Assembly: GCA_949373095.1 (NCBI GenBank)
Contig: CASIBY010000001.1
Location: 68,882 to 132,881, forward strand
Direction: 5' to 3'
Length of the DNA: 64,000 bases
Source: Candidatus Poseidoniaceae archaeon
Lineage (GTDB): Archaea; Thermoplasmatota; Poseidoniia; Poseidoniales; Poseidoniaceae
Shown piece after piece: positions 1 to 64,000 of this stretch (within the stretch, counting starts at the first letter, position 1; each line of letters starts with the position of its first letter). Under the pieces are notes generated by a model. It made no database searches. It saw only the letters and a list, made by a program, of their open reading frames with translations, and was not told where the DNA came from. The position numbers were made by a program, and so were the translations under genes.

Positions 1-156
1 AAAGAGCGAGCGATTCTGATGGAGCAACTGGCCTTTGAAAAAGAGTTGGAGTCTGACCAAACAGATTTGCTACAAGCACCTATTGTACCGAGACTTATTC
101 CAATTGATGAATTACCCCCACTGCCATTGGCTTCTGGAGGTGAAGGCAATGAGTGA
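1..156 (+). CDS. 3' end of an upstream gene (partial, hypothetical)
   Basis: Frame 1 is open from the window edge to TGA at 154-156 (..LIPIDELPPLPLASGGEGNE*). Its stop overlaps the ATG at 149 of the next gene (ATGAGTGA). No family recognised. Confidence 0.3.
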   Translation, partial: KERAILMEQLAFEKELESDQTDLLQAPIVPRLIPIDELPPLPLASGGEGNE

Positions 157-1450
157 GACTTCCAAAACGACTGCGGTCGCCTTCACATTGCTTCTGTTCC
201 TCTGCTGCATTCCTACGATGAACGGCTCGGCTGAACTCACACCTGATGAGCGCCTTGCGGAGCAAGGTTTGACGCTACTTGCCCTGCGTAACGATACGAT
301 TGATACCAACCAAGATGGAGACATTGACGCTGTACGAGTTGTTGTCGCTCTTAATTCCACCCAATTCCAAAATGAGATGATTATCAAGTTGCGCGGACTG
401 CACAAAGAACGAGAGGTAATGGTGGTCCAAGAACTAGCATTTGAATCTCAGACAAACATCAGTTTAGTGTACGATTCATGGTCTGCTGGTGAGCATGACT
501 TGAGGTTGGATTTCTTTGACCGCGATGGTGACTTTATTGCCACTTATCCTCTTCCAACTTTCCTTCTCAGGCCTGCATTGCAAGTCCCTCTGGTCCGCCT
601 TGACCTTGACGCCGGACAAAGCATCCAAACAGGAGAAACCTGCACTGTCACTCGTGATTTCTCTGATGAAACCGGACCGAGATATGGTGAATCCGGAGTG
701 CGTACATTCACGGGAGCACCCTTTAGCGTTCTTGAAACCCAGCAATCTCTTGATTGTTCATCTTGGCCAGCCGGAGATTATGATCTGAAAGAAACCTACC
801 GTAACGGGCTGGGCCAAACTACAGAATCGTCGTTGAATTTTACCATTTTTAATCGCCCTCCTCCAGATTTCGCTCTGAGAGTAATGGGCCACCAAAACAC
901 AACGGACACACCGTGCGCTGTAATGGTGGAGTCCGAACAATCCATGGATTATTCCTCAATGGCGAAGATATGGTCGGTTCAAGGTACGGTCGTATCAGGC
1001 GTCAATAGTTCCTCCTTCGATTGCTCAAATTTGGGGCCAGGGGCCCATCTCGTCACATTAGAAATCATCACTGAGAAAATGATTTCATCGACCCAAGGAA
1101 CTAACCTTATTCGCCTTCCTTCGTTAGAATTGATGGAAAATGAGAGTGCATCACTTCCATCAACTTCACTCGGGCCAGGAACAGAAACAACATCTGTTGG
1201 TTGGATTTCAATCGGCATATTGGCTCTTGTCGTAACGATTCTCGTCTTTTTGATGTTGGTCAGGGTACGAGAATCTGAACCGCTAGAACTACCTAATTTG
1301 GGGCCCGAACCACAGATTCTAGCCGACGGTTCTCCTGATTCACAGGGACTCCCCACAACTGTTGATGACCAAGGTATGTTGTGGCGACAACATCCAGATG
1401 GCTCTGTAGATTGGTGGGACAAAGATTGGAGAATCTGGCATAAGTGGTGA
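149..1450 (+). CDS. secreted, C-terminally membrane-anchored protein (hypothetical)
   Basis: ORF 35..1450. The first ATG at 149 gives a signal-peptide-like N-terminus (TTAVAFTLLLFLCCIPTMNGSA). One TM helix lies near the C-terminus (VGWISIGILALVVTILVFLMLV), followed by a Trp-rich cytoplasmic tail (DWWDKDWRIWHKW). Confidence 0.7.
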   Translation: MSETSKTTAVAFTLLLFLCCIPTMNGSAELTPDERLAEQGLTLLALRNDTIDTNQDGDIDAVRVVVALNSTQFQNEMIIKLRGLHKEREVMVVQELAFESQTNISLVYDSWSAGEHDLRLDFFDRDGDFIATYPLPTFLLRPALQVPLVRLDLDAGQSIQTGETCTVTRDFSDETGPRYGESGVRTFTGAPFSVLETQQSLDCSSWPAGDYDLKETYRNGLGQTTESSLNFTIFNRPPPDFALRVMGHQNTTDTPCAVMVESEQSMDYSSMAKIWSVQGTVVSGVNSSSFDCSNLGPGAHLVTLEIITEKMISSTQGTNLIRLPSLELMENESASLPSTSLGPGTETTSVGWISIGILALVVTILVFLMLVRVRESEPLELPNLGPEPQILADGSPDSQGLPTTVDDQGMLWRQHPDGSVDWWDKDWRIWHKW

Positions 1451-1454
1451 TTCT

Positions 1455-2330
1455 ATGGACGTCAAAGAAATAGGCCTGACAGTCATCATAGCCCTTGTTG
1501 GATTGTTTTTGCTTCGTCTCGCCTATGTTTGGTGGACTCGTATTCGGCCTCTTCGGCCCAAATTAGATCTTATTTGGGCGGCCGATTGTGAACACCTCAC
1601 TACTGCTCAAGTCGATGGCAACGATATCACGTTCAACATGGTTCGTGATTTTTATTGGCGAACAACTCGGGACCGTGATGAGCGATGGGAAGAAGAAGTA
1701 AAGGTTCGTTTGGATGAACTGAAGGATGTTTGGTTCATGGTAGATCATTTCCATGCGATAAAAGGAATGGCTCATACCTATCTTACCTTTGAATTTGAAT
1801 GTGGAACATGCCTCTCTTTCTCTTTCGAGACACGCCGTGAAAAGGGTGAACGTTACCATCCGTGGGATGGGCTTTGGCGAGCGTATGAACTCTACCTCTT
1901 GGTTGGGTTTGAACGAGATGTGACGGGGCTACGAACCCATGCTCGGCAAAACAAAGATTACATGTTCAGAGCCATCACCCCACCTGGTAAAGATAAGATG
2001 CTTCTTCTTGGTATGATTCAAAAGTTGAATCAACTGTCAGTTAGCCCAGAATGGTACCATTCCTTGCTGACGACATGCAATACGTCTATCGTGCAAATTG
2101 TCAACCGTGTGACTCCGGGAAGAATCCCTTTCTTGTGGAGGAATTTTCTCCCAGGCCATACCCCTCGTGCCGCATTTAAACTCAAGTTGATTGAAGATTG
2201 GGGCGGATATGAATCCACACTTGAACGGGCCCGGATTGATGAGGTTGCTCAAAGTTGGGATGGCGTTGAGGATTATTCAGCCATGCTAAGGAGCCATATC
2301 CCTAAGGGTCCAGTCACCGAAGAGATTTGA
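1455..2330 (+). CDS. DUF4105 (Lnb N-terminal domain)-like membrane-anchored protein
   Basis: 291-aa ORF with an N-terminal TM helix. The core blocks (AHTYLTFEF..., YELYLLVGFERD, WYHSLLTTCNTSIV) resemble the DUF4105 family, which ends in a Y..L.nNCtt motif. Assignment is from memory of the family consensus. Confidence 0.55.
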   Translation: MDVKEIGLTVIIALVGLFLLRLAYVWWTRIRPLRPKLDLIWAADCEHLTTAQVDGNDITFNMVRDFYWRTTRDRDERWEEEVKVRLDELKDVWFMVDHFHAIKGMAHTYLTFEFECGTCLSFSFETRREKGERYHPWDGLWRAYELYLLVGFERDVTGLRTHARQNKDYMFRAITPPGKDKMLLLGMIQKLNQLSVSPEWYHSLLTTCNTSIVQIVNRVTPGRIPFLWRNFLPGHTPRAAFKLKLIEDWGGYESTLERARIDEVAQSWDGVEDYSAMLRSHIPKGPVTEEI

Positions 2331-2979
2331 CCATCACAAGAGCGCCTTCTTCAAACGAAAGCTGTATCTGCTTTTTCTTGGCAATATTATGGACGCCCTG
2401 ACTCCCCATTTCTAATCGGTGTTGATGTAATTCATATGAACAGCCGGTGAGGCTGATGCCATCGCAAAATGGAATTGCAAACAAGGAGAATTCGTCGCCG
2501 GGATTCATTTCTATAGAATAAAGAGTTTCTTTGGCTAGGGTCTGAATACTCTTTCCGTCATGGACCATTTCGATCTGAAGTTTAGAAGCCACACTTGTCA
2601 GGATGTTTCCCCATTCATGGCCGAGGTCATGGCCTAATCCACCAAAGACAACCAACCTTGTTTGTCCTTCTTCAGCACAATAATTGACGGCTTTTGTGAA
2701 ATCGTTTGATTCTTGGTCGTTGATTTCGACAACTTCGCCTCCTTGCTTTAGAAAATCCACCAACGTCTTTTTTTCAACGCTATCCATGTCTCCAATTACG
2801 AGATCTACTGGAAGGTCAGCAGCCAATGCTCGGTCAAGGGCTCCGTCGCAAGCAATGACTTGAACAGCTAGTTCGCATTGAGGTTGAAGAAGGGCAATAC
2901 TTGGCCATGGGCCGTTTGCTAAAATGAGGCGGTAGGCTTCTTCCACGCTGCTGCGAGATGGTGTCCCTTTCTCAACCAA
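2314..2979 (-). CDS. thiamine pyrophosphokinase
   Basis: 221 aa. Carries the IGDMDS and NDQESNDFTKA motifs (TPK catalytic GDxDS / DQdtTD blocks) and a C-terminal thiamine-binding-like domain. TTG start as given by the ORF track. Converges on the previous gene with a 17-nt overlap. Confidence 0.7.
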   Translation of the reverse strand: MVEKGTPSRSSVEEAYRLILANGPWPSIALLQPQCELAVQVIACDGALDRALAADLPVDLVIGDMDSVEKKTLVDFLKQGGEVVEINDQESNDFTKAVNYCAEEGQTRLVVFGGLGHDLGHEWGNILTSVASKLQIEMVHDGKSIQTLAKETLYSIEMNPGDEFSLFAIPFCDGISLTGCSYELHQHRLEMGSQGVHNIAKKKQIQLSFEEGALVMVKSLR

Positions 2980-3007
2980 ACGGTCATGTTGATTGGCTTT
3001 TTGTCCA

Positions 3008-3030
3008 TTGACCCCCTAAGGGGGGGTCAA
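3008..3030. promoter_or_regulatory. GC-rich palindrome in divergent intergenic region
   Basis: TTGACCCCC-TAA-GGGGGGGTCAA: a 9-bp inverted repeat around a 3-5 nt centre. It lies between the divergently transcribed TPK gene and the giant surface-protein gene. Confidence 0.35.
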
Positions 3031-3077
3031 GAAATAAGTGAACAACGATTTTCTAGGTCGGAGTGTGTGAGTGTGTC

Positions 3078-6000
3078 ATGTCGGGTGCTCTTTTTGGAAC
3101 TCCAGTGCAAAAAAGCGTTCTCATTTTCCTGCTTTTTTTGCTCACCTCATTTTCTCCCATGGTGAATTATCAAGGTGCTGAGATATTTGAGGAGGTCAAA
3201 GAAAATCCTCAATCATCGTCTCCATTCACTCTTTCAAGTGGTGATGGGCATGATTTCGCAGGGGCCGTAATTTCATTTGACGGCCTTGAAAATGCAGTTG
3301 TTCGGGAAGAATCAGCCTTAGATTTCTGGTCGAATGTTGAGTTGAATAATTCTTCAGTTGAGCATCACGGTGTTCCAGACATGAAACTCACCCGACACAG
3401 CACTGAACATTTCTGCTGGAGTACCGAAGAAGGTCCTGTTCGTACAGCGGTTCATACCCCTAGTGGCTTCTGGTCTTCGATGCTCGTTGATAATGTGACG
3501 GCGTCCAATTCAACCGAACTTGTCGACTGTGCAATCGCAGTGACTGACAATGAACGTCCACGTGTTCTCTACGCCGATGGACCCGACCTGAAAATGGGGC
3601 GATATGCTGCACTGAGTCAAAATTACTGGCAGGGGGCAAGATGGCACACACGTACAATTTTTGAGGATGTGAATGCTACTCATTTGGAAATGGACATCAC
3701 TCCTGATGGATTAGAATGGGGGTTGATGAGGACCCAAGATGGTGCTTTACATCAAGTGAACTTCAGTGGAAATTACTGGACAAAGTATCTTCTCGACGCA
3801 GGACCCGTTGGTACCGACCTTGAATTAGAGGTTGATTCAACCGGTGTTGCCCATATTCTCTACACTCGGGACACATCTGGTTCTGTTATTCTCCTGAGGA
3901 TTGACGGATGGGAGCATGAAACTCAGATTCTTTCACAAGATGCGAGCACAAGTTCAGCACTAGGTATGGGGCTGGACGCCAACAATATTGAGCAAGTGGC
4001 GACGGTTTTGCAAGGGCCATCGAGTTTTTCTATTCAGTTGATTCGTTCATTAGATGGACAAGACTCTGGTAGGATTAATCCGACGCCATCCTACACCCTA
4101 GCCGGAGAAGATGACGCCATGGAAGGTTCCATGGTGATGGGTGACTTGAACGCAGATGGATTCGCAGATTTGGTTGTTGCAACTCCAACAGCAGATATTC
4201 TCGGGAATACTCACAACGGCAGAGTTGATGTTTACCACGGTTCAATTTCAGGGCTTTCATCAATTCCAGATGTCATTTTGGCTGGCGAAGGGGACCTTTT
4301 CCACTTTGGAATGGGAATCGACCTTGGTGACTTTAATGGGGATGGAATCCAAGATCTAGCTGTTGGCGTTCCCGGATGGTACAACCTTACTCAAAACGAG
4401 GGTCAGCAAGGCCAAGTTCAAATTTTCAGTGGGCATACTGATGGATTGATTTCCCAACCTCTGTACTCCATGTCAGGAACTGGAGACGAGCGTATTGGAG
4501 ATGTACTGAACTCACTTGAACAGAACGGTAGCCATTCAGCATTGGCTGTCTCTGCACAAGGGTGGGGCAATGGTCTCACTGGCAGTGAGAACAAATCAGG
4601 GAAAGTCCTTCTCTTCGGTTTTGAAACCGGTAACATGGCTCTAGAGCGGAATCTAACTCAAACCTCAAACGGGAAAATGTTTGGACGCACGATGGAAGCT
4701 TGCGATATCAACGGAGACAGTTTCGATGAATTGCTCGTCGGGAATACGGGGACTTACGAAAATGCGTTATCATATTCTTCAATTGAGTACTTTGAGGGTT
4801 CTTCAAACGGATACGATGGCACTCCAATCCATATTGTTGAGTCCAATCAACAAGGAAGATTGTTTGGGCATAATCTTGCTTGTTTAGGCGACATCAACGG
4901 AGATGAACTTGAAGACCACATTATTTCTGAACCGTTCAACAGTTCAGGCGGCGGCTTCAGTGCAGGAAAACTGTGGTTGTACGATGGAACAACTGGACCG
5001 ATGTCTGTTGAGCCGGATTGGACCCTTCTCTCTTCTCAACCGAACGCCCGCATTGGTGGAGCAATTGAAGCAATTGGGGATATAAACAATGATGGTTTTG
5101 GAGACGTCCTCATCAGCAAGCTCGGTGGAAATAGCGGAGGCAGTCTCGAGATTTTCCTTGGTTCCTCATCTGGACTACAGGCAGAATCTCAATTACTAGC
5201 TCAAGGACTTAGTGGAGAATATCTGGGCTCTGTTTTAGCTGGGTACGGCGATATCAATGCAGATGGCCTCAATGAAATCATCTATTCCATGAGAAATACA
5301 TCAGAAGGAACAGACTTTAGTTTGAATTATCCCGTTCTGTCTGAACGTGATTGGGAATCACTCACCTTCACGTACAACGGTATGCTCACGGGCTTAGACC
5401 TCGGAACAGCCACACGTGGAGAAACTTCAATGGCTTTTACGCTGTCAAATAATGACGGACATAAACTGATGAAACTTGAACATATGAAGGACGGAACTCC
5501 AATTGGCCAATGGGTTGAACAATGCATTGTTTCTTCCATTGACCCTTCAACTCAGTTCATCTTTGATGTACGTCCATCGGGGATGCCGATTATCGTTACT
5601 GAAGACAACATGCACATGGTTCTTCATACACCTACTTCAACGACCGCGGTGGAAATGGATGTAGCCACCACGGGGACCATGGGACAATTCCTTGGGGCTT
5701 CTCTTGATGCAGAGGGCCAACAAACCTTGGCGTATACTTCAGGTGCGGGTCAACAAATATTCGCTAGCCAAGAATCAGCATCTGGGTGGACACACGAAAT
5801 GGTCCGTTCTGCTGCTGCCCTAGGTGGACCTATTTCGGTTTCAATCGACGAAGCAGGTGCACCGTCTCTGGTTTACAGGCTCACAACGAATCAACTTGAA
5901 CTAGCCCAACGTCCGAGTGGATGGTCTCTCACCTCTCTTGGCGTGGAAGGCCAAGCGGTTTCAACTCAACACCCATCACTCATCATGCCAGATGGGAAGC

Positions 6001-9000
6001 TTTCGGTTGCACTGGTTACTTCTGATGGTAACGCAACCAACCTCTCTCTTTGGACCTATGATGGCCTACAGTTGGAAACCTCTTGGATTGCAAATCAATC
6101 TGACTTGGATGTGCAAATCTCAACCGCTTTGCTTTCCAACGGGTCCTTGTTGGTCGCTACCCTGACCTCTACGGGAGAATTGTCCTTGTTTGAACAATAT
6201 CCTGGTTCAAGCGAGTGGGAAAACCATTCCATTGCTCAACCGAGCGGTACAGATCATGAGTATCGTTTGGACCTTTACGGAGGTCTGTCTCCTGTTTTGG
6301 CTGTCCGAGCTAATTCCGTATCTTCTCTTTACACTGTGAATGAGAATGCAACTTGGACCTCGGTCGCAGAACGTCCAGCTGCTGCAGTTGATGGGGCATG
6401 GGATATACTCCACATGGGCAGTCATTTGCTTCTCGTAACAAGTGAGCCTGTTACCCAACGAGTGACCATCAACACACTTGACCTCAACAGTATCACAAAC
6501 GCCTCCGCCTCCTGGCTCAGTGTTTCTTTTGGCGACATTGAGTCGTCAGCTCCGATGAACGCAATGATAGACAGTAACAACACCGTCCACCTTTCCTACT
6601 GGGATACTTCATCGGATGATGTTGTGGTAATGAGGCTATACGCCGACCAAGACAGAGACCTTGTCTTTGACCTCATTGACGCAATGCCAACGGTTGGTAA
6701 TCAATGGATGAACAGCGACTCAGATGGTTATGGTGACAATCCACTCGGACCATTAGGTGACGATTGCCCCAACACAGCAGGTCCCTCCGGATATTATGGG
6801 GTTCATGGATGTCTTGATTTCGATACTGATGGATATGCAGACCAAATTGATGATTGCGGTAACGACGGCGGTACATCTTGGATTGACCGGTTTGGTTGTG
6901 AAGATGCTGACCAAGACGGTTGGTCAGACAACGGACAAGGGTATATTGACGGTGACCAATTCCCAGATAATTGGAAAATATCCTTGGACACAGATGGAGA
7001 TACCTATGGTGACAATCACGGTCCCGATTGCTGTGACACGGCTTTCGATCCTTCCGTTGGTGATGAATTTCCCTACCTCTCAAGTCAATACAAAGACAGG
7101 GATGGAGACGGCTATGGTGACAACGATTCGGATGGTGTTTACGGTGATTTCTGTCCCTTTGTTTGGGGCGGTTCTTACCTTGACCGTAATGGATGCCTTG
7201 ACACGGATGGAGACGGGGCAAGCGACCCCTCAGATATTGGCAATTCATTGGAATGGAACGAATCTATGGGTGCTGACATGTGGCCAACTGACCCTACTCA
7301 ATGGGCGGACAGTGACGGTGATGGCTTCGGTGACAACGGCTCAATGAATGCCACGAATCCGGATAGTTTCCCTAATAATATTGCTGTAGCAAACGATTCG
7401 GACCAAGATGGGTACCCAGACGAGTGGACGGAATTTTACAATGCTACCATGGACGATGATGGTGATGGAATTGAAAATGCGTTTGATTGGTGCGGGGCGT
7501 CCATCGTCAACTCTACTGAACAGGTTGACTCCGATGGCTGTAATGAGTTTGATTCAAGACCCCAAGTTCGGGCACCTCCAGTCTTGAACAATCTCGGACT
7601 CACACTTGACGGGTGTCCTGGCGAGTGGGGTAATTCAACCAAACCAGCAGGTGGATGCCTTGACTCTGATGGCGACTCATGGAGCGATAACATCGACGTA
7701 TTCCCTCTTGAGCCTACTCAATGGGCTGACCTTGATGGGGACGGCTTCGGCGACCAAATCAATGGTTTCCAAGGAGACATATGCCCTGCAGAAGTAGGTG
7801 TCCTCAACGGAACTGCTGGAGTCGGATGCCGATTTATAGATTTAGCAGACCAAGACCTTGACGGTGTTATCAACCAAGATGACGCTTGCCCTGAAACACC
7901 CGCGGGTCAGTCTGTAAACGAACAAGGATGTGCAGAATCTCAACTTGACGATGATAATGATGGAGTAGCCAACAACGTTGACCTCTGTGCAGATACTACT
8001 GCAGGTGCAACCGTTGACGATGATGGTTGCAGTGCATTACAGCGAGAGTCCGATTCAGACGGTGACGGACTTAACGACCCTGAAGATTCGTGTCCTGGAA
8101 CTACTACAGGAGCTGTAGTTGATGAAAACGGATGTTCCGAAGGCCAGCGTGATTCTGATGGCGATGGTATTTCCGACCTTGCAGATGTTTGCGACGACAC
8201 GCCGGTTGGCTTCCCTATCCTTGCAAACGGATGTACTGACGAGGATGCGTTGGATACCGATTTGGATGGAGATGGTTATTCGGGTGCTTATAGTTACAAT
8301 ATTGATGCCGATACAGGACTAAGGTATGACGAACAAGGAGATGCTTACCCGATGGATGGAACGCAGTGGTTTGACCAAGATGGGGACGGATACGGTGATA
8401 ACAACTCTGGGACTAACGGAGACGATTGTCCGACTGAATACGGGACCTCGTTTGAGGATTATCTTGGCTGTTTCGATGATGGTGACGGATGGCGAGATGA
8501 ATTTGAACCTGCAAATCTAAGGAATGATTCAACACAGTGGAAGGACACTGATTTCGACGGATTTGGAGATAATTGGGGCGACCCATCCTGGAATTCGACG
8601 CGAAATCCAACCTGGCCTGGTATCTTCGTAGAAGGTGCGACTAATGCGGACTTGTGTCCAAAGACTCTCTACCAGTTGAAAGACCAAGTTGACAGTGAGG
8701 GCTGCCATCTCACCGAACGAGATTCAGACGGTGACGGAGTCTTTGATAACGAAGACATCTGTGTTGACGAACCCAAGGGTTCTGATGGATATGCGGACGG
8801 TTGCCCTTACGTTCCCCTCTCTAACGGTAATGATGACGGTGGATTGTTTGGAATGAGCGGCGGGACACTAATGATTGCCCTTTCGGCAATTGGAGTGTTG
8901 GTGATTGTAGTCTTCCTCGTGATTCTTCGTGCTACAAATCGTGAAGATGATGATGATGACGAAGATGATGATTACGAGGACTTTATCGATGAAGAAGACG

Positions 9001-9464
9001 ATTCTAATGATGTGTTTAAGTCGCTAGACCGTAAGTCTGCAGCAACCTCTACAACGACTTCTGCAGGACCTTCTCGCGGAAAGCAAACGGAACGAAAGGA
9101 AACGACATCCCCTCCAGCGCAACGTTCAGCACCATCGCAACAAAAACAATCTTCAGGGCCACCCGGTCGATCAACACCTTCGCGTGGGCCTCCTGGGGCA
9201 AAGAAGGAAGTGCAGAAAGTCGCTAAGAAAAAGTCTGTTTCAGCACAAGAAGAGCCTTCCGCAAAAGTACGTAAAGCGAAAATCAGCGTAGATTTGAGTA
9301 TTTTTGAAGACTGGCAGACAGATGAACGTGAATCCGCAGTGGACTGGGTCGTTGAGGCGCTTGGTGATGGCGAACTTGAGCGAAGTATCCTCATGCAACT
9401 CCAAGAAACAGGTTGGTCTGCTGAACAATCCCGAGCAATTTTCAATCTGGCTCGAAATCGATAA
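3078..9464 (+). CDS. giant cell-surface protein: integrin-alpha-like FG-GAP repeats plus thrombospondin type-3 (TSP3) Ca-binding repeats, TM anchor, cytoplasmic tail
   Basis: 6.4-kb uninterrupted ORF. ATG at 3078 gives a signal peptide (KSVLIFLLFLLTSFSPMVNYQG). At least 6 FG-GAP-type repeats lie at nt ~4080-5300 (GDLNADGFADLVVA, GDFNGDGIQDLAVG, CDINGDSFDELLVG, GDINGDELEDHIIS, GDINNDGFGDVLIS, GDINADGLNEIIYS). Dozens of DxDxDGxxDxxD TSP3 repeats lie at nt ~6646-8815. TM helix LMIALSAIGVLVIVVFLVIL (~8870-8930), then an acidic run (DDDDDEDDDYEDFIDEEDD), a S/P/K-rich linker and a small helical C-terminal domain. Confidence 0.9.
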   Translation: MSGALFGTPVQKSVLIFLLFLLTSFSPMVNYQGAEIFEEVKENPQSSSPFTLSSGDGHDFAGAVISFDGLENAVVREESALDFWSNVELNNSSVEHHGVPDMKLTRHSTEHFCWSTEEGPVRTAVHTPSGFWSSMLVDNVTASNSTELVDCAIAVTDNERPRVLYADGPDLKMGRYAALSQNYWQGARWHTRTIFEDVNATHLEMDITPDGLEWGLMRTQDGALHQVNFSGNYWTKYLLDAGPVGTDLELEVDSTGVAHILYTRDTSGSVILLRIDGWEHETQILSQDASTSSALGMGLDANNIEQVATVLQGPSSFSIQLIRSLDGQDSGRINPTPSYTLAGEDDAMEGSMVMGDLNADGFADLVVATPTADILGNTHNGRVDVYHGSISGLSSIPDVILAGEGDLFHFGMGIDLGDFNGDGIQDLAVGVPGWYNLTQNEGQQGQVQIFSGHTDGLISQPLYSMSGTGDERIGDVLNSLEQNGSHSALAVSAQGWGNGLTGSENKSGKVLLFGFETGNMALERNLTQTSNGKMFGRTMEACDINGDSFDELLVGNTGTYENALSYSSIEYFEGSSNGYDGTPIHIVESNQQGRLFGHNLACLGDINGDELEDHIISEPFNSSGGGFSAGKLWLYDGTTGPMSVEPDWTLLSSQPNARIGGAIEAIGDINNDGFGDVLISKLGGNSGGSLEIFLGSSSGLQAESQLLAQGLSGEYLGSVLAGYGDINADGLNEIIYSMRNTSEGTDFSLNYPVLSERDWESLTFTYNGMLTGLDLGTATRGETSMAFTLSNNDGHKLMKLEHMKDGTPIGQWVEQCIVSSIDPSTQFIFDVRPSGMPIIVTEDNMHMVLHTPTSTTAVEMDVATTGTMGQFLGASLDAEGQQTLAYTSGAGQQIFASQESASGWTHEMVRSAAALGGPISVSIDEAGAPSLVYRLTTNQLELAQRPSGWSLTSLGVEGQAVSTQHPSLIMPDGKLSVALVTSDGNATNLSLWTYDGLQLETSWIANQSDLDVQISTALLSNGSLLVATLTSTGELSLFEQYPGSSEWENHSIAQPSGTDHEYRLDLYGGLSPVLAVRANSVSSLYTVNENATWTSVAERPAAAVDGAWDILHMGSHLLLVTSEPVTQRVTINTLDLNSITNASASWLSVSFGDIESSAPMNAMIDSNNTVHLSYWDTSSDDVVVMRLYADQDRDLVFDLIDAMPTVGNQWMNSDSDGYGDNPLGPLGDDCPNTAGPSGYYGVHGCLDFDTDGYADQIDDCGNDGGTSWIDRFGCEDADQDGWSDNGQGYIDGDQFPDNWKISLDTDGDTYGDNHGPDCCDTAFDPSVGDEFPYLSSQYKDRDGDGYGDNDSDGVYGDFCPFVWGGSYLDRNGCLDTDGDGASDPSDIGNSLEWNESMGADMWPTDPTQWADSDGDGFGDNGSMNATNPDSFPNNIAVANDSDQDGYPDEWTEFYNATMDDDGDGIENAFDWCGASIVNSTEQVDSDGCNEFDSRPQVRAPPVLNNLGLTLDGCPGEWGNSTKPAGGCLDSDGDSWSDNIDVFPLEPTQWADLDGDGFGDQINGFQGDICPAEVGVLNGTAGVGCRFIDLADQDLDGVINQDDACPETPAGQSVNEQGCAESQLDDDNDGVANNVDLCADTTAGATVDDDGCSALQRESDSDGDGLNDPEDSCPGTTTGAVVDENGCSEGQRDSDGDGISDLADVCDDTPVGFPILANGCTDEDALDTDLDGDGYSGAYSYNIDADTGLRYDEQGDAYPMDGTQWFDQDGDGYGDNNSGTNGDDCPTEYGTSFEDYLGCFDDGDGWRDEFEPANLRNDSTQWKDTDFDGFGDNWGDPSWNSTRNPTWPGIFVEGATNADLCPKTLYQLKDQVDSEGCHLTERDSDGDGVFDNEDICVDEPKGSDGYADGCPYVPLSNGNDDGGLFGMSGGTLMIALSAIGVLVIVVFLVILRATNREDDDDDEDDDYEDFIDEEDDSNDVFKSLDRKSAATSTTTSAGPSRGKQTERKETTSPPAQRSAPSQQKQSSGPPGRSTPSRGPPGAKKEVQKVAKKKSVSAQEEPSAKVRKAKISVDLSIFEDWQTDERESAVDWVVEALGDGELERSILMQLQETGWSAEQSRAIFNLARNR

Positions 9465-9540
9465 GGTCACACAGGTGGTATATCAACATCCGTGAGGTCT
9501 TAAATGCAGGACCGAAGTCGCAACGATAGGGAGGGGTAAT

Positions 9541-11109
9541 ATGGCTGACGAGACAAGTTCTTCGAATCAACAAACCATTGAAGTTGATGATGCCGCCGCT
9601 TACTTTGGAGCCACGACATCTTCCGACATGCTTCATACTCTGATGTCAATGCCTCGTGAACAAGCAATGGTTCAATTTTTTGAGATTTTATCTGATATCG
9701 TTCTAAGCCCTGGTGACTTTGATTTTGAAGCAGCAAGTGAGCGTATGCAGTGCGAAGGTGGCGAAATCTACTACCTTGTTGCAGGCCATCTTGCTCTAAT
9801 GAGCATGCCCGATCCATTACTGGAGGCATTAGGTCTTCCGAATTCATCAGGAGACATATTGGGTGCTCGTCTTGCATCCATTACACCAGAACAAGAAGGG
9901 CCCTTGACTCAATTAGCGGACCCAATGCGGATGATGAAAATTTTCGCTGTTGCTCACCAAACCGGCCAAGCCGATGAGATCATGAAGTACACGGTTACCC
10001 TTCAAGGCCACTTGAATTCTGTGGAACAATCGCTGGAAGTACTTGTTAGCATCAACAAAGAATTAGATGCAGCACTCGATGTTACTGGGCACATACTGCC
10101 CCTGCCTTCTCTTGCAAGCGGTTCTGCCGCTCCGTCTGAACTTGCACTGCCTAAATCCGTACCTCCCGTTGCGTCAAGCCCAAAGACCGTTGTACCACTT
10201 CCAAGCACAAAGTCGCCATCAATCCCAATTCCAACGGCTACGCCGACCCCAGAACCCAGCCCTGCCCCTCTAGCAGTTCCACTTCCGAATGAATCGGTCC
10301 AACTGCCTGTCATAGAGGTGGAATCTGCCGTTGAAGAAACCGTGAATGTCGAAAGTGAAAAGCAAGTGGCTCGCGCTACTCAAAATGCGTTTGCAGGAGC
10401 CTTTGATATCGGAATCGGAAGCGAGGAAGCAGCTCCCTCTGTGGTTGAACCGCAGGCTGAAGAAACCATGCAAGTTACTGAGCCTGATATTCTGGAAGAA
10501 CCTGCTCAATATGAGCCGGAAGCAGAGGAAGAAGAATTCGTAAGTGCAGCAGAACATTTCATCGTAGCCGATGAAGATAGCAGCGGTGCGTTATCCATCG
10601 AAGAACTCGCTCAAGCAACCGGTGCAACCCTTGATGAAGCATCGGAATTGCATGCAGAAGCTGATACGGATGGAGACGGAGTTGTTACTCTATCAGAATT
10701 CATCTCATCTCCGGCTGGGGAACGCTCTGTATCTTTGCCTAAACCAGTCGCTCCAGTTCGTAAACCGCTTGGTGGCGGGCAACAATCTGCCCAAGTATCT
10801 CAGCCAGTAAAGCGTCCACAAGCTCTTCCACAGCAGCCCCAGCAACCTCAGCAACCTCAGCAACCTCAGCAACCTCAGCAGCCCCAGCAACCTCAGCAGC
10901 CCCAGCAACCTCAGCAAAACTGGCAGCAGCAACCTCAACAACCACAGCAAAACTGGCAACAGCAACCTCAACCAGGTTGGCCCCAACCCCAAGCTCCAGT
11001 GGTTCAACCCACCATCCGCTCTGGAGTCCATTGCAGAAATTGCGGCATTGGGCTAGATCCTTACTGGCGCTTTTGCCCGGTGTGTGGTCAGCAAAATATG
11101 GGCTACTGA
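9541..11109 (+). CDS. EF-hand pair / Q-P-rich / C-terminal zinc-ribbon protein (hypothetical)
   Basis: 522 aa, ATG preceded by GGGAGGGG. EF-hand loops DEDSSGALSIEE and DTDGDGVVTLSEF. QQP tandem repeats. C-terminal CxxC...CxxC motif (CRNCGIGLDPYWRFCPVCG). The N-terminal ~190 aa are not recognised. Confidence 0.8.
   Translation: MADETSSSNQQTIEVDDAAAYFGATTSSDMLHTLMSMPREQAMVQFFEILSDIVLSPGDFDFEAASERMQCEGGEIYYLVAGHLALMSMPDPLLEALGLPNSSGDILGARLASITPEQEGPLTQLADPMRMMKIFAVAHQTGQADEIMKYTVTLQGHLNSVEQSLEVLVSINKELDAALDVTGHILPLPSLASGSAAPSELALPKSVPPVASSPKTVVPLPSTKSPSIPIPTATPTPEPSPAPLAVPLPNESVQLPVIEVESAVEETVNVESEKQVARATQNAFAGAFDIGIGSEEAAPSVVEPQAEETMQVTEPDILEEPAQYEPEAEEEEFVSAAEHFIVADEDSSGALSIEELAQATGATLDEASELHAEADTDGDGVVTLSEFISSPAGERSVSLPKPVAPVRKPLGGGQQSAQVSQPVKRPQALPQQPQQPQQPQQPQQPQQPQQPQQPQQPQQNWQQQPQQPQQNWQQQPQPGWPQPQAPVVQPTIRSGVHCRNCGIGLDPYWRFCPVCGQQNMGY
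10831..10975 (+). repeat. in-frame 9-nt tandem repeat (CAGCAACCT/CAGCAGCCC) encoding (QQP)n
   Basis: cagcagccccagcaacctcagcaacctcagcaacctcagcaacctcagcagccccagcaacct... is read directly. It degenerates into QNWQQQPQQP units. Confidence 0.85.
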
Positions 11110-11111
11110 GT

Positions 11112-12272
11112 CTACTTGTGGATGAATTGTCCTTCTTCGACCAATACCGTTTCATCAAGCCAAATGCTTGGTGAGTTCATGACTCCTGAAACGTGGATGC
11201 CGACGGCAGCAGCACCGCCAAGTGTTGTATTGTCTCCGATTGAAAAGTAGGCAGTACCGAGGCGCTTCTCATCCTCGAGGACACTTCCCATCAACCTTGC
11301 TTGTGGATTCATGCCGAATCCAAATTCGGCAACAGTCCAAACATTTTCTTGCTCTTTGCTTCGTAACCGCTTTGCTGCTTCCCCAAAGGCCTGTCGGATT
11401 TGTGCAGCAGCAGTGCCTCCCTTAACATCAACAACCAACCCATCCTCGATCTGAAGCACAATGGGCTCGTCAACTAGTGTAGAGTCCCATGAGCCATCAA
11501 TCACGACGGTTCCGTTCATGGTTCCCTCTCTTGGAAGGGTGAATATTTTTCCAGCAGGGAGGTTGGTTAGCATTCTTGGGCGATTACAAATTCCGTTATC
11601 ATCCAGTTTCCATTCTCTCCAATTGACTTCAAAGGTCACATTGGTACCGGCATCTGACTTTACATTGACAATACGTTTTCTCCTGAGAACAGGTGTCATC
11701 TCTCCTATGTTCTTCTTTATCAATGCAAAGTCTGCAGACATTCCCCCACTGGTGAACATTTCATTGGTCATCCCGGGCATGGTTGCCACCCGAGCACCGT
11801 CCTTGATGGCTTGACGTACCGCTCTTGTGTGGGTGAGGGAGTACCGGGTAGGGGCTATCACTACTTGTTGTTGGCGCATTAGATTTACGACCGGAGCAGG
11901 TGGCTCTTCACCGTGGTGACGCCCTTTGGGCATCACGACCAACAATACTCGGTCGGAGCGTTTACTGGCGGCGTCGTGCAATGCTTGGCCAATATCGGTT
12001 GTTGTTGGGTCGCAAACAATGAGAATATTTTCCCCTCGGCGCAAATCCATACAGATGTCAATAACGGTAATAGCGCTTTTTTCCATCAATTCATCCATGC
12101 CCACTTCCGAATCATTCTGTTCAACACTATCAGTTTCTAGGATTGTAACCGGTGATGGTTCAAGTTCAGTAATCGGAATCAATTGGCTTTCAGAGATGGC
12201 TTCATTCAAGTCAGTATCTACGGAAGTTTTCGGAGTGCCGTCCTTACCTTTTCGCCGGAAAGGGGACACCAT
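11112..12272 (-). CDS. M29-family aminopeptidase (aminopeptidase T / AmpS-like)
   Basis: 386 aa. Family-typical blocks: NLPAGKIFTLP, AEFGFGMNPQA, LEDEKRLGTAYFSIGDN. The N-terminal ~58 aa are low-complexity, so the true start may be the internal Met (MDELMEKS). Confidence 0.8.
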   Translation of the reverse strand: MVSPFRRKGKDGTPKTSVDTDLNEAISESQLIPITELEPSPVTILETDSVEQNDSEVGMDELMEKSAITVIDICMDLRRGENILIVCDPTTTDIGQALHDAASKRSDRVLLVVMPKGRHHGEEPPAPVVNLMRQQQVVIAPTRYSLTHTRAVRQAIKDGARVATMPGMTNEMFTSGGMSADFALIKKNIGEMTPVLRRKRIVNVKSDAGTNVTFEVNWREWKLDDNGICNRPRMLTNLPAGKIFTLPREGTMNGTVVIDGSWDSTLVDEPIVLQIEDGLVVDVKGGTAAAQIRQAFGEAAKRLRSKEQENVWTVAEFGFGMNPQARLMGSVLEDEKRLGTAYFSIGDNTTLGGAAAVGIHVSGVMNSPSIWLDETVLVEEGQFIHK

Positions 12273-12390
12273 GCTACCCGTAGAATTCTATGCTTCTTCA
12301 ATGTGTGGTTTGTTCTTTGGGGTGAAGAGAAATTTGTTTTCGTTTTTTTTTGAAGGGAGTGTTCAAGAACACCCAAGAATTCGTAAAGCC

Positions 12391-13890
12391 ATGCAAGCCT
12401 ATGATGACTTTTTGATTCGTGTTCAAGATATCCACCGTTTCAGTTCGTTACAAGGTCATCTCGGGTGGGATCAAGAGGTATTGATGCCCCCGAAGGGAGG
12501 CGAATCTCGGAGCGAAATTCTAGCATGGTTGGCAGGGAAACGTCATCAACATCTTACTGACCCAGAAATGGGCAAGCTCCTCTCACATCTTGAGTCTGAA
12601 GGCCTGGACGTGGACCAATCTGCTAACGTCCGAGAAATGCGTCGGGCGTTTGACCAAGCAATCAAACTACCAAAGGAATTCGTAGAAGCGTTTGCAAAAG
12701 CCCGTTCTGAAGCCCTTGTTGCATGGCAAGAAGCACGGATTGCATCCGATTTCTCGATGTTTAAAGATACATTAGAAACCTTGGTTGAAATGACAAAAAC
12801 AAAGATTGGATATCTCGGCGTGACTAGCACACCTTATGATGTGCTGTTGGATGAGTACGAGGTCGGTATGACCGTTGCCGATTACGACCCTCTCTTTGAA
12901 GGACTAAAGCAACGTTTGGTACCTTTGCTTCAATCTATTACAAATGCCCAGAAACACCAGACGGCCCCGATGCTCCCTGATAGCCTTCGGTTTTCGATTC
13001 CTGCGCAAGAGAAGTTTTGTGAGGGGATCTCCTCACGAATGGGCTTTGATTTTGAAGGAGGACGTATGGATGCGTCAACCCATCCCTTTTCAGCAGGACT
13101 ATGGCCCGGAGATACGCGCTTCACAACCCGATTTGACGATAAGGATCCCTTTTCCTGCTTGTACGCTGTAATGCATGAAACCGGTCATGCGCTTTACGAA
13201 CAGGGCCTTGGCCGAGCGCATCGTTTTACTCCACGCGGTGCAGCTGTTTCGTTGGGCGTGCACGAATCTCAGAGCCGCTTCTGGGAAAACCAAATCGGTC
13301 GCACTGCTGCATTCTGGGATGTTGCCCTACCGCTCTTTTATGCCGAATTCCCTGATGCTCCTGAGTGGGATTCACAAACCATGAATCGGATTGCCAATAA
13401 GGTTGAAAAAGGTTTTATTCGTGTAGAAGCAGATGAAGTGACTTACAACTTACACGTAATGCTGAGGTACGAAATCGAAAAGAAATTGTTCAACGGAGAC
13501 CTTTCTGTTGAAGATCTACCAAATGCGTGGAATACAATGTTCAAGGAATGGTTTGGAGTTGATGTGCCGGAAGATCGACTTGGCTGTCTCCAAGATATTC
13601 ACTGGTCCATGGGCGCATTTGGCTACTTCCCGACCTATACGCTAGGTAACCTCTATGCGGCCCAACTCTTAGAGGCCATGCGCGACGATCTTGGAGATAT
13701 TGACAAGATGATTTCCTCTGGTGATTGGAGTCCAATGTTGGACTGGCTCCGGCCCAGAATACATGAGCGAGGCAGTCAAGTCACTCCTAGTGAACTCATA
13801 GAAGATGCTACAGGAAAAGCACCTACGCCAGAACCCTTCCTCAATTATATCGAGGAAAAGTACCGAGCACTGTATCAACTTAGTGAGTAA
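12391..13890 (+). CDS. M32 carboxypeptidase (Taq-type metallocarboxypeptidase)
   Basis: HETGHALYEQG (HExxH), HPFS, HESQSRFWEN and DIHWSMGAFGYFPTYTLGN are the M32 hallmark blocks. ATG at 12391 gives a ~499-aa protein of the expected size. The ORF-track start at 11926 runs antisense through the neighbouring gene. Confidence 0.85.
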   Translation: MQAYDDFLIRVQDIHRFSSLQGHLGWDQEVLMPPKGGESRSEILAWLAGKRHQHLTDPEMGKLLSHLESEGLDVDQSANVREMRRAFDQAIKLPKEFVEAFAKARSEALVAWQEARIASDFSMFKDTLETLVEMTKTKIGYLGVTSTPYDVLLDEYEVGMTVADYDPLFEGLKQRLVPLLQSITNAQKHQTAPMLPDSLRFSIPAQEKFCEGISSRMGFDFEGGRMDASTHPFSAGLWPGDTRFTTRFDDKDPFSCLYAVMHETGHALYEQGLGRAHRFTPRGAAVSLGVHESQSRFWENQIGRTAAFWDVALPLFYAEFPDAPEWDSQTMNRIANKVEKGFIRVEADEVTYNLHVMLRYEIEKKLFNGDLSVEDLPNAWNTMFKEWFGVDVPEDRLGCLQDIHWSMGAFGYFPTYTLGNLYAAQLLEAMRDDLGDIDKMISSGDWSPMLDWLRPRIHERGSQVTPSELIEDATGKAPTPEPFLNYIEEKYRALYQLSE

Positions 13891-15300
13891 TTATTCCCAA
13901 GGCGTCATAATGATTGGTTCGCCAACTTCACCGGGCTCAACCAAGATTTTTCCTTTCTGACCAGTTGCAGTCGTTCGTTCAAAGACAGGGATTCCTGCAA
14001 CAACCGTCACTTGAGCCCAACCTACGAGTGCATGGCCTCTGAAGGGGCTCCAGCCGACTCTGCTCCAAGCATTCTTGTCTTCCACGACCGCTTCATTCAT
14101 CATATCAACAAGGACAACATCGCCGTCATTCCCTTTCTGCAAGAGACCTTTACCTGTCATGTTGTAGCAATCCGCGACATTCGTTGACATCCAACGTACA
14201 ACATCTTCAATGCTGCATTTTCCATCTTTTGCGTGGGTGAGCATGACTGCGAGCGATGTATCAACGCCAGGCATGCCGCTTGGTGCCTTTGGGAACCCGA
14301 GGGCCTTCGCTTCCAATGTGTGGGGAGCATGGTCAGTCGCAATACATTGGATGGTTCCGTTTATCATGTGATTCCAAAGCAGTTCGCGGTCCTTCTTGTA
14401 ACGAATTGGTGGATTCATTTTCAGACGAGTCCCTTCTCGTGTCACGTCGTCTTCGTCAAACGTCAAGTGCTGAGGAAGCGTTTCGGTTGTGATGATTGCT
14501 CCTGATTCTCCAGCCTGACTTGGAAGAGTAGTCTTTCCCTCTAGCCAATCGGCTTCTAAGCCACTTGTCAAATGAAGTACATGCAAGCGATGTCCAGTGG
14601 ATTGGGCCAATTCAACAGCGAGCTCTGTCGCCAAGAGGGCGGTGACATCATCTCTCCATTCAGCATGTGCAGCGATATCAGTTCGTGATTTGAATACCTC
14701 AAACCGCTCAATGAGCCGTTGTTCATCTTCAGCATGTACGGCGATTAATCCTGCAGTATTTCCAAAAATAGTTTCCAAGGCTTTTCTTTCGTTAACCAAG
14801 AGGGTACCGGTCGAGGATCCCATGAATACCTTGATGCCACAAATCCCAGGTATGGCGAGTGGGGCGTCAGGAGTACCAACGGCTTCTTGCAGGTCAGCAA
14901 CGTTGTCTGGAGTTGCTCCAATGAAAAAGCCATAATTGTTCACGCATTTTTGGGATGCAGTGTCCAATTTCATGTTCATTCCTTCCATCGTGGTAATGGA
15001 AGGTTTGTTGTTTGGCATGTCAAGGAATGAGGTCACTCCTCCGCTGACCGCTGCGGCCGATCCAGACCCCAAATCTTCTTTCTCAGATTGGCCAGGATCG
15101 CGGAAATGACATTGTGGGTCAATCATTCCAGGAAGGAGGTGGAGGCCTTCTGCTTCTATCAAAAGTTCATCGTCTTGGGGCGTTAAGGAACCCGTAGTAT
15201 CAATGGTCTCAATGACTCCGTTTTGAATCCTTAAATCTCCTATTATGGTTTGATTTGGTAGGACCATCGTTGCGCCCCGAATCAATATATTGCCTCTCAT
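13891..15300 (-). CDS. pyrC: dihydroorotase
   Basis: Amidohydrolase blocks DPQCHFRDPG, AVHAED and ATDHAPH. ATG at 15300 (MRGNILIRGA..) is the likely start. The stop abuts the stop of the convergent M32 gene. Confidence 0.85.
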   Translation of the reverse strand: MRGNILIRGATMVLPNQTIIGDLRIQNGVIETIDTTGSLTPQDDELLIEAEGLHLLPGMIDPQCHFRDPGQSEKEDLGSGSAAAVSGGVTSFLDMPNNKPSITTMEGMNMKLDTASQKCVNNYGFFIGATPDNVADLQEAVGTPDAPLAIPGICGIKVFMGSSTGTLLVNERKALETIFGNTAGLIAVHAEDEQRLIERFEVFKSRTDIAAHAEWRDDVTALLATELAVELAQSTGHRLHVLHLTSGLEADWLEGKTTLPSQAGESGAIITTETLPQHLTFDEDDVTREGTRLKMNPPIRYKKDRELLWNHMINGTIQCIATDHAPHTLEAKALGFPKAPSGMPGVDTSLAVMLTHAKDGKCSIEDVVRWMSTNVADCYNMTGKGLLQKGNDGDVVLVDMMNEAVVEDKNAWSRVGWSPFRGHALVGWAQVTVVAGIPVFERTTATGQKGKILVEPGEVGEPIIMTPWE

Positions 15301-15357
15301 ATTCAATCTCCAAACCGTTGCTGATGCGGTCAGCACATCAATATGGCGATGGGGATA

Positions 15358-15942
15358 TCATGTACGAGAAGCGCCTTTGGGCCGGAATGCGTCGCAAAGC
15401 TTTGGGTCCATATCCATGTAAGGACCGTTCATTAAATCAACACAGTATGGAACGGATTTCCAAATCTCATCAATAGTTTCCCGAATCGCCTTTGGTCGCC
15501 CGGGAAGATTGAATATAAGGCTCGAGGCTCTGAGACCACCAACTTGACGAGACAAGATTGCAGTTGGCACATAAGCGAGCGATATGCTACGCATCTGTTC
15601 GCCAAAACCGGGCATCATTCTATCGCAAACGGCAATGGTAGCCTCTGGAGTAACATCTCTTGGAGCAGGTCCAGTGCCTCCTGTTGTAACGATTACATCG
15701 CACCCGAATTCATCGGTCAAGGCCTTGAGGGTGTTCTCAATGACTTCCTGTTCATCGCGAACACATCGGTAATGAGTGGTCCAGGGGCTCTTGATCGCTT
15801 CATCAAAGAAGGAAAGAATTGCAGGGCCGCCTTCGTCAACATACACTCCTTGACTTGCACGGTCGCTGACGGTCACAATTCCGAGGGTGACGGAATCTCC
15901 AACATGGCCGACTCGGCCCTCTCGTGATGTTTGTTGGTCCAT
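15358..15942 (-). CDS. mogA: molybdopterin adenylyltransferase MogA/MoaB family
   Basis: 194 aa. Blocks IVTVSDRAS and VIVTTGGTGPAPRDVTPEAT (MoCF_biosynth domain). Confidence 0.8.
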   Translation of the reverse strand: MDQQTSREGRVGHVGDSVTLGIVTVSDRASQGVYVDEGGPAILSFFDEAIKSPWTTHYRCVRDEQEVIENTLKALTDEFGCDVIVTTGGTGPAPRDVTPEATIAVCDRMMPGFGEQMRSISLAYVPTAILSRQVGGLRASSLIFNLPGRPKAIRETIDEIWKSVPYCVDLMNGPYMDMDPKLCDAFRPKGASRT

Positions 15943-15951
15943 TGAACCGCC

Positions 15952-18078
15952 TCACTGATCGCCGTACTTTGCTACGATGTCTGCGTGGAAGTTATCGAGA
16001 AGCGTATCTTCAAACAATTCGGTTTGACGGCGCATCTTGGTTGAGCGAATATGCAGGACAGCCATGAGGATGAAGACGATAATTATCATTGGAATGAAAA
16101 CCTCTAGCTTGTATTGGTGCATGAATTTCACAATTCCTTCAGCAGTATATGCCCAGGTGATTGATGCGATTGAACCACCAACAAACGTGGCAATGAGCAC
16201 GCGCATGAACTGCATGCGTGAGAGCAAGCCCAGCATGGCTCCGACAAGTACTCCAGAGGCCATGAACGGAATCCAAACGAAGACGATTAACCCCCAGAAG
16301 CCCCATTTGTTGATCATCTCTCGCTTCTCATTAGCCATGTATTCAACGGTTGAAAGCGTGTCTCCAAGGAATTTGGTTTGGAGCATTCGGCCGCCTAAAC
16401 CATCTTGGCGGGCAATTGCAACGACTCTGTCATCGTTGGCTGACTTTCTCTCTACACGGCCCGCTCCGGACCGGTCAGCGAGGGTTGAAACTTCGTTTCG
16501 TGTTTTTACAACCAATTCTTGAGCGCCAAGAAGTTCTTCATTACGCTCTGAAATAAAGGTGAACAATTCATCCTTGATCTGAGTCGACGTTTTGTCAAAG
16601 CGGAAGAACGCAAACCTTTGTGTTGGTCTGTAGATGACGGAAACGAATACAACTCTGTCGTCGCTTGTAACGACGGCACCGTTCATTTCGACATCATTGC
16701 GGCGGGTGAAGAAGAGATCCAAACTGTCTCGGACATCGTCTTCAACTCTTGAAAGTGAGTGCAACTCCGAAAAGAACGAGGAGTAATCTTGACGCTCTTC
16801 GGCTTCGTCACCACTGACGACACGAGTTCCGATTCCAACTCCTGAGTCGAAATCTATTGATTGGCCTGCGCCAATGATTCGCACGTTGAGTTGAACAGGC
16901 TTGAATACTCGGAAAATTGCAAACTCTTCAAGAAGGTTCCGAAGGATTTCTGCTCGTATTTCTTTTGCGTCAGAAAGGGTGTTTTCAGTGTTCTTATAGG
17001 CTACCATAATGTCAATTGACAGGTCCCTTGTTTCGACTTTGAATAAATCATGGTCAACCTCTACATTGAGGCGATTTGCTATATCTGTGACGGTATCTTC
17101 TACCAGTCGAGCAATGTGATTGCGGGAAAGGATATCGTCGGTATCTTGGTGATAGACCTTGTACATGAGCGGATAAAGAACAAGCAGTGAAATGAGTGAG
17201 AGTGAAAGAGAAGTGAAGGCCATCCACCATGCGGGGATTCCAGCCGCACCTCCGGTAAGCATGGCGGTTTCACGACCACCACCTAACTCGGCACCCATTA
17301 GCAGGTAACCCCAATCCCCGAGGTCCTGTACTGTCCAGCATGATCGTGAGCCAGCATCGTCTATACGCACATCTGAATGCTCCGTATCATCAATAAACGG
17401 TAGGAATGAGAGCGCTTCACTTGAAATAGTGAGTTCGAAACTAATGACTTTGGTCATGGATTGCATGACAAAGGGAGAACTGATGTTCCTTTCTTCATAC
17501 ACCGTCAATCGGAATTTCAGGTCGTACTCACCTTCAGCCAAGTCAGAGAACGGCGCTATGAAGTATGCTCTGCCTGAGTTATTCTCCTCTTCTTGAACGG
17601 TACGAGTTGTTTCATCGGTCATCACAACCTCATTTGCTCCATCTTTCTCTTCAATGGAATAGTTGAGAAACGCCACCCCGTTCGGAAGGTTATGGCCGGC
17701 TATTGAAAATAATTCACGATCAGGGTCAGGGAATATATTGAGCCATGGTTCATCGGAGATTTCTTCACATTCATCGCCAATATCCAAAAAAGTAGTCGAC
17801 GCTTTGTGGTCAAGGGCTGTTGTGTTTCCAAAGACACCCGAGGACATTGAGAAGAGGAGTAAAGCAAATAACATACCGTAAACAAGCCCTCCCATCAACA
17901 CGAAATCCTCGATGTTGGACAAGAAACTCTTTCCACTTCCCATTCGGCGTTGACGAATTTCTTGGAGTTCCTTTGTCTCCTTATTTCGTGATTTTGTATG
18001 TTCCTCATGAGCGTCGAGAGATGCCTCATGGTCTGCCGCTCCCTTGCCCATAGTGAGGGCAAGTCGGAACTTCCTCAT
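15952..18078 (-). CDS. multi-domain membrane protein; C-terminus resembles the small multidrug export (PF06695-like) domain
   Basis: 708 aa. N-terminal TM, ~200-aa extracytoplasmic domain, central TM pair, cytoplasmic domain and C-terminal TM bundle (WGFWGLIVFVWIPFMASGVLVGAMLGLLS...). The family call is tentative. Lies 9 nt upstream of mogA on the same strand. Confidence 0.65.
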   Translation of the reverse strand: MRKFRLALTMGKGAADHEASLDAHEEHTKSRNKETKELQEIRQRRMGSGKSFLSNIEDFVLMGGLVYGMLFALLLFSMSSGVFGNTTALDHKASTTFLDIGDECEEISDEPWLNIFPDPDRELFSIAGHNLPNGVAFLNYSIEEKDGANEVVMTDETTRTVQEEENNSGRAYFIAPFSDLAEGEYDLKFRLTVYEERNISSPFVMQSMTKVISFELTISSEALSFLPFIDDTEHSDVRIDDAGSRSCWTVQDLGDWGYLLMGAELGGGRETAMLTGGAAGIPAWWMAFTSLSLSLISLLVLYPLMYKVYHQDTDDILSRNHIARLVEDTVTDIANRLNVEVDHDLFKVETRDLSIDIMVAYKNTENTLSDAKEIRAEILRNLLEEFAIFRVFKPVQLNVRIIGAGQSIDFDSGVGIGTRVVSGDEAEERQDYSSFFSELHSLSRVEDDVRDSLDLFFTRRNDVEMNGAVVTSDDRVVFVSVIYRPTQRFAFFRFDKTSTQIKDELFTFISERNEELLGAQELVVKTRNEVSTLADRSGAGRVERKSANDDRVVAIARQDGLGGRMLQTKFLGDTLSTVEYMANEKREMINKWGFWGLIVFVWIPFMASGVLVGAMLGLLSRMQFMRVLIATFVGGSIASITWAYTAEGIVKFMHQYKLEVFIPMIIIVFILMAVLHIRSTKMRRQTELFEDTLLDNFHADIVAKYGDQ

Positions 18079-18188
18079 GAACCCTTTTCTCTTTAAAGTT
18101 GAGGGGTTCGTTCACTAAGGCTGTTTCTATAGATTTTTAGTGCGGCTCATCAATGCTTCAAACGAACGGCTAGTGGTAGGCCAATTTC

Positions 18189-18605
18189 TTATTTATTGGC
18201 GACGTCGTCCCAAAAATTTTCGCTCTTTTCAATGTCTGTTTGAGGTGTTGATTCCTGTTTTTCAGCTGGGGATGGAGCGGTATGGAATTCGTCTAGAAAG
18301 TCTCTTGATGTTGTTCGTTCATGTTCTTTGTGAAGTCGTTTAAGCGTAAAGTCACTCTCCGGGAAGAGCGCCATTCGTAATGAAATACATCCTCCAACTT
18401 GAACCATGAGGCCAGCAAATAGAAACGGTAAAGAGAAGCAAATCATAAAGATGCTCAGCATCACGCTTTCACCAAAAATGGGCGGCAGTATCAAGAATGG
18501 AACAAGGGTAAACGGCATTCCGAAGCAAATTAGGAAGATCCCAGATAAGACTGCACCTAGTCGTTGCGTTGGTTCAAAACCCGTTATGTCGTTTTTACTA
18601 TCCAT
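18189..18605 (-). CDS. small integral membrane protein (hypothetical)
   Basis: 138 aa with three predicted TM helices and an acidic C-terminal tail. No family recognised. Confidence 0.5.
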   Translation of the reverse strand: MDSKNDITGFEPTQRLGAVLSGIFLICFGMPFTLVPFLILPPIFGESVMLSIFMICFSLPFLFAGLMVQVGGCISLRMALFPESDFTLKRLHKEHERTTSRDFLDEFHTAPSPAEKQESTPQTDIEKSENFWDDVANK

Positions 18606-18630
18606 GATTTGTCCTCACGGCAGTGAATGT

Positions 18631-18706
18631 TGGTGGGTTAGGCCGGACTTGAACCAGCGACCTCGGCATCTTCAGTGCCGCGCTCTCCCAACTAAGCTAC
18701 TAACCC
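18631..18706 (-). tRNA. tRNA-Phe (GAA), CCA encoded
   Basis: The reverse complement reads GGGTTAG TA GCTT AGTTGGGA GAGC G CGGCA CTGAAGA TGCCG AGGTC GCTGG TTCAAGT CCGGC CTAACCC A CCA. This folds into a full cloverleaf with anticodon GAA. Confidence 0.95.
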
Positions 18707-18793
18707 GTACATTCTTTGCGAGTGCCCTCGCCATATCAAGCCTTCCGATGTAGCCTTTTCACTGGGCCGTTCAAAAGAAAGCTCTATTGAACC

Positions 18794-19618
18794 TCAAACC
18801 GCTTTATTCAAGACATCTGTTTGCATCTCAAACAGTGTCTTCATTCCACCGTCAGCCTGGGCTAACAGAGCGCTCAGTTCCTCAGCTGAGAAGGTAGATT
18901 CTTCTCCAGTGCCTTGAATTTCGACGTATTTGCCATCGCTCGTCTTGATTACGTTCATGTCAACATCTGCATTTGAGTCTAAGATATAATCGAGGTCAAG
19001 GTACACATCACCATCAATTAATCCCACTGAAACAGCGGCGAGGTCATGCGGTATGACATCCATCTCGTGATTTTTCTGTTCAATGGCAGACAGTGAAGGT
19101 GCAGTCCACCCCTCTTTGCGTTGGTCAAAGGTTGGGCGGAGGTCAGACGGCAGGCAATCCCCACTCGCTATCAGCCGGCGTACAGCCAAACGAAGAGCAA
19201 TGTTCGCTGCGGTGATGGATGCGCACCGAGTACCACCGTCTGCATTTAGGACATCACAATCGATGTTCAATGCAACGGGGCCTAGTGCTTCTAGATCGAC
19301 TGCGGCCCGAAGTGAACGAGCAATAAGGCGTTCAATTTCCTGCGTCCGACCTTTTGCTCCGTTTCGCTCTCTGCGAAATCTGGAATCTGTTGAGCCGGGT
19401 AGAAGTGAGTATTCTGCATGAACCCAGCCTTTTGTTGCATCTCTAGGAAACCAACGTGGGAGTTTAGATTCTTTGGTACAGCAGACTAAGATAACGGTGT
19501 CGCCTTGACGGTAAAGGACTGATGCAAGGGCATTAGGAGTAAAATCCAGTTGTACTTCGACGTTTCGCATTTCATCCGCTTTTCTTGAGAGTTCCAAGTT
19601 GGTCTTGAATTTGGCCAT
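18794..19618 (-). CDS. rph: ribonuclease PH (bacterial type)
   Basis: GWVHAEYSLLPGST, GRTQEIERLIARSLRAAVDLEALG and DCDVLNADGGTRCASITAA are close to the E. coli Rph blocks ([39 protein letters not shown]). Confidence 0.85.
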   Translation of the reverse strand: MAKFKTNLELSRKADEMRNVEVQLDFTPNALASVLYRQGDTVILVCCTKESKLPRWFPRDATKGWVHAEYSLLPGSTDSRFRRERNGAKGRTQEIERLIARSLRAAVDLEALGPVALNIDCDVLNADGGTRCASITAANIALRLAVRRLIASGDCLPSDLRPTFDQRKEGWTAPSLSAIEQKNHEMDVIPHDLAAVSVGLIDGDVYLDLDYILDSNADVDMNVIKTSDGKYVEIQGTGEESTFSAEELSALLAQADGGMKTLFEMQTDVLNKAV

Positions 19619-19709
19619 GCATCTCCCAGCGGGTTCGCTTCATCAAGCCTTCTCACCTTCCAACTTGCATGACGCGCACCTTCAAAGCGTTTCAGTGGCT
19701 GGAAGAATC

Positions 19710-20906
19710 ATGTCCCAGCCACAGGCAGTTATTTGCGGCGTTGCTCGCACCCCTATAGGTAAATTTCTTGGCACTCTATCGACGTTCACCGCTGTTGAAC
19801 TCGGTGCATTGTCCGTGAAAGAGTTGCTGAATCGGGTCAACATTGACCCTCAGTCCGGTGTTATTGAGGAGGTTCTTTTCGGTCAAGTTCTCCAGGCAGG
19901 AGCGGGACAAAACCCTGCGCGTCAAGTTGCTTTGGGTGCTGGACTACCTGTTTCGACTCCCTGTACAACCATTAACAAGGTCTGTGGTTCTTCTCTCAAA
20001 GCAGCCATGATGGCTGCAAACAGTATTCGTGCAGGCGAATACAGAGCCATCGTTGCAGGCGGCATGGAGAGTATGAGCAACGCCCCACAAATGCTCATGG
20101 GTCAACGAAAAGGTGCGAAGATGGGTTCATCCACACTCATTGACTCAATGATTCATGATGGTCTCTGGGATGTTTACAATGATGTTCACATGGGCCTCAC
20201 CGGAGAAACTGTTGCTAAAGAATGCAATATCAGTCGTGACGATGCCGATCATTACGCATTACGCAGTCAACAACGGGCTGCCAGTGCTTGGGAACAAGGT
20301 TGGTTTGACTGGGAAACTTTCTCCATAGAGGTTCCGCAACGAAGAGCAGACCCCATCACTTTCACTTCAGACGAAGGAGTTCGGGGCCAAACGACCATTG
20401 AATCTCTCGGGAAATTGCGTCCGGCATTTGACCGTGAAGGGATGGTAACTGCCGGTAATGCCAGTACACTTAACGACGGAGCAAGTGCGATTTTGGTTGC
20501 AGAAGAATCCTTTGCTCGGGAACAAGGGTGGGAAATTATTGCTTACATCCGTGACTATTGCACATCTGGAGTTGAACCAGCTCGTGTCATGAGCGCCCCC
20601 ATCCCCGCAGTGAAGACGCTACTTGAACGAAATGAACTTGAGGTGTTAGACGTTGATGTCTACGAACATAACGAAGCATTTGCGTCTGCTTCCTGTGCTG
20701 TGGCTCAAGAAGTCGGAATTCCTGACGATCGCTTCAATCTTCACGGTGGAGCAGTTAGTTTGGGTCACCCGCTTGGTGCGAGTGGGACGCGTTGTCTTAT
20801 CACCATGTTAGGGGTCATGCGACGCATTAAAGCGTCTTCAGGAATCGTTACTCTCTGCCTTGGCGGGGGTAATGCAGTTGCTATGTACGTCACACGCGAT
20901 GTTTGA
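19710..20906 (+). CDS. acetyl-CoA C-acetyltransferase (thiolase)
   Basis: ATG at 19710 (MSQPQAVICGVARTPIGKFLG). Thiolase blocks NKVCGSSLKA, NEAFA, GGAVSLGHPLGASG and CLGGGNAVAM. Confidence 0.9.
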   Translation: MSQPQAVICGVARTPIGKFLGTLSTFTAVELGALSVKELLNRVNIDPQSGVIEEVLFGQVLQAGAGQNPARQVALGAGLPVSTPCTTINKVCGSSLKAAMMAANSIRAGEYRAIVAGGMESMSNAPQMLMGQRKGAKMGSSTLIDSMIHDGLWDVYNDVHMGLTGETVAKECNISRDDADHYALRSQQRAASAWEQGWFDWETFSIEVPQRRADPITFTSDEGVRGQTTIESLGKLRPAFDREGMVTAGNASTLNDGASAILVAEESFAREQGWEIIAYIRDYCTSGVEPARVMSAPIPAVKTLLERNELEVLDVDVYEHNEAFASASCAVAQEVGIPDDRFNLHGGAVSLGHPLGASGTRCLITMLGVMRRIKASSGIVTLCLGGGNAVAMYVTRDV

Positions 20907-20985
20907 ATCCAAGGCCCGATTTTTTACTGCTTTGAACGGTTCATGCTAAATAGGGAGCGGCGGGGGCTTCACATTGGGTGTACCA

Positions 20986-22853
20986 ATGGGTTCCTTTCAA
21001 GACCTCGGCATAAGCGATGCACTTGCGGAAGTATTGTCTTCCCAAGGTATTAATGAGCCGTTCGAAGTTCAAGTAGAATCTATACCGCCTGCTATGGAAG
21101 GCAAAGATGTTTCATGCCGAGCCCCGACAGGGTCCGGTAAAACATTGGCTTTTGGCCTCCCAATGCTGGAAAAAGTCTCTTTCGCCGAACCAAACCGTCC
21201 TCGCGCTCTCATTCTCACTCCAACCCGAGAGTTGGCTGAACAGATTTATGGTGTTCTAAAGCCACTTGCGCGGGTTATCGACAGAACTGTTGGGACCATC
21301 TATGGTGGAGTTTCTTACAAGAATCAATACCGAGCCCTTGAGCGTGGATTGGACATTGTCGTAGCTTGCCCAGGTCGTCTTCTTGATCTAATGGAACGAG
21401 GTGCAGTCGTCCTCAAGGATGTTGAAGTTGTTATCATTGACGAAGCCGACCGAATGGCCGACATGGGATTCATGGAGCCTGTTTGCGACATTCTTGACCG
21501 ATGTCTTCCCGACCGGCAAACTGTACTCTTTAGTGCAACACTTGACGACGAAGTTGGGGATTTGATCAAGCGCTATCAACGGGAACCTGTTCGTCTTGAG
21601 GTTGGTGCTGAAGAAGTATCAATTACAGATATGGAGCATCATTTCTGGCTTATGCCGCATGCCAAGAAATCTCCGATTTCTGCTGAATTAATTCGTAATT
21701 GTGGACGAACAATAATCTTCTGCCGCACCCGACTCGGTGTGGAGCGTGTGAATGATGAGTTGCTTGATGACGGCCTCGGTGTTCAAGGACTGCACGGTGG
21801 CCTGTCACAACGACAACGTGACCGGGCTATGCAGGCTTTCAAGCATGGAGAGTGCATGGCTCTTGTCGCTACAGACGTTGCCGCAAGAGGCTTGGATGTT
21901 GAAGGAGTCAACTGTGTTATTCATTATGACCCTCCAGAAAATGGTAAGGCGTACAAGCATCGTAGTGGACGAACTGCTCGCGGTGGAGCAAGTGGTGTCG
22001 TAGTTTCTCTTGTTCAGCGCCCTCAGAAGAAAATGTACCATCGTCTTCAGAGAAATGTTGGTGTTAACGTAGACTTTACTCCACCAGACTTTGGCTCTCT
22101 TCCTACTTTTGAAGTGGAATATATTCCTCCAGAGCCACGATCTCATGGACGTCGTAATGGTGGTCGCCGAGAAGGTGGCCGCCAAGAAAGAGGCGGCGGA
22201 GGCTATGGTCGCCGAGATGGTGGTCGCCGAGAGGTGGTCGCCGAGAAGGTGGTCGCCGAGAAGGTGGCGGCGGAGGCTATGGTCGCCGAGATGGTGGTCG
22301 TCGTGAAGGTGGTGGAGGCCATGGACGTCGAGACGGTGGTCGTCGAGATGGCGGTGGCGGAAATTATGGACGCCGAGATGGTGGAAGACCCGATTTCAAT
22401 CGCAACGAACGTAACTCACGTGATGGCGGATATCGTCGAGGCGATGACCGCGGAAATGATGGTGGTTCACAAAATGGTCGCCGAGATAACCGCAATGAGG
22501 GCCAAGGTGGCGAAAGTCGCAGCGACAATCAGCGTGGAAATGATCGCAGTGACAACCGTGGAGGCCGAGATGGTGGTGGCGGTGGCTACAACCAGCGAGG
22601 TAACGACCGAGGCGAGAATCGTGGTGGTCGAGATGGTGGTCGTCGGGGTGAGCCTCGTGAAGACAGTGGATATCACGGTCGTTCTGCTCCAAGCCGAGAA
22701 AACAATTCTCGTAGTGATGACACTGGGGAGATGAAAGAGCACACGGGCAAGAAAGCACCTCCGCCCCGTCCCCGATCAGGACCACGCCCTTCAAGAGCAA
22801 ACTTTTCCCGACGTAGAGGCTCTCCTCCTCGTTCATTTAAGCGAAAGAAGTGA
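20986..22853 (+). CDS. DEAD-box RNA helicase with long RGG/RRDGG-rich C-terminal tail; reading frame broken by a 1-nt deletion at ~22232
   Basis: Motifs APTGSGKT, PTRELA, DEAD, SAT and HRSGRTARGG. After GGRRE the annotated frame turns into VVAEKVVAEK... and runs to 22734. The -1-shifted frame (no ATG/GTG/TTG start until its last ~37 codons, so absent from the ORF track) continues GGRREGGRREGGGGGYGRRDGGRREGGGGHGRRDGGRRDGGGGNYGRRDGG... and ends ..RRGSPPRSFKRKK* at TGA 22851-22853. Confidence 0.8.
22219..22262 (+). repeat. three tandem copies of the 15-nt unit GGTGGTCGCCGAGAA (GGRRE); the first copy is 14 nt
   Basis: Copy 1 at 22219-22232 reads ggtggtcgccgaga (one A missing). Copies 2 and 3 at 22233-22247 and 22248-22262 are perfect. 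They sit within a wider degenerate G/R repeat region, ~22147-22384. Confidence 0.85.
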
Positions 22854-22954
22854 TGTTTAATGCTGGCACATCCGTGCTTTCACAAACATGATTCCTTTGA
22901 AATCTCTAAGTTCATACTCTGTTAGGCTTAGGAAAATCAAAGCTCCTTCTTAAT

Positions 22955-23944
22955 TCATGATTGTTTCTTTCTCATTGCAAAGAATATCGACAACATGAGG
23001 ACTACCGCCACCCCAGTCCCTCCATAAATCAACATTTGTTGATCAGTAGAACTTGACAATTCATTAGCTTCAGTTAGTTCTTCTAACGTTTGGTTTTGAA
23101 AGAAAATAACCTTCTGAGTCAAACTCATCGACATGCAATCATTGGTATATTCGCAGCTGAATTGACTCTTGACAATCACTTCAACATCTACCGCCAGGGT
23201 GTGGACTCCATCTGCGTTTAACGGCCAATCGGAGCCATCTGCTGGCGTGTTTACTGTGATTCTAAAGAGTTCAGGGGGCCCATTAGGTTCGACTTCTATC
23301 CCAGTGAACGGGAGCGAAAATGCGCTCACTCCATCGACAACATCACCATTTGTGGAAAGGATGAATTGATCTAAGCCATTGCCTTGATTGTAGATCTTAT
23401 ATTGTAAACTTTCAATTGTACCTGTCTCTATCATCGCAACAGGATTTGTCATTTCCAGGCTGAGTCCAGCATGCTGCAAGATGTTTGCCATCATGTTCAC
23501 AGAACTCTCAGCAAGATTGGGAGGCGGCAAACCACTTGTTTCTTGAACAGATGCCGTGATGGTTAGTGACCTTGACTGTACGGCCATTTGACTGTCGGCC
23601 CTTATGGCGACTTGGAAGTCCGATTCATCACCAGATGCAAGATAGATTGATCCAGGAGCAGCGGTTGCTAGTCCATCTGCGGTCACTTCGATTGCGATTT
23701 TCTCAGTGTGAAGTGAAGGATTGCTAACCGTGCAGTCTGCATATCCAGTCAATGTTGCTCCAGGATGGACTGCGATTTCCACGCTACCGCTTGGGTAAGG
23801 TGCAGTGCAGCTTAATTCTACTGCGGCCACTACACTCTGTGCGGCCGAATTATTAACTAAAGGAGAGGCAAAACTTGACGTCATCAAAATAAAAACCAGC
23901 CAAATTATGCGCATATAGGTGGCTAAGTTCTGCTTATACTTCAT
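22955..23944 (-). CDS. secreted, C-terminally anchored cell-surface protein (hypothetical)
   Basis: 329 aa. Signal peptide (MRIIWLVFILMTSSFASPL), beta-rich body, C-terminal TM (GVAVVLMLSIFFAM) followed by RKKQS. Confidence 0.7.
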   Translation of the reverse strand: MKYKQNLATYMRIIWLVFILMTSSFASPLVNNSAAQSVVAAVELSCTAPYPSGSVEIAVHPGATLTGYADCTVSNPSLHTEKIAIEVTADGLATAAPGSIYLASGDESDFQVAIRADSQMAVQSRSLTITASVQETSGLPPPNLAESSVNMMANILQHAGLSLEMTNPVAMIETGTIESLQYKIYNQGNGLDQFILSTNGDVVDGVSAFSLPFTGIEVEPNGPPELFRITVNTPADGSDWPLNADGVHTLAVDVEVIVKSQFSCEYTNDCMSMSLTQKVIFFQNQTLEELTEANELSSSTDQQMLIYGGTGVAVVLMLSIFFAMRKKQS

Positions 23945-23963
23945 TTTGATGCCTGCAATGAGG

Positions 23964-24605
23964 CTATACTTTCACTAAATGCAATCGAACAACTCGAGCT
24001 TCTCCACGATGTAGATCGGATTCATTGAGTACTGTGGTTTCAACCGATGCATGAATAATAGACATTCTAGGTGCGTATGGGCCCGTTAATTCGGCAAGAA
24101 CGGTATCAAGATCAAACAATAAATCTAACGATTTCGGCCCACCGCTGGTTAAGGAAAATTGACTTTGGTGATAGCCTTCCATGACGAAGTGTCCGCCTGG
24201 CTTCAAAGCGTGAAGCATACGAGGCATGTGGCGCTTACGAATCGGAGTCGGTGTGTGGAACCAAGAGCATGCAATGAGGTCATAATCTTCGGTTTCAAAT
24301 GAGCGAAGCACCAAATCATCAACATGATACTCTACGGTTACATTGTAGTTCTCAGCAAGTTGCATGCACTTCTTTTTCCCTTCTTTAGAGAGGTCAAAGA
24401 CTTCAGCATTCCATCCCTTGCCGGCAGCCCAAACGGCATTTCGACCTTCGCCATCGGCTGGAAATAACGCCCTAGAATGTACATCAGGGTTCATCAATTC
24501 AATACGACTCTTGAGCCAAACATTGGGTTCTTTGCCGTAGGCAAACGCCTCCAACCCAAATCTTCTGTCCCACATTTCGGGATTTGAGCGCGTATTCTCA
24601 TCCAT
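23964..24605 (-). CDS. class I SAM-dependent methyltransferase (TehB-like)
   Basis: Motif I-like ADGEGRNAVWAAGKGWNAEVFDLS and motif post-II LIACSWF. The ATG at 24605 overlaps the TGA of the upstream NFACT gene (TGATG) and is preceded by AAGGAGGAAGAG. Confidence 0.75.
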   Translation of the reverse strand: MDENTRSNPEMWDRRFGLEAFAYGKEPNVWLKSRIELMNPDVHSRALFPADGEGRNAVWAAGKGWNAEVFDLSKEGKKKCMQLAENYNVTVEYHVDDLVLRSFETEDYDLIACSWFHTPTPIRKRHMPRMLHALKPGGHFVMEGYHQSQFSLTSGGPKSLDLLFDLDTVLAELTGPYAPRMSIIHASVETTVLNESDLHRGEARVVRLHLVKV

Positions 24606-26770
24606 CACTCTTCCTCCTTGAGTGGGAGTGGGTGAGACAATATTCCGTATTCCTCAACAACTTCGCAGGCGCCGGGTAAAACTCCGAGCAAGTCATCTGT
24701 AGATAGCCCAGTAATCTTGTATATTTGGTTCGCTATTCGTTCTTTTTTGGTAAGGCCTGGTCTTAAAATTGCGTAGCGTGGACACATCGTACGAATTTCA
24801 TCCGGGGCGGCGGTCATCATGAGAGGTACTCCATTGATAGCAACGATTCCAATTCCAATTTCAACATTCAAATCCTTGTACCAAGTTCGTTGACCACGGA
24901 CGATAAATGCACCCTTTCCAACGTATTCGCCCGTCTGTGCTGTCTTCGAAACTTGTGCGGGCTTGACGCTATAGACCGTACCATGAGAGCCACCACTGTT
25001 CCACGCCCTGCTCCAAGAAAGGGCGAGCATAGCAGCTTGATTCAACTTATCTTCATTGATGCGCTCATCTCCAAGTTTGTCAACCAGCCGATAGGCCGGT
25101 ATGTCCGCAGGAAGATGGGTTGGTCTTCGTTCTTCCAGAGCGAATCCTTGAGTTGCTCTTAGGCTACATGAAGGCGCACCATGTAGGTCTGCGTGAAGGT
25201 ACATATCAGAGCCAGATAGGTGCTTTTTGACTACGGAATCGTTTCCTTTTGCATCTTTGCCTCCAACTAAGAGATGGCCTCCACTCACTGTACCCCATCG
25301 GTGTTGCTCAAACCACATGCGTTTGCTACGTTTCAACCGGTTGAGTTTACCACTTGCTTTTTGCTTCTCTTCTTTCTTTTTCGCCCGCTTCAACTGGCGC
25401 TCAGTTTCTTCTAGGGCATCTACAGCTCCACTGGTCTTGTGCTTCTGTTTTCTTGCGGAATTGAAGTATCGCTGTGCATTCTGGTATACAGTGGCATCGA
25501 GTTCAAGCAAAACCTGTGGACCCTTTGGTTCGTTATCTTCATCTGGTAAAATCACATTGATTTCTCTTTTAGAGGGGTTGAGGGAAGTGATCCATGGGAT
25601 TGATTTTGATGCCTTTTTGACAGCATCCCATCCGTTGGCTTCTACCGCTTCCTTGGTTTGATTGAGAAGACTTTCTACGTGGGTCCAGTGTTCTTGAATG
25701 AGATGACCTAGGCGTTGTTGCTTTTCGATTTTCACTCCAAAGCCGTCTAGAGCCTTCTCCTGCTGAGATTTTCTTCTGCCGAGACGGTCGGCGTCTGTCG
25801 ATTGTCCGCGGCCAGGGCCCGCCTGCTCAAAGCGTTCTTCTTCTCTTCGTTGCAGTGCATGAGCGTCATGGCTTCCTTTCCATGAATCCACTGCAAGGCG
25901 AAGTGAGGGGAAACTTACAATGGGCTTTTCTTTGTGAGAGGGCAAGAGAATAGGCGTAGCTTCCTTCGTCCGCTTCTCGAGCCATTGATGTTGTTCGACC
26001 AAAGGCAAAGACTCGTACGTGGATAGCCAGTTTTCTCCGTCATCATCGCTAAGTTGAACGATGAGGTGGCCATTCTTCGTTGAATCCAAATCTTCCAATA
26101 ATGATTTGAGTGCGCCGTATATGGCTTCAGCATCGGCTTCTAAAGGGTCCATATTCGGTTCATGTTGAGCAAGTTCACAAACGGCATTTGCATGGGTTCC
26201 TCCGAGGTTCGCTTTTCCTCCAAGTGTGGAAACCAGGTCGCGGTCCGATTCTTCAAGAAGAGATTTAATTGCATCCAAGTCCAGAGAGTACGGGTCTAAT
26301 GCTGCAGGGGGTGGAACATATTCAACTCCCTTCTTGAGCGTCCTTCCGGCATAGGATGCGTGGGTTAAGGGTTGAACGATGATTCCATTTTCGTCTGCTA
26401 GAATTATATTTCCATCCCTGAAAACTTCTACGTAAAGAGTTCGTTCTCCTCCTTTGGTGTCAAAATGAAAGGACAGGACCCGGTCAAAACCAACTTGATT
26501 TACAGCCGTGAGGCGAGCATTCCGAAGATGCTTTCGTAGAACCATGGCAAACGGTGGAGGCGTCATCGGCATCGGGCGATCCCGTTGCGATGTGTATATT
26601 CGTTCTCCACGTACCAATACCAAGTCGGATTGGTCAGCACCTTTCGGGTTGAGGCGAAGCACAACTTGTTCGTAGTGGGGCATGTATGCTTTTTTGACAT
26701 AGGCGCCAGCCAAGTCGTTCAATTCACGAGCAATGGCTCGTAGGTCAAAACCTGACATTGCTTTCTTCAT
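24605..26770 (-). CDS. NFACT-family protein (RqcH/Rqc2/NEMF homologue, FbpA-like N-terminus plus DUF814)
   Basis: 721 aa. N-terminal MSGFDLRAIARELNDL... is typical of NFACT-N. Central coiled coil. The C-terminal block HADLHGAPS..VY.V.P.QVSK is the NFACT-R/DUF814 signature. Confidence 0.85.
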   Translation of the reverse strand: MKKAMSGFDLRAIARELNDLAGAYVKKAYMPHYEQVVLRLNPKGADQSDLVLVRGERIYTSQRDRPMPMTPPPFAMVLRKHLRNARLTAVNQVGFDRVLSFHFDTKGGERTLYVEVFRDGNIILADENGIIVQPLTHASYAGRTLKKGVEYVPPPAALDPYSLDLDAIKSLLEESDRDLVSTLGGKANLGGTHANAVCELAQHEPNMDPLEADAEAIYGALKSLLEDLDSTKNGHLIVQLSDDDGENWLSTYESLPLVEQHQWLEKRTKEATPILLPSHKEKPIVSFPSLRLAVDSWKGSHDAHALQRREEERFEQAGPGRGQSTDADRLGRRKSQQEKALDGFGVKIEKQQRLGHLIQEHWTHVESLLNQTKEAVEANGWDAVKKASKSIPWITSLNPSKREINVILPDEDNEPKGPQVLLELDATVYQNAQRYFNSARKQKHKTSGAVDALEETERQLKRAKKKEEKQKASGKLNRLKRSKRMWFEQHRWGTVSGGHLLVGGKDAKGNDSVVKKHLSGSDMYLHADLHGAPSCSLRATQGFALEERRPTHLPADIPAYRLVDKLGDERINEDKLNQAAMLALSWSRAWNSGGSHGTVYSVKPAQVSKTAQTGEYVGKGAFIVRGQRTWYKDLNVEIGIGIVAINGVPLMMTAAPDEIRTMCPRYAILRPGLTKKERIANQIYKITGLSTDDLLGVLPGACEVVEEYGILSHPLPLKEEE
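24608..24619 (-). promoter_or_regulatory. Shine-Dalgarno cassette AAGGAGGAAGAG at a coupled junction
   Basis: The reverse complement of ctcttcctcctt encodes ..KEEE* of the NFACT gene. It places GGAGG ~8 nt upstream of the methyltransferase ATG. Confidence 0.55.
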
Positions 26771-26820
26771 TTTGCTACCCCCTTGTTATCCTTGTGAAGT
26801 TGAGGTTTATTGAAGGTTCT

Positions 26821-27242
26821 TCATGCACCGTAAATGACAGAGTATCCAGCATCCTTCCAGCCCATTATTCCACTTTCGAGGTCTCTCACGTCGGTATAGC
26901 CGAGGTCGAGGAGTGTTTCAGCGCTGCTTGTGAACGATTTCCGCTGCGGCAATACAGGAGAATGGTTGTGGATTTGTCATCCGGCAACTCACTGTTTCGT
27001 TCAGATAATTCATCGTGAGGGATAAGGGTCGCATTTTCAAGATGACCATCCGCTTCCCATTCATCTTGAGTGCGAGTATCAAGAAGGAAGGCATCTGCTT
27101 CCTCATCAATTGCAGTTTCGAATTCATCAGCATCAAGCCGAGTCCAATTTTCGGATTCCGATGTACATCCCGCAAGGCTTACAAGAGGAAGTACAAGCAG
27201 AATAAGGGCTGTCGTCTTCAATCGACCAATACTATGTTTCAT
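26821..27242 (-). pseudogene. rhodanese-domain lipoprotein, frameshifted (1-nt deletion near 26922-26926)
   Basis: Lipobox LVSLAGC. Active-site loop YCRSGNRS. The annotated frame then reads QAALKHSSTSAIPT*. The alternative frame gives the canonical rhodanese C-terminus AETLLDLGYTDVRDLESGIMGWKDAGYSVIYGA* ending at 26821. The ATG overlaps the stop of the upstream oxidoreductase (ATGA). Confidence 0.7.
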
Positions 27243-28282
27243 TGTATCGTCCCTCCATCATCTGGGGAGAATTGAAGTAGAACTTTTCCAATGTTTTTAG
27301 CGTCATGAATGTACTGATGCGCATCTTGAACCTTTTCAGCCGGGAATATACTGTCTACGGTAGGGATGAGATCGCCATCTTCAATTCCTTTGAGAATACG
27401 GTCAAGCTGAGTTTGCATGACGCGCTCATCGCTCCATGTACCCATGTGTACGCCAAATACGGAACGGTTTCGCGTCATCAGTCGTAGAGGGTCAAATTTG
27501 GGTGTCTTTCTCATCGCAAAAAGGGCCTTGAGAAGAGAACGTTTCGAGCTGGGTGCTGCTGCTGATAGCCCGTATGTGTACAAACGCCCGCCTTCTGCAA
27601 CAACCGAGAGGCTTTGCTTGAGGTGCTCCCCTCCGATGGGGTCGAGAACATGGTCGACTCCCCGCCCGTTGGTTTCTTTTCGAATAATGTCAACAAAATT
27701 TTCGTTATGTCGGTCAATGGCGCGTGCTCCATATTGTTTGATGATATCGTGCTTAGGAGCAGATGAGGTGGCCCAGACCTTCTCAACACCAGCCCATTTA
27801 CAGAGTTGAAGCGCCGCAATGCCAACGCCTCCTGCGCCCCCGTGAATGAGAACGGAATGGTCAGTATTCATGTGTCCAAGATAGTGAAGCATATGATGGG
27901 CAGTAAGGTAAACCACTGGAGTTGCAGCAGCAGATTCAAGTGAAATTGTGTCGGGAATTGTAATGATTCTGGAAGTTTCACACGTCACATGGCTTGCTTG
28001 CCCTCCATTACGCATTGCAGCCACGACGCGTTGTCCAATGGTGAATGAAGTGACTCCAGGGCCTAGGGCATCAACATAGCCACTGACTTCGTAACCCGGT
28101 GTGAACGGGTAAGGTGGGCGTGGATTGTAAAATCCCATCCGCATCAGTAAATCTGCAAAGTTAATCCCCGCAAATACGACTCTGATTCGGACTTCATCCT
28201 TTCCTGGTTCTGGCATGTCCATTGATTGGACGGTGATTGCGGAAACGCCCCCTGCATTGTTGATGACAACTCTTCTTGGCAT
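27239..28282 (-). CDS. zinc-type alcohol dehydrogenase / NADPH:quinone oxidoreductase (MDR superfamily)
   Basis: 347 aa. GYEVSG block, Rossmann motif HGGAGGVGIAALQL and a C-terminal GKVLL block. Confidence 0.85.
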   Translation of the reverse strand: MPRRVVINNAGGVSAITVQSMDMPEPGKDEVRIRVVFAGINFADLLMRMGFYNPRPPYPFTPGYEVSGYVDALGPGVTSFTIGQRVVAAMRNGGQASHVTCETSRIITIPDTISLESAAATPVVYLTAHHMLHYLGHMNTDHSVLIHGGAGGVGIAALQLCKWAGVEKVWATSSAPKHDIIKQYGARAIDRHNENFVDIIRKETNGRGVDHVLDPIGGEHLKQSLSVVAEGGRLYTYGLSAAAPSSKRSLLKALFAMRKTPKFDPLRLMTRNRSVFGVHMGTWSDERVMQTQLDRILKGIEDGDLIPTVDSIFPAEKVQDAHQYIHDAKNIGKVLLQFSPDDGGTIQ

Positions 28283-28294
28283 ATCTTATCCTCC

Positions 28295-29800
28295 TTATTG
28301 TACGGTCCAAATACCGTTCTGCTGAGTGAGATTTCCTTCTTCTTGGTGAGCGAGAAGGTGAGATAATGTTTGGTCAATTGCAAGGCCTGGATGGGCGTCA
28401 GGTGTATCTTCATATGCAGTTTTTGCAATTTCGTTAACGGATGATTGGCCGGCAATTACGGCATCTAAAACGCGCTGATGCCGAGCGCTCCGGTGATCTA
28501 TGTACCGTTGAATGGTTTGTTCTGGTAGGGCAATCACTGGGCCGTGACTGGGGAATATCAGATGCGGCTTTGCTTCCTTGAGTCGCTTTAGTTGAGAGAT
28601 GTACTCATTCATATTACCTGTTTGAGGTGGGATGAGTATGGTTCCGATTCCGGCGACCATATCCCCTGCGATCAATCCTGCATCTCCGAGTAGACAAATA
28701 TGGCCGGGATGATGGCCTGGAGTTATGAGTACCTCCCAGCATTGTTCTCCGAGTTGAAGTTCATCTCCATCAGAGAGAATACGGTCGCATGGGACGCTTT
28801 GAGAAGTATATTCACTGCCCCAAATAGGAGCATCAATTGCTTCGCGAAGCAAACCTATGTCAGCAAGATGGTCGGCGTGGCTGTGTGTGAAAATGACAGC
28901 CACGAGGGTGCCCTTGTGTCGGTCGATGGCCGTTGCCAAAGATTCCATGTCCTCTCGCATGCGAACAGCAGGGTCTACCAGGACATAATCGCCTTCGGGG
29001 TCCCCTACCATGTAGGCGTTGGTATGGTCGGCTGGCGGTAACGTTGCAGTTTTGATCGGGATGACTTCGACACCGTGGGCAAATAGGATTGACCGGCGCC
29101 CTGGAAGTCTCAAAGCAATGTCATCTGCTGCCTTTTCCATGTCCCGGTCAAATCGGTCAAGTGTCCGTTCAATTTCCATCAGAAGCGTGACTACGGGTGG
29201 AGCCACTTTCATCTCGTAAGAACGCCATTTTGAAAGAATATCCAGAGGTCGTGCCCATTTGACTTCGGTAAATTCGGTTTGAGGTTCTAAATCAATTTCA
29301 GGCATCTGATTTGATGAACCAGCGTGGAAATGGAGGAATGCGTTGTCAAATTGGACAGGTCCAAAGGGAGGCGTAATCCGGTGGCTGAGTACCTTGATGT
29401 TCTCCCTTGACACAGGGAAGGCGGCGTTCATGGCCATTGGGAGCCAGTTCTTTTTGTCACTGACAATCTCTAGTCTTGCTTCTAAAGGAACTGCGATTAA
29501 TCCGTTTGTAGCAGGTACGAGGCCAAGTTCCTCACTCATCTCTCTCAAAATACAAGCGATTGTTGTTGCTTCTCTCCCTTCGAGTTGTGGAAATGACTCC
29601 ACTGCTTTAGTGTCTACAGACGATACGCCTCCACCTGGAAAAGCCCAGTAATTGGGAAAGGCTCTCATGGTTATGGAACGCTTACCCAGGAGTACTTCAA
29701 CGCCTTCGGGGCCATCTCGGGTGAGGGTCATTGTCGCCGTTGGACGCGCAGAGCGACGTGAAGCGGGAGCAAAGTTGACACCTTCAGGTACTTCACTCAT
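28295..29800 (-). CDS. Nudix hydrolase - metallo-beta-lactamase fold fusion protein
   Basis: The N-terminal part has a Nudix box (FPGGGVS...ILREMSEELGL). The C-terminal part has MBL motifs FTHSHADHL, TPGHHPGH and a conserved late His (FPSHGP). Confidence 0.8.
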   Translation of the reverse strand: MSEVPEGVNFAPASRRSARPTATMTLTRDGPEGVEVLLGKRSITMRAFPNYWAFPGGGVSSVDTKAVESFPQLEGREATTIACILREMSEELGLVPATNGLIAVPLEARLEIVSDKKNWLPMAMNAAFPVSRENIKVLSHRITPPFGPVQFDNAFLHFHAGSSNQMPEIDLEPQTEFTEVKWARPLDILSKWRSYEMKVAPPVVTLLMEIERTLDRFDRDMEKAADDIALRLPGRRSILFAHGVEVIPIKTATLPPADHTNAYMVGDPEGDYVLVDPAVRMREDMESLATAIDRHKGTLVAVIFTHSHADHLADIGLLREAIDAPIWGSEYTSQSVPCDRILSDGDELQLGEQCWEVLITPGHHPGHICLLGDAGLIAGDMVAGIGTILIPPQTGNMNEYISQLKRLKEAKPHLIFPSHGPVIALPEQTIQRYIDHRSARHQRVLDAVIAGQSSVNEIAKTAYEDTPDAHPGLAIDQTLSHLLAHQEEGNLTQQNGIWTVQ

Positions 29801-29842
29801 GAAGGGGCCTTGAGCGGCTTACCTTCAAGGCTTGCGTATCGT

Positions 29843-32569
29843 TCATGCTTCTTGGCGGCGAATGAAAGCTGCACCAAGCAGTGAAAGCGTGGCGAGCATA
29901 CCTGTGAATCCTGGCAGAGACGGATTTTCATCGCTGTAGGCGTCGGCTGAGGAAGAGTAGAGCCGAACGGTGTTCCATGATTCTTCAACTCCACCGTTAT
30001 TGGAAATGTAGATCATATCGCCGTCAGAGAGTGTTCCCGAATCATCAGCATCAACAAAGAAAATGTATTGGCCATCTTCAGCCATAGCATCCATGTAATC
30101 CTCATCACGCAAATCCGTTTCAGAGGTCATGGCATCTTTGATTCCATTTATCGCCCCACCATCAACCTCTTCACAGGTACGAACTTCAGTTCCATCGTCA
30201 TCATAGTCGCTATCACAGTATGAAAGAACGATTGAAAAGTCCTCAGCGGCTCCTTCAAACAAGAACGGAGCATCTCCTGCCATGATGGTATAAACTGACA
30301 TATCGCCATTGTTTCCATTTTCATCATAGAAGCAAACATGCTCGCTGTATCTTCCGGTCATGGTGTCGTTGGAATCATAGGCCATGGCGATAATAATGTG
30401 ACATTGGTCTTCATAGGAATAGCCTTCAAGATCAGCCTGTTCTTCAAGCATGGTAATGCCGTAAAATACACTAAATACACCATCCTCATCATATGAGAAG
30501 GTCTCTTCTCCCATTGAATGGAGAAACTTAACATTCGGGTTTTCGTTTGTGTAGTATTCCTCTTCTAAGACAATACCAAACTCAACTTTGTCGAATGATT
30601 CAATGTCCTCATAGACGGAGAACTTGAATCCTGTGGTTTCCCAAGTGATTTCGTCGTAAACAGAGGAGAAACTGTGATTTTGCATCATCGAATCAGATTC
30701 GTCACTTCCGTCAGAACAATCCAACATTCCATCGTTCCACTGGCTGCTGTTGATCAATTCCCCCGTGTCGCACTCAAACATGTCTTCGGCAGTGATGAGA
30801 AGTATTGAACCTGTAACGTTGTCATACTGATAGAGCACCCCTCCATAGCCGCTAAAACCGGGGTCGAGTTCGAACGCTTGAGAGTCAGATTGGGTGATTA
30901 CGATGGATTCCGTGCAAAGGGAGGTGTTCATGGTGCTGTCGTAGGTTCCACCGTTTTCGGTACAATCCTCCGCCGATTCTGAATCCAGGGCGTACGTTAC
31001 GGTCATGTTCATTCCGTCATGAGCCACCGATGAAGCAACACCATTGAAGATATCGTTAATGAAGAATTCTAGAGGTAGATTAAATGTCTCGTTCTCCGCG
31101 AAAATGTGTCCATCCATCACCTCTGTATCACACAGCGATGTGTCAAGAGATGTATCGTTCCAAACTTCCATCACGCTGCTGTTTCCAATCATTGTAGCGT
31201 CAACACCTTCCATGCAAACATAGAGGGTGAGGAATACTGGGCCGCCATCTTCGTCGTTTGTCATGGATTCAAAACTGTTTCTGGACCAATCCTGTTCAAC
31301 CGTGAATGGAAGTGCTTCAGTTGAAGCATAACTCGACATGTCGGCTTCAAGAATTGCAGTCATTTCCTCGAGTGTGTGGAGTGTGAATGTGCCGGATTCA
31401 TCGTTTGCATCAATATCAACTTGAATGCTTCTCATCTCGAAAAGGGCGTTGACGGTAATGGTCACTGTGTGGATTTCGCTATCAAACACCGTCATTTCAG
31501 CACTGAATGCGAACGTGGAAACAGCGTCCATGGGGTTCATGAGAAGAGAGAAGTTAGCCGACGAAAAGTCGTATGCGGACAGGTCAATACCTGTTTCAGC
31601 ATCCCCGTTTTCATCAGAACCATCCTCGTCCATTCCATTTTCATCAGACCCATCTGAACAATCCTGTTCGCCATCGTTGACCCAATCAAAGGGTATTTCA
31701 TCACCGTTGTCGCAAATGAACACTTCATCCTCGCCCGTGTCCTCATCCATTTCTTCAAAGATGAGGTCAACGGATAAAATAAACGAGTTCAATTCATCTA
31801 CAGTGAGTTCACCAGACTGGTCATCGTCTGCCTCCACGTAAGCTGATTTGAGTGCCTCATACATTTCCTCTGTACCCTCAGTACCAACTTCCTCAAGGTA
31901 TGCAAAGAATTCCTCAAGACTCATGGAATCGCTGTTGTCAGAATCTGCAACTTGGAGAAGTCCCTCCGGTTCAGTGCCCGGCTCAGCGTCCTCATTGCTG
32001 CTGTCTTCTCTACCCGAAGTTTCGTCATCCTGCATGTCATCATCGTCCATGATGCTAATCATCACATCTTCATAGGAAGTTGCGCTGGTCATGGAAAATT
32101 TCTCCCCGTTGTAATCAACGTAGATCATGGTGCCGTCCGTGGTGGGTTGCACCCACCACTTTTCTTCAAACGTCATCATTGCGCCGAGGTCAACAGATGA
32201 TTCGAAATAGACTCCTTCAGGACTAATGATGGCCGTTTCTAATACGTCTGCATCCATCATCTCACCTTCTACGTTCATTGGTCCGGACCATGTGTCGGTG
32301 TACCCTGCTGTTTCTCCCGCAGCGGGACCTTCATCCATGAGCTTGATGAAGTCGTTTACGGCCTGAATTAAAATTTCCTCAGATAAACAAGCGAGATCAT
32401 TTCCTGCACTTTCGTTGTAGTTGTATGCCGTTTCATCGTTACACCCAGGGATGATTTCTTCAATTACACCGGCCACTGAATCTTCGGTAGGTTCTGTGCA
32501 TCCTGCTAGGAGGAGTAGAGCGGTCATCAAGAAAGCAAGTGTTTTGTGCATAAACAATCCTACGACCAT
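29843..32569 (-). CDS. very acidic surface protein with N-terminal lipobox, EF-hand-like and LDL-receptor-class-A-like Ca motifs, and PGF-CTERM sorting signal
   Basis: 908 aa. N-terminus MHKTLAFLMTALLLLAGC. Two C-x-G-x-I-x4-W-x-DG-x2-DCSDGSDE modules (CDNGDEIPFDWVNDGEQDCSDGSDE, CDTGELINSSQWNDGMLDCSDGSDE). EF-hand-like loops DSDNSDSMSLEEF and DDDQSGELTVDEL. C-terminus PGFTGMLATLSLLGAAFIRRQEA. Confidence 0.85.
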   Translation of the reverse strand: MVVGLFMHKTLAFLMTALLLLAGCTEPTEDSVAGVIEEIIPGCNDETAYNYNESAGNDLACLSEEILIQAVNDFIKLMDEGPAAGETAGYTDTWSGPMNVEGEMMDADVLETAIISPEGVYFESSVDLGAMMTFEEKWWVQPTTDGTMIYVDYNGEKFSMTSATSYEDVMISIMDDDDMQDDETSGREDSSNEDAEPGTEPEGLLQVADSDNSDSMSLEEFFAYLEEVGTEGTEEMYEALKSAYVEADDDQSGELTVDELNSFILSVDLIFEEMDEDTGEDEVFICDNGDEIPFDWVNDGEQDCSDGSDENGMDEDGSDENGDAETGIDLSAYDFSSANFSLLMNPMDAVSTFAFSAEMTVFDSEIHTVTITVNALFEMRSIQVDIDANDESGTFTLHTLEEMTAILEADMSSYASTEALPFTVEQDWSRNSFESMTNDEDGGPVFLTLYVCMEGVDATMIGNSSVMEVWNDTSLDTSLCDTEVMDGHIFAENETFNLPLEFFINDIFNGVASSVAHDGMNMTVTYALDSESAEDCTENGGTYDSTMNTSLCTESIVITQSDSQAFELDPGFSGYGGVLYQYDNVTGSILLITAEDMFECDTGELINSSQWNDGMLDCSDGSDESDSMMQNHSFSSVYDEITWETTGFKFSVYEDIESFDKVEFGIVLEEEYYTNENPNVKFLHSMGEETFSYDEDGVFSVFYGITMLEEQADLEGYSYEDQCHIIIAMAYDSNDTMTGRYSEHVCFYDENGNNGDMSVYTIMAGDAPFLFEGAAEDFSIVLSYCDSDYDDDGTEVRTCEEVDGGAINGIKDAMTSETDLRDEDYMDAMAEDGQYIFFVDADDSGTLSDGDMIYISNNGGVEESWNTVRLYSSSADAYSDENPSLPGFTGMLATLSLLGAAFIRRQEA

Positions 32570-32651
32570 GGGTATATCAACGTTTTACCTTCGCTAACTT
32601 TTCACTCTTGGCCTCCGAGGGTAAAAATAGGGCGGATGGTACCGAGAGGTC

Positions 32652-32840
32652 ATGAGTCATGAATCGGTAGAGGAGCATTTGGCTGAGATGGCTGACCTCA
32701 TCGAGCAAGCAGAAGCGATGGGAATTGACCTCTGGCCAGAAACTAAACCGGCTCGTCCTTGGGCAAAGTATGCGCTTGCTTCCTTCATGGCGGTCATGAT
32801 GCTCTCTTGGGTTTCAAAAGTTCTTTTCCGCTTCGTTTGA
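32652..32840 (+). CDS. small tail-anchored membrane protein (hypothetical)
   Basis: 62 aa, ATG preceded by GAGAGG. Acidic helix followed by one TM (YALASFMAVMMLSWVSKVLF). Confidence 0.4.
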   Translation: MSHESVEEHLAEMADLIEQAEAMGIDLWPETKPARPWAKYALASFMAVMMLSWVSKVLFRFV

Positions 32841-32896
32841 GCCAAGGACATCCTCACCGTTGATTTCAAGAAGGACTCGTTCTTGGCCAAGAATAC

Positions 32897-32969
32897 AGTC
32901 CCTTAGTGTAGCGGTCCATCATGGAGGATTCTGGTTCCTCCGACCTCGGTTCAAATCCGAGAGGGACTA
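32897..32969 (+). tRNA. tRNA-Gln (CTG), no encoded CCA
   Basis: AGTCCCT TA GTGT AGCGGTCCA TCAT G GAGGA TTCTGGT TCCTC CGAC CTCGG TTCAAAT CCGAG AGGGACT A. Cloverleaf with an A1:U72 pair, as in archaeal tRNA-Gln. Anticodon CUG. Confidence 0.9.
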
Positions 32970-33079
32970 TCCGCAAAAGTCGTTTTAAGGGCGTGAAGCG
33001 TACCTTTGCCCATTTTTAGGGCATACGAAAACCTATAAGGGGGGTGCTTTTAGGGTGGCCTAAACCGGTAGGTCATAAC

Positions 33080-35194
33080 ATGAAAACACGAACTTTGAAA
33101 TCAACGATACTTGTATTCTTAATCGCCACAGCATCCCTCGCGGGATGTCTTGGTTCAGAAGACGAAAATGAAAGCCCAAATTTAGAAGATTTTGTCATCG
33201 CATATAGCATCAAAGATGATTATACAAACGTTGATGAAAACCCTCAACGTCTTGCCGATTATATGAGTGAAGAACTCAACATGGATGTTTCTCTATATCC
33301 TATTGATTCTGAAGGAGCAGCGCTACAAGCACTCCGTTTTGGCAATGCTGACATTGCTTTCATGGATGGCGGTGCAGCCTGGGTTGGCTGGCAACAATAT
33401 GGATTGGATGCAATTGCAGCCGACCAAAAATCGGATGGACGCGCGTATTACAGTGCTCATGCAGTAGTTCTCAAGGACTCTGAAATTGCTGCCGCACACC
33501 TTGACGATGATCCTACAACCGACCCGTTTTCCCTCATGGCGGGTAAGACTTCCTGCCATACTGGGTGGCTCAAGTCAGCAGGGATGCTTCTTCCAATGGG
33601 CTTCCTTATTGGAAACGGCTACGCCAATGTAATTGGTGATGCAAATGATGTTGAATCTCTGCGTTCGACCATCACAAATTTCTTCAGTGAGGATTCAAGT
33701 ATTCCTGATTCAGGAACACCTTATTACTCCTACAACGGGGCCGTTAAGTGCCTTTCTGAAGGCGTAGGAGATGTAGCATTCGCTAAGGATTCAACTATCT
33801 CCTCCTATTGTGGAAACGACGATGCTAGCACTAACGAAGCATGGTGCCTTCCGGAATCCGATTACATCTTGTTGCCATCATACGGCAACGCTCCATCTCA
33901 TCCTGTGATGTACAACCCTGCAACTAGTGACGCTGCCACAATGACCCTTGTTCAAGAGGCACTTGTCGCCATGAAGGATACATCTGAAGGTCTCTCTATT
34001 CTCACAGATGTTCTCAATACTCCAGCTATATCCTCAACGAATGCTTCACAACATCTTGCTTCTTACGGTAATTTGATTGAAGATGTTCCAGGGATTTCGG
34101 CATACTACGATACCAAGTTCACCATCAACGACTCTGTCGAGCCTACAATTTCTAACATCCGCATCGCTTTTGAAATGAAGGACGATTACGAAAACCCTGC
34201 GGAGAATCCTCAAGTTTTGGCCGATTTCATTGCCGAACAAACAGGAGTCACTGTGACCCTTTACCCAGTCACTTCTGAAGGAGCGATTATCGAGGCATTA
34301 CGATTTGGTAACGCAGACATCGCCTTCATGGACGGTGGAGCAGCTTGGGTTGGATGGAAAGAATACGGGCTAGCAGCCATGGCTGCCGACTTGAAGTCTG
34401 ACGGCCGCACTCATTATGATGCACACGCCGTAGTTCTCAACGGCTCCGACATCGCCAATGCTTACCTGGATGATGATGCATCAACCGATCCTTTCGCTAT
34501 GATGGAAGGTAAGACTTCATGCCACACAGGTTGGCTCAAGTCGGCGGGTATGCTTCTGCCAATGGGTCATCTGATTTCACAAGGCTATGCACCAGTTGTC
34601 GGGCCACAAGAAGACATTGAATCTCTCCGCAACACCATCACTTCGTTCTTTAATGAGAATGCGAGCATCCCTGAATCAGGTACGCCCTACTATTCCTACT
34701 CCGGAGCAGTGAAGTGCTTGACAGAAGGTGTTGGCGATGTTGCATTTGCTAAGGATTCAACCGTTGCTTCATACTGTGGTAACCAAGAAGCTACCGATAA
34801 CGCAGATTGGTGCCTTCCTGAGTCGGAATACATCCTTCTGCCTTCCTATGGCTCTGCACCATCCCATCCGGTAATGTACAATCCAGCAACGCTTGACGTC
34901 CAAACACGGACGGCAATTCTCAATGCTATGTTGGCATTGAACACTGAGATGTATGTGGAAGATTACCCAATGCAAGGGCAAAACTTCACCGGTTGTTACT
35001 CGATGGTTTCTCACCAAGTGGATTCGACCTCACCTCAGGCGGCATGTGGCGATCAAATCTTGTCAAATGTGCTCAACACACCTGGCTTGGTTGAAGTGAA
35101 TTCCCAAGAGCATCTTGGTAGTTACAGCAGCCTCATCAGTGCAATCCCGGGAATCTCAACGTACTTTGACTCAAAGTACGACATTGCGGAGTGA
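33080..35194 (+). CDS. bilobal transferrin-family lipoprotein (ABC-transporter substrate-binding protein, putative Fe3+ binding)
   Basis: ATG at 33080, lipobox LIATASLAGC. Two homologous halves each contain FMDGGAAWVG, Y(Y/H)..HAVVL, GKTSCHTGWLKSAGMLLPMG, YYSYxGAVKCLxEGVGDVAFAKDST and APSHPVM. These match the hallmark blocks of transferrin lobes, including the Asp/Tyr/Tyr/His iron ligands. Confidence 0.85.
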   Translation: MKTRTLKSTILVFLIATASLAGCLGSEDENESPNLEDFVIAYSIKDDYTNVDENPQRLADYMSEELNMDVSLYPIDSEGAALQALRFGNADIAFMDGGAAWVGWQQYGLDAIAADQKSDGRAYYSAHAVVLKDSEIAAAHLDDDPTTDPFSLMAGKTSCHTGWLKSAGMLLPMGFLIGNGYANVIGDANDVESLRSTITNFFSEDSSIPDSGTPYYSYNGAVKCLSEGVGDVAFAKDSTISSYCGNDDASTNEAWCLPESDYILLPSYGNAPSHPVMYNPATSDAATMTLVQEALVAMKDTSEGLSILTDVLNTPAISSTNASQHLASYGNLIEDVPGISAYYDTKFTINDSVEPTISNIRIAFEMKDDYENPAENPQVLADFIAEQTGVTVTLYPVTSEGAIIEALRFGNADIAFMDGGAAWVGWKEYGLAAMAADLKSDGRTHYDAHAVVLNGSDIANAYLDDDASTDPFAMMEGKTSCHTGWLKSAGMLLPMGHLISQGYAPVVGPQEDIESLRNTITSFFNENASIPESGTPYYSYSGAVKCLTEGVGDVAFAKDSTVASYCGNQEATDNADWCLPESEYILLPSYGSAPSHPVMYNPATLDVQTRTAILNAMLALNTEMYVEDYPMQGQNFTGCYSMVSHQVDSTSPQAACGDQILSNVLNTPGLVEVNSQEHLGSYSSLISAIPGISTYFDSKYDIAE
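33184..35110 (+). repeat. intragenic tandem duplication (two ~320-codon lobes, roughly two-thirds identical at protein level)
   Basis: Lobe 1 starts at NLEDFVIAYSIKDDYTNVDENPQRLADYM (~33184). Lobe 2 starts at ISNIRIAFEMKDDYENPAENPQVLADFI (~34147). Long identical stretches are shared (ALRFGNADIAFMDGGAAWVGW, GKTSCHTGWLKSAGMLLPMG, GVGDVAFAKDST, ILLPSYG.APSHPVMYNPAT). Confidence 0.85.
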
Positions 35195-35387
35195 AATTCA
35201 CTTAGTCTTCCTGACTGAAACCGCTGGCGGAGTGATTCGTTCACCACACCCAATAGAAGGGGTCACTCCGTTAGCACCCAGGAGCTAACATGGCTGTTCG
35301 CAGTAGTTTCTAGACTTGGAGATGTCGTACATTGAATGTCCAACCGTTTGAAAAAGACCCGCTCGCAGGGGTGGTTGAGGGGATGCT

Positions 35388-36077
35388 ATGAGCGACACTG
35401 CCATCTTATCCCTGGAAGGGCTTGTCATCGGGTACGATGACCCGCTTGTAGAGCCAATTTCACTTGAAGTAAAACCAGGTGAAATCGTAGCTATTCTCGG
35501 CCCATCCGGTATTGGGAAAACCACATTGATTCGCACTATTGCCGGCCTTGTTCGACCTCTTGGGGGCTCATTTGAACTGAATGTTGAACGCCGAGGAGGT
35601 CTTGGGTATATCCCTCAGCGCCTCGGTCTCATTCGACATGCAACCGTTGCTCACAATGTTTCGCTGGGTGCCCGAATGCGGGTCAAATGGTCACTTGACA
35701 TGTTCAAAGAACGGAAGGAGCGAACATTCGAAGCAATTCGTACCCTCGGAATTGAAGACAAGGCCTCAGAACCTGTTCGGCGCCTCTCCGGAGGTCAACA
35801 ACGTAGAGTGGCTACAGCAAAAACGCTGGCCCAGCGTCCACAGTTAATGCTTGCAGATGAGTTTCTTGGAGAGTTAGACCAAACGAATGTTGACATTGTC
35901 CTTGGGGCAGTCCAAGATTTAGTCCAGAGTGGAACCGCCGTGATCATGGTAGAACACCACGAAGATAATGCCAAAAATTTCGCAACACGGATTTGGGAAA
36001 TCAAGGGTCAACGTTTCATTGATCTACCGATTGATGAGTGGGTCAAGTATCATTCTGAGAAGGAGGAAGAGGAATGA
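35388..36077 (+). CDS. ABC transporter ATP-binding protein (PhnC-like)
   Basis: Walker A GPSGIGKTT, Q-loop, signature LSGGQQRRV, Walker B LMLADEFLGELD, H-loop VEHH. Confidence 0.9.
   Translation: MSDTAILSLEGLVIGYDDPLVEPISLEVKPGEIVAILGPSGIGKTTLIRTIAGLVRPLGGSFELNVERRGGLGYIPQRLGLIRHATVAHNVSLGARMRVKWSLDMFKERKERTFEAIRTLGIEDKASEPVRRLSGGQQRRVATAKTLAQRPQLMLADEFLGELDQTNVDIVLGAVQDLVQSGTAVIMVEHHEDNAKNFATRIWEIKGQRFIDLPIDEWVKYHSEKEEEE
36060..36073 (+). promoter_or_regulatory. Shine-Dalgarno cassette AAGGAGGAAGAGGA at a coupled ATGA junction
   Basis: Encodes ..KEEEE* of the ATPase. GGAGG lies 7 nt before the permease ATG at 36074, and that ATG overlaps the TGA. Confidence 0.6.
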
Positions 36078-36961
36078 AATATCGTTTATTTGGTATTATT
36101 CTGTTTCTTCTCTTCTTCGCTTGGCGAACGCTTGATGGCCTTGTTGAGGGGGATTGGGGCAGGCTCGAAGGCGGTCTTTCGAACTTGGTGGTGTTTTTCG
36201 AAGAAAGCATGTGGCCTCCGAATTGGAGTGTCCTTGAGGCCAGGTCTTACCCAGTATGTGAGGAGGATATCGGATTCTTTTGCTCAGTGGGCTACCTTGG
36301 TATGATGGAGACACTGAAAATCGCCTTTGTGTCTACAGTTTTAGGATTCATCGGTGCCATCACTCTTTCCTCTTTAGCAGCAAGAAACCTGACGCCCCTC
36401 TTCGTCTCCATCCCTGTGCGCGTTTTTCTTTCGGCTGTTCGGAGCCTTCCCAGTTTAATATGGGCCATTTTATTTGTGATTGTGATTGGTTTTGGTCCCC
36501 TTTCAGGCGTATTAGCGATGACCTTCTACACCGTAGGATACCTCGGTAAATTGCAATATGAAGTGTTTGAGGGAATGGCAAACGACCCACTGGAAGCAGG
36601 ACGGGCTATGGGGCTCAGTCGGCCAAGTATTTTCTTTAACATCGTGATTCCAGAAAACGGGAATCACTTACTGAGTCAACTGATGTTTATGTTTGAGTAC
36701 AACGTTCGGCATGGAACTGTGATTGGAATTGTTGGTGCTGGGGGCATTGGATACTATATCAGCACTTATCTCAAATTTCTCCAGTACGACAAAGTCTTCG
36801 CTTTGCTGATTCTTATCTTCATCGTTGTGGTTTTGATCGACCTGCTTTCGCTGATGGTTCGTTCCTTTGTTAACGAAGAAGGAGACGTACGCAAACCAAC
36901 ATGGCTCACTCTTCTCATGAAGGCAAGAAAGCGGAAAGACACCGCTGTTGATGAGGCTTGA
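36074..36961 (+). CDS. ABC transporter permease (PhnE-like)
   Basis: 295 aa, ~6 TM. Contains an EAA-like loop (DPLEAGRAMGLSRPSIFFNIVIPE) typical of the BPD_transp_1 / PhnE family. Confidence 0.85.
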   Translation: MKYRLFGIILFLLFFAWRTLDGLVEGDWGRLEGGLSNLVVFFEESMWPPNWSVLEARSYPVCEEDIGFFCSVGYLGMMETLKIAFVSTVLGFIGAITLSSLAARNLTPLFVSIPVRVFLSAVRSLPSLIWAILFVIVIGFGPLSGVLAMTFYTVGYLGKLQYEVFEGMANDPLEAGRAMGLSRPSIFFNIVIPENGNHLLSQLMFMFEYNVRHGTVIGIVGAGGIGYYISTYLKFLQYDKVFALLILIFIVVVLIDLLSLMVRSFVNEEGDVRKPTWLTLLMKARKRKDTAVDEA

Positions 36962-37177
36962 TTAATCTGCAGCAATATGCAAGGAACCGTCCTTGTAAAA
37001 CACTTGAATACGGTCAGATGCCTTCTTGCTTAACGATGCAATCGCCTCGTAAATTTCGTCTTCAGAGACTTTGAATGTCTTTGCTGCGTCTTTGGTTGAC
37101 CACGGCACGATGTGGAATTCACTCTTAGCCAGCCATTTCAATAACTTGGCTTCAAACTCAGAGAGTTCATCGGACAT
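36962..37177 (-). CDS. small cytoplasmic protein, possibly winged-helix (hypothetical)
   Basis: ATG at 37177 gives 71 aa (MSDELSEFEAKLLKWLAKSEF...). The longer ORF-track version overlaps gpsA. The stop abuts the permease stop. Confidence 0.4.
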   Translation of the reverse strand: MSDELSEFEAKLLKWLAKSEFHIVPWSTKDAAKTFKVSEDEIYEAIASLSKKASDRIQVFYKDGSLHIAAD

Positions 37178-37223
37178 GATACGCTCATGAAGCCTTCCCT
37201 CAAAACAGCACCGATGACCCTTG

Positions 37224-38222
37224 TCAGCCAAGTGCGACCATGCGTCTGCAACATTCCTCGGCATCAATGTCTCCATCAAGGAGCGTATTGAGTGCCTTAG
37301 TGAAAGGGACCTTGAGCCCACTGTCCTCTGCTCGTTCTATGAACATACGAGTGGCTCGAACACCTTCTGCGACCATGTGCATCTCATCCAATGCCTGCTC
37401 AAGGGAGAGTCCCGTCCCGAGTTTCTCCCCCATGCTTCGGTTTCTTCCATGTGGTGAAGTAGCGGTCACATACATGTCTCCAAGACCCGCGGGTCCGAAA
37501 GCAACTTCTGCTCGTGCTCCAAGTTCCGCAAGAAGAAGGCAGCCTTCTTTGAACCCGGACATGAAGATCGCAGCTTTGAGATTGTCACCTCCGAGGTCAC
37601 CAACCTGTTTGAGGCCGTCAACCAAACCACAAGCAAGGGCTACTACATTCTTGTATGCACCCCACAGTTCTGCTCCGACAGGGTCGCTTGCTGGATGAAG
37701 GATGAAACTTGGCGTCCCAAGGGTGCTTGCCAGGCGATTTGCGACAGCATCATCTTCACTTGCAACTAAAGCGGTAGTCATGACTCCTCCTGCCGCTTCT
37801 GGAGCAATGGTCGGGCCAGTAAGGACCGCGAGAGGGTTTGTTTTCCCCGCCTCTTTGAGCATTCCATGGATGGCTTGAGATATGAGTCGCTTTCCAGGTG
37901 CCAGGCCTTTTGCTAAGTCGAGCAGAACGTGGCGCGGTTGAAGGTGAGGAATGATATCTTGGACGACATCAAGGATGACCGACGAGGGCACGGCAAGAAC
38001 AATGATCTCACTTCCTTCAAGAGCTTCTGAAAGGTGCATGGTTGCATCCAACCCTTTCACAGGATGGTCAGGGAGATATTTTGAATTGATTCCATGAAGG
38101 GTAATTGACTGGTATACCTCTTCTTCAATCGTCCAACCTTTCACCTTATGACCTTCTAAAAGCCAAAGTCGAGCGATAGCCGTTCCCCAGTTTCCGAGAC
38201 CTAGTACAGAGATGTGTGCCAT
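37224..38222 (-). CDS. gpsA: NAD(P)H-dependent glycerol-3-phosphate dehydrogenase (bacterial GpsA type)
   Basis: ATG at 38222 gives MAHISVLGLGNWGTAIA (GxGxWGTA dinucleotide fold). Also has LTGPTIAPEAA, KNVVALACG and VAEGVRAT blocks. Confidence 0.85.
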   Translation of the reverse strand: MAHISVLGLGNWGTAIARLWLLEGHKVKGWTIEEEVYQSITLHGINSKYLPDHPVKGLDATMHLSEALEGSEIIVLAVPSSVILDVVQDIIPHLQPRHVLLDLAKGLAPGKRLISQAIHGMLKEAGKTNPLAVLTGPTIAPEAAGGVMTTALVASEDDAVANRLASTLGTPSFILHPASDPVGAELWGAYKNVVALACGLVDGLKQVGDLGGDNLKAAIFMSGFKEGCLLLAELGARAEVAFGPAGLGDMYVTATSPHGRNRSMGEKLGTGLSLEQALDEMHMVAEGVRATRMFIERAEDSGLKVPFTKALNTLLDGDIDAEECCRRMVALG

Positions 38223-38316
38223 AGCAATCGTCTGCTTCGCCACTTCTTTGGTTTATACCATTTCCCGATGAAAACACCGGCTTGGTGCGGTTTTCAACAG
38301 CCTGAGTACGACGCCA

Positions 38317-39537
38317 TCAGAACAAGTCATCATCGTCATCTGCGAAGTCAAAGACGTCATCCTTGGATTCCTTGCCTTTTGAAGCGGCTTTCGGTTTGGT
38401 TTCTGGAGCAGCATCCACTTTCTTCGTTTCAGGCTCAGCCACAGGGGCCTCTTCCTTCACTTCGGTTGCATCTTCCCGAGCCTGAGCCTGTTGGGTCTCG
38501 TTGGTCTTGAGCTCGTCTTCACTCTTACCGGTTTGAAGAGCAAGTGCTCTCCTGCGGTTTTCCCGAGCCTTACGCTCGAGTTGCCTGTGACGGGATTTCT
38601 CGATGTTTTGCATCATGTACATGGCGTCGTGTTCCAACAACGGTGAGTCGGAAATGAGGGTGATGTCAAGCCATCCGCCGTCCTCAACAATAAATTCAGC
38701 CAGCGGTTCAAAGTTGAGGTCAGACTTCTTGATCTGTGTGTAATGCATGGCGTTACCGGTGCGGTGTTCTACACCAGAAAAGTGGCAGTAAAACTCCTTT
38801 GTCCCGATGGATTCACGGACCATGTCAAACAATTCACCGTAGTCCTCAGAAGTACGCATTCGTCCGTGGCCTCGGGCGTGGATGTGAGCAATGTTGAGGA
38901 CGGGAATGGTGCCTTCAACGTGGTTCACTACTTCGAGGACTTCTTCGAGACTGCCCCAAAGCTCTTGACGGCCAGATGTTTCAACTCCAATTTTTGAAGG
39001 AGTACCGTCTTTAATCCAAGGGAATACTGGGAATTCATCTTCATCATCTTCCCAAACCTCATGGATACGGTCTACGATTCCGGAAAACACATTGGCAACT
39101 TGTTCATTTGCTTCGTGGCCTCGGCCAAATTCTCCATAATTTCCCGCATGGAGGGTGATGTGACGGGCGTTGATAGTCCGAGCAGCTTGCAGAGTTGCCT
39201 CAATCTTTGCCAGAGAGCGTCCCCGCTCAACTTTGTTGCCCAATAATTCGGAATAATAAGGGCCGTGGATGTTCATCTCGAAATCTGTTTTATTTGCAAG
39301 CACTCCAGCCTGCCAATATTGTTCAAAATGTTGAGGAGCAACCATGCGCACGGTTTGGACTTCCATGGTCTCAAGACCGAGGGAAATAATGTCGTCCATT
39401 CCTTCAACAATTGTGCGTCCCTTGCATGACAATGGAACGCCTGCTGGTCCGAGTTTAACTGGCATATTTTTCCCCCCGCGAAACCAAGCCAACGCCCCCC
39501 CTATGATAACCTCTTTCTGTTGGCTGTCCGCCATCAT
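38317..39537 (-). CDS. AP-endonuclease-2 / endonuclease IV-like TIM-barrel protein with K/E-rich tail and acidic C-terminal tip
   Basis: Blocks HITLHAGNYGE, IGVETSG, LNIAHIHARGHG and CHFSGVEH (metal-binding His/Glu pattern of the Xyl-isomerase-like TIM barrel). The tail ends ..DDVFDFADDDDDLF. An alternative start at 39465 (MPVKLGPAGVP) is preceded by GGGGGG. Confidence 0.7.
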   Translation of the reverse strand: MMADSQQKEVIIGGALAWFRGGKNMPVKLGPAGVPLSCKGRTIVEGMDDIISLGLETMEVQTVRMVAPQHFEQYWQAGVLANKTDFEMNIHGPYYSELLGNKVERGRSLAKIEATLQAARTINARHITLHAGNYGEFGRGHEANEQVANVFSGIVDRIHEVWEDDEDEFPVFPWIKDGTPSKIGVETSGRQELWGSLEEVLEVVNHVEGTIPVLNIAHIHARGHGRMRTSEDYGELFDMVRESIGTKEFYCHFSGVEHRTGNAMHYTQIKKSDLNFEPLAEFIVEDGGWLDITLISDSPLLEHDAMYMMQNIEKSRHRQLERKARENRRRALALQTGKSEDELKTNETQQAQAREDATEVKEEAPVAEPETKKVDAAPETKPKAASKGKESKDDVFDFADDDDDLF

Positions 39538-39607
39538 CGGGTCGCTGTTGTGGTTTCAATGGTGATTACATACGACTCTTCATGAAGGTGGGGCTACAGC
39601 CACCCTC

Positions 39608-40333
39608 ATGGACGCTCGAATAGAAAAGGCCGTTAACGCCTTCAAAAACGGAGACCCAGTCTGTCTTTTTGACTCTGAAAAACGAGAAGGTGAAACTGAC
39701 CTTTTGTTCCCTGCTGAGCACGCTAAGCCAGAAACCATGCGCCAACTCCGTCAAGATTGTGGAGGATTGCTTTTTCTTGCCATCGGCGATGATGTAGGGG
39801 CATGTTTTGGACTCCCGTTCCTGCAGGATCTTCACACTGATGCTGCTGCTGTAGCTAACTTCCCTGTTCTCGGTCATCTGGTCACCAACGACCTCCGTTA
39901 TGATGCACGTTCGGCCTTCACGCTCTCCATCAACCATCGTGATACCTACACCGGAATCACCGACCATGACCGCTCGTTAACGACCCGTCGTTTTGCAGAG
40001 TTGGCGAAATCATCCATGGATTCAGGAGATTCGGTGGAGGTTGCTATTGAAAAATTAGGAACTGAGTTTAGAACGCCGGGCCATATCCCGGTCTGTCGTG
40101 AAGCAGAGGGCGGGTTGGCGCGACGCCAAGGTCACACGGAACTGGCTGTTGGACTTGCACGTCTCGCTGGAATGACGCCCGTAGTGATCGGCGCGGAAAT
40201 GCTTCAACCCAACGGCGATTTTGCTTTGTCAGTTGATGACGCAAGAGAATGGGCGTCGGAACGAGAAATTCCTTTCCTCGAAGGAGCAGATTTGCTCCGA
40301 GCCTTTGGCGAGATGACACCGTCATCCTCTTGA
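39608..40333 (+). CDS. ribB: 3,4-dihydroxy-2-butanone 4-phosphate synthase (archaeal type)
   Basis: DSEKREGETDLLFPAEHAKPETMRQLRQDCGGLLFLAI closely parallels the archaeal DHBPS N-terminal block (DSDEREGETD...R.DAGGL). Confidence 0.85.
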   Translation: MDARIEKAVNAFKNGDPVCLFDSEKREGETDLLFPAEHAKPETMRQLRQDCGGLLFLAIGDDVGACFGLPFLQDLHTDAAAVANFPVLGHLVTNDLRYDARSAFTLSINHRDTYTGITDHDRSLTTRRFAELAKSSMDSGDSVEVAIEKLGTEFRTPGHIPVCREAEGGLARRQGHTELAVGLARLAGMTPVVIGAEMLQPNGDFALSVDDAREWASEREIPFLEGADLLRAFGEMTPSSS

Positions 40334-40364
40334 AGAACAAACCCTCCGTTACAAAGGTGATACC

Positions 40365-40805
40365 GTGAAGCGAATCATGGCAGTTGGAGTTTTTGACCTG
40401 CTTCATGCAGGACATCTCCACTATCTAGAGCAAGCCAAAGCCCTAGGTGGCCACCTCACCGTCGTGGTTGCCCATGACGACACGGTTCGCAAAAGAAAAC
40501 ACAATCCCATCACCAGTCATGACCTTCGCAAACGCATGGTTGAGGGTTTGAAGCCCGTGGACGATGTCTTGATTGGAAACCCTCCCCAAGTGCCGATATT
40601 CGATATTCTCCCAAGGGTTAAACCCGACATTATTGCTCTCGGCTACGACCAAGAACATGCCGAGGAGAACATCCGCTCTGCACTCACATCACGTGGATAC
40701 GGCGCTATTGAAGTCGTTCGTGTAGAAGGCTTAACCGACGATTTGGATGGCACAAGAAAAATCATCGCTCGGATACTTGAACGAGCAGCCAAGAAGGAGG
40801 AATGA
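40365..40805 (+). CDS. ribL: cytidylyltransferase-fold FAD synthetase (RibL-like)
   Basis: 146 aa. GVFDLLHAGHLHYL (HxGH nucleotidyltransferase motif). Size and riboflavin-operon context fit archaeal RibL. GTG start preceded by AAGGTGA. Confidence 0.7.
   Translation: MKRIMAVGVFDLLHAGHLHYLEQAKALGGHLTVVVAHDDTVRKRKHNPITSHDLRKRMVEGLKPVDDVLIGNPPQVPIFDILPRVKPDIIALGYDQEHAEENIRSALTSRGYGAIEVVRVEGLTDDLDGTRKIIARILERAAKKEE
40794..40800 (+). promoter_or_regulatory. Shine-Dalgarno AAGGAGG at the ribL/ribE ATGA junction
   Basis: gccaagaaggaggaATGAagATGttcact encodes ..AAKKEE*. GGAGG lies 2 nt before ATG 40802 and 8 nt before ATG 40808. Confidence 0.55.
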
Positions 40806-41410
40806 AGATGTTCACTGGAATCGTTCAAGGAAAAGGAAAACTGATTGGCCTTGAAAAAGGGCAAGAGGTGCAAACACTCACTGTCCAACTGCCCGACGCC
40901 ACTGGGCTAGAGCGTGGAGCAAGCGTTGCTCTCAACGGTGTTTGCCTGACGGCGACGGACATTGCCGGAAATCACGTTGCTTTTGATGTCATTCCCGAGA
41001 CACTTGAGCGAACTGTATTGGGGCACCTCAATGTTGGAGATGAGATGAACGTTGAACGGTCCCTGAAAATGGGAGATGAACTCGGTGGACACCTTCTCTC
41101 TGGTCATATCATGGACAAAGCTACTGTCGTTGAAGTGACAAAGAAAGGCGAAGGCATGGATTTCAAACTAAAAGCACCTTCATCGCTCATGAAGTACATT
41201 CACGAAAAGGGATACATCGGTCTTAACGGTGCATCCCTTACCATTGGCGAGGTCAAGGAGGACATTTTGTCCATCCATTTGATTCCTGAGACACTGAGAC
41301 TTACCACGTTTGGAGCACTTTCAATGGGAGATGAAATCAATGTTGAAATTGATTCTATGACGCAGACAATAGTCGCAACGGTAGAGCGAATGATGAAACA
41401 GGAGATGTGA
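40802..41410 (+). CDS. ribE: riboflavin synthase (bacterial/eukaryotic two-barrel type)
   Basis: MFTGIVQGKG..., a second barrel and GHLLSGHI. The canonical MFTGI start is the second ATG at 40808. Confidence 0.85.
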   Translation: MKMFTGIVQGKGKLIGLEKGQEVQTLTVQLPDATGLERGASVALNGVCLTATDIAGNHVAFDVIPETLERTVLGHLNVGDEMNVERSLKMGDELGGHLLSGHIMDKATVVEVTKKGEGMDFKLKAPSSLMKYIHEKGYIGLNGASLTIGEVKEDILSIHLIPETLRLTTFGALSMGDEINVEIDSMTQTIVATVERMMKQEM

Positions 41411-41421
41411 GGTGGCGTAAC

Positions 41422-41805
41422 ATGGTCAAGAATATCGGTATTGTTTGCGGTTCCTTTCACCGCGAAGAGGTTGAACGCATGCTCGCATGGGCAAGCGAGG
41501 AAGCCGAAAAGAACGATTTAGAAATCACTCATATCGTATGGGTCCCTGGCTCCATGGAAGTTCCTTTAGCCCTTGACAGAATGTTGAGCGTATGTGATGC
41601 AGCAGCATGCCTGGGAATCATCGAGAAAGGAGAAACTCAACACGGCCTTGCAATGGGCCAAGCCGTCATCAAAACGATTCTTGAACTACAGCTCAAGCAT
41701 AACAAGCCGATTGGACTTGGAATTATTGGCCCTGGTGCTGAACATCACCATATCGAACCCCGACTTGAGCCACATGCCCGTGCGGCAGTGTTGGCTCTTA
41801 TTTGA
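41422..41805 (+). CDS. ribH: 6,7-dimethyl-8-ribityllumazine synthase
   Basis: 127 aa from ATG 41422. VWVPGSMEVPLA and GETQHGLAMGQAV blocks (VPGAfEiP / G.T.Hf.yV pattern). Confidence 0.8.
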   Translation: MVKNIGIVCGSFHREEVERMLAWASEEAEKNDLEITHIVWVPGSMEVPLALDRMLSVCDAAACLGIIEKGETQHGLAMGQAVIKTILELQLKHNKPIGLGIIGPGAEHHHIEPRLEPHARAAVLALI

Positions 41806-41922
41806 TGGAACTAGGCCGTCGCAGTGTCGTCACTTGACTGGACAAAGAAGACTCCTTCTGCATGAGTTTAGCGCGGAATACAACGTGCGAACCTTCAAAC
41901 ACCCCCTTCCTCCAAAGATGAG

Positions 41923-42864
41923 ATGGAGAACAACATGTCAGAAGTACGGAATGTCATCATCATTGGGTCAGGTCCTGCAGGATATACCGCAGGGTTATAC
42001 GCGGGACGAGCCATGCTCAACCCACTCATGTTTGCCGGTTATATGTCCGGTGGGCAATTGATGCTTACCAGTGATATCGAAAATTTCCCAGGTTACCCAA
42101 ACGGTATTGGAGGCCCTGAAATGATGACGGAATTACGCGAACAGGCAGAACGATTTGGTCTGGAAGTTCAAGACCGCAATGTCGGTTCAGTGGACACGTC
42201 CCAACGCCCGTTCAAGGTCGAAGTCGAAGGCGAGATATTCCTTACCAACTCGATTATCGTCTGTACTGGTGCAGAATCTATTTGGCTAAATGCACCTGGG
42301 GAAGAGGCGCAAAAAGGGCGAGGTATTTCCACATGTGCTACTTGTGACGGTGCCTTTTTCCGAGACGAAGAAGTCATCGTAATCGGCGGTGGGGATTCTG
42401 CTTGTGAGGAAGCAACCTTCCTCACTCGTTTTGCAAGCAAGGTTACGCTTATTCATCGCAGAGATGTGTTCAAAGCATCAACCATCATGTACGAACGCGC
42501 TGCAAATCATGACAAAATTGAGATTCGCACGTTCCGTCAAGTCAAAGAGTGGTTATCGGACGAAAAAGGGCTCACTGGGGCAGTGCTTGAAAACACACAA
42601 GATGGAACTACTGAAACCATCAACGCAACGGGAGCCTTCATTGCAATCGGTCACACACCGATCACTGGATTTTTAGACGGCCAAGTTGAGACCGACGAAA
42701 ACGGTTACATCATCAATAAAGAGTACACAATGACCTCTGTACCTGGTATATTTGCTGCAGGTGACGTCGTGGATACTCGTTACAAGCAAGCCATTACCGC
42801 TGCCGGAATGGGTTGCTCCGCCGCAATGGATGTAGAAAAGTGGCTTGAAGAGAACGTCCATTGA
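41923..42864 (+). CDS. trxB: thioredoxin-disulfide reductase
   Basis: GSGPAGYTAG FAD motif, redox-active CATCDG, second dinucleotide fold VIGGGDSACEEA, GIFAAGDV. Confidence 0.9.
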   Translation: MENNMSEVRNVIIIGSGPAGYTAGLYAGRAMLNPLMFAGYMSGGQLMLTSDIENFPGYPNGIGGPEMMTELREQAERFGLEVQDRNVGSVDTSQRPFKVEVEGEIFLTNSIIVCTGAESIWLNAPGEEAQKGRGISTCATCDGAFFRDEEVIVIGGGDSACEEATFLTRFASKVTLIHRRDVFKASTIMYERAANHDKIEIRTFRQVKEWLSDEKGLTGAVLENTQDGTTETINATGAFIAIGHTPITGFLDGQVETDENGYIINKEYTMTSVPGIFAAGDVVDTRYKQAITAAGMGCSAAMDVEKWLEENVH

Positions 42865-42903
42865 TGGCGGTGCCTTCATCAAAGTGGCTCTGCTGGCAGG
42901 TTC

Positions 42904-44073
42904 ATGGTTGACCTACAACGTCATGCACGTCACCTTTCTCTCCCCAATGTAGGGATTGAGGGTCAACGACGGTTGGTTGATGCCAGCATTCTCATCATAG
43001 GTGCCGGGGGTTTAGGCTCTCCTGCAGCACTTTACCTCGCTGCTGCAGGCGTTGGTCACCTCGGCTTGGTTGATGATGATGTTGTCGACCTTTCAAACCT
43101 TCAACGTCAAATTCTTCATACCTCTGAAAGCGTTGGAACACCCAAAGTAGAATCTGCTAAAAAACGCTTACATGCATTGGATGCAGGTGTCAAAGTCACA
43201 GCATTCCAAACACGTTTCAACCCTGGAAATGCCGTGCAATTACTTGAGATGGGATGGGACCTTGTCATCGACGGTACCGATAACATTCCAACGCGATATC
43301 TCATCGATGATGCATGTGCCTTGAAAGGAATACCTTGGGTCTATGGTTCCATCTTCCAATTTGAAGGACAAGTTTCTGTATTCGGATATCAAGGTGGGCC
43401 GTCTTATCGGGATCTTTTCCCCGAACCTCCACCCCCCAACGCAGTTCCAAGTTGCGAAGAAGCCGGTGTGTTTGGTGTTCTTCCAGGAGTGATCGGTTTG
43501 CTTCAAGCAACAGAGGCTATCAAGCTCTTGATTGGGCTCAATGTAGCCCTCTCCGGTCGGTTACTAATTTACGATGCAACGGCCATGACGTTCACTCAAT
43601 TATCGTTTGAGCAAGATAAGGAACGTGCAAAAGTCATTGATTTGAGCATCGCATCTGCTATGTTTGCAGATTCCGAATGGTGTTCTCTTGAGGACAGTTC
43701 AATACAAGGAGACATTGAAAAACAGGAAGCCTACGTGAACAAGAACATGTTCAACCACATTTCCATCTCCGATGCTTTGCAACGGCGCTCAACAGGATGG
43801 TCACCGTACATTCTTGATGTTCGCTCGGATGGTGAATACAACGAAGCACATGCTGCATCATGCGACTTACAAGTGCCTCATGACCAAGTCAGTACTGTGC
43901 TTGAGCAAATCCCTAACGACCGAGATATACTCGTCTACTGCCGCAGCGGAATGCGCTCTCAAATCGCAGCAATGAGCATGATTCAGTCAGGATATGATGC
44001 GACACGGTTGTACAACCTTGATGGCGGAATCATTGCTTGGAAGTCAGCAGCACCAGATGAAATCATCAACTGA
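42904..44073 (+). CDS. MoeB/ThiF-family E1-like adenylyltransferase fused to a C-terminal rhodanese domain (MoeZ/Uba4-like)
   Basis: RHLSLPNVGIEGQRRL, GAGGLGSP, DDDVVDLSNLQRQ and CEEAGV in the E1 part. Rhodanese active-site loop YCRSGMRS at the C-terminus. Confidence 0.85.
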   Translation: MVDLQRHARHLSLPNVGIEGQRRLVDASILIIGAGGLGSPAALYLAAAGVGHLGLVDDDVVDLSNLQRQILHTSESVGTPKVESAKKRLHALDAGVKVTAFQTRFNPGNAVQLLEMGWDLVIDGTDNIPTRYLIDDACALKGIPWVYGSIFQFEGQVSVFGYQGGPSYRDLFPEPPPPNAVPSCEEAGVFGVLPGVIGLLQATEAIKLLIGLNVALSGRLLIYDATAMTFTQLSFEQDKERAKVIDLSIASAMFADSEWCSLEDSSIQGDIEKQEAYVNKNMFNHISISDALQRRSTGWSPYILDVRSDGEYNEAHAASCDLQVPHDQVSTVLEQIPNDRDILVYCRSGMRSQIAAMSMIQSGYDATRLYNLDGGIIAWKSAAPDEIIN

Positions 44074-44893
44074 CTCGGAGCTCGTCTCCGCAGTACTTGC
44101 AATGTTTTGCATTTCTATCATGCCCGTCCCTTGAACATGAACTGCAAGCACGGGTATCAACCTCTCCCAATTTCATCAATTCAGATGAAACGATTCCTGT
44201 TGGGACAATGATGAGGCTGTATCCAAGCACCATGATTACAACAGCCAATAATTTACCTAAAGGTGTTGATGGGACCGTATCTCCATACCCTGTTCCAGTA
44301 ATTGTTGTCAGCGACCAATACACGCTTTGAGGTATTGAGGTAAAGCCGTTTGTAGGTCCTTCCAAAAGATACATCATTGCTCCCGAAATGAATCCAAGAA
44401 TCGTCACAGTGAACAAGAAAATGATGATGCGAGTTTTAGATTGTAAAAGGGCTTCAAACAAAACCTCTCCTTCTCCAATGTACCGGTTCAACTTCAGAAC
44501 TCTGAACATTCTCAGTAAACGCAGTGCTCGCACAATGAGGAGACTTTGTGCACCAGGTATAATCAAACTGAGGTATGTGGGTATTATTGCAATCAGATCA
44601 ATGATTCCAAAAAAGGACGTGGCATATTTCTGAGACTTTTTTGTTGAGTAGAGGCGAAGGAGGTATTCCAAGGTAAAGAGGATGGTAATTGCCCACTCAA
44701 AAAGTCGTAATTCCGAGTGATACGCCTTGCCAATAGAGTCGACGCTTTCCAATGAAACCGTAAGGATTGATGCCAGAATAGCCAGGAGCAAAGCGACGTC
44801 AAAAAATTTCCCTGAGGGAGTGTCCGCTTCGAAAATCACTTGATGGATTCGCTCTTTTTTGGAGACTTGTGTTACAGATTCCGCCTCGGCCAT
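44066..44893 (-). CDS. voltage-sensor-containing K+ channel (KvAP-like, 6TM) with C-terminal zinc-ribbon
   Basis: S4 with Arg/Lys at every third position (RALRLLRMFRVLKLNR). Selectivity filter TITGTGYGD. C-terminal CSSCS...HCKYCG. Confidence 0.85.
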   Translation of the reverse strand: MAEAESVTQVSKKERIHQVIFEADTPSGKFFDVALLLAILASILTVSLESVDSIGKAYHSELRLFEWAITILFTLEYLLRLYSTKKSQKYATSFFGIIDLIAIIPTYLSLIIPGAQSLLIVRALRLLRMFRVLKLNRYIGEGEVLFEALLQSKTRIIIFLFTVTILGFISGAMMYLLEGPTNGFTSIPQSVYWSLTTITGTGYGDTVPSTPLGKLLAVVIMVLGYSLIIVPTGIVSSELMKLGEVDTRACSSCSRDGHDRNAKHCKYCGDELRVS

Positions 44894-46118
44894 AATACGG
44901 GAGTTTACAAGTCATTTAAGGAAGATTTCGCTCAATAGCAGTACGTCCACGAGTTTTGAGACCAGTTGGGGAAACACGGGCCACATCTCAAATTTAGAGG
45001 GTGATATTGAAAGGCGCGCCTCCCTTCCTCAATTTGAGGAGGGGGGAACGATAGCAAAAATCATAGTGGCCGATGAAAATCAAGGACGTCGAGACCTCCT
45101 CGCTAATACCTTCCAGCGCGAAGGTCTTGATGTTACCAGAACACCAACATTAAGGCAAACAGAAGCGACAGCGCTCGCTACATTTCCCGATGTTCTCTTG
45201 CTCGAAAGTGAATGGAGCCAAGGGAGCGTTCTTGATGTCTGTCAAAAGATGAATAGCAACCCTAAATTCCGTAACAGTACCCGTATCGTTATCCTTTCTA
45301 GATCTATTACACCAGATTTTCTTTCTTCTGCTGCAATGGCTGGTGTAGCCGAAGTAATTGGCAAACCCATTGACATGAACCAACTCATCAGTCAAATGCA
45401 ACGCCACGCCTCAAAACAGTTCGTTGCCCCACCGGCAGAAGTAGCCCCCACTCAAGGAGGAGGGCTTGGCGGTCAACGTTTTGATGTCTCAATGACCATG
45501 AACGACAGTCAATGGGCGCTCCCCATGCTGAGGAGATTGGTAGAGGCAGGGAACATTGATGATGATTTTGTTCGTGACCTCCAAGTAGAAATGGGGAGAG
45601 CGGTGGAAGAGGAAGAAGACCCACTTCTTTCATCTGAAGACTTGACGACCATGGTTCGCCTTGCTCTAAACCGCCTCGTTGGGACCGAGGATTTGCAAGA
45701 GCAGTCATCAGAAGGAGCGGTCAAAGGCCCGTCATTTCGTTCCATTAGTAAAGGGGCAAGTCTCTCTACCGGGGCAAAACCGTCGCTTTCTTCCGAAGGA
45801 GGGCTTGGCGGTTCTATGGAAGATATCCTCGAAAAGCAAGCGCGAGAACTTGCGGCGGATGTAGAAGGGAAAATGGATGGCATTCTTGATGAAGAACCAG
45901 AATTCATTTCTCTTTTGACACAAGAGTCTCAATCTTATATCGATCCAGAAGCGCTTGTTATGACTCAACTCACAACTGAAGTCGTTCATGACTTACTCAA
46001 ATTGCTCAAGCGTCCTGGTGCCGTTTCCGACATAACGCTCCTTACACAAATTGAGGATGCTCTCGCTTTGACAGGTGATGTGTTGGAGGCTCTTCCGGTT
46101 AAGGAGGAAGAGGAATGA
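44859..46118 (+). CDS. CheY-like receiver-domain protein with Glu at the phospho-acceptor position plus uncharacterised C-terminal region
   Basis: KIIVADEN...PDVLLLESEW...IVILSRS...IGKPID follows the REC fold pattern (DD, D, T/S, K-P) with D replaced by E. The start is uncertain: there is no ATG before the domain, and the ORF-track TTG at 44859 overlaps the divergent channel gene. Confidence 0.6.
   Translation: METCVTDSASAIIREFTSHLRKISLNSSTSTSFETSWGNTGHISNLEGDIERRASLPQFEEGGTIAKIIVADENQGRRDLLANTFQREGLDVTRTPTLRQTEATALATFPDVLLLESEWSQGSVLDVCQKMNSNPKFRNSTRIVILSRSITPDFLSSAAMAGVAEVIGKPIDMNQLISQMQRHASKQFVAPPAEVAPTQGGGLGGQRFDVSMTMNDSQWALPMLRRLVEAGNIDDDFVRDLQVEMGRAVEEEEDPLLSSEDLTTMVRLALNRLVGTEDLQEQSSEGAVKGPSFRSISKGASLSTGAKPSLSSEGGLGGSMEDILEKQARELAADVEGKMDGILDEEPEFISLLTQESQSYIDPEALVMTQLTTEVVHDLLKLLKRPGAVSDITLLTQIEDALALTGDVLEALPVKEEEE
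46101..46114 (+). promoter_or_regulatory. Shine-Dalgarno cassette AAGGAGGAAGAGGA at a coupled ATGA junction
   Basis: The 14-mer is identical to the one at 36060-36073. It encodes ..VKEEEE* and is followed by ATGAAA of the MFS gene. Confidence 0.6.
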
Positions 46119-47374
46119 AAGATTCTATAGAGCAAAAGCATAAGGTCGCTTTCCGTGCTTTAATTGCTGCGTTTTTCGTCAACTTTCTCGGCTATGCTTT
46201 CATAGTACCAATCCTCCCTTCTTGGCAGAATCAGTTTGACATCAATGCAACACAAGCAACACTTCTGGTCTCTTTGTGGGCGGTTCCTATGTTTCTGATG
46301 GGTCCTCTCTCTGGGAGAATAACCGACCGATTCGGGGCGGGGACGACAATTTTGACCAGCCTCATTTTGTTGACACTATCAAGCGGAGTCTACTTGCTGG
46401 CCACCAACGAATGGTTGCCTCACCCCTTCCTCGCCCTATGCTTTGCTCGTTTACTCCACGGTGCTTCTGGTGCGACGATCATGACTGCAGGGTTAGCTGC
46501 AGCCTCTCAACTTTGGCCCACACGATTTGGAGAACAAGCTGGAAAATTACTCGGTATCGCCGCAATTGGGGGATTGCTAGGTCCAGTTTTTGGCGGTCTT
46601 CTGTTTGCTTGGGGCGAAGCATCAGCATTCGGTTTCCTCGCTTTGGTGACGTTTTCGGTAGTTCCTATCATCGTTTATGCTGGTCCATCCATCGGCAAAG
46701 GACAGGAGCCTTCTGTAGGAGGTGCTTCAGTCAAGGTATTTTTCACAGACCCAGTCTTGCTTCGAGTTGGAATCTTGTTAGCTATTACGACCATCGCTAC
46801 AGGGGCTCTAGAGGCGGGAGTTCCGTTGTTTTTAGACGATACACTGGGATTAAGTTCAGCTGAAATCGGCGGTGTGCTGTTGGTCATGGTCTTGATGCAA
46901 GGCCTTGGCTCACTCATTTGGGGTAAACTCGTTGACCGGAACGGACCCACTCGGTATATGATTCTCGGATGGTCGGTCGTTGTTGCTTCACTACTCGGAG
47001 TTGGCTTTGTAGGCTGGAAGTTTTCAGGAAACAATGCTGTTTTCGGAATGATTGTGCTTCTGGGAGCCTTCCAATTTTCAATTGCTGCCGCCCAAATCCC
47101 TATGCTTCCCATTATTGACACTGCAACAAACCGAGCACTTGGAGAAGGAAATCCTGGTTTGGCTTTTGGTGCATTTGGAACAGCGTGGGCAGCAGGCACC
47201 ATCCTTGGTCCTCTCATGGTCGGTCCTGTTTTCGACATATTCCAATCATGGGCACTTGCCCTTGGTGTGATTGCCCTGCCGGCCACTGTGGCATTGTTTA
47301 TCACGCTCAAAAACAGAGAAATGCTTCATGAATGTTACGATTCAGAGATGCAGCGACGCCTAGGGACAGATTGA
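46115..47374 (+). CDS. MFS transporter
   Basis: 419 aa, ~12 TM. MFS motif A-like GPLSGRITDRFG between TM2 and TM3. Confidence 0.8.
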   Translation: MKDSIEQKHKVAFRALIAAFFVNFLGYAFIVPILPSWQNQFDINATQATLLVSLWAVPMFLMGPLSGRITDRFGAGTTILTSLILLTLSSGVYLLATNEWLPHPFLALCFARLLHGASGATIMTAGLAAASQLWPTRFGEQAGKLLGIAAIGGLLGPVFGGLLFAWGEASAFGFLALVTFSVVPIIVYAGPSIGKGQEPSVGGASVKVFFTDPVLLRVGILLAITTIATGALEAGVPLFLDDTLGLSSAEIGGVLLVMVLMQGLGSLIWGKLVDRNGPTRYMILGWSVVVASLLGVGFVGWKFSGNNAVFGMIVLLGAFQFSIAAAQIPMLPIIDTATNRALGEGNPGLAFGAFGTAWAAGTILGPLMVGPVFDIFQSWALALGVIALPATVALFITLKNREMLHECYDSEMQRRLGTD

Positions 47375-47450
47375 TTTCTAGTTTCTTTTGGAAGGTTCAC
47401 CAAACATAGTATTGAAACGAAACGCTCCATAGCAGGGGTCAGGTGGCGCT

Positions 47451-50054
47451 ATGACTCAAGGTGAACTACCACAAATTTTCGGTGCAGTTTGGGATCCGGA
47501 AGAACCACTGAATTTTGTTCAGCCTCTCGTTCAAGATGCTGCTCGTTCGGAGGTTCTCTCGTTTGTCACACAACGACATGATGCACATCTTTTCCTTGTT
47601 GCTAACGTTTGGGATCACATGGTCAGCAACGAACCAAATCAGTTTGAAGGGCCGTCCTGGCATACCTTTTCAGAACGATTCTTGAGTGGTCTTGAACGAG
47701 GCATGAAGAAGCAAGCCACGACCACTCTAAAAGAGGAACTTGAGCGAGAAGTCATTCCCCGTCGCAGCATGGAACTTATGCTTGAGCGCCGGCGAACACA
47801 TTTCCTTATTGACATGCGTTTGATGCTCCGCCGTCTCGCCCACTACATGGCTATCACCGTGAATCATCGTATGGAATGGCAGCGATACATGACCCGAACT
47901 CGCCACCTTGACACTTCTCTCAAAGATCTGTTTACAGAAGGTGTTGAAACTCCGGATGGAGGAACCTTCGGGGGCAAAGGATTCCGGTCAACATGGCAGG
48001 AAGGCGTTGTAGCGGTTGCTACTGCTCTGAACCGACAGCCGGATGCACCTCGCGATGCTCGTCCTGGACAAGGATACGATGGCGACTTGGTTGCCCCAAT
48101 GATTCGAGATATTGGTCTCGGCCTTGCAATGGGTGATACAGCCCTTGACGTGATGGCTGCAAATCTTGGTAAAGCAGGCTCGAACCAAAACGGTGGATGG
48201 GAGAATGCAGGCGGTCGTGACCTTCACGTTGGTGCATGGCATGTTGGGGTTCTTCCACCGACCGCACCACTTCCAATCGCTAGCGTCACTATGACCGGGC
48301 TTGCCTTTGCAGCATGGCGTAAGGGCCTCAAGAGGTTTCACGTCGCTTGTATCGGCGAAGGTTCATCCTCTAGCGGAGAATTTTGGGAAGCCATGAATCT
48401 TGCAGGAGCCCGAGGCCTCCCCATCACCTACATCCTTCAGAACAATCAGATCGCTCTGGATACACCGCCTGCGAAACAGTCTGGTGTTGAACTATGGGCC
48501 GATAAAGCAGAAGCAATGGGCTTCCCCTCGTGGACTATTGACGGCTCAGACCCCGCAGCCTGGCACGCCTCTACAGCTGTAGCACGAGAATTTTCTCTTG
48601 CCGGTGGAGGGCCCACTCTCATTCATGTGGAAACCATGCGTGGCTGCGGCCACGCTCATCACCATGATGATTTGTATCTTGGGAACCCGAGCGGAACTCC
48701 TCCTGGTTATGTTGACCGTGACCTTCTTTCCTATTGGGAAGCAAAAGACCCGATACCAAACCATCGTAATTTGCTCTTGGATTTAGGGGTTGAAGAACAT
48801 GCCCTCGCCACAATGGAGGAAGAAGAACTTGAGCGTGTCAATACTGCACGAACTGCTCTTGATGAAATGGATTGGCCTCAGCCAGAAACCGTGACCAAAG
48901 GCGTAACTTCGATTCATGATGCGGACACCCATTTGGACCGTCAACACCGATATCAAGGCACGACGCGTCAACCTTCAATCGCAGGTCCTTTGGAACTCGG
49001 TAAAACTCAACTCGTTTATGCGGAAAAAGGGGGATGGACCTACGCTCGGGCCATCCAACAAGCGATGGCGGAGATTGCAACAACCTTCGGGGATGACTGT
49101 GTCTTTATCGGAGAAGACATGGAAGTTGCTGGTGCGTTTGGAATGAATATGGCTTTGAAAAATGCCGGACACGAAGACAAATTGGTTGACATGCCGTTGT
49201 GTGAGGCAGTGATCGTTCACACAGGGGTTGGCGCTGCATTGTCTGGAATGCGTCCAATGGTTGAAATTCAATTCGGAGGGTTCGCAGCATTAGGATTCAA
49301 TGCCCTCATCAATAACGCCTCAATGCTTCGTTGGCGATGGGGTGCTGATTGTCCGATGACCGTCCGTATCCCTCTCGGGGCTCGAACACGCTCTGGCCCG
49401 TTCCATGCTAACATGATTGAATCCTGGTTTGCAAATGACCCAGGTCTCATCGTTCTTGCTCCAGGGACTCCTCAAGACGCTTACGACCTTCTCGTTGAAG
49501 CCTCTCACCTTCCTGACCCTGTTTTGATGCTCGAACATATCGGACTTTACGGTCTGCGTGGCGGGCTGACCGGTTGGGGCATGAACATCAACCAACACGT
49601 GGACACAGAATCAGTGAAGAAGCGTATTGAATCTGGGGAAGACTTGGCCATCGGTCAAGCAAACGTTGTCAGAGGCGGCCGTGATGTAACCCTCGTCACA
49701 TGGGGAGCCATGGTTCACATTGCCTTGCAGGCTGCCGAAGCCCTCGCAAAGGAAGACATTGAAGTTGAAATTGTAGATTTGAGAACGCTGATTCCTTTTG
49801 ATTCAGCAACGTGCATACAATCCGTCCAGCGAACAAACCGACTGGTTATTCTCCAAGAGGGGCAATGGTCAGGTGGCCTTGGTCACACCGTACAGTCTCG
49901 GATTATGGAAGAGTGCTTTTACGACCTTGAGTCTGCTCCATGCGTCATTGGAGCATTGGATACGCCCGTCCCGTTCTCACCACCGTTGGAAAACCACACC
50001 ATTCCTTCTCTTGAGCACGTCATCACAATGCTTAGGGCATCGTTTCAATCCTGA
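47451..50054 (+). CDS. fused alpha-beta E1 component of a 2-oxoacid (pyruvate / branched-chain / acetoin) dehydrogenase
   Basis: 867 aa. ThDP-binding block CIGEGSSSSGEFWEAMNLAGARGLPITYILQNNQIA in the alpha part. Transketolase-like Pyr and C-terminal domains in the beta part (FIGEDMEVAGAFG..., VEIQFGGF, VDLRTLIPFD). Confidence 0.8.
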   Translation: MTQGELPQIFGAVWDPEEPLNFVQPLVQDAARSEVLSFVTQRHDAHLFLVANVWDHMVSNEPNQFEGPSWHTFSERFLSGLERGMKKQATTTLKEELEREVIPRRSMELMLERRRTHFLIDMRLMLRRLAHYMAITVNHRMEWQRYMTRTRHLDTSLKDLFTEGVETPDGGTFGGKGFRSTWQEGVVAVATALNRQPDAPRDARPGQGYDGDLVAPMIRDIGLGLAMGDTALDVMAANLGKAGSNQNGGWENAGGRDLHVGAWHVGVLPPTAPLPIASVTMTGLAFAAWRKGLKRFHVACIGEGSSSSGEFWEAMNLAGARGLPITYILQNNQIALDTPPAKQSGVELWADKAEAMGFPSWTIDGSDPAAWHASTAVAREFSLAGGGPTLIHVETMRGCGHAHHHDDLYLGNPSGTPPGYVDRDLLSYWEAKDPIPNHRNLLLDLGVEEHALATMEEEELERVNTARTALDEMDWPQPETVTKGVTSIHDADTHLDRQHRYQGTTRQPSIAGPLELGKTQLVYAEKGGWTYARAIQQAMAEIATTFGDDCVFIGEDMEVAGAFGMNMALKNAGHEDKLVDMPLCEAVIVHTGVGAALSGMRPMVEIQFGGFAALGFNALINNASMLRWRWGADCPMTVRIPLGARTRSGPFHANMIESWFANDPGLIVLAPGTPQDAYDLLVEASHLPDPVLMLEHIGLYGLRGGLTGWGMNINQHVDTESVKKRIESGEDLAIGQANVVRGGRDVTLVTWGAMVHIALQAAEALAKEDIEVEIVDLRTLIPFDSATCIQSVQRTNRLVILQEGQWSGGLGHTVQSRIMEECFYDLESAPCVIGALDTPVPFSPPLENHTIPSLEHVITMLRASFQS

Positions 50055-50059
50055 AGTGA

Positions 50060-50704
50060 CTACTTCTCAGGGAAGGTAAGTCGCTTGATGTCACAGGCAA
50101 ACCAGGCTCCAAGCACAGTAGAAGTTCCGTAAAATAGCAGACTCGCCCACAAGCCAGAAACAACGTTAGGGCCAAAGGTTCGTGCTGGATTCATACTTGC
50201 ACCAGTTGCTGGACCTGTGATGTATGCAAGAAGTCCAACGGTAACTCCAACCCATACGGCGAGAAGAACGATGGAAGGCTCAGTCCTTACAACCACAAAA
50301 ATACTGAGCATTAGAGCCATGGTGATCGTCACCTCAATCGCAAACGCTTCGATGAGTGAGAGGTGCGATGCGACAACCGTTGGACCTGCTCCGTTGAGTA
50401 TCATTGCTGCAGCAAGGGCTCCGGTCATCTGTCCAGCGATGTAGAGGAGAAGTTGACCGTTTTCCAGTTCCCCTTCTCTCCAAAAAGCAATAGACACTGC
50501 GGGATTAATGTGGGCTCCACTGAGATTTCCAAACAAGAGAATAGCGACCGTCACAGCGACTGCGAAAGTAAATGAAACCCAAGTATGGCTTGCTCCATAG
50601 TAAATGCTGCCACAGCCAACCCCGACCATTAACGCTGTGCCAAGGAATTCAAAGAACGCTTGGCGGCTCATGCTCTTGGCGAGTTGACCTCGTCTTGAAA
50701 TCAT
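50060..50704 (-). CDS. aquaporin / MIP-family channel
   Basis: Two NPA boxes (GAHINPAVS, GASMNPART). The likely true start is the ATG at 50671 (MSRQAFFEFLGT). Confidence 0.85.
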   Translation of the reverse strand: MISRRGQLAKSMSRQAFFEFLGTALMVGVGCGSIYYGASHTWVSFTFAVAVTVAILLFGNLSGAHINPAVSIAFWREGELENGQLLLYIAGQMTGALAAAMILNGAGPTVVASHLSLIEAFAIEVTITMALMLSIFVVVRTEPSIVLLAVWVGVTVGLLAYITGPATGASMNPARTFGPNVVSGLWASLLFYGTSTVLGAWFACDIKRLTFPEK

Positions 50705-50705
50705 T

Positions 50706-51902
50706 ATGCATCAATACAATGAGGACAACCATGCGAACGGTCAAGAAGGGTATTCACTTGGAAGGCTCATGGGGGGTGAGAAGAATGTCATGGGCATTCC
50801 ACAGTTGGTCCTCAGTAACACTCTTCTCATCAACGGAGCCTTGTTCCTCGGCCTTGTAGGGATTCATACGGGTATTGATGAGGTCCATTTGGACAGCATA
50901 CCAGTATCGATTACCCTTCTTGTATTGGCCATGGCATTGTTGATCAAATCTGCTGATTTTTTCATTGAAGGCGCCAAGGGTCTTGCGCATCGGGCAGGCC
51001 TTCCAGAGGTTGTTATTGGCCTAACTATTGTTTCAATAGGCACATCGCTTCCTGAAATATTGGTCACGACAACTTCTGCCGCAGACATGCGTTTCCGGGC
51101 AGGCGACCCACAATTTGCTGACTTTGCCTTGGGTGGAATTTTTGGCTCCGTTCTCGTTCAAATCACGTTTATTCTTGGCATCGTTGTGACGTTCCGAGGC
51201 GTAAAGGTTCGTCCATCTTGGATAAAAAGAGATGGAGTCATTATGCTCGCATCAATTCTTCTCCTCACCTTGTTCCTGAATACAGGGGGCGTGCTCAGCA
51301 GTCTTGAAGGATTAATTCTCGTGAGCCTTTACGCCGTGTACATCTATTGGCTATTATCAAATCGTGAAGAAATTATGCGTGAGGAAATGACAGAAGAGAA
51401 TCTCATAGAACGGGTGTCAAATTGGACTACTGCATCATATATCGTAATGGTGACACTCGGCCTTCTCTTAGCTCTTTTTGCTGCCCACCACCTGGTAGAG
51501 ATTGCTAGTGATATGGCTTATGAACTCAATGTTCCACATGCAGTTGTCGGAACTACCGTTTCAGGGTTAGGAACCTCTTTGCCTGAACTGACCATCGCCT
51601 TTATGGCTGCAAAACGAAGTGAAGGTGTTGCCATCGGTGCTCTCATCGGTTCTAACATCACAGACCCGCTGCTTTCAGTTGGACTTGCCGCCATGGTTTT
51701 CCCGCTATCGTTGACCAGCGAAGGATATCCATTGGCCATGCACCTCATCATCCCCGCAACCATTCTTGGAACCACTGTTGCACTCGGTATGATGCGTTCA
51801 CAATACGAATTCAAACGCTGGGAAGGTATTGCTCTCATTTTCTTTTATCTTATCTTTTTGGGACTACTTGTCGCACAACGGCAGGGTATTCTCGTCCTTT
51901 GA
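50706..51902 (+). CDS. Ca2+/Na+ antiporter (CaCA family, YrbG-like)
   Basis: Two alpha-repeat signatures, SIGTSLPE and GLGTSLPE, each in a 5-TM half. The start is uncertain (internal Met candidates at 50769 and 50790). Confidence 0.8.
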   Translation: MHQYNEDNHANGQEGYSLGRLMGGEKNVMGIPQLVLSNTLLINGALFLGLVGIHTGIDEVHLDSIPVSITLLVLAMALLIKSADFFIEGAKGLAHRAGLPEVVIGLTIVSIGTSLPEILVTTTSAADMRFRAGDPQFADFALGGIFGSVLVQITFILGIVVTFRGVKVRPSWIKRDGVIMLASILLLTLFLNTGGVLSSLEGLILVSLYAVYIYWLLSNREEIMREEMTEENLIERVSNWTTASYIVMVTLGLLLALFAAHHLVEIASDMAYELNVPHAVVGTTVSGLGTSLPELTIAFMAAKRSEGVAIGALIGSNITDPLLSVGLAAMVFPLSLTSEGYPLAMHLIIPATILGTTVALGMMRSQYEFKRWEGIALIFFYLIFLGLLVAQRQGILVL

Positions 51903-51962
51903 CGGGAGCAATCTTGGGTAGCGAATCCTAATCGCCTTAAGGGAGCGGCTCGTGGGAACATC

Positions 51963-53111
51963 ATGGTCGACTTCCAACTTGATGAGATGCAAACCATGCT
52001 CAAAGAACTCGCTCATGAGTTCGCAGTGGATGAAATTCGTCCTAACGCAGAACATTGGGACGAAGAATCAGTTTACCCGATTGATACCATCCGTCAAGCG
52101 CATGAGATGGGGTTGCTCAACCTTCACATCCCTGAAGCCTATGGGGGTGCAGGTCTTGGTTCCCTAGAGGAAGTACTCGTTAACGAAGAACTGGCATGGG
52201 GCGACCCTGGTTTTGCCACTGCAGCCTATGCTACCGCTCTTGCTTGTGCTCCTATCATCACTGGAGCAACTGAGGAGCAAAAGAACATCTGGCTTCGTAA
52301 AGTCACTGAAGAAGGAGCACTGGCTTCCTACGCAATCACGGAACCTGGGGCAGGTTCAGATGTAGCAGCGCTCAAAACCACAGCCATCAGAGATGGTGAT
52401 GAATACGTCCTGAATGGTTCAAAGATGTGGATCACTGGTGCAGGATATGCAGATTTCTTCTTCGTTCTGGCCAAAACAGACCCAGAAGCTGGCTACCGTG
52501 GTATGTCTGGTTTTATTGTGGAAAAGGACACTCCCGGATTTACTCTTGGAAAGAAAGAAATCAACATGGGGCAGCGATGCTCAGATACTCGTTCTCTTTC
52601 TTTTGACGATGTGAGGGTCCCAGCAAGTCACTTGATTGGAGACTCTGAATCCGGCGGATGGATGAATGCAATGAAAGCATTTGACATGAGCAGGCCCAAC
52701 ATCGCCGCACATGCAACAGGGCTCGGAAGGGCTGCATACGAACATGCCCTCAATTATTCGAACGAGCGTAAAACATTCGGTAAACCTCTCCACCAACATC
52801 AAGCGATACAATTTATGCTTGCGGACATGAAAACCAGTATTGAGGCATCAAGAATGCTCACATGGAAATCTGCCTCCGAGTTTGATAATGGAATTCGGAA
52901 TACTGAGTCTGCTGCACACGCTAAACGCTTTTCTGCCGACATGGCCATGAAAGTCACTACCGATGCGGTTCAAGTGTACGGTGGCTACGGTTACTCCGAG
53001 GAGTACCCTGTTGCCCGATTAATGCGTGGAGCAAAGGTTATGCAAATTTACGAAGGTTCTTCTCAAGTCCAACGGATGATTATCGGACGTGAAATCACAA
53101 AGGATTTCTAA
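51963..53111 (+). CDS. acyl-CoA dehydrogenase
   Basis: 382 aa. ITEPGAGSD, GSKMWITGA and YEGSSQVQRMIIGREI blocks. Confidence 0.9.
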   Translation: MVDFQLDEMQTMLKELAHEFAVDEIRPNAEHWDEESVYPIDTIRQAHEMGLLNLHIPEAYGGAGLGSLEEVLVNEELAWGDPGFATAAYATALACAPIITGATEEQKNIWLRKVTEEGALASYAITEPGAGSDVAALKTTAIRDGDEYVLNGSKMWITGAGYADFFFVLAKTDPEAGYRGMSGFIVEKDTPGFTLGKKEINMGQRCSDTRSLSFDDVRVPASHLIGDSESGGWMNAMKAFDMSRPNIAAHATGLGRAAYEHALNYSNERKTFGKPLHQHQAIQFMLADMKTSIEASRMLTWKSASEFDNGIRNTESAAHAKRFSADMAMKVTTDAVQVYGGYGYSEEYPVARLMRGAKVMQIYEGSSQVQRMIIGREITKDF

Positions 53112-53885
53112 TCAATCTAAGCCGCGAAGTAAAGCCTCTTCGATGTCCCAAACCTGATCCTCATCGTGGTGCCAAGGTGTATCTCGCTTATTGAATGCGA
53201 CCTCCTCTTTTCCATCAAACCACTCTTGGAAAATCATATGCTCATGTTCGTTTGCAGGAGCTTGGTCATCCTGCGCAAACATTTGTGTGATGCGGTCAGC
53301 ATCATATGTCATGTCGAGAAGCCGCTGATATGGTGTTCGAGGAGGATTAGGCTCATACTCTAATTCATCATGATAGTTCACCTCCTCGTTGTATATCACG
53401 CCTTCTTCAGTAAATTTGTACACGTCGAGGAGAGCGTCCCTTGGAGCGATGACAAATTGGGCGACTAAACCAATGCGTACTGCGGTTCTGCGGTCGTCCC
53501 TCAACCCTAGTGCAATCGTTGCAATTTGGTCTCCTATAGGGAGTTCTTTACTCCCGCGTTCCGTATATATGCAAAGTCGGACAGAATACTCGTTCAGAGC
53601 TAATAAATCTGTTTTACGAGGAGCCGCACGAATGTCAAAACTCCAAACAACTCCAGATTCCATTTCGCCTACCATATTCTCAAAAATAGTTTTTTCAGGC
53701 ACAGCTTCAAGAGAATACCACCGCCTTGAACTTCCTTTGATCCGTACCGATGGCAATCCGTTAGGGAGGGGATTCACCTCCATGTGGGGCGATGAATCAC
53801 ATATGGACTTGAGAAATTCAAGTCCACGGGCATGGGCAGTCCGTTGTTGGACAGACCATGATTGGGGCATCTTCCATACCTTCAT
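53112..53885 (-). CDS. hypothetical protein
   Basis: The ORF track gives 53112..54170, but the first ~95 codons overlap the divergent nucleotidyltransferase gene. ATG at 53885 (MKVWKMPQSW) gives 257 aa. Acidic C-terminus. No family recognised. Confidence 0.5.
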   Translation of the reverse strand: MKVWKMPQSWSVQQRTAHARGLEFLKSICDSSPHMEVNPLPNGLPSVRIKGSSRRWYSLEAVPEKTIFENMVGEMESGVVWSFDIRAAPRKTDLLALNEYSVRLCIYTERGSKELPIGDQIATIALGLRDDRRTAVRIGLVAQFVIAPRDALLDVYKFTEEGVIYNEEVNYHDELEYEPNPPRTPYQRLLDMTYDADRITQMFAQDDQAPANEHEHMIFQEWFDGKEEVAFNKRDTPWHHDEDQVWDIEEALLRGLD

Positions 53886-53958
53886 GACGGATTTTATGGT
53901 TGACTCTATTTGAAGAAAAAGAGGAAAAGGCAATTTGTTAGCAACGGTTGGAACCATC

Positions 53959-54558
53959 ATGGCTCGCTCTGTACCTGGAATAATACTCGCCGCAGGGGCA
54001 AGTTCTCGACTAGGTGAACCGAAATCACTGGTTGACATTGCAGGCTCGCCATTGATACGGTGGGCATATGAACATCTGAAGAAGGCAGGGTGTGAACCTA
54101 TCGTCGTAGTTACTCGTGCTGAACTATCAGTTGATGTGCTTTTAGCGGTTCCAGATGCGATTGTGAGCATTAACTCGCATCCCGAAACGGGAAGAACTGG
54201 TAGCCTTCAAAATGGAATCTCGTCGCTTCATTCTGAACTTGGTCGGTTACCTCGGAAGTTGGTCATGGCGCCTGTAGACCGGCCCGGTTGGAACGCAACG
54301 CTCGTGAAGGCTCTGATGGAACATGAAGCACCGGTATGCCCCGTGCATCAAGGAAGGAAAGGTCACCCAGTAGTCCTCTCTACAGCTGACCTTGAACGCA
54401 TTCTTTCTGCTCAAAGCACTACGCCTTTACGGGACATTGTTTCTTTTCAAGAAGTGCCTGTTGATGGACCGTGGCTCCACTTGAACATCGATACACCTGA
54501 ATCGCTTCGCAACTTGCACGAAGAAGCGACAGAACTGCACGCCTATTTCCAACAATGA
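53959..54558 (+). CDS. MobA/MocA-like nucleotidyltransferase (molybdenum cofactor cytidylyl/guanylyl-transferase family)
   Basis: ATG at 53959. GIILAAGASSRLGEPKSL (LAGGxSxRMG-type motif) and DRPG block. Confidence 0.75.
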   Translation: MARSVPGIILAAGASSRLGEPKSLVDIAGSPLIRWAYEHLKKAGCEPIVVVTRAELSVDVLLAVPDAIVSINSHPETGRTGSLQNGISSLHSELGRLPRKLVMAPVDRPGWNATLVKALMEHEAPVCPVHQGRKGHPVVLSTADLERILSAQSTTPLRDIVSFQEVPVDGPWLHLNIDTPESLRNLHEEATELHAYFQQ

Positions 54559-54592
54559 CAAGGGATATGAGGGCAAGCCGTGAGGGAGGAAC

Positions 54593-55465
54593 ATGACGGC
54601 TCGTGTGCTCCAATGGGCCTTGGGCCAGTTGAATGGACAGCGTAAGGTCGTTCTTGCAACCGTGTTGAACACATCAGGTAGTGTCCCCGGTAAAACGGGT
54701 GCTCGTCTTGCTATGACGTATCCCGATTTCAGTTGGGAGGGGACAGTTGGAGGTGCAGGTTTGGAACTTAAGGTCCTCAATCGTTGTAAAACCCTGCTCA
54801 AAGAGTCAACATCACCTGCCGCTGAAGTGGTGACTTACGGCCTGAATAAAGGGGCGAAGGGCTATGAAGTACAACCCCTTGATTCATTATGCGGTGGGCA
54901 AGTAACCCTCTCGCTTGAAGTGATGATTCCCATGCCACACATCTTCATCATGGGCGGAGGTCATTGTGGTCAAGCCATTGCAACATTGCTTGACCAAGTT
55001 GGTTGGACATACTCCGTACATGATACACGGCCGGAATTTGCTTCTACCGAATTGTATCCCTCTGCAGCATCTCTTTCATCCAAAACGATTGCTGGACTAC
55101 TATCTGATGAATCTCTCAGTAGTATGAAGCGGTTTTCAGACATCATACTCTTGGGCCACGACTGGAGTGAAGACCAAGAACGCCTTCTAGGCCTGTTGGC
55201 TTTGTTCAATCAAGACGGAGTGACATTGGATGGTTTCTCAGCCCCTCGTATTGGGGTAATTGGAAGTCGGTCAAAATGGCAGGCGTTCCGGTCAGAATGT
55301 GAGCGTCAGGGAATGCCAGATTCATTATTAGACCAAGTGATTTGTCCGATTGGATTGAATATCGGTGCTGAATCTCCTGAAGAGATTGCTGTTGCGGTGG
55401 TTGCTCAAATTATGTCAGCCTTCAAGAGAACAGATCCAAGCGAACCAACGTGGCGTCAAGATTGA
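54593..55465 (+). CDS. XdhC/CoxI-family molybdoenzyme maturation factor
   Basis: N-terminal XdhC_CoxI block (VLATVLNTSGSVPGKTGARLAM) and C-terminal Rossmann-like block (IFIMGGGHCGQAIA, GLNIGAESPEEIAVAV). Confidence 0.8.
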   Translation: MTARVLQWALGQLNGQRKVVLATVLNTSGSVPGKTGARLAMTYPDFSWEGTVGGAGLELKVLNRCKTLLKESTSPAAEVVTYGLNKGAKGYEVQPLDSLCGGQVTLSLEVMIPMPHIFIMGGGHCGQAIATLLDQVGWTYSVHDTRPEFASTELYPSAASLSSKTIAGLLSDESLSSMKRFSDIILLGHDWSEDQERLLGLLALFNQDGVTLDGFSAPRIGVIGSRSKWQAFRSECERQGMPDSLLDQVICPIGLNIGAESPEEIAVAVVAQIMSAFKRTDPSEPTWRQD

Positions 55466-56004
55466 GGCACAAACACGTTTGCTCTGAAGTGCTTCAATTC
55501 TTCAATGGATTCGAGAATGTCATCAAGGGCCAAATGTGCGCCTTTTTTTGCATAAAACGGTGTTTTAGGGTACCATCTGCGAGCAAGTTCTTTGATGGTT
55601 GATACATCTATCATCCGATAATGAAGCATCTCCAAAACAGCGGGCATCTCCTTTGCGAGGAACTGGCGGTCGTTCCAAATGCTGTTCCCACATAGAGGGG
55701 CTGTTCCTGGCTCAATCCATTCTTTCAGAAACTGAACAGTTGCCTGTTCTGCATCACTCAATTCCTCTCCTTCATCGTGAATTCGCTGCACTAAACCACT
55801 GCCATGATGGTGTCTTGTGTTCCACTCATCCATTCCGTCAAGAAGTTCTTGTTCGACTTTAATAGCTAGATTTGGACCTGTGGCGAGGATGTTTAGTTCA
55901 CTGTCGGTGATCACAGTGGCAATCTCAATGATGGATTCACGTTCGAGGTCGAGTCCCGTCATTTCAAGGTCAATCCAAACCATCCGTTGAGATGTTTCAC
56001 TCAT
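55456..56004 (-). CDS. orn: oligoribonuclease
   Basis: MVWIDLEMTGLD (DEDDh Exo I), GNSIWNDRQFL (Exo II), HLALDDI (Exo III). 182 aa, as in bacterial and eukaryotic Orn. Confidence 0.9.
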   Translation of the reverse strand: MSETSQRMVWIDLEMTGLDLERESIIEIATVITDSELNILATGPNLAIKVEQELLDGMDEWNTRHHHGSGLVQRIHDEGEELSDAEQATVQFLKEWIEPGTAPLCGNSIWNDRQFLAKEMPAVLEMLHYRMIDVSTIKELARRWYPKTPFYAKKGAHLALDDILESIEELKHFRANVFVPQS

Positions 56005-56052
56005 GCTTTGCCCTGAGCGGGCTCAGGTCTTTGTTGTTCGCAGGACGGAACT

Positions 56053-59000
56053 TCAAGCCTTGGAGGGCTCCGATTCAAAATTCAACACGATTTGGCCACT
56101 TTCTGAAAAGGCTACTACCGGCAAAAATCCTTCGTGTGGAGTTTTTTCTAGTGACTTGATAATGTTGTTCACCGAATCAGCAGGCAAGCGAACTGCAAAC
56201 CCTTCTTTGGTCATTATGAGTCCGGAATGCGCTTGTTCTGTAGGTGGTGTTTGAACTACGGGTTCAGGAATTTGGGGGATCTTTTTGGCAGATTCTTGCT
56301 GAACTTCGGGTTGCTCTACCATTTCAGCTTCTTCGACGGCGAGCGTCTCAGTCTTCTCCTTCTCTTCAGGTACTTCGGTGGAAACTGTCTTCACTTCTTC
56401 AGGCATCGGTTGGGGCATAGGGATTTCAGCAGGAAGAACTTCTTGTTCGTAGATGTCTTCTGTATTTGTTCGTTGCATGAAGAGGAATCCGAATCCAAGA
56501 GCAAGAATACCCATTAAAACTACTCCAATCGCAGCAAACAGGTCGTTCTCAATGGTTGTCGTGAACAGGAATGAGGTCAGGACAGATCCATATCCGCCGA
56601 TTCCACGGCGCCAACGTGCATCGTTTTCTTCACTAAACCCTTGGATGCCCAAAATTACGAGGTACACCGTTATGGCGATGTAAGCAAAGGAATCCAAATC
56701 AATGGCGTCAAAGGCCAAGAAGAGGCCAACTACTGAATAAGCGACCCCAGCAATGCCAAGTCGGTCCATGAATTGGAAGAAACTGTCATTACTCTCCCAC
56801 TCTACATTTTCCCAATCGTAAACCAAATCATCCTTGTTCGATAACAGCGTAAACATAATTCCTTGGAACGCTAAGATTGCCCCACCTATTGTGGCGTGTA
56901 TTTCGCTGTCTCCAATGTTTCCTTGAATCATGATGTTCACCACAGCGAAGGAGAGAAGCGGAGGGAACAGCAGAAGGCTGGTCGTCTGTCCTTTCTTGAA
57001 GGTAGAGTATCCAATCATCGCCAGAGCGATCAGTGGGCCAATTCCGTAGAAGATATCGTAACTGATGAGGAAACCAATGCTGGCGATTTGCTGACTCAAA
57101 AGTGCAGTTGTATCTTGTGTCTTTTGCTCGTCGTCGTCGGCTGCGTCGACCTTGAAGAAGATGTTAGCTCGGTGCATGACTGCAAATGCCACACCGTTCA
57201 ATGCAGTGACGAATCCGCTCCATGCCCATGAATTGTCGGTATCGATATTTGCGAAAGTATCACTGTTGTCGAATCCTATGAAGAGGGAAAAGAACAGGAT
57301 ACCAAGCATGTAAGGCAAAGCAGTACTGTTCTCCGTATACCAGAGGTAACTCATGATGACGTATGTGATGATGGTAGGCAACCAAAATCCATCGGGAAGG
57401 GCTGACAAAAAGGCAAGTCCGAGCCATAGGAGGGCAACGAGTTCTTGGTATCCAGAATTGCGCTCTGAATCGCGGTACATTGCAAAGAGCATGAGTGTCA
57501 TATGAACAGCCACAAAGATGCCTGATAGGGCCGCAAAAGGCCCGAGGTGGGAATCTCTGAGGTAATTCTCGATGTCTGATGGGAGGCCTTCGAGAATCTT
57601 ATTGCTAATTCCGACTCGAGAGAACCAATCGTTTTCCATGATAAGTACGGCAAACGGAGCAAATAGAGCAGTGCCATAATGTCGGTGTTGAATTGTTCGG
57701 AGCATCACAAGAATGAGGAGTGGGACGAACAATAATCCTCCAGATGAATCTAAGGTTGCGAGAATCAACAGCAGAACATATGCTGTTGCATCAGCGTAAA
57801 AGTTCAAACCTTCTTTGTCGATTCCTCGCTTTGAGATGATCGCATTAACGATAAGGGGGGCGGAGACAAGGAGGAGGTCAAGCAAGATTCCAGCGATTAA
57901 CATTGTACCGTCAGGTATCTGATAATATGCTACATCTTTGAGTTCAATGGCTACTGGGAACGCAACGGCTACGAGTAACCCAACTCCTGCGGCTCTCGTC
58001 TTTGAGTCAATTCGTTCCATTTGATAAATTTCCCACACTAAGATGCCAACTGGTATTGCGATGAGGAGAATCCACTGTGGCTTTTGGATATAGGCGGTAA
58101 CCGATACAATACTTAGCGTAAACAAAAGAAGAGAACAGAGCAACGATATTCGCGCCAGAGGGGTCCACATTCGCTCAAGAACGGTATCCAGGGTTGTTTC
58201 TTCCTCTTGCACTTGTACGACCCAAGCGTTGGTATCGGGGTCATATGCTGGGGAATTGGATTGTCCCTGGTCCAACCATGCAAATAATGAGCCGAGGTCA
58301 AACTCATTTGCTGCAATAATTCTTGAGAGTGAATAAAGAGCAATGCCTAAGATCAAGAACTGCGGTTCCAGTCCGTCTGGTGAAAGTTTGTCAAAGATAT
58401 CGTAAGGGGGTAATTCCAACTTATCGAACAGTCCCAATGCCAGAATAATGAGAGAAGTGAATCCAGCCGAGAGGGTCAGTTCTTTGCGGTCACTGAAACT
58501 TTCTGCATCACATTTGAGAGCGATGTCAATGTTGAGATAAAACATGTATCCGATGAACAACCATGGCATAAACCACTCTGGGTCAAGAATCGCACGTGAG
58601 CAGACAACACTTCCAAGCAGGCCAAGTGACACCATTGTGTTGATTTTCCCTTGCTTGCGTCCCATTTCAGAAATTATGACGATGAAGATGGGCAAAAGGA
58701 TGTGGAGGATAGTTCCTCCATACGTATCTTTTGGCGTGATTTCTTCTATGATTCCACCAAGGTCAGTCAATAGATAGGAGATTCCAAAGGCAAGAACAGT
58801 GACGTTAACCACCCATTCCCTTGCGACCTTGGAGATGAACACCATGTAGGGGATCATTATGATGCTGAGTACCCATGGAACAGTTGAGGTTGCCGTTGGA
58901 AGTGCCACCAGGCTGACGGCGAGGCCAATCGGCATCCATGGAACCCGTTGTTGCAATACAGCAGGGAAGTAGGCGAGGAGCATCATGCACCAAAGCACAA

Positions 59001-60108
59001 CTGGGAGGGATACGTAGGATGACAAGCTAGCATATTCAGCCGCCCTGAAAGGCCCGAGGATGAGGTTCAAATCACCAGAACGCGTGACAAGAATCGCCAC
59101 AACGACTTGTCCTACGAGGAAAAAAGAAGCACGTTCCATGACTTCTTTTCTTAGGTCACTTCGAGCTGCATAGTAGCCTTGTAGTGCAATGATGAAGACC
59201 ATCAGGGACAAAGCCCCTCCTTTGCTATCATCCGGGACATCATTGAGCAATTCATAGACCAGAGGGACGAGCCCTGAAGCAAACGCAACCACTCCGAAGT
59301 TAAGCGCCTTGTTTGAACGCAGAGCCATTTCCATCGAGACAATGGAGATGACTATGATACTGATTCCAAGTTCGTAACTCACAACGTTCCCTGACCAGCG
59401 TATCCAAGGGCCCACTCCGGCCAAAAGGATAGCCATTGGTGCATATGTGGCGACGCCCCAGCCAAATCCAGTATCTCCCGAGTACCTCTTGAGGAGGCGG
59501 AAATGCCCGAACGTTAGCAAAACACATGTGACCAATTGCGCATAAATTCCGTTGGCGTTGGGTGCCCAATCCGTCTTTGTGTACGAATCTGGTTCACCGA
59601 ACCAACTGAGATCAAACGTACCCGTCATGACTCCCATCATGTATCGTGTTCCCCACAAGACTCCAATGGTGGAGAAGAAGAATGCAATCCCGAGGAAATA
59701 ATTATGGATATCATACAACCTGTAATTGTTCTTTTTACTTTGTAGTTCAATAATGCCTATAGAAACTAAAAACGAAGCTAATCCACCGATGAACAAGACA
59801 AGGAAATTGTCGTTTGTCGCCTCCTCGTCAAAAGCAACGCTAAAGATTCCACCCCATATTGCAAGAAATCCAATACCCATCATTACGCCTTGGGAGAGTT
59901 TCAGCATCATCATGTCTTGGCTTTGCTTTGAAGCATTTGGTCCAACGGTGACAATAGGTGCAACGGGTTGAGGTGTTGTTGCAGACAATGCGCCTTGGTA
60001 AGGAGATGCTGCTTGCGCCAAGGGTTGGGCTATGGGTTCCTGAGTTCTTCTCGGGGCGCCTTGGTTCGCTCTGCGTGGTGCTGCCATGTCAATCAATGCC
60101 TTTTTCAA
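56053..60108 (-). CDS. giant polytopic membrane protein (1351 aa, >30 predicted TM helices), unknown function
   Basis: 4-kb uninterrupted ORF. P/Q/A-rich cytoplasmic N-terminus, then almost continuous hydrophobic helices. An acidic linker (EEVKTVSTEVPEEKEKTE..) leads to a ~60-aa soluble C-terminal domain. No catalytic motif recognised. Confidence 0.85.
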   Translation of the reverse strand: MKKALIDMAAPRRANQGAPRRTQEPIAQPLAQAASPYQGALSATTPQPVAPIVTVGPNASKQSQDMMMLKLSQGVMMGIGFLAIWGGIFSVAFDEEATNDNFLVLFIGGLASFLVSIGIIELQSKKNNYRLYDIHNYFLGIAFFFSTIGVLWGTRYMMGVMTGTFDLSWFGEPDSYTKTDWAPNANGIYAQLVTCVLLTFGHFRLLKRYSGDTGFGWGVATYAPMAILLAGVGPWIRWSGNVVSYELGISIIVISIVSMEMALRSNKALNFGVVAFASGLVPLVYELLNDVPDDSKGGALSLMVFIIALQGYYAARSDLRKEVMERASFFLVGQVVVAILVTRSGDLNLILGPFRAAEYASLSSYVSLPVVLWCMMLLAYFPAVLQQRVPWMPIGLAVSLVALPTATSTVPWVLSIIMIPYMVFISKVAREWVVNVTVLAFGISYLLTDLGGIIEEITPKDTYGGTILHILLPIFIVIISEMGRKQGKINTMVSLGLLGSVVCSRAILDPEWFMPWLFIGYMFYLNIDIALKCDAESFSDRKELTLSAGFTSLIILALGLFDKLELPPYDIFDKLSPDGLEPQFLILGIALYSLSRIIAANEFDLGSLFAWLDQGQSNSPAYDPDTNAWVVQVQEEETTLDTVLERMWTPLARISLLCSLLLFTLSIVSVTAYIQKPQWILLIAIPVGILVWEIYQMERIDSKTRAAGVGLLVAVAFPVAIELKDVAYYQIPDGTMLIAGILLDLLLVSAPLIVNAIISKRGIDKEGLNFYADATAYVLLLILATLDSSGGLLFVPLLILVMLRTIQHRHYGTALFAPFAVLIMENDWFSRVGISNKILEGLPSDIENYLRDSHLGPFAALSGIFVAVHMTLMLFAMYRDSERNSGYQELVALLWLGLAFLSALPDGFWLPTIITYVIMSYLWYTENSTALPYMLGILFFSLFIGFDNSDTFANIDTDNSWAWSGFVTALNGVAFAVMHRANIFFKVDAADDDEQKTQDTTALLSQQIASIGFLISYDIFYGIGPLIALAMIGYSTFKKGQTTSLLLFPPLLSFAVVNIMIQGNIGDSEIHATIGGAILAFQGIMFTLLSNKDDLVYDWENVEWESNDSFFQFMDRLGIAGVAYSVVGLFLAFDAIDLDSFAYIAITVYLVILGIQGFSEENDARWRRGIGGYGSVLTSFLFTTTIENDLFAAIGVVLMGILALGFGFLFMQRTNTEDIYEQEVLPAEIPMPQPMPEEVKTVSTEVPEEKEKTETLAVEEAEMVEQPEVQQESAKKIPQIPEPVVQTPPTEQAHSGLIMTKEGFAVRLPADSVNNIIKSLEKTPHEGFLPVVAFSESGQIVLNFESEPSKA

Positions 60109-60257
60109 ACAATAGGTCTTAATATTTCACCCGTGATTTTAATCAAGATATTGATTTTCAAGTCCATAGATTGTATTCACTCGGCATAGAAGAAGCCACC
60201 TCACAGGTTCCCAATGGGTTCAAAAAGACCACCTGCTTGGAATTAATCGGTGAGCCT

Positions 60258-62245
60258 ATGCTAATCAAACAACTTCTAAGCGCATTTTGTCTAACATTGA
60301 TGCTGCTACCAACATTGGCCTTGGCGACTCCTATTGAAATCGAAGCGGATTCTTCGCCTCTGGAAGAAGGATGGTGGGTTGAGACTACGGTTGACCAAAA
60401 CAAGAACTCTATCGGAGACATGGTGGAATTTCACAAAGACAACCCTATTTTCCTTGATGAAGACAACACTCTGCCGCTGATCATTGACTTTGACCACACG
60501 CCATCGGTCGATGAAATCGCTATGCTAGAACGTGAAGTTGGTTATGAACACCAGTGGGAGTTGACACATATTGATGCGCTCGCAGGGCGTATTCACGTTG
60601 ACTTGATACGCGAGACCCTTAACATTCCAGGAGTCGATCATGATTGAACTAGACGGCGTCCTCACCATTCAAAACGGGGACGCAGCGGTATCTGCACGGC
60701 GTTGACATGGCTTGGGAAGAAACTGGTTACGATGGCTCCGGTGTAACCGTCGCCATCATCGATACCGGAATTGACGGCGCCCACGCAAGTCTGGACGACC
60801 TCGACGATGATAACTCAACCAATGACCCGAAGGTGATTGGATTTTACGACCCTGTGAATAACCCTACCCTTACCAACGGTACAGAAGTGTTCCCATACGA
60901 CGACCAAGGACATGGTTCTCATTGTGCGGGTACAACTGCAGGAACGGGCGCCCCTAACTACGAGCACGTCGGAATGGCTCCACAAGCAAACCTTGTTGGC
61001 GTTAAGGTCCTTGATGCAGGCGGTTCGGGTTCCTTCGCAACCGTAATGGCAGGCATGAAATGGACCGTGGACAACCGTTACCAATTCAACATCCGCGCTG
61101 CTTCAATGAGTCTTGGTGGCCCGGGCCCAATTGAGTGGACCTCCTCAGAAGAAGACAGTGTTAACCGGTACGCCAACGAAATGGTGCGCTCGGGAATAGC
61201 CCTCTTTATCGCAGCGGGAAATAACGGTCGCTTCGGCGCAAATAGGCACCCCAGGGTCTGCAGAAGACGTCATTACTGTCGGAGCTCTTGACAAGAATTC
61301 AGCGATTGCAATTTATTCAAGCCAGGGGCCCACTGAAGAAGGGCGTGTAAAGCCAAACATCGCCTATGTTGGCTCCAACGTCATGTCTGTAGCTTTCAAC
61401 ACCGGGGACCAATATACGGACATGTCGGGAACCTCAATGGCAACACCCGGTGCTGCTGGTGTTTCGGCGTTGATGTACCAAGCCAACCCGGACTTATCAC
61501 CGTTTGACATCCGCAACATCATGCAAGAAACAGCCACCTACAGATTGTGCTGTGTACATGGGTGCAAATGAGCCTTGCCCTGAAGATGCGCATTCCCAAG
61601 AACCGTCAGAATAACGTCTACGGTCACGGAGAAGTTCGTGCGCTTGATGCAGTAATGGAAGCGGCAGAACAGGATTATTCCTTTGATAACAGTGTGACTC
61701 TCGCTATGGGAACTTCCTCTGGACCTGATAATCGCGTACACATGACCAATGGCGATTCACTTGAATTCACCATTACAGAGGGCGTTGAAACCATTCAATG
61801 GCGAAGCAACCATTTGCTTGACGATTGGACGAACATTCATTCATACGAGCATACAGAGGCTTTCGAGTTAGAGGTTATTGATATCGTTCATGAAATTGAG
61901 CATCTGCCTGGTGTAGAACTCCAAGGGAATCATACCATCTCCATTCGTGGTCTCATGGAGACTGGCGAAACAAATTTCTCCTCAACCCCAATCATTACGG
62001 CAGACATTATGCTCATGGATGTTAGCAAAGACGCAGCGATTGAAGAAAGCGATGGAATGTTTTCCGGAAGTATCGTTCTGGTCGGTATTGCTGGAATGAT
62101 TATCGGTGTGATATTGGTCCCTCTGGTCATGCTCGCCCTCAACAAATCAGAAGATTCTATTGAAGTTGAACGGTTCAAGTGGTCCGATGCAGTTCCAGAC
62201 GAAGACATTGAAGCGATCTTGGTCGAAGAAGCTAAACTTCAATGA
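60258..62245 (+). pseudogene. subtilisin-like serine protease (S8, with I9-like propeptide and C-terminal TM anchor) interrupted by about five +1 frameshifts
   Basis: Signal peptide at ATG 60258. Catalytic triad blocks AIIDTGID (frame 2), HGSHCAGT (frame 2) and SGTSMATP (frame 3). The C-terminal block NNVYGHGEV is in frame 2 again. Frame changes occur at ~60639, ~60700, ~61229, ~61538 and ~61590. No in-frame stops occur apart from those created by the shifts. Confidence 0.8.
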
Positions 62246-62250
62246 TGCCT

Positions 62251-62778
62251 TCAGGCAGAAGCGGCTTCCCATCGTTTCAAGATCTCTGCGGTATCGTCCA
62301 TTCTGCCTTCATGAAGGTAGGTGACTTCACCATCGGCGTTGACAAAGACCACAGATCCCGGCTTGTCAATGCCGAGACTGATTCCCGCCTCATGCCCTTT
62401 CATGAAGGCATATGTTGTCAGGCTGACTCCGGTTGCTTCCCCATCATCATCGTGAGCATCAGCAGATTCATGCCATTCTGAGAGGGTCACGCCAGTTGCA
62501 TTTTCGGCAGGGTCGGTGGACATGACCAAGACTGGAAGTTCTGCTTGAGCAGACCATATGGCGTGCATGGTGGTGAAGCATGGGCTGTTGCACCATTCAG
62601 CAGAAAACACGACAATGTAGGCGCTACCTTCCATTCTTGTGTTGTCGTAGATCTCATTGTTATCCGCAACAGAAGAGAATACGGGGAAGGATTGCGATTC
62701 CTCTGTTTCTTCGGAGGTACAACCTGCAAGAGAACTACTGAATAAGAGCATGAGCATCATGAAGGCAAATTGTTTCAT
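62251..62778 (-). CDS. thioredoxin-fold (TlpA/redoxin-like) lipoprotein with atypical WCNSPC motif
   Basis: Lipobox SSSLAGC. IVVFSAEWCNSPC sits at the position of the WCxxC motif but with three intervening residues. Confidence 0.65.
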   Translation of the reverse strand: MKQFAFMMLMLLFSSSLAGCTSEETEESQSFPVFSSVADNNEIYDNTRMEGSAYIVVFSAEWCNSPCFTTMHAIWSAQAELPVLVMSTDPAENATGVTLSEWHESADAHDDDGEATGVSLTTYAFMKGHEAGISLGIDKPGSVVFVNADGEVTYLHEGRMDDTAEILKRWEAASA

Positions 62779-62866
62779 AGATGGTACTGGCCACTGCTCC
62801 TTTTAGAAACCTTTCCGGTGCTGTTGGATGCAATAAAGCCATATGGGCGGTCGTTTAGCGCTCTTC

Positions 62867-63811
62867 ATGAAACAGTGGGGCACGACGTATGTGTGCATTT
62901 TCTCTTTGTTTTTATTGCTCCTCCCCACGGGCGTGGGGGCTCAAGATTCAACATCGGTTTGCGAAGCAGAAGGAGACTCGACGATGGACCGTGTTGGCTG
63001 CTTGGATACAGACGGTGACGGATGGTCCGACCCCGATTCTTCATGGAATGCTTCCATGGGGGCGGATGCTTTTCCCGACAATGAAAGCGAACACCGTGAC
63101 CTTGACGGTGACGGCATCGGTGACGAGGCAGACCCTGATATGGACGGAGATGGGGTTGGGGATGAGGTTGACGTATGGCCAGAAGACTCCGCTATTTGGT
63201 CAGACGGCGACGGCGATGGATATGCAGACCAAAGCATGCACCCGCTGTCCGACAATTGCCCTTACATCTACGGGAAGAGTCGTATTCGCTTGAAGGGATG
63301 TTCAGACCTTGATGGAGATTTCATGCCAGACGTGTACGATGATGATGCCGATGGCGATGGCATACGCAATGAAATGGAACGGTCAGCCTCGTCGGGCACC
63401 ATTCTTTACGACCCGTACAATGCGCAATCTACACCCTTGGACTCCGATCAAGACACCATTCCCGATGTCTTGGACCATGACAACGACAACGACGGTTGGC
63501 CTGACGATATAGAACTCGACCGAGGTTCAGATATTTTTGATGAGGACGAAACTCCTTTCACGCTCTACTTTGGTCTCAATACTGGTATTTTCTATGCCGG
63601 TGGTTTGACTGGAGAATCATTCAGTCTCGAATATCACGCTGACAGCATGGAATTTTCGGTCTCAGGCGTCATGGAAATCGTGTTTGAAGAATTGGTCATT
63701 CCGCTTCTGTTGATTCCAGTGTATCTCGGAGTTTTCTTTTCCCGGCGAAATGAATTCATGCGTTGTTTGGATCGTATTGAAGACGGCCATGACCATCGAG
63801 GAGTTGAATGA
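62867..63811 (+). CDS. secreted TSP3-repeat (Ca-binding) protein with C-terminal TM helix
   Basis: ATG at 62867 gives a signal peptide (YVCIFSLFLLLLPTGVGAQD). Repeats DTDGDGWSDPD, DLDGDGIGDEADPDMDGDGVGDEVD, DGDGDGYADQ, DDDADGDGIRNE and DHDNDNDGWPDD. TM helix LVIPLLLIPVYLGVFF. Confidence 0.8.
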   Translation: MKQWGTTYVCIFSLFLLLLPTGVGAQDSTSVCEAEGDSTMDRVGCLDTDGDGWSDPDSSWNASMGADAFPDNESEHRDLDGDGIGDEADPDMDGDGVGDEVDVWPEDSAIWSDGDGDGYADQSMHPLSDNCPYIYGKSRIRLKGCSDLDGDFMPDVYDDDADGDGIRNEMERSASSGTILYDPYNAQSTPLDSDQDTIPDVLDHDNDNDGWPDDIELDRGSDIFDEDETPFTLYFGLNTGIFYAGGLTGESFSLEYHADSMEFSVSGVMEIVFEELVIPLLLIPVYLGVFFSRRNEFMRCLDRIEDGHDHRGVE

Positions 63812-63971
63812 AATAGAAAAAGCCGTGAATACCTTTGTCAAAGAAAGGAGAATCAAGGTTTACCACGGATTAGTGCTCCGAAACGCTTTGGAAGAAGCGG
63901 AGTCCGATTGTCAGAAACCCCTACGGCGGATTCAAAATGGCTTCAAGAGGAGTAAGCAAGGGGCTTTTTGA
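63789..63971 (+). CDS. small helical ORF, or frameshifted C-terminal extension of the preceding TSP3 protein
   Basis: ATG at 63789 (MTIEELNEIEKAVNTFVKERR...) overlaps the last 23 nt of the upstream gene in the +1 frame. Removing one C at 63787/63788 would fuse the two frames. Confidence 0.3.
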   Translation: MTIEELNEIEKAVNTFVKERRIKVYHGLVLRNALEEAESDCQKPLRRIQNGFKRSKQGAF

Positions 63972-64000
63972 AACATACGACCCCGAATTATCAAAGAGTG

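Follow-up and report, generated by a model that had tools for sequence, protein, structure and literature searches.

The window, a 64-kb stretch of DNA, contains on its forward strand an ORF (33080-35194) encoding a binding protein (SBP) of 704 aa as counted from the ATG, which is followed by the genes of an ABC ATPase and an ABC permease and preceded by a putative promoter with operator boxes (Table 1). With the in-frame GTG at 33044 as start codon, the product would be 716 aa long; the ATG was preferred because homologues measure 702-704 aa and because the proximal operator box falls within the GTG extension. The preliminary description had the product as a 704-aa lipoprotein with a LAGC lipobox, and the length of the ORF as well as the invariance of the last three lipobox residues (residues 20-23 overall) across homologues agree with this.

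Table 1. Features of the SBP-ATPase-permease locus (coordinates refer to the window).
Feature	Position	Strand	Basis
Distal operator box TTAGGGCATACGAA, degenerate (two mismatches to TTAGGNNNNCCTAA)	33016..33029	+	read from sequence
TATA-like element CCTATAAG, putative archaeal promoter	33032..33039	+	sequence
Operator box TTAGGGTGGCCTAA, exact IdeR/DtxR consensus match	33050..33063	+	sequence
Signal peptide and lipobox LAGC, Cys23 as lipid attachment site	33080..33148	+	A21, G22 and C23 invariant
Transferrin-like lobe 1, residues 36-354	33185..34141	+	AlphaFold2, Foldseek, ligand columns
Transferrin-like lobe 2, residues 355-704, including stop codon	34142..35194	+	60% identity to lobe 1
Long hairpin in the 193-nt SBP-ATPase spacer	35223..35275	+	stem of 16 + 3 bp
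ABC ATPase, 229 aa, PhnC-like	35388..36077	+	Pfam ABC_tran, E = 5e-28
ABC permease, 295 aa, PhnE family	36074..36961	+	TIGR01097 PhnE; Pfam BPD_transp_1

Alignment of the two lobes revealed 60% identity over 341 columns (E = 2e-155), by which a chance resemblance is excluded. The motif blocks quoted earlier as a tandem are each present twice in the same order, with FMDGGAAWVG at residues 94 and 416, AHAVVL at 126 and 448, GKTSCHTGWLKSAGMLLPMG at 155 and 477, GAVKCL at 220 and 542, LLPSYG at 264 and 586, and APSHPVM at 271 and 593. Lobe 1 contains Cys159, Cys224, Cys244 and Cys256, and lobe 2 has an insert of 31 residues in which two additional Cys occur.

A Pfam search of the SBP yielded a significant match to Transferrin (PF00405), which scored slightly higher than the whole-lobe match to Phosphonate-bd (PF12974; 147.7 vs 144 bits), and no match to ferric SBP families. 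Both NCBIfam PhnD models stayed below their cutoffs (68 vs 261 bits and 97 vs 112 bits), so that the SBP did not turn out to be an ordinary PhnD protein devoid of a transferrin match. When the PDB was searched with the SBP, all top 60 matches were transferrin, lactoferrin or melanotransferrin, and the same was found for a profile of 96 archaeal sequences, with which melanotransferrin reached 3e-58 and single N-lobes 99-117 bits; E. coli PhnD scored 29.8 bits with this profile vs 99-200 bits for transferrins. With E. coli PhnD as the PDB query, no transferrins were retrieved. The AlphaFold2 model of lobe 1 (pLDDT 96, pTM 0.91) was placed in the PhnD/transferrin fold by Foldseek, where apo-PtxB was the top match and where apo-PtxB and apo-transferrins, both at ~1e-15, were not separated. 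Judged by their sequences, the archaeal lobes are transferrin-family proteins and not PhnD, and the SBP is, by the same measure, a genuine relative, or prokaryotic cousin, of animal transferrin.

Putative Fe ligands are D96, Y124, Y218 and H274 in lobe 1 and D418, Y446, Y540 and H596 in lobe 2, with the predicted anion site made up of T161 and K165 or of T483 and K487, respectively. In a computed alignment with bovine lactoferrin (1blf), D418 paired with D60, Y446 with Y92, T483 with T117, K487 with R121 and Y540 with Y192, and the invariant His in PSHPVM paired with H250 of duck ovotransferrin; the transferrin alignment of the preliminary description was thus confirmed. Both lobes were found to possess the Asp/Tyr/Tyr/His set and the Thr ascribed to them before, with Lys replacing the anion Arg; the replacement stands, but it is not peculiar because Lys is common at this position across the whole family, eukaryotic lobes included. 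The D, Y, T, K, Y and H columns were invariant in the 96 archaeal sequences (mean identity 40%), and in the lobe 1 model these residues lie in the secondary-structure elements where transferrin has them. Degenerate ligand sets were encountered in distant archaeal paralogues and outliers, two of them being without all four ligands, which is the pattern expected if the ligand residues act together. The conserved residues suggest that the lobes would bind Fe3+ and carbonate.

The number of lobes at the same operon position varies by species: 44 complete genes encode two lobes and 29 a single lobe, and a three-lobe form is also present. Eukaryotic transferrins are the sister clade. The duplication behind the archaeal two-lobe form is separate from that of the animal transferrins, and the preliminary description is to be corrected in that the bilobal architecture is not shared with animals.

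Family searches confirmed the PhnC-like ATPase and PhnE-like permease that had been noted downstream of the SBP gene. The permease, whose start overlaps the ATPase stop (ATGA), passed the TIGR01097 PhnE equivalog cutoff (222.1 vs 216.7 bits); the best NCBIfam match of the ATPase was PhnC, with 128.7 bits below the cutoff of 266. The order SBP-ATPase-permease was found in every informative locus, i.e., every locus long enough, from 79 Poseidoniales (Marine Group II/III) species, and is kept across MGIIa, MGIIb and MGIII. This synteny backs the view that the lobes serve a PhnC/PhnE-type ABC importer as its binding protein. The tblastn synteny survey revealed no further SBP gene next to the transporter, and the conserved neighbours identified (a small ORF, gpsA and a regulator) are unconnected with phosphonate catabolism. 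Folding of the whole 193-nt spacer gave a modest z of -2.05; speculatively, its hairpin could set the SBP/transporter ratio, as a stabiliser or attenuator between the cistrons.

Of the 14-bp IdeR/DtxR consensus TTAGGNNNNCCTAA in its redefined version (PMC8464063), the 64-kb window contains a single exact copy, namely the operator box 30 nt 5' of the ATG. The distal box adjoins the TATA-like element, which lies ~45 nt 5' of the start codon and is the candidate promoter. At most orthologous loci, a perfect box occupies the distal position, directly 5' of the TATA-like element, and equivalent A/T-rich elements (CTATATGTA, TTATATA) are found between the two boxes. The 79 SBP loci (1.0 Mb) contain 134 box copies, 127 of which precede the SBP start by no more than 400 nt, while the remaining seven are in the SBP-ATPase spacer, upstream of the ATPase gene. 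All of the 347 copies in 1.57 Mb of related loci are in the promoters of four kinds of gene, namely the SBP operon, a DtxR-family regulator, the FTR1 iron permease and a 783-aa secreted protein.

In 9 loci from genomes and 29 from metagenomes, the SBP gene has a divergent three-domain DtxR-family gene beside it; the latter gene is absent from the 64-kb window, and the regulator acting in the window's own genome would presumably be of this kind. The Fe-type primary site of this DtxR-family protein (Met10, Cys102, Glu105, His106) is present in 9/9 adjacent copies and 119/120 orthologues, whereas Mn sensors carry Asp and Glu at the first two of these positions. At 27 loci, this regulator gene and the boxes stand in divergent orientation to an FTR1 iron permease gene (PF03239, 115 bits). 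The recognition helix is MntR-like, with the IdeR DNA-contact residues S37, P39, T40 and Q43 replaced, and the top NCBIfam model is Thermus-type MntR, below cutoff; the JGI name of the regulator is Mn-dependent. The idea of iron uptake expressed in the preliminary description gains independent support from the IdeR/DtxR operator, the adjacent Fe-type regulator and the co-regulation with FTR1.

Since a transferrin relative, a membrane pump and an iron-sensing switch are combined, the operon, although it has long gone by the name of phosphonate transport, most likely serves iron uptake in a very abundant group of ocean archaea. With its observed family membership, ligand conservation, operon structure, operator and regulon content, it probably encodes an ABC importer of inorganic ferric iron that is repressed by iron, the SBP being a transferrin-family protein held at the cell surface by a lipid anchor. 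Each lobe would close round one Fe3+ via Asp, two Tyr, His and a synergistic anion. As in transferrin, Thr, Lys and the N-terminus of a helix would hold this anion, which is probably carbonate. The loaded lobe would dock on the PhnE-type permease dimer, and ATP hydrolysis by the PhnC-like subunit would open the lobe and let the iron enter the cell. To our knowledge, the characterised members of the PhnE-type transporter family all carry anions, so that the Fe3+ delivery we infer through such a permease is without precedent. When iron is plentiful, a DtxR/IdeR-family repressor would turn the operon off by binding to the TTAGG-N4-CCTAA boxes, which would flank the TATA element and transcription start. 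Extra lobes (one, two or three by species) may provide more capture sites per transporter in iron-poor seawater. If true, a prokaryotic cousin of the human iron-carrier protein works in archaeal iron uptake; a search of the literature found no earlier description of an archaeal transferrin-like iron uptake operon.

The JGI and NCBI names as well as Tully 2019 (PMC6336850) treat the operon as phosphonate transport. As an importer of phosphonate, phosphite or another phosphorus-oxyanion, it would use Tyr, His, Thr and Lys to hydrogen-bond the anion and Asp to bind an amine, as PhnD does with 2-aminoethylphosphonate, and this would fit the nearly equal Phosphonate-bd score across whole lobes, the PhnE and PhnC assignments of the permease and ATPase, the top rank of apo-PtxB in Foldseek and the alignment of the Tyr95 column with the phosphonate-binding Tyr93 of PhnD. 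We give this reading only a small chance of being right, given the failure of the SBP in both NCBIfam PhnD models, the 30 bits of PhnD with the archaeal profile, the invariant full Fe3+ ligand set, an operator common to the FTR1 iron permease and the Fe-type regulator, and neighbours unrelated to phosphonate catabolism. A smaller chance still is accorded to the import of another hard metal ion, most plausibly manganese, under a Mn-sensing DtxR/MntR-family regulator. Transferrin sites can accommodate Mn3+ as well as further tri- and tetravalent ions, and the recognition helix, the best NCBIfam match and the JGI name of the regulator point to manganese; yet all its NCBIfam matches are far under their cutoffs (100 vs 350 bits), the name is presumably a generic orthologous-group label, Met and Cys at the selectivity positions are those of DtxR/IdeR and not the Asp and Glu of the aligned Mn sensors, the operator follows an iron-sensor consensus shared with FTR1, and a site of two tyrosinates and carbonate favours Fe3+. 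Least probable is that the lipoprotein mainly sequesters, buffers or senses iron and the adjacent transporter carries another substrate: many eukaryotic transferrin-family proteins do sequester iron, and the hairpin-containing gap and the occasional extra boxes 5' of the ATPase gene suggest that SBP and transporter are in part expressed separately, but the gene order is constant in every informative locus, the survey found no second SBP gene beside the transporter, and one-, two- and three-lobe forms all hold the SBP position.

Among the known systems closest to the ferric-iron importer proposed here are the eukaryotic transferrins serotransferrin, lactoferrin, ovotransferrin and melanotransferrin (PF00405), which are homologous to the SBP by sequence, provide its best PDB match and share the two-domain lobe fold, the Asp/Tyr/Tyr/His ligands, the anion Thr with a basic residue, and tandem lobes. 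Four archaeal Cys matching C118-C194 and C227-C241 of human transferrin are conserved, whereas the large insertions and most disulfides of animal lobes are missing. Unlike eukaryotic transferrins, the SBP has a lipid anchor and shares its operon with an ABC ATPase and an ABC permease, so that iron would enter via the transporter and not by receptor-mediated endocytosis; the independent, species-variable lobe duplication and the predicted control by a DtxR-type repressor further distinguish it from animal transferrins.

The phosphonate, phosphite and hypophosphite importers PhnCDE, PtxABC and HtxBCDE (PhnD family, PF12974) resemble the archaeal system in operon layout, have an SBP of the same superfamily and fold, and draw their permease and ATPase from the same families; this family is likely the evolutionary source of the whole system. 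The archaeal SBP differs in failing the PhnD cutoffs, in being much closer to transferrins and in replacing the Ser-Thr-Ser anion motif by a set of metal ligands; the iron-type operator and the conserved neighbours, which are not phosphonate-catabolism genes, also set the operon apart from phosphonate importers. The ferric-ion ABC importers FbpABC, FutABC and AfuABC ("bacterial transferrins") operate on the principle proposed here, with a two-domain SBP binding free Fe3+ via two Tyr, His, a carboxylate and a synergistic anion, handover to an ABC permease and repression when iron is plentiful. Both the SBP and permease families differ, and the likeness is therefore a system-level analogy.

As in actinobacterial IdeR/DtxR regulons, the operator matches TTAGGNNNNCCTAA, the regulator has three domains with a Met/Cys/Glu/His primary site and appears self-regulating, and the boxes overlap core promoter elements. 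Differences are the archaeal host, separate single-dimer boxes instead of the 19-bp double site, other recognition-helix residues and an ancillary metal site that is not conserved. ISIP2a phytotransferrin and the triplicated transferrin of Dunaliella are eukaryotic proteins taken up by endocytosis, and ISIP2a, by its description, belongs to another sequence family; domains are multiplied in some algal transferrins too, and the ecological logic would be shared with the archaeal SBP, namely surface capture of inorganic seawater Fe' with carbonate as the synergistic anion.

The transferrin-like binding lipoprotein (SBP) is encoded ahead of a PhnC-like ABC ATPase and a PhnE-family permease, and comparison of its two halves (residues 36-354 vs. 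355-704) gave 60% identity with E = 2e-155, revealing the tandem duplication to be real. An insert of 31 residues in lobe 2 brings in two additional cysteines. The motif blocks quoted for each lobe in the preliminary description were all found twice in the SBP and in identical order, and its observation as a whole, a two-lobed transferrin homologue encoded with a PhnCE-type importer, was confirmed. The long hairpin in the SBP-ATPase spacer scored only modestly better than shuffled sequence; in seven orthologous loci, the spacer carries an extra operator box instead.

Features of the operon and its surroundings in the window
Feature	Coordinates	Strand	Remarks
NUDIX/metallo-beta-lactamase domain fusion	28295-29800	-	501 aa
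Secreted protein	29843-32569	-	908 aa, very acidic; lipobox-like N-terminus; LDL-receptor class A and EF-hand-like matches; C-terminal PGF...hydrophobic...RRQEA tail resembling a PGF-CTERM signal for archaeosortase; conserved in closest relatives only
Short ORF	~32653-32850		~66 aa with hydrophobic stretch; just before tRNA-Gln
tRNA-Gln	32897-32969	+	anticodon CTG; between upstream gene and operon promoter
Operator box TTAGGGTGGCCTAA	33050-33063		30 nt before SBP start codon
SBP	33080-35194	+	704 aa; signal peptide and lipobox LAGC at residues 20-23
Hairpin	35223-35275	+	in SBP-ATPase spacer
ABC ATPase	35388-36077	+	229 aa; after 193-nt spacer
Permease	36074-36961	+	295 aa; start overlaps ATPase stop codon
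Small conserved ORF	36962-37321	-	core ~71 aa; convergent to operon
Bacterial-type NAD-dependent glycerol-3-phosphate dehydrogenase (gpsA-like)	37224-38243	-	convergent to operon in most MGII loci
Gene run looking like a riboflavin/FAD cluster (read by eye)	39608-41805	+	DHBP-synthase-like, small cytidylyltransferase-like, riboflavin-synthase-like and lumazine-synthase-like candidate genes

Pfam alone was ambiguous with respect to the family of the SBP, where Transferrin (PF00405) scored 147.7 bits (cutoff 20.3, E = 6e-43) in four matched stretches spanning both lobes and Phosphonate-bd (PF12974) 144 bits (cutoff 27), the two scores being less than 4 bits apart. Both NCBIfam PhnD models were failed (TIGR03431, 68.2 vs. 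261.1; TIGR01098, 97.3 vs. 112.05). When the SBP sequence was compared with all PDB sequences, the best 60 matches were lactoferrins, transferrins, ovotransferrins and melanotransferrin (top E 8.5e-30), and the best 60 matches of a 96-sequence archaeal lobe profile likewise all belonged to the transferrin family (melanotransferrin, 3.2e-58; ovotransferrin, 2e-54). Isolated transferrin N-lobes reached 99-117 bits against this profile, and E. coli PhnD (in a sequence ~99% identical to 3P7I) reached 29.8 bits; in that overall weak and gapped alignment, where the phosphonate-binding residues of PhnD (two Tyr, the Ser-Thr-Ser helix cap, His) were compared, the PhnD Tyr93 column coincides with the transferrin Tyr95 column and the Ser-Thr-Ser region falls on ...KSAG.... 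As a PDB query, E. coli PhnD retrieved PhnD, PtxB, HtxB and ArrX chains only.

For structural comparison, an AlphaFold2 model of a single lobe based on 96 diverse sequences (pLDDT 96, pTM 0.91) was used instead of a full-length model from 14 close homologues (pLDDT 43). The predicted lobe is a two-domain alpha/beta structure with a hinge, modelled in the open form, and Foldseek matched it to apo-transferrins and lactoferrins in the PDB with a query-normalised TM of 0.65-0.68. Apo-PtxB and apo-transferrins were matched equally well (~1e-15, TM ~0.65), implying that the fold, which is the class II binding-protein fold common to PhnD, does not discriminate. Sequence identity does discriminate, the lobe being 20-22% identical to transferrins vs. 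14-16% to PtxB and AioX in the same matches.

Computed alignment of lobe 2 to bovine lactoferrin paired D418 with D60, Y446 with Y92, T483 with T117, K487 with R121 and Y540 with Y192, and the His of the PSHPVM block was paired with ovotransferrin H250; the transferrin alignment of the preliminary description is borne out by both. The putative Fe3+ ligands are D96, Y124, Y218 and H274 in lobe 1 and D418, Y446, Y540 and H596 in lobe 2, with T161 and K165 as predicted anion-site residues of lobe 1. As family reference, we take Asp63, Tyr95, Tyr188 and His249 for the ligands and Thr120 with Arg124 at the N-terminus of helix 5 for the anion site (human transferrin numbering). In the lobe model, the ligand and anion-site residues take the same places as in transferrin, i.e., the N-termini of helices and the two strands of the hinge.

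All six columns (D, Y, T, K, Y, H) are invariant in the 96-sequence archaeal alignment, whose mean column identity is 40%; this includes the Thr and the Lys found where transferrin has its anion Arg. D-Y-T-K-Y-H was also present in 168 of 241 lobes sampled across the whole family, eukaryotic ones included, and Lys was the commonest residue at the anion-Arg position of the eukaryotic lobes, so that Lys at this position is normal for the family. The earlier ligand claim, Asp/Tyr/Tyr/His plus Thr with Lys for Arg in both lobes, thus holds, except that the Lys is no peculiarity of this protein. Four cysteines equivalent to C118-C194 and C227-C241 of human transferrin, their pairing being predicted, are invariant in the archaeal and ichthyosporean lobes.

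Several ligand positions are lost in the divergent archaeal paralogues P0122, P0123, P0127, P0130 and P0131, and the outliers P0187 and P0188 are devoid of all four ligands; such joint loss is consistent with the residues being selected together, as one functional unit. The five paralogues, of which P0122 stems from an MGII (Marine Group II) archaeon, are two-lobe lipoproteins with 33-48% identity to lobe 1 of the window protein. One or both of their lobes have degenerate ligand positions (e.g., DYTKFD / AHTDPE), and the proteins probably bind a substrate other than iron.

The box preceding the SBP gene, TTAGGGTGGCCTAA, exactly matches TTAGGNNNNCCTAA, the published 14-bp IdeR/DtxR consensus (PMC8464063), and is itself preceded by a TATA-like element and a degenerate second box. 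It is the sole exact copy within the 64-kb window; a one-mismatch box at 9829 was set aside as being within chance expectation. Most of the 74 orthologous promoters examined contain two to three copies of TTAGG-N4-CCTAA, located on either side of the TATA-like element. In 1.0 Mb of SBP loci, 134 boxes were counted, of which 127 precede the SBP gene by no more than 400 nt and the remaining seven lie before the ATPase gene.

No DtxR homologue is encoded within the 64-kb window, and the small ORF convergent to the operon was rejected as regulator, having no Pfam or NCBIfam match. In nine genome loci, mostly of MGIII (Marine Group III) type, a DtxR-family gene adjoins the SBP gene in the opposite direction of transcription, and orthologues of this regulator are widespread in Poseidoniales. 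Its domains are of the DNA-binding, metal-binding and FeoA/SH3-like types, and its primary metal site (Met10, Cys102, Glu105, His106) is as in Fe-sensing DtxR; no NCBIfam regulator model reaches its cutoff on this protein.

Eighty metagenome loci centred on the regulator (560 kb) yielded 213 boxes; these and the 134 boxes of the SBP loci are all located in promoters, across 1.57 Mb. The regulator shares 87 of the 213 boxes with the SBP, 81 with an FTR1 iron permease (PF03239, 115 bits) and 10 with a ~783-aa secreted protein; 25 stand before the regulator alone, while 8 precede an SBP gene and 2 an ATPase gene. From the shared boxes, one regulator and one operator would appear to govern either the SBP operon or a genuine iron permease.

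The FTR1-family permease is encoded divergently from the regulator, with three boxes between them, in 27 metagenome loci in the range L082-L143 (e.g., L085, 5122-5886 (-)). An EfeO- or Fet3-type partner after FTR1 was ruled out there, the next gene being mutL, and FTR1 stands alone; DsrE-like and thioredoxin genes come after the regulator in these loci. The ~783-aa protein, with carboxypeptidase-regulatory-like and Y_Y_Y domains, is likewise divergent from the regulator, with a single box between, in loci L125, L136, L140, L148, L150 and L152 (e.g., L125, 3545-5890 (-)), and may belong to the iron regulon as well.

Ligands, operator and regulator together point to iron-repressed uptake of inorganic Fe3+ as the most likely function of the operon, a reading of the sequence that we hold with good confidence. 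Some probability falls to other functions, because a PhnE-type permease is without precedent for a metal cation. The annotated phosphonate function, improbable as we judge it, agrees with the permease passing the PhnE equivalog TIGR01097 (222.1 vs. 216.7) and with PhnC as best NCBIfam match of the ATPase (128.7 vs. a cutoff of 266); against it, phosphonate-catabolism genes are absent from the conserved neighbours at these loci (small ORF, gpsA and, in some lineages, the DtxR-family gene), and as to phosphate-starvation control, the sole conserved operator at the operon loci has the form typical of iron sensors. Import of a different metal, e.g., Mn, with which the MntR-like recognition helix of the regulator might be reconciled, is rated marginally lower; the metal site of the regulator starts with Met and Cys, a pair shared by 119 of 120 orthologues in Poseidoniales, where Mn sensors from the same alignment search show Asp and Glu. 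A non-transport role is the least probable, the SBP-ATPase-permease order being kept wherever the contig suffices in 79 species-representative loci.

SBP homologues were found in Poseidoniales and related Thermoplasmatota (MGIIa, MGIIb and MGIII), where NCBI names them 'PhnD/SsuA/transferrin family' and JGI phosphonate SBP or, occasionally, 'melanoma-associated antigen p97', another name for melanotransferrin. Among complete genes at the same position, 44 loci encode a two-lobe and 29 a one-lobe protein. A three-lobe form (P0035, 1156 aa) has arisen from one further duplication of lobe 1 and has the full ligand set in all three lobes. In most MGII loci, the operon is followed by the convergent small ORF and then by the gpsA-like gene, the encoded enzyme having been discussed for the mixed membrane lipids of MGII (Rinke 2019). 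A contig labelled Yoonia sp. (L059, CAXRJJ010000119.1) contains the archaeal operon in typical Poseidoniales synteny, with the same tblastn coordinates as the Poseidoniales MAG L064; an archaeal contig has almost certainly been mis-binned here into a bacterial MAG.

Archaea of Marine Groups II and III rank with the most abundant microbes of surface waters. If ferric uptake is the true function, the 'core' trait now in print as phosphonate transport would have to be re-annotated, which would alter meta-omic counts of iron and phosphorus acquisition genes, and operon, operator and repressor would provide a concrete, abundant marker of archaeal iron stress. The SBP would then also fill, on the prokaryotic side, the gap from PhnD-type binding proteins to eukaryotic transferrins and, being still joined to an ABC transporter, would open the origin of transferrin to experiment. 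'The transport of phosphonates' is a core MGII trait according to Tully 2019 (PMC6336850); iron uptake is discussed neither there nor in Rinke 2019. Among marine ammonia-oxidising archaea, a lack of Fe-specific transporters has been reported. Transferrin homologues of archaea had not been described before in the literature searched, which omits most subscription journals; several seeming matches merely contained the word 'transferring'.

Among 1.84 billion representative proteins searched, only 371 relatives were found. Outside the archaea, their sources are Ichthyosporea and Corallochytrium, both unicellular relatives of animals, as well as amphioxus and a green alga; further sequences are of eukaryotic type. 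Many-lobed eukaryotic proteins (P0126, P0138, P0142, P0134, P0144) comprise five near-complete lobes in Chromosphaera, four in Corallochytrium and three in Creolimax, with ~7 lobes in Bryopsis by profile matches and at least four in Branchiostoma; most of the tallied lobes have the full ligand set. Their occurrence in several lineages indicates that lobe multiplication was repeated across the family. P0251, P0259 and P0261 are one-lobe homologues which keep D-Y-T-G-Y-H and lack all four conserved cysteines; one is from Nitrosopumilus, where it is annotated as phosphonate SBP. This cysteine-free group may matter, given that Fe-specific uptake genes were reported missing in N. maritimus (PMC6776035).

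In a neighbour-joining tree of 87 lobes (simple distance, rooted on E. coli PhnD), the Nitrosopumilus-like group branched first, followed by the Thermoplasmatota lobes as sister to a single eukaryotic clade (72% bootstrap), within which Ichthyosporea were basal and the animal and algal crown reached 92%. The bootstrap of deep nodes was 31-72%, and a direction of transfer is suggested by this tree. Both lobes of the window protein grouped with archaeal lobes, implying that the archaeal duplication is independent of the N-lobe/C-lobe duplication of animals. The two-lobe form as a feature shared with animal transferrins is therefore not borne out, with one-lobe orthologues in 29 species also at odds with it; the interpretation of the preliminary description is otherwise supported, the corrections being that the duplication is lineage-specific and the anion-site Lys ordinary. 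In the P0122 group, the lobe 1s form one cluster and the lobe 2s another, a hint of an ancient lobe duplication within archaea. Capture domains were multiplied in tandem (one, two, three lobes), independently of the animal duplication.

Tentatively, and with somewhat less than even confidence, the Thermoplasmatota lipoproteins and the cysteine-free Nitrosopumilus-like group may be read as the surviving prokaryotic stem of the transferrins and source of all eukaryotic ones. The iron-binding SBP would have evolved out of a PhnD-like protein at a time when its importer was still of the PhnCE type. An early eukaryote, perhaps on the line toward animals and their unicellular relatives, would later have received it, every eukaryotic transferrin descending from that transfer. 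If so, the core 'phosphonate transporter' of one very abundant group of ocean archaea would be their main high-affinity iron uptake route.

To FbpA/FutA-type ferric-ion binding proteins, the resemblance of the SBP is functional only and not one of sequence membership, with no Pfam or NCBIfam match to these families at E up to 1. Like PhnD, the archaeal SBPs would still partner a PhnCE-type transporter, as expected of the ancestral state; this agrees with the published idea that transferrins derive from phosphonate-binding periplasmic proteins.
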